Shown: positions 1-64,000 of the stretch, piece by piece | How the letters are laid out: every line of letters starts with the position of its first letter | Position numbering within the stretch: the first letter of the stretch is position 1 | Assembly: GCF_035084215.1 (NCBI RefSeq) | Contig: NC_090330.1 | Location: 110,670,001 to 110,734,000 of the forward strand | Direction: 5' to 3' | Length of the DNA: 64,000 nt | DNA from: Heptranchias perlo | Taxonomy: Eukaryota | Made by a program: the position numbers and the translations under genes | The notes under the pieces: model-generated | Told to the model about the DNA's origin: nothing | Database searches by the model: none | Seen by the model: the letters and a program-made list of their open reading frames with translations, nothing else

Positions 1-11024: not shown

Positions 11025-12330
11025 AGGGCTTAGCGAGGGTGCAGAAGAGATTTACCAGAATGGTACCAGGGATGAGGGACTTCATTTACGTGGAGGGACG
11101 CTGGGCAGTAGAGGAAGCTGGGATTGTTCTCCTTGGAGCAGAGAAGGTTAAGGGGAGATTTAATAGAGGTGCTCAAAATTATGAGAGGTTTTTATAGAGT
11201 ATAGAATCATAGAAATTTACAGCACAGAAGGAGGCCATTCGGCCCATCATGCCTTTGCCAGCCTAATCCCACTTTCCCGCTCTTGGTCCGTAGCCCTGTA
11301 GGTTACAGCACTTCAAGAGCACGTCCAACCATCTTTTAAATGAGTTGAGGGTTTCTGCCTCTACCACCCTTTCAGGCAGTGAGTTCCAGACCCCCACCAT
11401 CCTCTGGGTGAAAAATTCTTTCCTCAGCTCCCCTCTAATCCTTCTACAAATTACTTTAAATCTATGCCCCCTGGTTATTGACCTCTCTGCTAAGGGAAAT
11501 AGGTCCTCCCTATCCACTCTATCTCGGCCCCTCATAATTTTATACACCTCAACTAAATCTCCCCTCAGCCTCCTCTGTTCCAAAGAAAACAACCCCAGCC
11601 TATCCAATCTTTCCTCATAGCTAAAATTCTCCAGTCCTGGCAACACCCTCGTAAATCTCCTCTGTACCCTCTCTAGTGCAATCACATCCTTCCTGTAATG
11701 TGGTGACCAGAACTGTACACAGTACTCAAGCTGTGGCCTAACCAATGTTTTATACAGTTCCAGCATAACCTCCCTGCTCTTATATTCTATGCCTCGACTA
11801 ATAAAGGAAAATATCCCATATGCCTTATTAATCACCTTATCTCCCAGTCCTGCACCTCTCACTATCCTCCCATTTATTGTGTACTCCCTTGCCTTGTTTG
11901 CTCTCCCCAAATGCATTACCTCACACTTCTCTGGATTGAATTCCATTTGCCACTTTTCTGCCCACCTGACCAGTCCATTGATATCTTCCTGCAGTCTACA
12001 GCAAATTAGGGGAAACTATTTCTAGTGGCAGGAGGGTCGGTAACCAGAGGACACAGATTTAAGATAATTGGCAAAAGAAACAGAGGGGAGATGAGGAGAA
12101 TTCCTTTTACGCAGCGAGTTGTTCTGATCTGGAATTCGCTGCCTGAAAGGGAGGTGGAAGCAGATTCAATAATAACTTTAAAAAGGGAATTGGATAAACA
12201 CTCGAAGGAGAAACATTTACAGGGCTATGGGGAAAGAGCAGGGGAATGGGACTAATTGGATAGCTCTTTCAAAGAGCCGGCACAGGCACGATGGGCCGAA
12301 CGGCCTCCTCCTGTGCAGTAAGATTCCATG
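11025..12330. mobile_element. Nested CR1s: a - strand CR1 3' piece (~11200-12000) inserted into a + strand CR1 3' piece
   Basis: The + element reads ...[13 protein letters not shown] at ~11150-11200 and resumes ...[12 protein letters not shown] at ~12010; ORF 11263..11946 is the inner element. Confidence 0.85.
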
Positions 12331-12669
12331 AATATGTTTTCAATGCAACAAGTGAATGGAACAAGTTGGTGCAGAGGCTCCTTCCTACCAGCGGGTGTCA
12401 GTGCCTGCCTGTTGTAGGAGCTGCAGGGAGTTACAGGTTAAATCATCTCACCAGCCTCCGTCATGTACAGGATTGTTTTCGGGGGTGTTTAGATATGAGT
12501 TTGTCAGACTAAACAAAACTACTTCAAAAGGTCCATTTTTCACACTGGAATTATAATAAGGTTCAAAGAGAAATATTATTACTTCCATTAATCTTAATAA
12601 TTCAAATAAAGCAAATGGAAACGGTCGTTCCAGACAAACACTCCAAGGCATGAGGTCCAAGAGCTAGTC

Positions 12670-12770
12670 TTGTGTCGCTGGTCTATCAATAACTTTGCTC
12701 CTGTTCACTACAGTATCCCGGTGAACATTTAGAAGCCCCAGTCCAACTAACCGGTTCTCACTGGTCAACT
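12670..12770 (-). mobile_element. Possible hAT transposase C-terminal (dimerisation domain) remnant
   Basis: TSENRLVGLGLLNVHRDTVVNRSKVIDR resembles the hAT C-terminal RLxxLALLxIHRDxxxxxxxVIDxF pattern; short match only. Confidence 0.4.
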
Positions 12771-12989
12771 TGCGGAACTGACCCGTTCCAGAAGAACATC
12801 CGTTGTTTCGACCAAGTGATCGAGGGAGAAGACCGATTAAAAAAATCATAGAAGTGGTGCTGGAGTTTGAACAGCTACTCCGCGAGATTCATCAACTCAT
12901 TGTGAATCTTACAGTCAGTGGGGAGAAGGGGAGGATTTCATCTCATCGTTCTGACATCGAATGCAAACGTCAGCTCCAACTAGTGGCTG

Positions 12990-13452
12990 TGAGAACTTTT
13001 ACATCCACCTGAGAGGGCAGGCAGGGGCTTGGACAGTGCAGCGCTCCCTCAGTACTGACCCTCCGACAGTGCAGCGCTCCCTCAGTACTGACTCTCCGAC
13101 AGTGCGGCGCTCCCTCAGTACTGACCCTCCGACAGTGCGGCGCTCCCTCAGTACTGACCCTCCGACAGTGCGGCGCTCCCTCAGTACTGACCCTCCGATA
13201 GTGCAGCGCTCCCTCAGTACTGACCCTCCGACAGTGCAGCGCTCCCTCAGTACTGACCCTCCGATAGTGCGGCGCTCCCTCAGTACTGACCCTCCGACAC
13301 TGCAGCGCTCCCTCAGTACTGACCCTCCGACAGTGCAGCACTCCCTCAGTCCTGCACTGGGAGTGTCAGCTTGGATTATGTGCTCAAGTCTCTGGAGTGG
13401 GACTTGGATTCTGACTCAGAGGCGAGAGTGCCAACCACTGAATCACAGCTGA
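12990..13452 (-). mobile_element. Deu-SINE with internal 33-bp minisatellite (~9-10 units)
   Basis: Reverse complement of SINE head at ~13380-13450; (ccctcagtactgaccctccgacagtgcagcgct)n at 13034-13352. Confidence 0.85.
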
Positions 13453-13944
13453 TACCTGACGTATGTGCCTTAAAAGCCAGATATAAAGATGGGGGATGGT
13501 ATTCTGGTATATGCCCAGTATTCGGTAAGAGGAGGTGTTCACTATCGGATTGAGGGGATTAATGAGTGGGAGGCAGCCTGGAGCGAGGACAATGACTGGG
13601 AATCCTCCCAGAGTGAAAAGGAATGAGACAAGAGATTCAACTGCCCTTAAACAGCCTGGAGAGGAGGCGAATGAGAGGTGATCTTCTAGAGTTTTATAGG
13701 ATTGTGAAGTGTGGGAAAAGTTAACTCCGAATATTACTTTAAATGAAAATGGAGCTGAACCTGGGGACACAGATTAAAGTGAGTAAAAGATAACTCGGAC
13801 TGAAATCAGGAGAGTCTTGTAAAAGACAACAAGTGGTCAACAAGTGGAATAAATTTTCAGAACGATTAATAGAGCTGGAAACCCTGGAATCAGTGCAGTG
13901 TAGAATTGGATGGTTAATGTGGTCAAACTCTCTCCTCTGAGTCA

Positions 13945-14195
13945 CTATTCGATGACGAGCAGAGGAGTTCTCCCCTGTATCCTGGGGCCAATATTTATTC
14001 CTTAACTAACAACTAAAACGGATTATCTGGTCATTATCACATTGCTGTTTGTGGGATCTTGCTGTGCGCAAATTGGCTGCCACGTTGCCTACATTACAAC
14101 AGTGACTGCACTTCAAAAAAACATACTTCATTGGCTATAAAGCGCTTTGGGACGTCCTGAGGCTGTGAAAGCTGCTATATAAATGCAAGTTCTTC
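13945..14195 (+). mobile_element. Deu-SINE 3' half
   Basis: cacattgctgtttgtgggatcttgctgtgcgcaaattggctg core and tatataaatgcaag tail. Confidence 0.85.
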
Positions 14196-14254
14196 TTAGC
14201 TGAATGGTTGGTTTAGCACATTTCTCGTTGTTACTGTCTGGTTGTCAGAGAGGA

Positions 14255-14336
14255 GCTGGACCTTTGTGCTGGACCTTTGTGTGGACCTTTGTGTGGACCT
14301 TTGTGCTGAACCTTTGTGCTGGACCTTTGTGCTGGG
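14255..14336. repeat. 13-bp tandem repeat (~6 units)
   Basis: (ggacctttgtgct)n with variants. Confidence 0.85.
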
Positions 14337-14469
14337 ACTGGGTCTTTCTTCAACTTTTTCCAAACAAGTTGGAAGGCTGCAATCTGCAGCAATTCTCCAG
14401 CTTCACTGAGCACCATGGTTTGGACCTGCCTGTAAAAGAGGGTGTGTTATTTGGAAACCCAGTCCTTTA

Positions 14470-15352
14470 AAAATCGATCAATCTCAGTTTTGAAAGCTCC
14501 AATTGACCCCCAGCCTCGACAGCTTTTTGGGGGAGAGAGTTCCAGATTTCCACTCCCCTTTGTGTGAAGAAGTGCTTCCTGACATCACCCCTGAACGGCC
14601 TGGCTCTAATTTTAAGGTTATGCCCCCCTTGTTCTGGGCAGTCCTACTAAAGTTTTTTGATGAGGTAACAGAGAGGATTGATGAGGGCAATGCGGTTGAT
14701 GTGATGTATATGGACTTCCAAAAGGCGTTTGGTAAAGTGCCGCATGATAGACTTGTCAGCAAAGTTGAAGCCAATGAAATAAAAGGTGCAGTGTCAGCAT
14801 GGATATGAGATTGGCTAAGTGACAAGGAACAGAGAGTAGTGGTGAACGGTTGTTTTTCGGACTGGAGGGAGGTGTTCAGTGGTGTTCCCCAGGGGTCGAC
14901 GGAAGGGTCAAGAACCAGTGCGCACAGATTTAAGGTGAGTGTCAAAAAAACCAAAGGTGACATGAGGAAAAACTTTTTTACGCAGCAAATTGTTATGATC
15001 AGGAATGCGCTGCCTGAAAGGGCGGTGGGAGCAGATTCAATCATGGTTTTCAAAAGGGAATTGGATAAATACTTGAAGAGAAAACATTTTCAGGGTTACG
15101 GGGAAAGAGCGGGGGAATGGGACTAATTGGATTGGTCTTACAAAGAGCCAGCACGGGCTCGATGGGCCGATTGGCCTCCTCCTGCTCTATAACAATTCTA
15201 CAATTCAAAGGAAATAGTTTCTCTCTATCCACTCTATCGAATCCTTTAATCAACTTAAACACCTCGATTAGATCACCCCTTAATCTTCTATACTCCAGGG
15301 AATACAAGCCTAGTCTGTGCAACCTGTCCTCATTATTTAACCCTTTAATCCC
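14470..15352. mobile_element. Mosaic of CR1 fragments in both orientations
   Basis: RT pieces (DFQKAFGKVPH, GVPQGS) on +, flanked by - strand CR1 3' pieces. Confidence 0.85.
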
Positions 15353-15466
15353 CTCTTAGTCCCATGAGAGCCCAGTTTTGACACATTGGATGTATCTCTG
15401 GTGTAACGGTGCCAGAGGCATCCGACGGAATGAAGGGAGCCTCTGGTTATAATCAGTAACTCGGGT

Positions 15467-16219
15467 CTGTGATTCTGGAACACGGAGGCGGATTTTCCTG
15501 TGATTCTGGAACACGGAGGCGGATTTTCCCGTGATTCTGAAACACGGAGACGGATTTTCCTGTGATTCTGGAACACGGAGACGGGTTTCCTGTGATTCTG
15601 AAACACGGAGACGGATTTTCCTGTGATTCTGGAACACGGAGGCGGATTTTCCCGTGATTCTGGAACACGGAGACGGGTTTCCTGTGATTCTGAAACACGG
15701 AGACGGATTTTCCCGTGATTCTGGAACACGGAGACGGATTTTCCCCTGATTCTGGAACACGGAGACGGATTTTCCCGTGATTCTGGAACACGGAGACGGA
15801 TTTTCCCGTGATTCTGGAACACGGAGACGGGTTTCCTGTGATTCTGAAACACGGAGACGGATTTTCCCGTGATTCTGGAACACGGAGACGGATTTTCCCA
15901 TGATTCTGGAACACGGAGACGGATTTCCCCGTGATTCTGGAACACGGAGACGGATTTTCCCGTGATTCTGAAACACGGAGACGGATTTTCCCGTGATTCT
16001 GGAACACGGAGACGGATTTTCCCGTGATTCTGAAACACGGAGACGGATTTTCCTGTGATTCTGAAACACGGAGACGGATTTTCCTGTGATTCTGGAACAC
16101 GGAGACGGATTTTCCCGTGATTCTGGAACACGGAGGCGGATTTTCCCGTGATTCTGGAACACGGAGACGGATTTTCCCGTGATTCTGGAACACGGAGGCG
16201 GATTTTCCCGTGATTCTGG
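15467..16219. repeat. 31-bp minisatellite (~24 units)
   Basis: (gtgattctggaacacggagacggattttccc)n with some 30-bp variants. Confidence 0.95.
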
Positions 16220-16540
16220 CAACCAACTGGTTAACAGATGTCACCATGACATCACACTGCACTGTTTTTTGCCACAGAGAATGGTCTTTACGATTAACAT
16301 TTTAAAATTAACTCAGTCAATCGAACTAGATCACGACCCGGTGAGGTAGGTGAGCTGGGCGAACTTGACAAACTCACTGTGTTATGTACTGCTCCCATTG
16401 AAAGAAATTGCTTAAAGTAATCGCTGGGTATTTAAGGAGCAACATGGACCCGTGTAAAGGCCAAAGGGGTTTTTAATTCATTCTCGGGACATGGGCGTCA
16501 ATGACAAGGACGGCATTTATTGCCCATCACTGAGAAGATC

Positions 16541-17740
16541 GAGGGGAACAGGTATACAAAACTAGGGGAACAGATACACAGATCTAGGGGAAGAGATACA
16601 CAGAGCTAGGGGAACAGATACACAGATCTAGGGGAACAGATACACAGATCTAGGGGAACAGATACACAGATCTAGGGGAACAGATACACAGATCTAGGGG
16701 TACAGATACACAGATCTAGGGGAACAGATACACAGATCTAGGGGAACAGATACACAGATCTAGGGGAACAGATACACAGATCTAGGGGTACAGATACACA
16801 GAGCTAGGGGAACAGATACACAGATCTAGGGGAACAGATACACAGATCTAGGGGAACAGATACACAGATCTAGGGGTACAGATACACAGAGCTAGGGGAA
16901 CAGATACACAGATCTAGGGGAACAGATACACAGATCTAGGGGAACAGATACACAGATCTAGGGGAACAGATACACAGATCTAGGGGAACAGATACACAGA
17001 TCTAGGGGAACAGATACACAGAACTAGGGGAACAGATACACAGATCTAGGGGAACAGATACACAGATCTAGGGGAACAGATACACAGATCTAGGGGTACA
17101 GATACACAGATCTAGGGGAACAGATACACAGATCTAGGGGTACAGATACACAGATCTAGGGGAACAGATACACAGATCTAGGGGAACAGATACACAGATC
17201 TAGGGGAACAGATACACAGATCTAGGGGAAGAGATACACAGAACTAGGGGTACAGATACACAGATCTATGGGAGCAGATACACAGATCTACGGGAGCAGA
17301 TACACAGATCTAGGGGAACAGATACACAGATCTAGGGGTACAGATATACAGATATAGGGGAACAGATACACAGACCTAGGGGTACAGATACACAGAACTA
17401 GGGGTACAGATACACAGAACTAGGGGAAGAGATACACAGATCTAGGGGTACAGATATACAGATATAGGGGTACAGATACACAGACCTAGGGGTACAGATA
17501 CACAGAACTAGGGGAAGAGATACACAGATCTAGGGGTACAGATACACAGATCTACGGGAGCAGGTACGCAGATCTAAGGGAGCAGATACACAGATCTTGG
17601 GGAGCAGATACACAGATCTAGAGGTACAAATATACAAATTTAGGGGTACAGAAACACAGATTTAGGGGTACAGGTACTCAGATCTAGGGGAACAAATACA
17701 CTGATCTAGGGGAACAGATACACAGATTTAGGGGTACTGT
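16541..17740. repeat. 22-bp minisatellite (~54 units)
   Basis: (aggggaacagatacacagatct)n, degenerating towards the right end. Confidence 0.95.
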
Positions 17741-18141
17741 ACCAGATTTCTTGATCTTTAAAAGCAATATTGCAAGTAAAAGAAGTCATTAAAAAGGCAA
17801 ATTGGATTCTGTGATTCATACACAGGGGTATCGAACAGAGAGACAAGTGTCTAATGGTGGATCTGTCGATATTGGTGCATTGTGAACAGGTCGGATAGAG
17901 GCGGTGTGGAAAAGGTACAACATAGGATTCATCAGGTGACCGGTGGTGAGAGGACACAATGACTCTTGGAGCCAAGTTAATCCCAACATGTGAGAGGAAA
18001 GTCCATTAACAGCTGAAGAAATCAATCTTCGGGAAAGAGTGGGTCGATGTTAAGCACAACGGATAGAAATGGCCTTAAATTTCTTTGAATGTGTTGGAAA
18101 TAAAAGCAGAGCCAAACATTTTGTTTTAAAACACAAAATTA

Positions 18142-18147
18142 TTTATT
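18142..18147 (-). terminator. Probable distal poly(A) signal of COL4A5
   Basis: tttatt on + is AATAAA on -; followed on - by U/GU-rich ttttgtgtttt and preceded by tttgtacatt. Confidence 0.5.
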
Positions 18148-19099
18148 TTAATCTTCATGTCTTATAATGTACAAATGGGACTGGAGGAATAGGAGAATCA
18201 TTTTAGTTAAACTGCATCACAAAACAAACAGCCTTAATCTTTCCATGCAAACCTTTAACTCGCAGAGAAGTGTAACGCACATGGACTGATTTAGGTACCA
18301 ATTTGTTCCGCATCAAGCAATTGTAGTATGTAACATCCACATAATACATAACCCATTACTGATCCATTTCACTACACTTTAATACAAACTGTATAAAAAT
18401 ACAAAAAAAAATCAAGGCCTCATAGGTGAGCAGAGAATCAAGTCATTCAAGTGTACAATATGTAATTTACAAAACCCTGATAATAATGGAGTGATTCAGA
18501 TCAGGGAAGGCAGAGCATCAATGATAACGGGACCAGTGATCACATCATCCTGTAATCAGTACCTCCTCGCTCATCATTAAAGGGGCAATTTGACAATTCC
18601 TGCTCCAATTGGATGGAAAATTGTGGGATCACTAGGCTGGATCCTCAGAATGGAATCCCAATGGTGTCGCTCCCTACTCTGAACATAAAACCCTACAATT
18701 ACCCCTTAGTGATGCTCATCACCACTTTTCAGGTAACATTCTTCATTGTTTTCTGTATCTCCCCTCCAAATACCAACTCCAGTACTTTATATCGAGGGGA
18801 TATTGTCCTTGCAACTGCACCAACATCAACTTATCCATTTAGGGTGTGCACGCCATGTAATTCCACACACTAAAGATTATTGGGCCATATGTTGATAACA
18901 GCAGTGATCAGCAGCTAAAAGCAGCAAGAGCACCAATCAGGAACAATTTACCAGCTGAATATTATTAATGATTTATAATTAGTCAGCTAAGTGTTTGAAA
19001 GATTTCTGGACAGCCCAGATGAGCAATAGCTTTGGTTTTCCTAAATAGCTTTTAGTTTATACATTTAATGATTGGAAAATTGTCCAATTTATGCCAAAC

Positions 19100-19850
19100 A
19101 GATGCACACAAATCCATGCATGCTCATAGAGACACACACACACGTACACACACATGTATGCACACACACATGCACACATGTACACACGCACACACTTCTA
19201 CACACACATGTACACACGCACACACTTCCACACACACACACATGTCCACACGCACACACTTCCACACACACACACATGTCCACACGCACACACTTCTACA
19301 CACACATGTCCACACGCACACACTTCCACACACACACACATGTCCACACGCACACACTTCCACACACACACATGTCCACACGCACAAACTTCCACACACA
19401 TGTACACACGCACACACTTCCACACACACACACATGTACACACGTACACACACACACTTCTACACACACATGTACACACGCACACACACACTTCCACACA
19501 CAGACACACGTGTATGTGTGCACACACTTCTACATACAGGTATGCACACACACTTCCACAGACACACATGTATGCACGCACACACTTCTACACACACGTG
19601 TACGCACGCACACGCTTCCACACACAGACACACATGTACGCACGCACACATTTCCACAGACACACATGTACACACACACAGATGCACATGTACGCACGCA
19701 CACTTCCATGCACACACACACGTATGCACGCACACACTTCCACACACACACGTACATACATACACACGTACACCTCCACACGCTTCCACACACACAGGCA
19801 CACATGCACGCACGCGTGCACACACTCCCACACACACATATACACACCCA
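19100..19850. repeat. Compound CA-rich microsatellite/minisatellite
   Basis: Units such as acacacatgtacacacgcacacacttcc; source of the His/Thr and Cys/Val ORFs. Confidence 0.95.
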
Positions 19851-20466
19851 CAATATACCGGAGATACTGGAAACATGCACGTCTGTTACTTGGGTAGTAA
19901 GTAATCGATTGGTAAAAGAATCAATGATTCTAATTGGTGCCTTTCAGTGTGTGTGTAACGTGGCCTGATAATAGTTTCCAGGCTGAAATCCTGAGGCTCT
20001 GATTGGAACCCTGCCCAGATGTAGAGTCTGCACTCCAGCTCCGACCCACACACACATCCTGTAAAAATCTAGCTCAGCAGCGCAGCCTCCCGATTCCTGC
20101 CCTTTAATCCCACATTCCAGGGAAGGACACTGTACAAGAACAGTTGGTTATATCTGAAAGCAGCAGCCAAGTAATAATGAATGAAAGGACTTGATCACAA
20201 TTTTTTAAAAAACACTGATTGTGAACAATTGATTACAGCAACTTGCAATCGTACAGCCCATGCATATATTAGTACACCCTCCTTAAAATAAAGTTTAGAA
20301 TGTTGCAGTTTAATGGCACTTAGCAGCCATGAGTGAAGATCGAAAGATAGCAGAGATGCTAATTGGACATAATAAGTACAGACAGCTGAGAGCTGGAGAG
20401 GTTAGATGACAGTGTATAATCCATAGCACCTTAGTGAAGAATTTCAAATAATATATACTAAATAAT

Positions 20467-20597
20467 GGGGCTGATTTTACAAAGTCTCGCTGCCAATCGG
20501 AAGCCTGATTTGCTGGGTGTCCACGTCAGGAAATTACAGGTGGGCATCCTGACAGGGAGATTCCCCGCTGGAAATGTGTCTTTGTAAAATCAGTCCC
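20467..20597. mobile_element. Short MITE-like element with 18-bp terminal inverted repeats
   Basis: ggggctgattttacaaag (20467-20484) and ctttgtaaaatcagtccc (20580-20597) are 17/18 complementary. Confidence 0.7.
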
Positions 20598-21413
20598 GTC
20601 ATATAAACTGGTGAGCCACTTCCAGAAAATTCCTTGCTTGTACAACAATAAATGTCACAATCGACCGTAGACCCTGTGGTCTTACAGCTTCTTGATTCAA
20701 CCTTACACCCGCTCCCAGAACCCGACAGTCAGAAAACAAACAAAACCTTAAATAGAAACTATTTAGTATATATTATATAGATGGAACGAATAGATGGGAG
20801 GGAGTTAATCGCCATCCGACCCGTCTTGCGAGGCGAGGCTCCCGATTGGGAGCTGAGCTGGGCGGGAGTGCAGATCGGAGGGTCAGAGGCAGAGGTCAGA
20901 CTGTTCAAATCGCTGTACCTCCCCACTCCCCGATCGTCTGGTCAGTAATTTCAATCGCTGGAAAACCGGGAGTGCAGCGGATCAAGTGCGCTAACCTCTG
21001 AGCTCCTCTCTCCGATCCAGGGTAAAGCTCAGCGCCAGGAGACTTGCCTTGCAAGGTTCATCCCAATAACCCAACCATCAGCAACGCCTGCAAGCTTCTC
21101 TCGCTGGTTAGGATGTAACTCAAACTCCTAGATATGGTTAACAGCCTTTTGACTCCCTCCCATCTATTCATTGAACTGTAAGTATTATTATTTCTGTTAA
21201 TATTCAGTGCAATACTTTAATAAACAAAAGTGCCATTTAGTAAGTCAATAGTAGGAAGCTTATGTTTCTTTTACTTAGAGCAGTATGCACCGGGATATTG
21301 CATTAAAAGCTTGTACTTTTGTTTCTCCATTCATATGGCTATGCACTTTTTTCATTTGGCACAATAGATGAGTGAGGTACACAGAATATTGTCATATTGC
21401 TTTATTATAGAAA

Positions 21414-21421
21414 TAGCACCA
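21414..21421 (-). promoter_or_regulatory. miR-29 8mer target site (UGGUGCUA)
   Basis: tagcacca on +, about 55 nt downstream of the collagen stop codon; miR-29 is an established collagen regulator. Confidence 0.7.
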
Positions 21422-21475
21422 TAGTTCATTAGAGGATTGCGACGCAGCTAACAAGCTTGGGAGTCTCAGAATACA

Positions 21476-21557
21476 TTACGTCTTCTTCATGCAGACTTGG
21501 CAGCGGCTGATACGGGTTCGCAGTTCACCCGCCTTGAGGGTCTCCGACTCTGGTTTC
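21476..21557 (-). CDS. COL4A5: COL4A5 last coding exon (NC1 C-terminus)
   Basis: ttcag|G; [26 protein letters not shown] (TAA), 82 bp. Confidence 0.95.
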
Positions 21558-24500
21558 CTGAAAGAAGAACGGAAACTTTAGGAAAGAGCTTTCCACAGAA
21601 GCCGAGGTCCGTCCTCTAAACACTCCCCGCCCGGTGACAGCCTGGGCTCAGAGTTGGTTCTCCAGCCTCTCAGTCAGGAGGCTGTGGGTTTCAGGCCTCA
21701 CTCTGGGGCACTACTGACACTCAGGCTGAGGGAGTGCTGCACAGTCGGAGGTCATTTATCTCATTGCTGTTTGTGGGATCTTGCTGTGCACAAACTGGCT
21801 GCTGCGTTTCCAACATTACAACAGTGACCACACTTCAAAAAGTACTTCATTGGCTGTAAAGCGCTTTGGGACGTCCTGAGATTGTGAAAGGCGCTATAGA
21901 AATGCACGTCTTTCTATTAGCGATATAAGCACCATCTTTTCTTCTTAGTCATACCACACGTGAGAGCCCAGTGACCAGGGGTTACTGGTCTGACCGTCAC
22001 TAACCTGACCAGGGGTTACTGGTCTCACTGTCACTAACCTGACCAGGGGTTACTGGTCTCACTGTCACTAACCTGACCAGGGGTTACTGGTCTCACTGTC
22101 ACTAACCTGACCAGGGGTTACTGGTCTCACTGTCACTAACCTGACCAGGGGTTACTGGTCTCACTGTCACTAACCTGACCAGGGGTTACTGGTCTGACCG
22201 TCACTAACCTGACCAGGGGTTACTGGTCTGACCGTCACTAACCTGACCAGGGGTTACTGGTCTGACCGTCACTAACCTGACCAGGGGTTACTGGTCTGAC
22301 CGTCACTAATCTGACCAGGGGTTACTGGTCTGACCGTCACTAACCAGACCTGGGGTTACTGGTCTCACTGTCACTAACCTGACCAGGGGTTACTGGTCTG
22401 ACCGTCACTAACCTGACCAGGGGTTACTGGTCTGACCGTCACTAACCTGACCAGGGGTTACTGGTCTGACTGTCACTAACCGGACCAGGGGTTACTGGTC
22501 TGACCGTCACTAACCTGACCGGGAGTTACTGATCTGACCGTCACTAACCTGACCAGGGGTTACTGATCTGACCGTCACTAACCTGACGAGGGGTTACTGG
22601 TCTGACCGTCACTAACCTGACCAGGGGTTACTGATCTGAACGTCACTAACCTGACCGGGGGTTACTGGTCTGACTGTCACTAACCTGACGAGCAGTTGCT
22701 GGTCTGACCGTCACTAACCTGACCGGGAGTTACTGGTCTGACCGTCACTAACCTGACCAGGGATTACTGGTCTGACGAGGGGTTACTGATCTGACCGTCA
22801 CTAACCTGACGAGGGGTTACTGGTCTGACCGTCACTAACCTGACCAGGAGTTACTGGTCTGACCATCACTAACCTGACGAGGGGTTACTGGTCTGACCGT
22901 CACTAACCTGACCAGGAGTTACTGATCTGACCGTCACTAACCTGACGAGGGGTTACTGGTCTGACCGTCACTAACCTGACCAGGAGTTACTGGTCTGACC
23001 GTCACTAACCTGATGAGGGGTTACTGATCTGACCGTCACTAACCTGACGAGGGGTTACTGGTCTGACCGTCACTAACCTGACCAGGAGTTACTGGTCTGA
23101 CCGTCACTAACCTGACCAGGAGTTACTGATCTGACCATCACTAACCTGAACATCTCTGTTGTCTCGACCGTAGCGAGCCAGAAGCTGTAAGAGTTAGCGT
23201 AGTAGTTACAGGTGCCACGACCATGACACTCGATGAAGGGAGCAGAGCGGAACGATTCCAGGCACGAGCCGGGAGAGGACAGGGCCTGTCCCGACCCCTC
23301 AGCCCCAGAACTGGTGTGCTGCAGGTAGGAAGAAAAGGACAGAATGAGACGCTGTAGACGGGCCAATCCAAACTCACTCAACTGCAAATAAACAAGTCAT
23401 TACCATGAACTTTATCCCCCCTATTTATTTTCTCCCTTGTCATCTTACCCCTCACATTATTTGTACCTTAAATTTGCTCCCATGTCTCGGCGAGCACTGC
23501 TCGAAGATCAGTGGGTGCGCAGGAGCTGTCTGGGACTACGTTCCTCGTTTTCCTGTGCTACAGGAGCAAATAGTCAGCCTGCAGTCAGCGGGGCTGTTCA
23601 GACAGTGAATCCGGCCCATGAGAAACATGGTCACAAACCCACTGCTCGTCACACCAGTGTCAGCCGTGGCTCAGTGGGATCCCTCTCGCCTCTGGGTCAG
23701 ACAGTCGTCAGTTCAAGTCCCACCCCAGAGACGGAGCAGAGAATCCAGGCCGACACTCCCAGTGCAGGACTGAGGGAGCGATGCACTGTCGGAGGGGCAG
23801 TACCGAGGGAGCGCTGCACTGTCGGAGGGTCAGTACCGAGGGAGCGCTGCACCGTCGGAGGGTCAGTACCGAGGGAGCGCTGCACTGTCGGAGGGGCAGT
23901 ACCGAGGGAGCGCTGCACTGTCGGAGGGTCAGTACCGAGGGAGCGCTGCACCGTCGGAGGGTCAGTACCGAGGGAGCGCTGCACTATCGGAGGGTCAGTA
24001 CCGAGGGAGCGCTGCACTGTCGGAGGGTCAGTACCGAGGGAGCGCTGCACTGTCGGAGGGTCAGTACCGAGGGAGCGCTGCACTGTCGGAGGGGCATTTT
24101 TTGGCTGAGACATTAAACCAAGGCCCTGTCTGCCCTCTCAGGTGGGTGTAATGATCCCATGGCACCATTCGAAGAAGAGCAGGGGAGTTCTCCCCGGTGT
24201 CCTGGACCAACATTTATCCCTCAACCAACATCACTAAAACAGATTATCTGGTCGTTTTCACATTGCTGTTTGTGGGATCTTGCTGTGCGCAAATTGGCTG
24301 CTGCGTTTCCTACATTACAACAGTGACTACACTTTAAAAGTACTTCAATGACTGTAAAGCAGGATGAGTCGTCCTGAGATCGTGAAGGGTGCTATATAAA
24401 TGCAAGACCTTTCTTTCACTGAGTGACCTGGTTACTACAGTGTGCTGTCCCATTTTACTGTTGTTATTGGAAAGGTTTTCGATTAGTATTGATATTTTCA

Positions 24501-27500
24501 CCTGGATGAATGTGTACTTTATTGAACAAAGTACCTCGAGCACAGTATAACTCTGTATCTAGAGCCTGCCTGTAATCTTCATGCTTTGTGCTGCCAATAA
24601 CGTTTACAATACAAGGTGAGTTCAGCTTATTCTGGTGTCTTATGCCTCGTGTGGAGGTTTCTTTGTGTGTTAACTCCCAGGAACCAAAGGTTATTCTGCG
24701 AACTGGCACTGAGATACACTCCCTGGGAGCGTCGCTCCCCACTGGGAGCGTTGCAATGTGGACTCACCCCTGTTTTGTATAGATAATAGTACTTTACAAT
24801 TTAACACTCCTGTTGCAGGGCTCTGCACAATGTGAGTGTTTATCGGGAATTCGGGAGTGGAGGGCGGAGGGCATGATTCGATTTTCCCATTAGCAGTAAT
24901 CGGGCCTGGTGCACTGTCCTCTCAGCCCCCTCGCCCGATAGGCTCTCCCGTCAGGCGAAGCTCCTCGCTGGGAGTGAGTAAACTTGTAAAATCTACCTCA
25001 TAATTCCAATTGGGAAAAATCCCATAGGAACAGGAGGAGGCCATTCAGCCCCTCGAGTCTGTTCCGCCATTTAATGAGATCATGGCTGATCTGTATCCTA
25101 ACTCCATTTACCTACCCTGGCTCCATATCCCTTAATAACCCTTGGCGAGCAAAAATCTATCGACCTCAGGTTTAAAATGATTAATTGAGCACCTACTGCT
25201 TTTTGTGGGAGAGAGTTTCCACACTTCTACCACCCTCTGTGTGGAGAAGTGTTTCCCAACTTCTCTCCTGAATGGCCGGGCTCTGATTTTAAGCTTAGGT
25301 CTCCTTGTCCTAGACTCCTCTAACTCAAGACAACTCAAAGAAATGGAAAAAACATACCATAATATTAGACATGTGGAGAACAATGACAGTAATGAAAGAG
25401 AAGGATGAATAATGGGATGGAGGGCATGACTTGGCCATTGTGTTTAGTTCTCAGGCACTTACCATCATGAAGGAGTAGCCGATCCAAAGGGAATCCCAAC
25501 CATTGGGGCACAGTGGGATTTGAATTGTTTGGCTGTGAACAGCAATCACCATCGCTGGAGCTTCACAAACAGAACACCTGCGAGAGTCGTTATGTTATTA
25601 TTATTATTCCAGGTTGAAGACTTGACTTGACTATTCCAATGCTCTCCTGACTGGCCTCCCATCTTCCACCCTCCATAAAATTGAGCTCATCCAAAACTCT
25701 GCTGCCCGTATCCTAACTTGCATCAAGTCCTGTTCAGCCATCACCCCCTGTGCTCGCTGACCTACATTGTGTTCGATTTTAAAGTTCTCATCCTTGTTTT
25801 CAATTCCCTCCATGGCCTCGCCCCTCCTTCTCTCTGTAACCTTCTCCAGCCCTCCAACCCTCCGAGATCTCTGCACTCGTCCAATTCTAGCCTCTTGCGC
25901 ATCCCCGATTTTCATCGCTTCATCACTGGTGGCCGTGCCTTCAGCTGCCTGGGCCCTAAGCTCTGGAATTCCCTCCCTAAACCTCTCCGCCTCTCTCTCC
26001 TCCTTTAAGATGCTCCTTAAAACCTACCTCTTTGACCAAGCTTTTGGTCACCTGTCCTAATATCTCCTTATGTGGCTCGGTGTCAAATTTTGTTTGATAA
26101 TCGCTCCTGTGAAGCGCCTTGGGACGTTTTACTATGTGAAAGGCGCTATATAAATGCAAATAGTTGCTGTTGTTGAAGTGAAGGAGTTCCAATACTGCGA
26201 TATTATTGGATCAACAACCCACGGGTCTTTAGTTAAAAGCTCTGAAATTGAGGTTGAATAAATCTGGTAATTTGGGGACCAGCACTGGGAAAAAAATGAC
26301 CCGACTGTCTTAGAATTCCGACTAGTTCACTAATCCGCCAGCCACCAGGTCTGGCCTACACATAATTCCACCAGATTGAATAAATGCCCTCCGAAAATTG
26401 CCACCATCTCATTAGGAGCCCTTCTCAGGGCAGCTAGAGATGGGCAATAAATGTGCCCGAGCTTACGATGGTGGTGTGGGGGGTGTGGGGGGTGTGACTC
26501 CACGATCCTGATTTCACAGTGGGGAGCGGCGCATTGCAGGAAATCATGGATTGCAAGCCCATCAGTCCCTGAGGGAGGGGGGTCTCCCTACAGGAGGCAT
26601 CAATTGCAGACGCGCTCCTAATATAAGCTGCAAAGCTCCCCACGTAAACTCGGACAATCATTCTCCCAGCCTCGGTAGAATTACAAGGAATGTTACAGTA
26701 CAGAAACAGGCCATTCGGCCCAACGGGTCTATCCCGGTGTTTAAGCTCCACACGAGCCTCCTCCCTCCCTACTTCATCTCATCCTATCAGCATATCCTTC
26801 TATTCCTTTCTCCCTCTTGTGTTTATCCAGCTTCCCCTTAAATGCATCTATTCTATTCACCTCGACTACTCCATGTGGGAGTGAGTTCCACATTCTCACC
26901 ACTCTCTGGATAAAGAAGTTTCTCCTGAATTCCCTATTGGATTTATTAGTGACTATCTTATATTTATGGCCCCGAGTTTTGGTCTCCCCCACAATGAAAA
27001 CATTTTCTCTACGTCTACTCTATCGAACCTCTTCATAATTTTAAAAACCTCTATCAGGTCCCCCCTCATTCTCCTCTGTACTACAGAAAAGAGCACCAAC
27101 CTGTTCAGTCTTTCCTGATAGTTAGTTGTACCCTCTCAGTTCTGGTTTCATCCTTGTAAATAATTGCTTATGGTCAAACATTCCATTTTTTAATAACCAT
27201 CTGTGTGAAGATGTTTCTGCTAAATTTATCCTTTGCTGTTCTAATGATGATCCGGAGTTTATTCCCCCATGTTACTGTAATAGTCTGATACTCTTGATAG
27301 TGGTAAATTACACCGTGCCACAATGTCTGCAGTCTCACCTGCTGATAAATGGCTTGATAGTTTGACCAATAACAGGAGCCATACTCATTGGCATTGGTTC
27401 GGGAGTGGCCAGCCAATAGGAATAGTCATTTCTTGATGCAAAGTTGCAGACGTTGTTGATATTGCAGAAGAGGAAAGGCATTGTGCTAAATCTCCTCAGA

Positions 27501-30500
27501 CAACTTCCCGCGGTACCTGGGCAGTGAAAGGACAAGGTTAACGGAGACACTGCAGGTGTCGGGCTGACTCTGTCTCTGGACGCTCGACGGTGAACAAACT
27601 AACAGAGCGTTTCCCAATGTAAAAGGGGGTCAATGGGTGCTGGCAATGAATAATACACTTTAGATTTGACCAATTCCCACATGCACGGCAGGGAGCCCCC
27701 ACATCAAGGTGTTTGGGTGCGGAGGTCAAGCTGTGGGACCTGACTGGTTTCCATGCCCGAATTCCCAATCCGTGCTCTGTGCTCCGGCTGGGAATTTCCT
27801 CCGGGTTTCTCCAACTCTGCTGCGGGAAATGGGGCGGAAATCCTGACTCGGAAATTCGTCGTCTCCGCAACAGATTTACAGGCGTGAAACGGGCGCCAAG
27901 GTGTCCAATATGGCGCCCATTCTGCGCCGGAAGTGTGCTGCCCGCCATATTGGTCATATAGGCATCCTGGGCCAGTGCCTGAACCAGGGGTTAGGCCCTT
28001 TGCATTTGCAAATTGAGGTCTAACGCCTATTTGAAGCTCCCTTTACAAAGTTCGTGTGCGATTGACTGCAGCTTGCTCCGTGAGGTCAGTATTCTGGGGC
28101 GCTTTACAACCAAAGAGAACGCTGGAGGCTGCTTCCCGAAAAGGCACATTTTTATTTCTTTTACTTATTTTATTGTGGGGCACAACCTCAACCCCACCCC
28201 CACCTCCCCCACACCCCCCACCTCCCCCACACCCCCCAACACCCACACACCCCACACCCACCCCACCGCTGGCTCCACATTGAATCCGTGGGCCGCTGCT
28301 CGCCCCCATCCCCCGATTGCCTCACCGCTCCCGCCCCCAACACCCTCCTCCTCCCGGTCTCTGTTTATCGCCTCGGCCAGAGTCCGAACTGAACCATCTT
28401 CAATCCTCCCGGGACCGAGGGCTGCTTCTGGCGCTGCGTCTGGCGCCCGTAGCTCGCTGGCAATAAACTAACGAGGTCGGCGGACCGATTTCCCGGGGTC
28501 CTATCACCGGGCCTCCTCGTGAGGCCCATGAGGCGGGTGTTGCCCAGTGATCACACCCTCATTCGGGCGGGGTCCAATTTCTAGGCCCCCGTTTACGGGG
28601 CATAAACAGGATTTTTCACCACACTTCCGGCAGTGGAACGGGAGGAAATTCCCGGCCTACGTGCCAGTTTGGGAAACGTGTCCGCATTGGGAAGTATTTA
28701 CTGAGTCTTTCAATCACTCACCCAAGTCTTGGCCGTGAGCCCTTTCATTGCCCTGGACATAAAGCAGTGAGAACCCATCATAGATTTTAGATGTCCCTTG
28801 AGGACATGAAGGTAACTCAGTTGTCTGGCTGTGCCTGGTAACAAGAAACCCGTGAGCTATTGAAGCAGGACCTGGGAACCCTCGAGGCCCTGGGGTTCCT
28901 TCAGGGCCGGCAGGTCCGGGATATCCTCTTGGACCTTAAAAGAAAAAGAGGGAAATGAGGCAGTTAAGCTACGCAAGAAAGATATCTTTTGTGTTTTCTT
29001 AGCGAATGGTCTACGCAGTGTGTATTCCAACAACAACTTACATTTATATAGCGCCTTTAATGTAGTAAAACGTCCCAAGGCGCTTCACAGGAGCGATTAT
29101 CAGACAAAATTTGACACCGAGCCACGTAAAAAGGTATTAGAACAGGTGACCAAAAGCTTGATCAAAGAGGTAGGATTTAAGGAGTGTCTTAAAGGAGGAG
29201 AGAGAGGTGGAGAGGTTTAGGGAGGGAATTCCAGAGCTTAGGGCCCAGGCAGCTAAAGGCACGGCCGCCAATGGTGGAGCGATTAAAATCAGGGATGTGC
29301 AAGAGGCCAGAATTGGAGGAGGGCAGAGATCTCGGAGGATTGTAGGGCTGGAGGAGGTTACAGAGATAGGGAGGGGTGAGGCCATGGAGGGATTTGAACA
29401 CAAGGATGAGAATTTTAAAATCGAGATGTTCCCGGACCGGGAGCCAATGTAGGACAGCGAGCACAGGGGGTGATGGGTGAATGGGACTCGGTGTGAACAT
29501 GATTTGCAAAAGGGACTAATATACTGTTGTGAATATCATGGTAAATTTAGTGATCTGCCATGGAGCTTTTTATGAATGGGAGCGTGTGTCAACAATGAGG
29601 GTAAATGTTAACCCTACCTTGATTGAGAGCTGCCCACTGATCATTGGTGAGGAGCTCAGTGGGGTTTTATCTGTTCTCAGGATGTGGGGCCTCACTTCTT
29701 ACCCAGCCCTACTTGTCCTGAGAAGAAGGTAGTGCAAAGTCCTCTGGAACCACTGCAGTCCTTGTGGGCAGGCAGGAGCCTTGTGGTGTTTGTTTTTACA
29801 AGTGCTAGGCCACCTCAGAGGGCACGAAGAGTCAACCATAACAGACACAATCCAGAGAATGGAAATTAATTTAACTTTCAATAGTATGGATTGTTTACTA
29901 CATTTCTAAGTTTTGTGTCATCTGCAAACTTTGAAATTATGCCCCCTATACCAAGTCCAGGTCATTAATAAAGACCAGAAAGAGCAGTGGTCCTAATACT
30001 GACCCCTGGGGGACACCACTCTTTACTTCCCTCCGGTCAGAAAAACAATCTTAAAGATGCAAAAATTGAAACTGAGGATGAGACAAAATAGTAAATATTC
30101 CGAATGATTGCTTCCTCCATGATTTCACCACGTCCCCATCCCAAACAGAGATAACCACGGTAAAATCAAGGACTCCAACTTAAAATGAATGAAAGATCCT
30201 GACAGGCTAAACAGAGATAAAAGCAAAAATAAGTCCCTGGGGATAGATGGTATTTATCCCGGAGATCTGAGCGAGATGTGGGAGAGGATTTGAGAGACAC
30301 GGACAATCATTATTAGGGAGTCACTGGACACTGGATAGAGGACCAGGAGTGTGGAAACAAACTAATCTTTTGCCTGCATTCAAAGAGGGGACACAGCAGA
30401 AGAACTACAAACCCAGGAGCCCATCGGCACACTGACCAATCCGATGGGCAGCAAGGCACGTCAATGGAGAATTTTTAAAAAACTAAATACCAATTGGCTG

Positions 30501-33500
30501 TTGGAGCCATCAACAAGACATTAACTAACCATCAACAAGACATTAACTAACCATCAACAAGATATTAACAAGACATTAAGTAACCATCAACAAGATATTA
30601 ACAAGACATTAAGTAACCATCAACAAGATATTAACAAACTATTAACAAGATATTAACAACATGTTAACAAACAATTAACAAATCATTAACAAGATATTAA
30701 CAAACCATTAACAAGATATTAACAAACCATTACCATGCCTTTAACAATCTATTAACAATCCTGTAACACACCATCAAGATATTAACAAACCATTTACAAA
30801 CCTTTAATAAATCTTTAACAATCCATTAACAAGCCATTGAGATATTAACAAGCCATTAACACACCATTAACATGCCTTTAGCAAGCCATTAAAATCCATT
30901 AACAATCCATTAACAAACCTGTAACAAGCCATCAACAAGATATTAACAAACCATTAACAAACCTTCAGTAAACCTTTAACAAGCCCATTCTAAATCAGTT
31001 GCAATTTTACCCCTTCAAGTATTTATCCAATTCCCTTTTGAAAGTTATTATTGAATCTGCTTCTACCGCCCTTTCAGGCAGTGAATTCCAGATCATCACA
31101 ACTCGCTGAGTAAAAAAATTCTCCTCATCTCCCCTCTGGTTCTTTTGCCAATTACCTTAAATCTGTGTCCTCTGGTTACTGACCCTCCTGCCACTGGAAA
31201 CAATTTCTCCTTATTTACTCTATCAAAATCCCTCAATTTTGAGCACCTCTATTAAATCTCCCCTTAAGTGTGTAGTTTCTCTAAACAAGTGCCTTTTAAG
31301 ATACTTCCAGAACAGTGCCTTGTTCACTGAGACCCGAGAACTGGGTACAGAGGGTAATGTGTGCAGATCACAGCGGGCTTGATTTTCTGGTCATCCATCT
31401 TAAATCACCAGAAAATCAGACCGGAGCGAGACCCTGAGCCGGAACCAGAGACATGGATTATGTGCTCCTGAACGTACAATGCAAGGTATTACATTTCACT
31501 CATTGAAAACACCAAATAAGCGAATGTTTCCTTGGACCAAGTGGCCTCTTTCTGTGCACTAACTTGTAAAGCAATTCTTACCTGCTGGGCCAAATGGGCC
31601 AATTTCTCCTTTCAGTCCAGGCCTCCCATCAAAGCCAGGAATACCCTCTGGACCAGGGTCACCAATAGGGCCGAGCAGACCTGGGTGAGGCAATAGATTA
31701 AGACAGTAATTAATACTTCAGTTATTCTGTAGTTACCCTTCACTATGGGGGAATGCACAAAAGGCCAGAGTTGGAGGAGCGCAGAGATCTCGGAGGGTTG
31801 TAGAGCTGGAGGAGGTTACAGAGATGGGGGGAGGGGCGAGGACCATGGAGGGATTTATTTTTTGTTAATGGTGCGACGCAAAGGAGATAATTTTCCGACC
31901 TTGCCCTCCTGGAAGGGAATCTCATCCACTGGGAGCACATATCAAAAATCCAGGTGATCGCAGTGAGTTGCATACAGCGCACATGGCACCTTGTGTGGTG
32001 TGCCTCGGGTGTAAGTGGGAGAGACTCGAGGCTCCCACGAAAGTGCAACGCCCATCAATTACCCCCCTCAGTGACGGAATAAAACGCTCGGTACGGATTT
32101 TTTCCGGTGCTCCGTATCGTTTGGTTGGGGATATTAGCTTACCTACATCACCTTTAACCCCTGGAAACCCGGGATAGCCCTTCGCTCCGTCTTTTCCTGG
32201 CCGACCAGGCAATCCGGGATTTCCCTTCACAATCTGTAAAGGGCCCTGTGGTCCAATAGGGCCTGGTGGACCTGTTAATGAAGCATCACATGGTGCGTTA
32301 ATGGGCCGGCCTTCGAAGGTCTGAAGCAGACTTTCAATTTGATTCATAAAATACCACGATGGGCCTGTTTGGGGTTTGACAGCGAAATGAAAAGGAGCAA
32401 GAAATATTTACCTGATTGTCCAGGTGGACCTCTCTCGCCCTGCAACCCTGGAAATCCAGGGGGTCCTGAGGAACCTTTCACTCCTAGGAAGATATTTGTG
32501 AAAGTGGTGTTACGTACGCTCAGTTTCAAATCTGAAAATGTCCACACTTTAGAAGGAAATCAAACTTCTAAAAAATAACGATGGATATAAAGTGTGTTAC
32601 AGTGCATTTCACTTAGTGATCTTATCTATCCAGTCGTAGCCGGAGAATCTCCTGCAATGGCTTCTTCTTCCGCACCGTTACCTCTGGAGTCCCCAAGGGT
32701 CTATCCTTGCTCCCCTCCTATTTCTCATCTACATGCTGCCCCTTGGCGACACGACATCAGGTCCCGCATGTACACTAACGACACCCAGCTCTACCTCACC
32801 ACCACCTCCCTCGACCCCTCTACTGCCTCTGTGTTGTCAAACTACTGTCCAATATCCAGTCCTGGATGAGCTGAAATTTACTCCAGGTGAAACACCGATA
32901 AGACCAATGCCACTGTCTTTGGTTCCTGCCACAGTTTTTCCTTCCCAATTTCCAACATCAATCCAGGCTCCCACTACCGATTTAAAAGGGGAGATGGTTG
33001 ACGTTATATGTGTATAACACTCCTACTTTTAGTCTTACACCCTATGGGACTTGCATTAGAAGAGGGAACAGAGAATGCGAACTAATCCGGTTCCTGGTGT
33101 CAAAGGGATGAAATATGAGGACAGATCAGAGAAGCTCGAGTTTAGCGAGCAGGTAGTTTGGAATATAGGAATTGCTGGATGAAAGATGACCGAGGTCCAT
33201 CTAGTTCGCCTTCTATCATCCTGGTAGTCGCATGATACGACGATAATGGTGTTTGTTGGCTAATCATGGCAATCAATTTCTATCGATTAATCTACAACAG
33301 GCCCAGACATGAGGTGAGGACGCACTTGGGCAGAGTTATCTAATTATATGTATTAAATGATGTAGATCAGGGATTATTACTTCTTTACTTGGGTGTAGTG
33401 AAAGTTGCCTCATTTTGGTGTTGAAATTGTAAGGACATTGCTCGTAACACTTTGAGTTCAAACATAAAACTGGGTTATTATCCCTGAGACGTGACACAAT

Positions 33501-36500
33501 TATACAATGAACATTTCCTCAAACACTCTTTAAAATAGGTTGGGCAGAGTTTCCTTTTTAATGTTTGGACGTAAAGCACCGCCTGGTTGGGATTGGAGAA
33601 GAGCAACAGGCTGGGGAGATCACACTTCCCCTGTGCAGCCTGTGTGATTTCCCCTCCAAGCTCTGCAGAGGAAACTCTGCTCTGATGCCTGTAATGATCA
33701 GCAGTGATGAGACAAGACGTGTAGAATAAAGATCAAAATCATTAGCCCCAGTAATTCTATGTGAAGTGGAGGTACACTCCTGATGTCACCAATCTCCCCG
33801 GTGTCCTGGGGCCAATATTTATCCCTCAACCAACATCACTAAAACAGATTGTCTGGTCATTATCACATTGCTGTTTGTGGGATCTTGCTGTGCGCAAATT
33901 GGCTGCTGCGTTTCCTACATTACAACAGTGACTACACTTCGAAAAGTACTTCATTGGCTGTAAAGCATTTTGGGACGCCCTGAGGTTGTGAAAGGCGCTA
34001 TATAAATGCAAATCTTTCTTTTTCCTTCTAGTCCTGTGCATTACAAGGATACATGCAGTGACTAGTAATGTCACAGGTTAGTGCTTAACATGTTAATCCG
34101 TTCAATCATGTAAGTCAGCGCTATTCATTGTCATTGTATATACTTTAACAGTGCTAGACTAGTACTTAATTAGTTGAGTGAGTTATTAACTAACCAGTGA
34201 AGCCTGGAACTCCGTGAGGTCCTGGGTCACCCTTCACTCCTGGGACACCAGGGTGCCCAGCACTACCCTGTGGGCAAAAACAATTCACATTTAGTCATTC
34301 TGTACAAAACTAATCACCTGCTGGCTTATGGCTGCAAATTATCAGTCACCATCATTGTCAATCTGTTCAGAGTTAGCTCACTTATATCGCAGAAACTCGA
34401 GGACATTCAGCCCCTCGAGCCTGTTCCGCCATTCAATTAGATCATGGCTCATCTGTGCCTCAATTCCATTTACCCGTCTTTGCTCCGTATTCCTTAATAC
34501 CCTCACCCAACAAAAATCTATCGATCTTAGTCCAGAAATCTTCAATTGACCCCCAGCCTCAGCAGCTTTTTGGGGGAGAGAGTTCCAGATTTCCACTCCC
34601 CTTTGTGTGAAGAAGTGCTTCCTGACATCACCCCTGAACGGCCTGGCTCTAATTTTAAGGTTATGCCCCCTTGTTCTGGACTCCCCCCACCAGAGGAAAT
34701 AGTTTCTCTCCATCTACCCTATCAAATCCTTTAATCATCTTAAACACCTCGATTAGATCACCCCATAATCTATACTCGAGGGAATACAAGCCTAGTCTGT
34801 GCAACCTGTCCTCGTAATTTAACCCTTTTATCCCCGGTATCATTCTGGTGAATCTGCGCTGCACCCCCTCCAAGGCCGATATATCCTTCCTGAGGTGCGC
34901 TGCCCAGAACTGAACCCAATCTCCAGATGGGGTCTGACCAGAGCTTTATATAAACTGGAGCATAACTACCACCCCTCACGATTGTTAACATCTCTAACTG
35001 AGCTGACGATATTGATCCCACAAATAGCGATACTATGTCGTTTGCGTCAGGCATTTTTCATATTTTGTGGAAAGGATCCACATCACGACTGGAATTATTT
35101 TTCTTTCAAGATTAGTTTGAGGAGAATGTTTGAGGACTAAACATATTAAAACCTGCATCGTTCGGGAAACAGACCAATCAGCACTTGTCCAGCATTCCAT
35201 GAGATGGTTCACCCACCATCCCAACAGTGAGATGGTTCACCCACCACCCCAACAGTGAGATGGTTCACCCACCACCCCAACAGTGAGATGGTTCACCCAC
35301 CACCCCAACAGTGAGATGGTTCACCCACCACCCCAACAGTGAGATGGTTCACCCACCACCCCAACAGTGAGATGGTTCACCCACCACCCAAACAGTGCGA
35401 TGGTTCACCCACCACCTCAACAGTGAGATGGTTCACCCACCACCCCAACAGTGAGATGGTTCACCCACCACCCCAACAGTGAGATGGTTCACCCACCACC
35501 CCAACAGTGCGATGGTTCACCCACCACCTCAACAGTGAGATGGTTCACCCACCACCCCAACAGTGAGATGGTTCACCCACCACCCCAACAGTGAGATGGT
35601 TCACCCACCACCCCAACAGTGAGATGGTTCACCCACCACCCCAACAGTGAGATGGTTCACCCACCACCCCAACAGTGAGATGGTTCACCCACCACCCCAA
35701 CAGTGAGATGGTTCACCCACCACCCCAACAGTGAGATGGTTCACCGACCATCCCAACAGTGAGATGGTTCACCCAACATCCCAACAGTGAGATGGTTCAC
35801 CCACCACCCCAACAGTGCGATGGTTCACCCACCATCCCAACAGTGAGATGGTTCACCCACCACCCCAACAGTGAGATGGTTCACCGACCATCCCAACAGT
35901 GAGATGGTTCACCGACCATCCCAACAGTGAGATGGTTCACCCACCATCCCAACAGTGCGATGGTTCACCCACCACCTTAGCTTCCTAAATTATTGCAATC
36001 AAATTTTTTTTTTATTTGTTCATGGGATGTGGGCGTCGCTGGCGAGGCCAGCATTTATTGCCCATCCCTAATTGTCCTTGAGAAGACGCTGAGCCGCCTT
36101 CTTGAACTGCTGCAGTCCGTGTGGTGACGGTTCTCCCACAGTGCTGTTAGGAAGGGAGTTCCAGGATTTTGACCCAGCGACGATGAAGGAACGGCGATAT
36201 ATTTCCAAGTCGGGATGTTGTGTGACTTGGAGGGGAACGTGCAGGTGGTGTTGTTCCCATGTGCCTGCTGCCCTTGTCCTTCTAGGTGGTAGAGGTTGCG
36301 GGTTTGGGAGGTGCTGTCGAGAAAGCCTTGGGGAGTTGCTGCAGTGCATCCTGTGGATGGTACACACTGTGCGCCGGTGGTGAAGGGAGTGAATGTTTAG
36401 GGTGGTGGATGGGGTGCCAATCAAGCGGGCTGCTTTGTCCTGGATGGTGTCGAGCTTCTTGAGTGTTGTTGGAGCTGCACTCATCCAGGCAAGTGGAGAG

Positions 36501-39500
36501 TATTCCATCACACTCCTGACTCATGCCTTGTAGATGGTGGAAATGCATCAGGGGTTTAGTTTTCACCTTCACTGCCTGGGCAGTTCACTGGAGGAGCAGA
36601 TCGGCCGCCCGTTCTATAACTCGCCTGATGTCTATTTATAGTGGGGGGGGCAATTCGTTGACCCAGTTTACAGCCCAAGCGGTGAAAGTGAAAATGACCC
36701 CCAAGGTGTTGACAGGTTTAGAAAGGTAGATTTGAGGGTTTTTTTGCTCTCAGTGTAGAACATTGCGCAACATGATTGGGGATTTGGGCAAGGAATTCAC
36801 TGCGTCTTATTTGTAGGACATGTGACTACCTGTCCATTAAAATTAACGGATGGAATCACATAGAATTTCCAACACAGAAACAGGCCATTCGGCCCAACAG
36901 GTCCATGCTGGTGTTTATGCTCCACATGAGCCTCCTCCCAGTCTACTTAATTTCACCCTATCAACATTGCAACGGGATCTTGATAAATTGGGCCAGTGGG
37001 CCGATGAATGGCAGATGGAGTTTAATTTAGATAAATGTGAGGTGATGCATTTTGGTAGATCGAATCGGGCCAGGACCTACTCCGTTAATGGCAGGGCGTT
37101 GGGGAGAGTTATAGAACAAAGAGATCGAGGAGTACAGGTTCATAGCTCCTTGAAAGTGGAGTCACAGGTGGATAGGGTGGTGAAGCAGGCATTCGGCATG
37201 CTTGGATTCATTGGTCAGAACATTGAATACAGGAGTTGGGATGTCTTGTTGAAGTTGTACAAGACATTAGTAAGGCCACACTTGGAATACTGTGTACAGT
37301 TCTGGTCACCCTATTATAGAAAGGATATTCTTAAACTAGAAAGAGTGCAGAAAAGATTTACTAGGATGCTACCGGGACTTGATGGTTTGACTTATAGGGA
37401 GAGGTTGGATAGACTGAGACTTTTTTCCCTGGAGAGTAGGAGGTTGAGGGGTGATCTTATAGAAGTCTATAAAATAATGAGGGGCATAGATAAGGTAGAT
37501 AGTCAAAATCTTTTCCCAAAGGTAGGGGAGTCTATAACGAGGGGGCATAGATTTAAGGTGAGAGGGGAGAGATACAAAAGGGTCCAGAGGGGCAATTTTT
37601 TCACTCAAAGGGTGGTGAGTGTCTGGAACGAGCTGCCAGAGGCAGTAGTAGAGGCGGGTACAATTTTGTCTTTTAAAAAGCATTTGGACAGTTACATGGG
37701 TAAGATGGGTATAGAGGGATATGGGCCAAGTGCAGGCAATTGGGACTAGCTTAGTGGTATAAACTGGGCGACATGGACATGTTGGGCCGAAGGGCCTGTT
37801 TCCGTGTTGTAAACTTCTATGATTCTATGAACATATCCTTCTCTTCCTTTCTCCCTCCTGTCTTTATCCAGCTTCCCCTTAAATCCATCCACGAAGAGCC
37901 GTGATAATTTTGAGCAATAGTTTAACTTACGGGAGATCCCTGGATGCCTATCTCTCCCTTGGGTCCTGGAAAGCCTTGGAATCCTGGTGACCCTTGATCT
38001 CCTTTGGCTCCCTTTGTCCCGTCCAGTCCTGGAGCCCCAGGACCTCCTGATACACCAGGGGCGCCTGCAAAAATGAAAGCATGGGAGGACGAATTAGGTG
38101 CTCATCAGTACTTTCCACTAACCATCTGAACAAGACCAAAACCCCATGCGCTCAGAGATCAGTAGCTCCACAGCTGAGAAACCCCATTACCCTTTGCAGA
38201 TTGCAAAAGAATATTCAGGCTGCAACCCTTGAATTTTTCGGACGACTCTTGACCGTGGCGTCAACGTTTGCACCAAGCGCCAATCTCAGCCAAGAGGAGG
38301 GGTTGGAAACTGATCAGAAGAACTATTCAACAGCCAGCTGCTAAGAGGCCCATGTAGGGTCTCCAACTCTCCCGCGCTGTCCCGGAATCTCCGGGAATTA
38401 AAGATTGATCTGATGGGCACTGCGGCGGGCAAACCTGGGGGGACAGGTCATCGGGAATTGGCTGCAGAATTGGCAAACCAAAATGAGCAGTGCACCCTCT
38501 CATCGGCTTCCACTCTGGGACCTCCTCGCGCATCAGTTCCTGTGACGATAATGGTGGCGTAACGAGCTGCTCAGTGCCGTGCTCTGCTTGCCAGGTGACC
38601 GATGCTGCCGTCGCCACGCGCGCATCTGGAACTTTCTCTCCGTTTAAAACTCCTTTCCGTTTCTTTCACGAAACTCTCCGCTGCCTCGTGCTGACGTCAC
38701 CAGCCTCTGGAACCAAGGAGAGCGCGTGCAGTGAGCAAGAGGGGCCCCTGCCCCTTTCCTGGCCCAGTGCAAGGATGAGTCCCAAGGGAAACAGGAGGAC
38801 TTGAGATTCAAACGTGATGTTAAGGTCATGTATCATAGAATCTTACAGCACAGAGGGAGGCCATTCGGCCCATTGTGGACTATACCGGTTATGCAGCTAC
38901 AATGTTGGTGAAACCCAGGGAGTGCTGCACTGTCGGAGGGGCAGTACTGAGGGAGTGCTGCACCGTCGGAGGTGCCGTCTTTCGGATGAGACGTTAAACC
39001 GAGGCCCCGTCTGCCCTCTGAGGCGGATGTAAAAGATCCCATGTAGAAAAGCAGGGGAGTTCTCCCCGATGTTTCCTTGGAAACGCAGCAGCCAATTTAC
39101 ACACAGGAAGATCCCACAGACAGCAATGAGAAGAATGACCAATTAATGATTTTAGTGATGTTGGTTGAGGGATAAATATTGGCCAGGACATCGGGGAGAA
39201 CTCCCCTGCTCTTCTTCGAAATAGTGTCATGGGATCTTTTACATCCACCTGGGAGGGCCTCGGTTTAACATACAGAGAATGTTTATAATTCATACCATTT
39301 ACATGACAGCTGCTCTTTACTAATAAGGAGAAACTCTTTCCACTGGCAGGAGGCTCAGTAACCAGAGGACACAGATTTAAGGTCATTGGCAAAAGAACCA
39401 GAGAGGAGATGAGGAGAAATTTTTTTACGCAGCGAGTTGTGATGATCTGGAATGCGCTGCCTGAAAGGGCGGTGGAAGCAGATTCAATAATAACTTTCAA

Positions 39501-41013
39501 AAGGGAATTGGATAAATACTGAAAAGGAGAAATTTGCCGGGCCCAGTGGGAAGAGCAGGGGAGTGGGACTAATTGGACAGCTCTTTCAAAGAGCCGACAC
39601 AGACACGATGGGCCGAATGGCCTCCCTCTGAGCTGTACGATTCTATGAGGAGTTAGAAGTTAGCAGGATCCTAACAATTCATCATCACAGCAATCTTCAG
39701 CCAACCAATGGAAACGGGTACTTACCTGGACGGCCTATTTGTCCCGCATTTCCTTTATCACCTTTCAGACCCTCCAGAGCGATGTTAGGTGGTCCGGGGG
39801 GGCCTGGACTGCCCTGTTGTCCCTCGTTGCCTGGGAATCCTCGATCTCCTTTGATCCCCGGGACTCCAGGCGAGCCTGGGAATCCCGGTAAACCAAGATC
39901 ACCTTTCAAACCTGTCAGCCAGAACATGTCCATCGTTAGCAATTGGCCCCAACCCCACAGCTAACCACAGTTAGACGCAACTGGAGTCCTGTTCTGTCCC
40001 AGAGGCAGCAGAACTCTGGGGATGGGCATGGGGTTAATTCCCTCTGTGACTCCACATTAACTTTGTGTCTATGTTATTCAGTTTCAGTCATTCATTGATC
40101 TCAACGTTAGGCAGAGAGGAAGATAAGGTGAATGTGCTAAAAGTAAAAGACAGAAAGAATGAAATCCCTAGATGTTATAAGAGAGAGGATTTTTTAGATG
40201 CTTCTCCCCACAGGTATATAATGTTCAGCACCTTCATAGGATTGTTCCTTTTTACTCAGATTTATTCTATCCCAAACCCAGATATAAGCAACCACCTTCT
40301 TTATGCAGAGAACCTGACTTGAAAGTGGAGGGTGATCAGTCCACGGAGCGGAAGGAGAAACTCTCTTCTCCGGTGTTCCCCGACCTCCCTCACGTCCCTT
40401 CTTCAGGATCCCAGACGCTGAGATGCACCCCTTCTCCAGGCAACACACAATCTAATGCCTCTGCTCTTCTTATCACAAAATCTTTAGCTTTAGACTGAAT
40501 GGTCAAAGCCCTTTCACCCCATCTTAGGCAACTGTCCTCTCCAATCCGCTCAGGTGGATCTGGCCCCAGACCACTGTCTCATTGCAGCTTTGAAGCTTTC
40601 TTACTGACAGTCTGCGGAGTCTGTATCCTGATCAGGCCTCTTTTAGACAATGCCTTTGTTTATGGCTATCATGTTTACTCTGTTTCTGCAGTCTCAGCAA
40701 GGTCATTTATGGCCACCTGAGGAGAGGTGGGAAGGACCTGTTAGATGGCCTTTCTACTTTCTAGAGTTGGGGGTCTAGATTGGTCTTTGGTGGGAGTTCG
40801 AAACGGGCACTAGAGAATCGGCATCCCATTTTACACTCCGCCCGTTTTACACTCCGCCCGTTTATATTTTCCATTGATGGTCCAGGACAGATCCCGGTCT
40901 GGTCTGTGCCGAGTTAGTTGATCTCAGCTGGGATTCAGCACAATTGACCTTCGTGCTTCTGGGTTAGGGAGGAGATATAGTGGGCACAATTTGTACTCCT
41001 GATTATTGGTGAC

Positions 41014-41055
<42 letters not shown>

Positions 41056-44000
41056 GTTTGTGCACGTATGTATGTGTGGGTGTGGGTGTATGTGTTTGTG
41101 TACGTGCACATGCATGCATATGCATGATGTGTGCACGTATACGTGTGTGTGCNNNNNNNNNNNNNNNNNNNNNNNNNNNNNNNNNNNNNNNNNNNNNNNN
41201 NNNNNNNNNNNNNNNNNNNNNNNNNNNNNNNNNNNNNNNNNNNNNNNNNNNNNNNNNNNNNNNNNNNNNNNNNNNNNNNNNNNNNNNNNNNNNNNNNNNN
41301 NNNNNNNNNNNNNNNNNNNNNNNNNNNNNNNNNNNNNNNNATGGAGGGTGAGGACAGGATGGTTTTGCCCTGAGATGCCACGTGTAATTGAATAATCTGC
41401 CAACACTCACGCTCAAGGATCACTTGTGATTGAGCACCTGGGCAGGATGGGGGAATCATGGTCCACAAGGTGGGGCAGTGTCTCCAGGAAAGGAGGAGAA
41501 TTCCAGAGCTCAGGGCCTAGGCAGCTGAAGGCATGGCCGCCAATGGCCGAGCGAAGAAAATCGGGGCTGAACAAGAGGCCAGAATTGGAGGAGCGCAGAG
41601 ATCTCAGAGGGTTGTAGAGCTGGAGGAGGCCCACGGTGACCAAGCTCCCAGCAGGTAGGGCGACATTGAAAAATGGCCCTTTAAGTTCGGCTATGAGAAA
41701 AGAGAGAATGAATGGATCTGGGATGAAGGCAGGAAAGAGGTGAGATCGATGAAAACAATATTGGGCTTTGTTGGACCAAATTGTCTTCTCCTCTTGCTAA
41801 CATCCAACAACAACAACAAATTGCATTTATATAGCGCCTTTAATATAGCGAAACGTCCCAAGGCGCTTCACAGGAGCGATTACCAGACAAAAACTGACAC
41901 CGAGCCACATAAGGAGATATTAGGACAGGTGACCGAAAGCTTGGTCAAAGAGGTAGGTTTTAAGGAGCGTCTTAAAGGAGGAGAGAGAGAGGTGGAGAGG
42001 TGGAGATAGAATAATTTATTTAGGAAAGCCCAACCTTACCTTTTGGACCAGGTGATCCTGGAAGTCCTGGCATATCTCTTCCTGGGTTGCCTGGATAATT
42101 TTCAAAAAGGACAAATTGGAAATTAGATGCAAGTGTACAAATTAGACTCGGCTGTAACGTTTCAACACTTAAATTGGTATTTCTAGTGTAGAGTAGATTC
42201 CTACATATTGGGAATTCAGGCATGGAGATCAGTGGACTCTATAGGTCAAGTGGGGTCTTCAGGTCAAGTGTGGTCTTCAGGTCAAGTGGGGTCAGAGGCT
42301 GGGGGACAGTTGGACCAGGATGTGAAGATATAATTCAGTCTCTATTTTAAAGTCGGACGGCCTGTCCTTATTTCTATATTGCCGTTATAGATTCCTATGT
42401 CCACATTTATAATGGGAACTGCTCATGTAAACTGGTCACACTTAATTACACTCTCCTGGCAATGGAGACACTGCAGCTGCTCCCCTGGCAGGGTGATGTA
42501 ATTACAGCATGAGATAAATGCGGATGTAGGAATTTATAATAGAAAAAGTTGCCAGGAAGTGTGCAAAGACGCGAGGGCTATGAATTTCCACAGGGATTAT
42601 TGTCCTGATTTCCTACCATTACATAGAATTTACAGCATTCGGCCCAACGGGTCTGTGCCGGTGTTTATGCTCCACACGAGCCTCCTCCCTCCCCTCTTCA
42701 TCTCACCCTATCAGCATATCCTTCTATTCCTTTCTCCCTCATGTGTTTATCCAGCTTCCCCTTAAATACATCTATTCTATTCACCTCAACTACTCCTTGT
42801 GGGAGTGAGTTCCACATTCTCACCACTCTCTGGGTAAAGGAAATTTCTCCTGAATTCCCTATTGGATTTATTAGTGACTCTCTTATATTTATGGCCCCTA
42901 GTTTTGGATTCCCCCACAAGTGGAAACATTTTCTCTATGTCTACCCTTTCAAACCACTTCATAATTTTAAAGACCTCTATCACATCACTCCTCAGTCTCC
43001 TCTTTTGTAGAGAAAAGAGCCCCAGCCTGTTCAGTCTTTCCTGATATTATAACCTATTAATTCTGGTATCATCCTTGTAAATCCTTTTTGCACCTTCTCC
43101 AGTGCCTCTATATCCTTTTTGTAATATAGAGACCAGAACTGTTCACAGTGATCCAAGTGTGGTCTAACCAAGGTATATGGAGATCAGAACTGTGTACATT
43201 ACACCAAGTGTGGTCTAACCAAGGTATATGGAGACCAGAACTGTGTACAGTAAACCAAGTGCGGTCTAAGTAAGGTTACAATACGACCCCTGGAGACTGT
43301 TCCCGCCACTTCCCTTGGCGTCCTGACGGTTCCTGCTGATGGTATGTTGCAGTTGCCGATGGAGTGTCTCACTTGGCAGAGCGTGGGTTGGAGATTGGGC
43401 TATAACTCTACAGGGCCAATTGAGCGACTTGTACCCAGTGCAGCTCCACACCGACTGTACTGTGTACAGTTCTGGTCACCACATTACAGGAAGGATGTAA
43501 TTGAACTAGAGAGGGTACAGAGGAAATTTACGAGGATGTTGTCAGGGCTGGAGAATTTTAGCTATGAGGAAAGATTGGATAGGCTGGGGTTGTTTTCCTT
43601 GGAACAGAGGAGGCTGAGGGGTGATTTAATTGAGGTGTACAAAATTATGAGGAGCCCAGATAGAGTGGACAGGAAGGACCTATTTCCCTTAGCAGAGAGG
43701 TCAATAACCAGGGGGCATAGATTTAAAGTAATTGGTAGAAGGATTAGAGGGGAGCTGAGGAAAGATTTTTTCCCCCAGAGGGTGGTTGGGGTCTGGAACT
43801 CACTGCCTGAAAGGGTGGGAGAGGCAGAAACCCTCATTTAAAAAGTACTTGGATGTGCGCCTGAAGTGCCGTAACCTACAGGGCTACGGACCAAGTGCTG
43901 GAAAGTGGGATTAGGCTGGGTGGTTCATTTTCGGCCGGCGCGGACATGATGGGCCGAATGGCCTCCTTCTGTGCCGTAATTAACAGAACCTTGCAAACCT

Positions 44001-47000
44001 ATCCTGTAATCTACAGCAATGACACGGGAATTACACCGCAGTAGGTTTGAGACGTGTGTTAATATTTCCTCTGCTGAATGTAGATACTGGGGCAGAGTCC
44101 AATGCATCTGTGTCCAAGCATTTTGTTTGGCACATTGACAGGATTTAGAAACTTCGGAATTGCTGGCCAAAAAAAACCAAGATCCATCTTCTTCGCCTTC
44201 CACCATCCGGGTAATCACATGATACAACGATAATGGAGTTATTGACCAATCACAGCAATCAATCTCCGTCAATGAGTCTCCAACAGACCCAGACATGAGG
44301 TGAAGAAACCCCCAGTGGGGGAGAGATTTGGGAACCATAGGTCCAAAGTCACCTGATCCTCCCGAGCCTGTTACACTCACCACATCATGTCTCAAATTAC
44401 TCGTATACTGGATCCCCAAAAACGTTATTCTCTGAAAAAAACCGTGTGCCTCTCCATATTTTTATTGCCATCACACAGTTCATGTAAGAGGCAAACCCTA
44501 GTTTGATTGTCAACATCTGTTTTGTAATCATTCTTCAAGACGCGTGGTAATGGTACAGGATGCCAAGTAACCGCTCAATGTCTCGTTACCCAGTTAAGGC
44601 CTTGGTTAAAATCGGAGACAGCTGTATACACGTGTAAGCTAACCTTGGGTAGGTGGTAATCTAGGTCTGCCTGGTCAATTCAGCCAATGATGACAGTAAA
44701 TAGTAAACCTGTCATCTGTAATGGAAATTTAAGGGTAAGTTATTGCAATGTCTCCGTTTCCAGAACGGTGCATGACCTGGGAGCACAGGACCAGAATTGG
44801 GCCGGAGGTCAGCTGCCCTATTCACGGAGCTCTTGGATTTCCAGGGATTAGTTTTAATAACCTGTAAAATCGGGAGTGCGATGAATCAGACGCACTGACT
44901 TTCTCACCTGATCTACTGAATCCACACCCACAGGCAGCGAAGACCTACACCAAGAGACTCACCTCATAAAATTATCCCTTAACATTCAGAACGGGGCCAC
45001 GACTGCCACCATCGCCGGGCTGAACATACCCTCAAAACCTTTGCGATTGGTTCTTCATATTATTGGCTTACATTAAGAACGTAAAAAGGAGCAAAGGTTT
45101 TACGAGACATTAATCATTCACAATACCAAATGTTTATCCAGACATACTCGATACACATACCTTGATCACCCTTTTCACCAGTTGAACCTGGGATTCCATC
45201 AAGACCTGCTGAACCTTTACTTCCAGGCTCTCCTGATATACCCGGAGATCCAGGGGGACCTGACACAAAACATCAATGGCAATAAAGATCAATGAAAGAA
45301 AGAACTAATATTTATATAGCAGCTTATCACCTTCTTGGACACCCCAAAGTTCTTTACAGCTAGTGAGTTACTTCTTGACGTGCAGTCATTTCTGTTATGT
45401 GGGCTACTGTAATGAGGCTAAGTTGCATTGCAGATAAGATCTAAAAATAAGTAGTTTCCAATTTTTCTCCTCCAATTTTTTCTCAATACCTCTCATCTCT
45501 TGAAAGTAACTATTCGTGTTGGGGGAGGAATTTGTGGGCATCACGAGTCTCCAATTCTTCACTCAAATGGTTATTCTTCTTGTACGTGCCTTGCAATGAG
45601 TGCTGGCAGGTTATTCAACAAGGAAGGTCATTGATGCCAAGCCAATGATCTACATCTACATCATGCAATCCCAAAAAGGGGTTGTTGGGTAGTGATTAGA
45701 GGTGGGAATCTTCCTCAATTATTATTCTTTCCTCCCCCTCTGGCCCAGGGATACTGCGGAGCTCCACTTCCAGCCTGGCAGAGGTCAGCTAACTGAACGG
45801 AGATCTGTGATTAAATCAAGGACAATACTGGTCTATATGACCCAGGACCAAGGAGCATACAGGGTAGGATAAGGCAAAAATGCTGGCCTTGCCAGCGACA
45901 CCCACATCCCATGAACGAATTTTAAAAAAGGGAAGCTTATGCCAGATACCGAGAGCTCAATACTGCAGGAAGCCTAGAGGAGTATAGAAAGTGCAGGGTG
46001 AAATTAAAAAGGAAATTAGGAAAACAAAGAAAGAGCATGAAAAAGTATTGGCAAGTAAAAACAAGGAAAACCCAAAGACGTTTTATAAATACATAAAGAG
46101 CAAGAGGATAACTAAGGAAAGAGTAGGGCCTATTAGAGAGCAAAATGGTAACCTGTGTGTGGAGACGGAAGATGTGGGTATGGTTCTTAATGAACACTTT
46201 GCTTCTGTCTTCATAAAAGAGGGGGATGATGCAGAGATTGTAGTTAAGGAGGTGTGTGAAATATTGGATGGGATAAACAGAGTGAGAGAGGAAGTATTAA
46301 GGGGATTAGCATCTTTGAAAGTAGATAAATCGCCAGGCCTGGATGAAATGTATCCCAGGCTGTTAAGAGAAGCAAAGGTGGAAATAGCAGAGGCTCTGAC
46401 CATCATTTTCCAATCCTCCCTGGCTACAGGCGTGGTGCCGGAGGATTGGAGGACTGCTAACGTCATACCATTGTTTAATAAGGGAGAAAGAGAGAGACCA
46501 AGTAATTATAGGCCAGTCAATCTAGCCTCGGTGGTGGGCAAATTATTGGAAAAATCTCTGAGGGACAGAATAAATTGTCATTTAGAAAGGTACGGGTTAA
46601 TCAAGGACAGTCATCATGGATTTGTTATAGGGAAGGTCGTGTCTGACTAACTTGATTGAATTTTTTGAGGAGGCACAAGGAGGGTCGATGTGGGTAGTGT
46701 ATTTGATGTAGTGTTCGTGGATTTTAGCAAGGCTTTTGACAAGGTCCCACATGGCAGACTGGACAGAAAAGTAAAAGCCCATGTGATCCAAGGGAAAATG
46801 ACAAGTTGGATCCAAAATTGGCTCAGTGGCCAGAAGCAAAGGGTAATGGTCGACGGGTGTTTTTGCGACTGGAAGGCTGTTTCCAGTGGGGTTCCACAAG
46901 GCTCAGTACTAGGTCCCTTGCTTTTTGTGGTTGCACTAGAGAGGGTGCAGAGGAGATTTACGAGGATGTTGCCAGGACTGGAGAATTTTAGCTATGAGGA

Positions 47001-50000
47001 AAGATTGGAGAGGCTGGGGTTGTTTTCTTTGGAACAGAGGAGGCTGAGGGGTGATTTAATTGAGATGTCAAAATTGTGAGGGGCCTAGATAGAGTGGATA
47101 GGGAGGACCTATTTCCCTTAGCAGAGAGGTCAATAACCAGGGGGCATAGATTTAAAGTAATTGGTAGAAGGATTAGAGGGGAGTTGAGGAGAAATTATTT
47201 CACCCAGAGGGTGGTGGAGGTCTGGAACTCACTGCCTGAAAGGGTGGGAGAGGCAGAAACCCTCAACTCATTTAAAAAGTACTTGGACATGCACTTGAAG
47301 TGCCGTGACCTACAAGGTCATGGACCAAGTGCTGGAAAGTGGGATTAGACTGGATAGCTCTTTTTCTTTATGGCACAGACACGATGGGCCGAATGGCCTC
47401 CTTCTGTGCCATAAATTTCTATGATTCTAGGATTCTGTGATACCAAATTGTGAGGAGCATTCACGAGGAATGCCCCACTATTATGCACTTAATATCCATC
47501 TTCTTTCTCATTTAGTTTCCCTTCAGGAAGGTTATTCCACAAGGATACCTGAGGAACATTGGAACAGGAGGAGGGCCAATGAGCCCCTCGAGCCTGTTCC
47601 AACATTCAGTTAGATCAAGACTCACTTGTACCTCAACTCCATCTGCCCGCCTTTGCTCCACATCCTTTGAAACCTTACCTAACAAAAATCTGTCAACCTC
47701 AGCCTTGAAATTCGCCTGGACTGGTGCCGGGCCAGCTGGCAGCCTCGTGGGGAGACCTGGTACATTTTGAGACCTGGTGGCTTCAGCCGGAAACACAAGC
47801 TCAGGTCTCAATATCTACCGGTTTCTGGGCTGGAGGGAATGATTTGTTAGAAGCGTTTAAAATTAGGGACAGGGTAGATTGAAACGGACTCCAGTGGCTG
47901 AGGGGGTCTAGAATTGAGGGACGTAGATGTAAGATAAATGTAAGAGACTTAGGACAGAGTGCTGGAGAATTACTTTATTTACACAGAGGGTTTTAAGGCT
48001 GTGGAATTCAGGACTGGAGTTAGTGATTGAAGCAGAGACCACGTCAACATTTAAGAATAGGTGAGTTAAATGATTGAAGGAGGAGGGATTAGGTACTGTT
48101 CGCATGGAGGAGAAACACTGACACTGACTGTTTGGGCCAAAGAGCCTAAATTCCAAGTTGCATGTAATTCAATGTTGGAAAATAAAGCAAGCTAAGAACA
48201 ATATTGTGGGAGGAATATTTCTGAAAGCTACTTATCTGTACCTGGCTGTCCTGGGACTCCGGAGAAGCCTTGTTCACCTGTGAGTCCAGTGCTACCTTTC
48301 CGCCCCGGAAGTCCTGGGTTACCTGTTGAATGATCAAATCAAATTTATTCAGTACCTCTCTTCATTCAGAGGATGGAATCGATTGGTTTTAGGATCAGGG
48401 ATATTCTCGTGACCTACCTGGGATTCCCGGCGCACCTGTGCTCCCTTTGGATCCCGTTGCCCCCAGCGTTCCTGACAGACCCGGCAAACCTGGGTCACCC
48501 TTCAGTCCAGGGTCACCTGGGAAACCCGGGAGGCCTGTATCTCCCTAAATAATAACACACAACATAATCTGATCAGCGCACACCCATCGAGAGGTACCTT
48601 GCACTGTCTCGTACAAGCAGCATCATTTATCTAAACTTTCTGACTCACTCATCGTAATCGTGGAATGTGAGACTTCAGTTATGTGGAGAGACTGGAGAAT
48701 TGGCAAAAGAACCAGAGGGGGAGATGAGGAGAATTTTTTTTTTAACGCAGCGAGTTGTTCTGATCTGGAATGCGCTGCCTGAAAGGGCGGTGGAAGCAGA
48801 TTCAATAATAACTTTCAAAAGGGAATTAGATAAATACTTGAAAGGGAAAAATGTGCAGGGCTATGGGGAAAAGGCAGCGAGTGGGACTAATTGGACAGCT
48901 CTTTCAAAGAGCTGGCACAGGCATGATGGGCCGAATGGCCTCCTTCTGTATCATTCACTGATTCCACGACCTCAACTCCGGACTTAATGGGATCAACTTT
49001 GACTTATGGGTGATCGATCGGGCGTTGGTCGGCCTCCTGTTCCAGCAGCCAAGAGCCCCTTCCCGGCCCCCCATGATTTTGAGGCCCCGGCCTTATTTCT
49101 ATTGGCCAGGCGAGCTGCGGGGAGCCAGGAGAGGGGGTCGCGATCGAGAAGTGTGGGGGTCTGGGCCAGCAACAGCTCAGGTTATTTTTGTGGGTTCACT
49201 CCTGCTCCTCCGGGGCCCCACAAGATTAATTCGACACTCGTCTGTCAGGGAGTCCCAACACCTCCAGCTGATTATTTGGACAATCCTTTCAGGTCTAAAC
49301 TCACCTTTTGACCGGACTCACCAGGAACTCCAAATCCTGGTGTGCCAGGGTACCCCTTTTCACCTTTGCTGCCGGTCGTTCCAGGAAGTCCTGGGATGCC
49401 CGTCTGTCCTGAGTGACCAGGAGGACCGCGGGGTCCTGAGATACCTGTAAAGGTAACGGCAACTTGGTGAGCGTCTCATCACAAGATCAACAGTTCACCC
49501 CACTCAGTCTAAATGTTAAACACTGTCGGAGGGTCAGTACTGAGGGAGCGCTGGACTGTCGGAGGGGCAGTACTGAGGGAGCGCTGCACTGTCGGAGGGT
49601 CAGTACTGAGGGAGCGCTGCACTGTCGGAGGGTCAGTACTGAGGGAGCGCTGCACTGTCGGAGGGTCAGTACTGAGGGAGCGCTGGACTGTCGGAGGGTC
49701 AGTACTGAGGGAGCGCTGGACTGTCGGAGGGTCAGTACTGAGGGAGGGCTGGACTGTCGGAGGGTCAGTACTGAGGGAGCGCTGCACTGTCGGAGGGTCA
49801 GTACTGAGGGAGCGCTGGACTGTCGGAGGGTCAGTACTGAGGGAGCGCTGCACTGTCGGAGGGTCAGTACTGAGGGAGCGCTGCACTGTCGGAGGGTCAG
49901 TACTGAGGGAGCGCTGCACTGTCGGAGGGTCAGTACTGAGGGAGTGCTGCACTGTCGGAGGGTCAGTACTGAGGGAGTGCTGCACTGTCGGAGGGTCAGT

Positions 50001-53000
50001 ACTGAGGGAGCGCTGGACTGTCGGAGGGTCAGTACTGAGGGAGCGCTGGACTGTCGGAGGGTCAGTACTGAGGGAGCGCTGCACTGTCGGAGGGTCAGTA
50101 CTGAGGGAGCGCTGCACTGTCGGAGGGTCAGTACTGAGGGAGCGCTGCACTGTCGGAGGGTCAGTACTGAGGGAGCACTGCACTGTCGGAGGGTCAGTAC
50201 TGAGAGAGCGCTGCACTGTCGGAGGGTCAGTACTGAGGGAGTGCTGCACTGTCGGAGGGTCAGTACTGAGGGAGCGCTGCACTGTCGGAGGGTCAGTACT
50301 GAGGGAGCGCTGCACTGTGGGAGGTTCAATGCTGAGGGAGCGCTGCAATGTTGGATGAGCTGTCTTTTGGATGAGACATTAAACTGAGGCCCCATTTGCC
50401 CTCTCAGGTGGATGTAAAAGATCCCTCAGCCACTATTTCGAGGAATAGCAGAGGAGTTCTCCCTAGCGTCCCGGCCAATATTTATCCCTCATCTGGCCAT
50501 TATCACATTGCTGTTTGTGGGAGAGTTCTGTGCACAAATCGGCTGCTGCGTTTCCCACTTTACAAAAGTACTTCATTGGCTGCAAAGCACTTTGGGACAT
50601 AGAATCATAGAATCATAGAATCATAGAAGTTACAACATGGAAACAGGCCCTTCGGCCCAACATGTCCATGTCGCCCAGTTTATACCACTAAGCTAGTCCC
50701 AATTGCCTGCACTTGGCCCATATCCCTCGATACCCATCTTCCCCATGTAACTGTCCAAATGCTTTTTAAAAGACAAAATTGTACCCGCCTCTACTACTGC
50801 CTCTGGCAGCTCGTTCCAGACACTCACCACCCTTTGAGTGAAAAAATTGCCCCTCTGGATCCTTTTGTATCTCTCCCCTCTCACCTTAAATCTGTGCCCC
50901 CTCGTTATAGACTCCCCTACCTTTGGGAAAAGATTTTGACTATCGACCTTATCTATGCCCCTGAGGTTGTGAAAGAGGCTCTGGAAATGCAAGTTTTTTC
51001 TTTCTTTGTGCTGGGACAGAACAGAATAGATGGACAGATTTACAGATACAAAATCGCTAGAAAGTGAAGACACGCAATTCACTCACTCTCCAGAGTTTTC
51101 ATTGTGCGAGATTACCTGGCAGGCCCATTTCTCCGAAAGCTCCTTTATCTCCCGGGATACCCGTGGAACCTGGTTTTCCCGGTTTTCCCGGGTCACCCGC
51201 TGGTCCTATAGGATGCAAGAGTGACATTTCTATTAGTTTTATTGCTCTATTATTTTCCCCAATTTCACTGCCACGTTGGCCCTCTGCTCAAGGTGCTGAC
51301 TCCCGTCTGGGCCACGGTTACACGGTTACCCTCCAGCACTTCACTCCTGTCACTATTGTTCAGGTGTAGGCCTCGGCGATGAGTGTGGGCAGGCTATTCC
51401 ACTATGGGAGGGGGAGGGAGGTCATCAAAGCCAAGTTTGACCCAGACTTGGTCTCCATCCAAACACATGTATTTTCACCAGGGGAGGTTGGAAAGTGACC
51501 AGGAGCAGCAAACCTGGCCAATCTCCCTCTCCCTAACTGAGGACGATTGAAGGGTCTCTCCCACCGCCCTGAGCGAGGTCAGGGGTCCAAGTGAGGACCT
51601 TTCTGACCTGAGCAGTTCATCCTCTCACCAGGACAGTTTGCTGGGCCGTCAACATTTAAAGGCTGATCCCAGTGACTGGGCACTTCTGGCGAGGGCCAAA
51701 GGCTTGGGAAATCGGGGGGTCAGCAATCCCCTGCATTTCCTGCCCGTTTTGCTTAATGTCGGAGAATCAGGTGCCACGGAACAGCGATCATATGACAGGA
51801 GGGTCTACCTCAGAGCATTCCTTACTAACCCTACGCAATGGGACACAGATAAGCAAAACGCTGAAACCAGCAGCTGGCTCAACGACCTTAAACCAATACT
51901 TGAAATAACTCTTTACGACGAACAAAGGCTGAAGAAAAACAGCGGTCAGCTAAAATGTGACTAGTTTTGATTAATATTAATAAGCAAGAATTGAAACCAA
52001 GTTAATCAACAAGAGCCTTGTCAACAAGAATGCTCTCAGCCAAGATGAAGTAATCGGAAAAAATGGTATAAATTCTGAGAGCTCAGCTCAAGTTTTTTAG
52101 ATTTGCTTCGAAGGGCTGAAGCGGCTCTCGACTGTCAGAGTACGGTGACTCTATAGTCCTCAACTACTCGGGGATTTAAGGTAAAAGCTACCTTGATAAT
52201 TGATGGATATCCTGTCTAAATACTTTTAAGAATTATAATTTTTACCTTTTTAAGAACCTGTTAATGTTGCGATTGCCGGTCTCGCCAGCTGTAGGTTGCA
52301 AATTGTTTCATCAATAAACCTCTGTATAGTTTTTAGACTGTCTCGCATGCTCTTCTGTATCACCAACTCGTGAACCCCATCTCCGTACACTCTTTTGGTG
52401 AGGAGAGACCCCCGGACCCTCACAGTATCCGGGATATTACAATCTGTCTGGAACTTGCTAAAAGCGCTATCTGGAGAACGGTAATATTCTCAGGTGGTAC
52501 CTTTCCCTGGGGAGAGATAGACCAGACCTCAGACCCAGTCAGTTTCTTTAGGATTTGGCTACTTCGACCTTAGGTCGAGAGTGAATGCCTGAGAAGTGCT
52601 CCTGATCTGGGATAGTCCCAAAGGGGCTAGGATTGTAAAATCACCACAAGAGAAGGGGGAATGAGAATTGAATCGTGTTTTTTCAACAATTATTCCAGCA
52701 CGTGTTTACAGAGTATATTTCAGGCACAGTCTGTTTGGAGCTCTGTTTTGCTCCTTACCTGCTTGTCCCGGTAATCCAGGCTCGCCATCTTTTCCTGGCA
52801 TCCCTGGATCACCAGAAACACCTTGATACCCCTTTGTTCCTGGCAAGCCGGACTTTCCTGGGGAGAAATGTTCAAACATTGAGAAGACTGTACCAGAAGG
52901 AGGTGCATTTAGTTACTGTGTGCACCTGATTATCTGCTGCCAATGATCCCACCACAGGCAGTAATAGTAAAACTGACAGCATCGAGGCTATGGGGGAAAG

Positions 53001-54589
53001 TGCAGAGGGAGTGGGACTAATTGGACAGCTCTTTCAAAGAGCCAGCACAGACACGATGGACCGAATGGCCTCCTTCTGTGCTGTAAGAGTCGGTGATTCT
53101 AACTGTTGCGTATAAACTACAACACCCCATAAAGAGGCTGGTGTTTACCCTCCAGGCGAGCATTAACCCTAATCTCATGTACCCGCCCAGTCCCCAAACA
53201 CGAGGGTTGGACCTATTCCAGCAGGTTTCATCACATGACCTCCCAACTCCAACTGCCTCACCTGGTCAAACAGCTCAAAAATATTTATAACAAACAAAAG
53301 TGTTCAAAGAAAATGAAAAAACACTTTTTTTAATGCCCCTATGATTTTTCTCCTGGGATTGTTTGGGAGATTAATTGTGCGGTCGTGAAAGACACTATAT
53401 AAATGCAAGTCTTTCTTTACCTCCAAATAAGAAACCAGTTATTAGCAGGTTGGCGTCAGTTCATTGTGGTAGAATCATAGAATGCACATAAAGTGTGCTG
53501 AATTAATTCTTTTGTATTTTGATGTTCCTGCCTTCCTGCCTCCCCTCCTCACTCTCCACCCTGGGCACTGGACAGATACACCTTGCCTGAAGCACACTGC
53601 AGCTTCCAGGACCAACAGCACCCGCATTTATCAGGGTCTAGTGCCAGCAAATGGGGGAGGAATGACTACTACATCTGCAGGCCCAGATCACGGCCTTGGG
53701 GCCTTCTGGTTGCTGTTGGCCTGAAGAGTGCGAGGGGCAACAGAAAACCAAGCTTACCTGGTCCCTTTGGGGTTCTCTCTGGCTTGTCGCTGGGCCCCCC
53801 CTCAGACTCCCCAGTCTGAAGTGGCTCCCGCTGCAAACCAAACCCCCAAACCTCTTGGGGTGCCCCATATCTGGGGTTCCCTATTTTAGCTCTTATTGAT
53901 TTCAATGGGAAAGGCAATTGGGCGGAGTGTAAAACGGGCTGATTCACCAGCACCTGTTTTGTGCTACTGTCAAAGATCAATGTTACCCCCAAATGTTTAC
54001 ACAGGTAGTTTCAATATTAAATGTTAATATCAGAACAGGACCAAAAATTGTGAATCATGAGAACAGAAAGTAGACAGAATGTGTGCATATACGTAAGATT
54101 TAACATTTATTTTAAAAATTCACGCTGCACACACACACGTACACACATGCATACTCACACGCATACACACACACACATGCATACTCACATGCATACACAT
54201 ACACACACATGCATATTCACACGCATACACGTATACAGACACACACGCATACTCACGCACATACACGTATACACACATGCATATTCACACGCATACACGT
54301 ATACAGACACACACGCATACTCACGCACATACACGTATACAGACACACACGCATACTCACGCACATACACGTATACACGGACACACTATACAATGCTGTT
54401 GTGCTTTCAAGGAAAGTAAAAGATGAATTCTTGTACCCGGATCTCCAGTTTCTCCTTTCTGGCCTTTCATTTTCTCCATAGCATTTTTGTCCATCTCTCC
54501 CGGTTTTCCCTGAAGACCGGATTCCCCTTTGTCGCCTTTGTTGCCTTCACTTCCAAAGGGTCCTGTCAAACCCGGCAGACCATGGTCAC
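21476..54589 (-). CDS. COL4A5: Collagen type IV alpha-5-like gene, 3' 19 coding exons (gene continues beyond the window)
   Basis: Exon sizes 153,99,90,140,127,81,99,51,186,134,73,72,129,99,213,178,115,173,82 match the alpha1/alpha5 series (recalled). NC1 residues [38 protein letters not shown] and [16 protein letters not shown] favour alpha5. Confidence 0.88.
21630..21915 (+). mobile_element. Deu-SINE, internally deleted
   Basis: Degenerate tRNA head plus the conserved 3' half and tail. Confidence 0.8.
21973..23148. repeat. 34-bp minisatellite (~34 units) overlapping the donor of the penultimate COL4A5 exon
   Basis: (gaccaggggttactggtctgaccgtcactaacct)n; on - each unit reads ...tcag|gttagtga. 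Confidence 0.95.
23146..23318 (-). CDS. COL4A5: COL4A5 NC1 exon (173 bp)
   Basis: [58 protein letters not shown]; gcag| and |gttagt. Confidence 0.97.
23657..24415 (+). mobile_element. Near full-length Deu-SINE with internal 33-bp minisatellite (~10 units, gtaccgagg variant)
   Basis: Head gtcagccgtggctcagtgg...gttcaagtccc, array 23765-24095, Deu core, tail gctatataaatgcaag. Confidence 0.9.
25022..25320 (-). mobile_element. CR1 3' fragment
   Basis: ORF 25132..25383 ([12 protein letters not shown]) and CR1 3'UTR. Confidence 0.8.
25463..25577 (-). CDS. COL4A5: COL4A5 NC1 exon (115 bp)
   Basis: [38 protein letters not shown]; gcag| and |gtaagt. Confidence 0.97.
25630..26172 (+). mobile_element. 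L2 LINE 3' fragment
   Basis: [17 protein letters not shown]...[17 protein letters not shown]; tail ggcgctatataaatgca...gttgctgttgttg. Confidence 0.9.
26676..27160 (-). mobile_element. CR1 3' fragment
   Basis: TRGHKYK...[16 protein letters not shown] and 3'UTR. Confidence 0.85.
27339..27516 (-). CDS. COL4A5: COL4A5 NC1 exon (178 bp)
   Basis: [60 protein letters not shown]; ccag| and |gtgag. Confidence 0.97.
27786..28657. mobile_element. GC-rich non-autonomous DNA transposon (MITE-like) with TIRs
   Basis: ggctgggaatttcctcc at the left end and ggaggaaattcccggcc at the right end are inverted repeats; CpG-rich interior with no credible ORF. Confidence 0.6.
28722..28934 (-). CDS. COL4A5: COL4A5 triple-helix/NC1 junction exon (213 bp)
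   Basis: [72 protein letters not shown]; ttaag| and |gtgagt. Not present in the ORF track. Confidence 0.97.
29027..29497 (-). mobile_element. L2 LINE 3' fragment
   Basis: [24 protein letters not shown]...WNSLP. Confidence 0.9.
30505..30985. repeat. Degenerate ~11-bp AAC-rich tandem repeat
   Basis: Units such as cattaacaaga and tattaacaaac. Confidence 0.8.
31010..31268 (-). mobile_element. CR1 3' fragment
   Basis: Close match to the 1-365 element. Confidence 0.85.
31582..31680 (-). CDS. COL4A5: COL4A5 Gly-X-Y exon (99 bp)
   Basis: [33 protein letters not shown]; ccag| and |gtaag. Confidence 0.95.
32143..32271 (-). CDS. COL4A5: COL4A5 Gly-X-Y exon (129 bp)
   Basis: [43 protein letters not shown]; acag| and |gtaag. 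Confidence 0.95.
32412..32483 (-). CDS. COL4A5: COL4A5 Gly-X-Y exon (72 bp)
   Basis: [24 protein letters not shown]; ctag| and |gtaaa. Confidence 0.95.
33790..34020 (+). mobile_element. Deu-SINE 3' half
   Basis: Deu core and ggcgctatataaatgcaa tail. Confidence 0.85.
34195..34267 (-). CDS. COL4A5: COL4A5 Gly-X-Y exon (73 bp)
   Basis: [24 protein letters not shown]; acag| and |gttagt. Confidence 0.93.
34400..35060 (-). mobile_element. CR1 3' fragment
   Basis: [12 protein letters not shown]...RGHNLK...FFTQR. Confidence 0.88.
35199..35976. repeat. 28-bp minisatellite (~28 units)
   Basis: (gagatggttcacccaccaccccaacagt)n. Confidence 0.95.
36005..36545 (-). mobile_element. Non-LTR retrotransposon 3' fragment (CR1/L2 group, distinct family)
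   Basis: [30 protein letters not shown]...WNSLP; A-rich tail at the left end. Confidence 0.8.
36968..37829 (+). mobile_element. Young 5'-truncated CR1 inserted into an older CR1 3'UTR, AACAT target-site duplication
   Basis: Uninterrupted ORF to 37749 and ttctatga tail; aacat at 36963-36967 and 37830-37834; host sequence resumes on both sides. Confidence 0.9.
37931..38064 (-). CDS. COL4A5: COL4A5 Gly-X-Y exon (134 bp)
   Basis: [45 protein letters not shown]; gcag| and |gtaagt. Confidence 0.95.
38915..39270. mobile_element. Rearranged Deu-SINE pieces (+ then -), with a two-unit 33-bp duplication
   Basis: Deu core on + at 38915-39070 and on - at 39080-39270. Confidence 0.8.
39325..39648 (+). 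mobile_element. CR1 3' fragment
   Basis: TRGHRFK...FFTQRVV and 3'UTR with gattctatga tail. Confidence 0.88.
39726..39911 (-). CDS. COL4A5: COL4A5 Gly-X-Y exon (186 bp)
   Basis: [62 protein letters not shown]; acag| and |gtaagt. Confidence 0.96.
40890..41480 (+). mobile_element. LF-SINE-like copy interrupted by an expanded TG microsatellite and an assembly gap
   Basis: ctggtctgtgccgagttagttgatctcagctggg...ctgggttagggagg...gggtgaggacaggat...ctgccaacactcac resembles the LF-SINE consensus (recalled). Confidence 0.65.
41153..41340. other. Assembly gap (188 N)
   Basis: Run of N characters. Confidence 1.
41800..42005 (-). mobile_element. L2 3' end fragment
   Basis: caacaacaacaa...ttgcatttatatagcgcctt is the reverse complement of the L2 tail. 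Confidence 0.85.
42040..42090 (-). CDS. COL4A5: COL4A5 exon (51 bp) with helix interruption
   Basis: [17 protein letters not shown]; ccag| and |gtaag. Confidence 0.92.
42620..43275 (-). mobile_element. CR1 3' fragment with local ~52-bp triplication at its truncated end
   Basis: [10 protein letters not shown]...TRGHKYK; gagaccagaactgt...ccaagtgtggtctaaccaagg repeated three times at 43125-43275. Confidence 0.85.
43455..43980 (+). mobile_element. CR1 3' fragment
   Basis: [14 protein letters not shown]...[12 protein letters not shown]...WNSLP. Confidence 0.9.
45161..45259 (-). CDS. COL4A5: COL4A5 Gly-X-Y exon (99 bp)
   Basis: [33 protein letters not shown]; tcag| and |gtatgt. Confidence 0.95.
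45480..45855 (-). mobile_element. Diverged LF-SINE-like copy
   Basis: tgagtgctggcaggttattcaac...ccaggg...gaggtcagctaactg...ctggtctatatg; related to 51245-51635 and 54715-55095. Confidence 0.55.
45925..47440 (+). mobile_element. CR1 ORF2 3' portion with internal RT deletion
   Basis: DKSPGLD, DWRTANV, NYRPV and [11 protein letters not shown] present; [14 protein letters not shown] is fused directly to VALERVQRR, so the FADD region is missing. Confidence 0.93.
48242..48322 (-). CDS. COL4A5: COL4A5 Gly-X-Y exon (81 bp)
   Basis: [27 protein letters not shown]; acag| and |gtacag. Confidence 0.93.
48418..48544 (-). CDS. COL4A5: COL4A5 Gly-X-Y exon (127 bp)
   Basis: [42 protein letters not shown]; ttag| and |gtagg; only a 95-bp intron to the next exon. 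Confidence 0.95.
48697..48965 (+). mobile_element. CR1 3' fragment
   Basis: EMRRIFF...[12 protein letters not shown] and 3'UTR. Confidence 0.85.
49305..49444 (-). CDS. COL4A5: COL4A5 Gly-X-Y exon (140 bp)
   Basis: [47 protein letters not shown]; acag| and |gtgagt. Confidence 0.95.
49521..51000 (+). mobile_element. Deu-SINE with 33-bp minisatellite (~25 units, 49521-50350), interrupted by a CR1 at ~50598-50960
   Basis: Array, then Deu core; the tail ctgaggttgtgaaag...aaatgcaag resumes after the CR1. Confidence 0.88.
50598..50960 (-). mobile_element. Young CR1 3' end, nearly identical to 37480-37829
   Basis: [33 protein letters not shown]...GPSAGNWD; (ctatgatt)n tail. Confidence 0.92.
51116..51205 (-). 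CDS. COL4A5: COL4A5 Gly-X-Y exon (90 bp)
   Basis: [30 protein letters not shown]; atag| and |gtaat. Confidence 0.95.
51245..51635 (-). mobile_element. Diverged LF-SINE-like copy
   Basis: gatgagtgtgggcaggctattc...accaggagcagcaaacctggcc...tccctaac. Confidence 0.55.
51757..52648 (+). mobile_element. Candidate solo LTR
   Basis: Unique ~890-bp segment bounded by TGT...ACA, with TATAAA (52067), a donor-like AAG|GTAAAA (52181) and AATAAA (52313) in U3-R-U5 order. No target-site duplication found. Confidence 0.4.
52759..52857 (-). CDS. COL4A5: COL4A5 Gly-X-Y exon (99 bp)
   Basis: [33 protein letters not shown]; ccag| and |gtaag. Confidence 0.95.
54125..54385. repeat. Compound CA/TA-rich microsatellite
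   Basis: Units such as acacgcatactcacgcacatacacgtatacag. Confidence 0.9.
54437..54589 (-). CDS. COL4A5: COL4A5 exon (153 bp) with [11 protein letters not shown] interruption
   Basis: [51 protein letters not shown]; tcag| and |gtacaa. Confidence 0.93.
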
Positions 54590-54714
54590 CTGACGAGAGA
54601 AAATGCTTCAACATGTCACAAACTACTGAAGTCAGGAAAGTTCACTCGAGTCCGCCTGCTCGTGTGGTAAAGTTGCATCAAGACGGTTAGAAACAGTCAC
54701 AGAACAATTACATT

Positions 54715-55095
54715 CTTTTGTTTCTCTTCCAAGTTTTGCTTTTACTCCCTTATCCCTGCTCCGCTAGAGGTGGTGACTTAGGTTGTATTATGATTTCATG
54801 CACACCAGCAGTCTTCATGAAGCTGGGGCGATGAATGTGAACAAAGTGTTTCACTAGTGAGCAAAGTGACGGCAGATTCTGTTCACACCACAATCCACAC
54901 TCTCACTTCTGGCCAGACCCTATCCACCGAGACTCAGGAGCGAGACTCCTGCCCGATTTATTTTCTTTAGTCTCTCGTTTAGTGAGACCCACTGAACACC
55001 TCCTATTCTGAGCTGAAACCATCTCACTAAGCCCAGGCCATGGACTAATCCAGGGACCCTGCTGTCTGTATGGTTTTAGTACCACACCACAATGG
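54715..55095 (-). mobile_element. Diverged LF-SINE-like copy
   Basis: Ends ...ccagggaccctgctgtctgtatggttttagtaccacac, the reverse complement of an LF-SINE-type head. Confidence 0.6.
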
Positions 55096-55179
55096 ACAGG
55101 GGCAGAAGAGACCATTTGGCTAATCCCACAATTCAAAATATTTCCATCCAAGCTCACCGAGGGCAGCAGGTGTATGGGA

Positions 55180-58100
55180 ACACCGTCACCTCCTGCTCAC
55201 CGTCACCTCCTGCTCACCGTCACCTCCTGCTCACCGTCACCTCCTGCACACCGTCACCTCCTACACACCATCACCTCCTGCTCACCGTCACCTCCTGCTC
55301 ACCGTCACCTCCTGCTCACCGTCACCTCCTGCTCACCGTCACCTCCTGCCCACCATCCCCTCTTACACACCGTCACCTCCTGCTCACCGTCACCTCCTGC
55401 TCACCGTCACCTCCTGCTCACCATCCCCTCTTACACACCGTCACCTCCTGCTCACCGTCACCTCCTGCTCACCGTCACCTCCTGCTCACCATCCCCTCCT
55501 ACGCACCGTCACCTCCTGCACACCGTCACCTCCTGCTCACCGTCACCTCCTGCTCACCATCACTTCCTGCTCACCATCCCCTCCTACGCACCGTCGCCTC
55601 CTGCTCACCGTCGCCTCCTGCCCACCGTCGCCTCCTGCCCACCGTCGCCTCCTGCTCACCGTCGCCTCCTGCTCACCATCACCTCCTGCTCACCATCGCT
55701 TCCTGCTCACCATCGCTTCCTGCGCACCATCCCCTCCTACACACCATCGCCTCCTGCTCACCGTCACCTCCTGCACACCATCACCTCCTGCGCACCATCG
55801 CCTCCTGCGCACCATCGCTTCCTGCGCACCATCGCCTCCTGCGCACCATCGCTTCCTGCGCAGCATCCCCTCCTGCGCACCGTCGCCTCCTGCACACCGT
55901 CGCCTCCTGCTCACCGTCGCCTCCTGCTCACCGTCGCCTCCTGCACACCGTCACCTCCTGCACACCATCGCTTCCTGCTCACCGTCACCTCCTGCTCACC
56001 GTCACCTCCTGCGCACCATCGCCTCCTGCGCACCATCGCCTCCTGCGCAGCATCCCCTCCTGCGCACCGTCGCCTCCTGCACACCGTCGCCTCCTGCTCA
56101 CCGTCGCCTCCTGCACACCATCACCTCCAGCGCACCATCACTTCCTGCACACCATCACTTCCTGCACACCATCACTTCCTGCTCACCGTCCCCTCCTACG
56201 CACCGTCGCCTCCTGCTCACCGTCGCCTCCTGCTCACCGTCGCATCCTGCTCACCGTCGCCTCCTGCTCACCGTCCCCTCCTGCGCACCATCCCCTCCTA
56301 CACACCATCGCCTCCTGCTCACCGTCACCTCCTGCACACCATCACCTCCTGCGCACCATCGCTTCCTGCGCACCATCACCTCCTGCGCACCATCGCTTCC
56401 TGTGCACCATCCCCTCCTGCACACCATCGCCTCCTGCACACCATCGCCTCCTGCACACCATCGCCTCCTGCTCACCGTCACCTCCTACACACCGTCGCCT
56501 CCTGCTCACCGTCGCCTCCTGCACACCATCACCTCCAGCGCACCATCACTTCCTGCACACCATCACTTCCTGCACACCATCACTTCCTGCTCACCGTCCC
56601 CTCCTACGCACCGTCGCCTCCTGCTCACCGTCGCATCCTGCTCACCGTCGCATCCTGCTCACCGTCCCCTCCTGCGCACCATCCCCTCCTACACACCATC
56701 GCCTCCTGCTCACCGTCACCTCCTGCACACCATCACCTCCTGCGCACCATCGCTTCCTGCGCACCATCACCTCCTGCGCACCATTGCTTCCTGTGCACCA
56801 TCCCCTCCTGCACACCATCGCCTCCTGCACACCATCGCCTCCTGCACACCATCGCCTCCTGCTCACCGTCACCTCCTACACACCGTCGCCTCCTGCTCAC
56901 CGTCGCCTCCTGCTCACCGTCACCTCCTGCACACCATCGCTTCCTGCTCACCGTCACCTCCTGCACACCATCGCCTCCTGCGCACCATCGCTTCCTGCGC
57001 ACCATCCCCTCCTGTGCACCATCGCCTCCTGCGCACCATCACCTCCTGCACACCATCGCCTCCTGCACACCATCGCCTCCTGCTCACCGTCACCTCCTGC
57101 TCACCGTCGCCTCCTGCACACCGTCACCTCCTGCATACCAACACCTCCTGCGCACCATCGCTTCCTGCGCACCATCCCCTTCTGTGCACCATCGCCTCCT
57201 GCGCACCATCGCCTCCTGCACACCATCGCCTCCTGCACACCATCGTCTCCTGCTCACCGTCACCTCCTGCTCACCATCGCCTCCTGCGCACCATCGCTTC
57301 CTGCGCAGCATCCCCTCCTGAGCACCATCGCTTCCTGCACACCATCACCTCCTGCGCACCGTCGCCTCCTGCTCACCGTCGCCTCCTGCACACCATCACC
57401 TCCAGCGCACCATCACTTCCTGCACACCATCACTTCCTGCACACCATCACTTCCTGCTCACCGTCCCCTCCTACGCACCGTCGCCTCCTGCACACCATCA
57501 CCTCCTGCTCACCGTCGCCTCCTGCTCACCGTCGCATCCTGCTCACCGTCGCCTCCTGCTCACCGTCCCCTCCTGCGCACCATCCCCTCCTACACACCAT
57601 CGCCTCCTGCTCACCATCGCTTCCTGCGCACCATCACCTCCTGCGCACCATCGCTTCCTGTGCACCATCCCCTCCTGCACACCATCGCCTCCTGCACACC
57701 ATCGCCTCCTGCACACCATCGCCTCCTGCTCACCGTCACCTCCTACACACCGTCGCCTCCTGCTCACCGTCGCCTCCTACACACCGTCGCCTCCTGCTCA
57801 CCGTCGCCTCCTGCTCACCGTCACCTCCTGCACACCATCGCTTCCTGCTCACTGTCACCTCCTGCTCACCGTCACCTCCTGCACACCATCGCCTCCTGCG
57901 CACCATCGCTTCCTGCGCACCATCCCCTCCTGTGCACCATCGCCTCCTGCGCACCATCACCTCCTGCTCACCATCGCCTCCTGCACACCATCGCCTCCTG
58001 CACACCATCGCCTCCTGCTCACCGTCACCTCCTGCTCACCGTCGCCTCCTGCTCACCGTCGCCTCCTGCACACCGTCACCTCCTGCACACCAACACCTCC

Positions 58101-61100
58101 TGCACACCAACACCTCCTGCGCACCATCCCCTCCTACACACCATCGCCTCCTGCTCACCGTCACCTCCTGCACACCATCACCTCCTGAGCACCATCGCTT
58201 CCTGCACACCATCACCTCCTGCGCACCATCGCGTCCTGCGCACCATCCCCTCCTACACACCATCGCCTCCTGCTCACCGTCACCTCCTGCACACCATCAC
58301 CTCCTGCACACCATCACCTCCTGCGCACCATCACCTCCTGCACACCGTCGCTTCCTGCGCACCATCCCCTCCTACACACCATCGCCTCCTGCTCACCGTC
58401 ACCTCCTGCACACCGTCGCCTCCTGCACACCGTCGCCTCCTGCACACCGTCGCCTCCTGCTCACCGTCGCCTCCTGCGCACCATCACCTCCTGCGCACCA
58501 TCACCTCCTGCACACCATCGCCTCCTGCTCACCGTCACCTCCTGCACACCGTCACCTCCTGCTCACCATCCCCTCCTGCGCACCATCGCCTCCTGCACAC
58601 CATTGCCTCCTGCTCACCGTCGCCTCCTGCTCACCGTCGCCTCCTGCACACCATCCCCTCCTGCGCACCATCGCCTCCTGCGCACCGTCACCTCCTGCAG
58701 ACCGTCGCCTCCTGCTCACCGTCACCTCCTGCACACCGTCACCTCCTGCACACCGTCGCCTCCTGCTCACCATCGCCTCCTGCTCACCATCACCTCCTGC
58801 GCACCATCCCCTCCTGCGCACCATCGCTTCCTGCGCACCATCGCTTCCTGCTCACCATCGCCTCCTGCTCACCATCACCTCCTGCACACCATCACCTCCT
58901 GCTCACCGTCACCTCCTGCGCACCATCGCTTCCTGCTCACCGTCACCTCCTGCTCACCGTCACCTCCTGCTCACCGTCACCTCCTGCTCACCATCCCCTC
59001 CTACGCACCGTCACCTCCTGCACACCGTCACCTCCTGCTCACCATCACTTCCTGCTCACCATCCCCTCTTACACACCGTCACCTCCTGCTCACCGTCACC
59101 TCCTGCTCACCGTCACCTCCTGCTCACCATCCCCTCCTACGCACCGTCACCTCCTGCACACCGTCACCTCCTGCTCACCGTCACCTCCTGCTCACCATCA
59201 CTTCCTGCTCACCATCCCCTCCTACACACCGTCACCTCCTGCTCACCGTCACCTCCTGCCCACCGTCGCCTCCTACGCACCGTCGCCTCCTGCCCACCGG
59301 CGCCTCCTGCCCACCGTCGCCTCCTGCTCACCGTCGCCTCCTGCTCACCATCACCTCCTGCTCACCGTCACCTCCTGCTCACCATCGCTTCCTGCTCACC
59401 ATCGCTTCCTGCGCACCATCCCCTCCTACACACCATCGCCTCCTGCTCACCGTCACCTCCTGCACACCATCACCTCCTGCACACCATCACCTCCTGCTCA
59501 CCGTCACCTCCTGCGCACCATCGCTTCCTGCTCACCGTCACCTCCTGCTCACCGTCACCTCCTGCTCACCGTCACCTCCTGCGCACCATCCCCTCCTGCG
59601 CACCATCGCTTCCTGCGCACCATCGCTTCCTGCTCACCATCGCCTCCTGCTCACCATCACCTCCTGCACACCATCACCTCCTGCACACCATCACCTCCTG
59701 CTCACCGTCACCTCCTGCGCACCATCGCTTCCTGCTCACCGTCACCTCCTGCTCACCGTCACCTCCTGCTCACCGTCACCTCCTGCGCACCATCCCCTCC
59801 TGCGCACCATCGCTTCCTGCGCACCATCGCTTCCTGCTCACCATCGCCTCCTGCTCACCATCACCTCCTGCACACCATCACCTCCTGCTCACCGTCACCT
59901 CCTGCGCACCATCGCTTCCTGCTCACCGTCACCTCCTGCTCACCGTCACCTCCTGCTCACCGTCACCTCCTGCTCACCATCCCCTCCTACGCACCGTCAC
60001 CTCCTGCACACCGTCACCTCCTGCTCACCGTCACCTCCTGCTCACCATCACTTCCTGCTCACCATCCCCTCTTACACACCGTCACCTCCTGCTCACCGTC
60101 ACCTCCTGCTCACCGTCACCTCCTGCTCACCGTCACCTCCTGCTCACCATCCCCTCCTACGCACCGTCACCTCCTGCACACCGTCACCTCCTGCTCACCG
60201 TCACCTCCTGCTCACCATCCCCTCCTACACACCGTCACCTCCTGCTCACCGTCACCTCCTGCCCACCGTCGCCTCCTACGCACCGTCGCCTCCTGCTCAC
60301 CGTCGCCTCCTGCCCACCGTCGCCTCCTGCCCACCGTCGCCTCCTGCTCACCGTCGCCTCCTGCTCACCATCACCTCCTGCTCACCGTCACCTCCTGCTC
60401 ACCATCGCTTCCTGCTCACCATCGCTTCCTGCGCACCATCCCCTCCTACACACCATCGCCTCCTGCTCACCGTCACCTCCTGCACACCATCACCTCCTGC
60501 GCACCATCGCCTCCTGCGCACCATCGCTTCCTGCGCACCATCGCCTCCTGCGCAGCATCGCTTCCTGCGCACCATCGCCTCCTGCGCAGCATCGCTTCCT
60601 GCGCAGCATCCCCTCCTGCGCACCGTCGCCTCCTGCACACCGTCACCTCCTACACACCGTCGCCTCCTGCTCACCGTCGCCTCCTGCTCACCGTCGCCTC
60701 CTGCACACCGTCACCTCCTGCACACCATCGCTTCCTGCTCACCGTCACCTCCTGCTCACCGTCACCTCCTGCGCACCATCGCCTCCTGCGCACCATCGCC
60801 TCCTGCGCACCATCCCCTCCTGCACACCGTCGCCTCCTGCGCACCATCGCCTCCTGCGCACCATCGCCTCCTGCGCACCGTCGCCTCCTGCTCACCGTCA
60901 CCTCCTGTTCACCATCGCCTCCTGCGCACCATCGCTTCCTGCGCAGCATCCCCTCCTGCGCACCGTCGCCTCCTGCACACCGTCGCCTCCTGCTCACCGT
61001 CGCCTCCTGCACACCATCACCTCCAGCGCACCATCACTTCCTGCACACCATCACTTCCTGCACACCATCACTTCCTGCTCACCGTCCCCTCCTACGCACC

Positions 61101-64000
61101 GTCGCCTCCTGCTCACCGTCGCCTCCTGCTCACCGTCGCATCCTGCTCACCGTCGCCTCCTGCTCACCGTCCCCTCCTGCGCACCATCCCCTCCTACACA
61201 CCATCGCCTCCTGCTCACCGTCACCTCCTGCACACCATCACCTCCTGCGCACCATCGCTTCCTGCGCACCATCACCTCCTGCGCACCATCGCTTCCTGTG
61301 CACCATCCCCTCCTGCACACCATCGCCTCCTGCACACCATCGCCTCCTGCACACCATCACCTCCTGCTCACCGTCACCTCCTACACACCGTCGCCTCCTG
61401 CTCACCGTCGCCTCCTGCTCACCGTCACCTCCTGCACACCATCGCTTCCTGCTCACCGTCACCTCCTGCACACCATCGCCTCCTGCGCACCATCGCTTCC
61501 TGCGCACCATCCCCTCCTGTGCACCATCGCCTCCTGCGCACCATCACCTCCTGCACACCATCGCCTCCTGCACACCATCGCCTCCTGCTCACCGTCACCT
61601 CCTGCTCACCGTCGCCTCCTGCACACCGTCACCTCCTGCATACCAACACCTCCTGCGCACCATCGCTTCCTGCGCACCATCCCCTTCTGTGCACCATCGC
61701 CTCCTGCGCACCATCGCCTCCTGCACACCATCGCCTCCTGCACACCATCGTCTCCTGCTCACCGTCACCTCCTGCTCACCATCGCCTCCTGCGCACCATC
61801 GCTTCCTGCGCAGCATCCCCTCCTGAGCACCATCGCTTCCTGCACACCGTCACCTCCTGCTCACCGTCACCTCCTGCTCACCATCACTTCCTGCTCACCA
61901 TCCCCTCCTACACACCGTCACCTCCTGCTCACCGTCACCTCCTGCCCACCGTCGCCTCCTACGCACCGTCGCCTCCTGCCCACCGGCGCCTCCTGCCCAC
62001 CGTCGCCTCCTGCTCACCGTCGCCTCCTGCTCACCATCACCTCCTGCTCACCGTCACCTCCTGCTCACCATCGCTTCCTGCTCACCATCGCTTCCTGCGC
62101 ACCATCCCCTCCTACACACCATCGCCTCCTGCTCACCGTCACCTCCTGCACACCATCACCTCCTGCACACCATCACCTCCTGCTCACCGTCACCTCCTGC
62201 GCACCATCGCTTCCTGCTCACCGTCACCTCCTGCTCACCGTCACCTCCTGCTCACCGTCACCTCCTGCGCACCATCCCCTCCTGCGCACCATCGCTTCCT
62301 GCGCACCATCGCTTCCTGCTCACCATCGCCTCCTGCTCACCATCACCTCCTGCACACCATCACCTCCTGCACACCATCACCTCCTGCTCACCGTCACCTC
62401 CTGCGCACCATCGCTTCCTGCTCACCGTCACCTCCTGCTCACCGTCACCTCCTGCTCACCGTCACCTCCTGCGCACCATCCCCTCCTGCGCACCATCGCT
62501 TCCTGCGCACCATCGCTTCCTGCTCACCATCGCCTCCTGCTCACCATCACCTCCTGCACACCATCACCTCCTGCTCACCGTCACCTCCTGCGCACCATCG
62601 CTTCCTGCTCACCGTCACCTCCTGCTCACCGTCACCTCCTGCTCACCGTCACCTCCTGCTCACCATCCCCTCCTACGCACCGTCACCTCCTGCACACCGT
62701 CACCTCCTGCTCACCGTCACCTCCTGCTCACCATCACTTCCTGCTCACCATCCCCTCTTACACACCGTCACCTCCTGCTCACCGTCACCTCCTGCTCACC
62801 GTCACCTCCTGCTCACCGTCACCTCCTGCTCACCATCCCCTCCTACGCACCGTCACCTCCTGCACACCGTCACCTCCTGCTCACCGTCACCTCCTGCTCA
62901 CCATCCCCTCCTACACACCGTCACCTCCTGCTCACCGTCACCTCCTGCCCACCGTCGCCTCCTACGCACCGTCGCCTCCTGCTCACCGTCGCCTCCTGCC
63001 CACCGTCGCCTCCTGCCCACCGTCGCCTCCTGCTCACCGTCGCCTCCTGCTCACCATCACCTCCTGCTCACCGTCACCTCCTGCTCACCATCGCTTCCTG
63101 CTCACCATCGCTTCCTGCGCACCATCCCCTCCTACACACCATCGCCTCCTGCTCACCGTCACCTCCTGCACACCATCACCTCCTGCGCACCATCGCCTCC
63201 TGCGCACCATCGCTTCCTGCGCACCATCGCCTCCTGCGCAGCATCGCTTCCTGCGCACCATCGCCTCCTGCGCAGCATCGCTTCCTGCGCAGCATCCCCT
63301 CCTGCGCACCGTCGCCTCCTGCACACCGTCACCTCCTACACACCGTCGCCTCCTGCTCACCGTCGCCTCCTGCTCACCGTCGCCTCCTGCACACCGTCAC
63401 CTCCTGCACACCATCGCTTCCTGCTCACCGTCACCTCCTGCTCACCGTCACCTCCTGCGCACCATCGCCTCCTGCGCACCATCGCCTCCTGCGCACCATC
63501 CCCTCCTGCACACCGTCGCCTCCTGCGCACCATCGCCTCCTGCGCACCATCGCCTCCTGCGCACCGTCGCCTCCTGCTCACCGTCACCTCCTGTTCACCA
63601 TCGCCTCCTGCGCACCATCGCTTCCTGCGCAGCATCCCCTCCTGCGCACCGTCGCCTCCTGCACACCGTCGCCTCCTGCTCACCGTCGCCTCCTGCACAC
63701 CATCACCTCCAGCGCACCATCACTTCCTGCACACCATCACTTCCTGCACACCATCACTTCCTGCTCACCGTCCCCTCCTACGCACCGTCGCCTCCTGCTC
63801 ACCGTCGCCTCCTGCTCACCGTCGCATCCTGCTCACCGTCGCCTCCTGCTCACCGTCCCCTCCTGCGCACCATCCCCTCCTACACACCATCGCCTCCTGC
63901 TCACCGTCACCTCCTGCACACCATCACCTCCTGCGCACCATCGCTTCCTGCGCACCATCACCTCCTGCGCACCATCGCTTCCTGTGCACCATCCCCTCCT
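55180..64000. repeat. 17-bp satellite/minisatellite, >8.8 kb, probably intronic in COL4A5, with higher-order duplications
   Basis: (caccgtcacctcctgct)n with substitution variants; near-identical blocks recur at offsets 391, 2686 and 4505 bp (23, 158 and 265 x 17). Confidence 0.98.

Follow-up and report, generated by a model that had tools for sequence, protein, structure and literature searches.

A 34-nt minisatellite that reiterates the donor of the last intron in a likely COL4A5 gene of Heptranchias perlo

Minisatellites that reiterate a 5' splice site

Intron 7 of human F7, which precedes the last exon of the gene, harbors a VNTR. Minigenes carrying this 37-bp repeat showed that its pseudo-sites are functional but that splicing takes place at the most upstream intact site alone (PMC1557585). 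The donor choice was unaffected by unit number between 1 and 12, and the first site held against competitors up to a consensus value of 91, only perfect-consensus sites being able to compete (PMC1557585). Position set the choice in these minigenes, with no need for a masking structure and no sign of one (PMC1557585). According to the same account, intron 2 of IFI6 (6-16) contains 25 pseudo-sites and intron 13 of CBS has 15–20 units, and both use the two nearest pseudo-sites, whereas LMNB2 (100-bp unit, 10–15 copies) and intron 4 of PDGF (81-bp unit, 16–18 copies) are reported to use the authentic donor only (PMC1557585). Of two donors separated by more than 40 nt and both occupied by U1, the one farther downstream can be favored (cited in PMC5933811). 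Splicing-associated tandem repeats in ABCA7 and CFTR are described as working by way of protein binding and exon skipping, and the association between their length and splicing has been measured (PMC10078293).

The array described here lies in a 64,000-nt stretch of the Heptranchias perlo genome (GCF_035084215.1, contig NC_090330.1), hereafter the window, in whose coordinates all positions are given. As far as the F7 repeat is documented in the cited source, both arrays have a first unit that spans the exon–intron boundary with about four exonic bases, both have the most upstream site in the mRNA, and in both, identical pseudo-donors follow at a spacing of 34–37 nt (PMC1557585). The present array differs in having 34 units instead of 5–9, a stronger donor, and a location in a collagen IV gene of a non-mammalian vertebrate; copy-number polymorphism and pseudo-site activation are shown in F7, while one assembly and one RNA sample represent the locus here. 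IFI6 and CBS, as described, have a comparable copy number and the same anatomy, but their nearest two pseudo-sites are used, whereas none was seen here in contigs, which drop rare forms. In LMNB2 and PDGF, the array likewise repeats the donor and the normal donor is the one seen, although the reported units are longer and the copies fewer. The ABCA7 and CFTR repeats are also intronic and exon-adjacent, and their length can alter splicing (PMC10078293), but the unit here repeats the donor itself.

With its boundary-spanning first unit, exact copies, and upstream donor as the main one, the array belongs to the donor-reiterating minisatellites of the F7 IVS7/IFI6/CBS type. It looks ordinary, real, and tidy, and it is most likely neutral. 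The first-pass annotation of the window missed this described class and its position-based explanation. COL4A5 was in none of the literature matches listed, a statement that extends to those matches and not to print at large.

Gene context

A type IV collagen gene is represented on the minus strand of 21500–55000 by its 3' half, with Gly-X-Y exons and five NC1 exons. Summed over the five NC1 exons, the match to alpha-5 (5naz) reaches 520.9 bits and that to alpha-1 (1li1_A) 501.8 bits. The alpha-5/alpha-1 values by exon are 102.8/90.8, 142.6/143.7, 85.0/85.0, 143.1/143.7, and 47.4/38.6, alpha-5 being ahead in two exons, tied in one, and behind by approximately one bit in two; alpha-3 scores below in every exon in this comparison with solved NC1 chains. 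The NC1 domain is therefore nearer to alpha-5 than to the other five collagen IV chains by a modest margin that is owed to two of the five exons, and from this resemblance COL4A5, the name proposed in the first-pass annotation, is the likely name of the gene holding the array. COL4A5 is arranged head-to-head with COL4A6 and has IRS4 downstream. No IRS-like ORF was recognised by eye among the 29 ORFs of at least 120 aa in 1–21500, and the gene start lies outside the window.

Three exons frame the array, all on the minus strand. The preceding NC1 exon (25463–25577) is spliced to the penultimate exon (23146–23318), which is 173 nt long and matches NC1 residues 146–202. The coding part of the last exon (21476–21557) consists of 26 codons and a stop and contains the last two NC1 cysteines; its best single-chain PDB match is alpha-5(IV), as the last of the bit pairs above indicates. 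The last intron thus runs from 23145 to 21558 (1588 nt, minus strand), the first exon base of its acceptor being 21557. The 34-nt array fills 74% of this intron, and the remaining 414 nt (21558–21971, minus strand) hold the pyrimidine tract and the acceptor AG.

Several minor features of the gene were recorded. The donor at 34194 (minus strand) has the same +1 to +6 letters as the array donor, with no repeat behind it. A collagen exon end at 49304–49325 (minus strand) has two donor-like GTGAGT sites approximately 17 nt apart; splicing from the downstream site would keep the reading frame into the next exon. If collinear, the longest 3' reach of a contig (run X1; 21028–21475, minus strand) implies a 3' UTR of approximately 450 nt, and poly(A)-signal hexamers are found at 21406, 21221, 20314, and 20108 on the same strand.

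Anatomy of the array

The minisatellite occupies 21972–23149 on the minus strand and has a period of 34 nt, comprising 34 units and one half unit with 32 extra GT copies. The authentic 5' splice site (−3 to +6 at 23140–23148, GT at 23145, minus strand) is also the start of the first unit: the array edge is at 23149 and the exon–intron junction at 23146/23145, so the first unit spans the authentic boundary, as had been claimed and as the spliced contigs described below agree. There are 34 donor positions on the minus strand, from 23145 to 22004, in line with the approximately 34-fold multiplication read earlier from the same letters. CAG/GTTAGT is present at 31 of them, namely, the authentic site and 30 downstream positions; two others differ at −2, and one lacks the GT, a dead copy at 22305–22313 (minus strand) in which GT has become AT at 22310. 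Over −3 to +6, the identity with the authentic donor is thus exact at 30 of the 33 downstream positions, and the copies described in the first-pass annotation as near-identical are, in these 30 exact 9-mers, identical U1 targets.

Spacing between donors is 34 nt at 32 of the 33 intervals and 53 nt once, from 22805 to 22752, where a 19-nt half unit without a donor (22758–22776, minus strand) accounts for the longer interval. The regular spacing noted earlier therefore stands, while the formula 23146−34n that went with it fails after n = 10. Such a half unit would be left by slippage, or by unequal exchange, when one half of a unit misaligns with the other, similar half; the halves, 15 and 19 nt long, are alike at 11 of 15 positions, a match reached in 39 of 5,000 shuffles, and the second half has no GT. 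As a repeat, the array is far beyond chance. The comparison of 32 units, in which the first unit and the unit before the half unit were left out, gave 18 unit types in ordered blocks, and three 10-nt motifs of the unit had no match outside the array anywhere in the 64-kb window.

Donor strength was measured as U1 duplex energy, which is the same for the authentic site and the copies, −9.0 kcal/mol against −14.0 kcal/mol for a perfect site. Among 14 putative donors of the COL4A5-like gene, two of them confirmed by contigs, the array donor ranks 8th, a middling place.

Selection on the copies was considered and rejected. Of 15 variant alleles, three lie within the donor 9-mer, a segment that accounts for 9 of the 34 positions (p = 0.77), and the hairpin arms discussed below vary as much as the rest of the unit (17/384 vs 28/704 positions in 32 units). 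Counted per copy, variation is 3/288 in the donor 9-mer and 42/800 elsewhere, among copies that are not independent; the donor varies less on this count because all three of its changes are singletons, while the others have spread in blocks. Since the copies are not independent, the low per-copy figure is given little weight, though it is the only sign of constraint. Overall, the copies show neither removal nor clear protection by selection.

Splicing of the last intron

The RNA evidence comes from four runs of one sample in one study, taken as RNA by guess, in which 0.72–0.84 of the words were present; 19 further runs from other organisms had a word share of at most 0.17, and the contig evidence is that of the four one-sample runs only. 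These four runs contain most of the last exon and the 3' UTR, and they count as one observation, perhaps from the individual behind the window. Contigs were aligned to 23062–23600, a target that holds the penultimate exon with only the +34 and +68 copies. In each run, one main contig (3866–5433 nt, depth 23–176) aligned to 23145–23319 with 0 differences and left the target at both ends. The loose end at 23145, with a 1-nt overlap, continues into the last exon, being letter-identical to 21527–21556, and the one behind 23319 is identical to 25464–25493 in the preceding exon (4/4 runs each). Because these loose ends belong to the last and the preceding exon, the contigs are spliced and the first donor was used, 23146 being joined to 21557 in 4/4 runs.

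The first donor is thus the dominant junction, and the contigs set no bound on leak. Across the four runs, no contig left 23062–23600 at +34 or +68, and none bridged the exon and the array within this target; contigs show presence, not absence. Because rare forms are lost from contigs, the result is compatible with a leak of some percent. The junction check suggested in the first-pass annotation was in this way run on contigs: it confirmed the canonical 23146–21557 join, while rare isoforms are invisible to it. Run X4 also gave a 64-nt contig inside the array (depth 2.9, 6 differences) that was not joined to the exon; seven in-register array positions differ by 6 from the stretch to which it was aligned, so another part of the array may be its source.

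Predicted products of the downstream donors

Escape from NMD follows the 50–55 nt rule, and exon size has a limit of approximately 300 nt. Spliced to the acceptor at 21557, the +34 and +68 donors (GT at 23111 and 23077) would shift the frame and place the stop in the last exon, whereas the +102 donor (GT at 23043) would run into a TAG located 29 nt upstream of the junction; the frame claims made earlier for all three were borne out by translation. The other 29 GT copies would leave this same TAG at least 63 nt before the junction. By the 50–55 nt rule, only these three nearest pseudo-donors (23038–23114, minus strand) would therefore escape NMD, and each would replace the last 26 residues of NC1, including two cysteines; the arithmetic behind the earlier statement that the nearest copies remove the NC1 C-terminus and escape NMD holds for +34, +68, and +102. 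The exon would lengthen from 173 nt to 207, 241, and 275 nt at these donors and exceed 300 nt thereafter, so under exon definition, the same three would be the plausible competitors.

The last exon contains two further AGs, both weak sites, 8 and 10 nt from its start (21547–21549, minus strand). Pairing the +8 AG with the +68 donor, or the +10 AG with the +34 donor, would restore the frame and give a predicted NC1 domain with a short insertion.

Origin of the array and choice of the donor

The array is best explained, with a probability of roughly 0.78, as a neutral intronic minisatellite whose donor is chosen by position. A short donor-spanning piece at the exon–intron junction would have been duplicated, leaving the 15- and 19-nt halves as a trace; one half would have decayed and lost its GT, and slippage and unequal exchange would then have multiplied the pair. 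The many donors go back to a single event that was copied, not to 33 events. During splicing, exon definition would pair the acceptor of the 173-nt exon with the first donor encountered and leave the later copies out of the competition; those from +136 onward would also give exons of more than 300 nt and NMD targets. We infer this first-donor choice from the mammalian minigenes of F7 intron 7, in which the most upstream site is used. Several points speak against the neutral reading: the RNA evidence consists of contigs of one sample, in which rare forms are lost, the donor 9-mer varies less per copy than the rest of the unit, IFI6 and CBS are described as using their two nearest pseudo-sites (PMC1557585), a downstream preference beyond 40 nt (PMC5933811) can apply from +68 onward, and short-range folding predicts all 33 copies to be less open than the authentic site over −3 to +6.

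The locus enlarges a class known from human genes by one rather long array, and it suggests that the first-donor rule extends beyond mammals even when 30 fairly strong competitors of identical sequence follow every 34 nt. Because one copy lies less than 40 nt away and the others beyond, the array is a handy natural substrate for setting first-donor choice against downstream preference; the products of the three nearest donors would be countable without bias since they escape NMD. It would have greater importance only if a leak or an effect of length were measured.

A leaky array of the IFI6/CBS type, in which the first donor is dominant and +34, +68, and +102 are used at a few percent, is the main rival but unlikely. 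The chains it yields would escape NMD and lack the last 26 residues, two cysteines among them; this would be tolerated noise that possibly depends on allele length. The use of the two nearest pseudo-sites in IFI6 and CBS (PMC1557585) argues for it, as do the downstream preference beyond 40 nt (PMC5933811), the predicted NMD escape of the three nearest products, and the +34 copy, which is more open over −2 to +6 than the authentic site at all three folding settings. The main contig, however, runs unbroken through the normal junction in 4/4 runs, and F7, LMNB2, and PDGF are reported to use the first site only, with no effect of unit number in F7 (PMC1557585).

It is less probable still that the nearest three copies are used at a measurable rate that depends on tissue or allele length, array length tuning the assembly of basement-membrane collagen, or that 32 intact U1 sites less than 40 nt apart load the last intron with U1 and alter the speed of its removal or the choice of the 3' end. 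In the former case, the locus would supply stable mRNAs encoding alpha-5(IV) chains whose NC1 terminus is broken, the last intron sparing them from NMD. The related proposal of the first-pass annotation, a length-tunable source of defective chains, is not borne out: the sole assembled junction is the normal one in 4/4 runs, and 1–12 units had no effect in the F7 minigenes (PMC1557585).

Silencing of the copies by structure, with a stem ending at −3 that lowers U1 binding and leaves the authentic donor alone free, is very unlikely and was rejected as the main mechanism. The authentic donor has no stem, and 22 of the 33 downstream copies can form one, 18 with six Watson–Crick pairs (−7.7 kcal/mol) and 4 with five pairs and a G-U (−5.1 kcal/mol), while 11 are mismatched; the 6-bp hairpin said to precede each downstream donor is therefore perfect in 18/33 only. 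Folding in 70-nt windows also favors this idea, as 0/33 copies are predicted to be as open over −3 to +6 as the authentic site (median 0.003 vs 0.053). However, the stem is weakest where it would matter, with 3 perfect, 2 G-U, and 5 broken forms among the nearest ten copies, and it covers −3 only, −2 to +6 staying free. The accessibility ranking depends on the setting: over −2 to +6, the copies at least as open as the authentic site number 17/33, 32/33, and 33/33 at 70, 150, and 240 nt, and at 240 nt, the authentic site is the least open, 33/33 copies being at least as open even over −3 to +6. A six-pair stem arises in 472 of 5,000 shuffled units, 72 of 300 trimers of shuffled units match the −36.3 kcal/mol of the three-unit fold, and the arms are not conserved above background. 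The stem is within chance and is not a maintained silencer, and the F7 work as reported neither found nor needed one (PMC1557585); the decoy array silenced by structure, as first proposed, thus falls away.

An assembly artefact in the array or its length is scarcely credible and was rejected, since, although the array is known from assembled sequence, 18 unit types in ordered blocks with a half unit are unlike a collapsed or duplicated assembly, and the 64-nt array contig of run X4 speaks weakly for a real array.

Repeats around the array

Simple tandem repeats are abundant in shark and ray genomes, according to a preprint (bioRxiv 10.1101/2025.06.08.657570). Tandem repeats make up 27% of the window, or 15% without its last array. 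A rough estimate, based on 16 putative donors in approximately 30 kb of collapsed gene sequence, gives approximately 5% as the probability that any of five local arrays begins at a donor. Among seven other arrays compared, none touches a donor or acceptor, the nearest lying 76 nt away.

A family of 33-nt units forms four arrays at 5557–6102, 13032–13354, 23765–24093, and 49521–50355, with 10–25 copies each and in both orientations; it is a dispersed element seeding minisatellites, and one of its arrays stops 76 nt short of an acceptor. Tandem copies of a 17-nt C-rich unit, at least 519 of them, occupy 8.8 kb at 55181–64000 and run past the window end; they lie upstream of the first recognised collagen exon and are probably intronic in the same gene. 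Broken LINE-type endonuclease and reverse transcriptase frames, identified from translations by eye, are located at 1261–3698 and 11263–12015.
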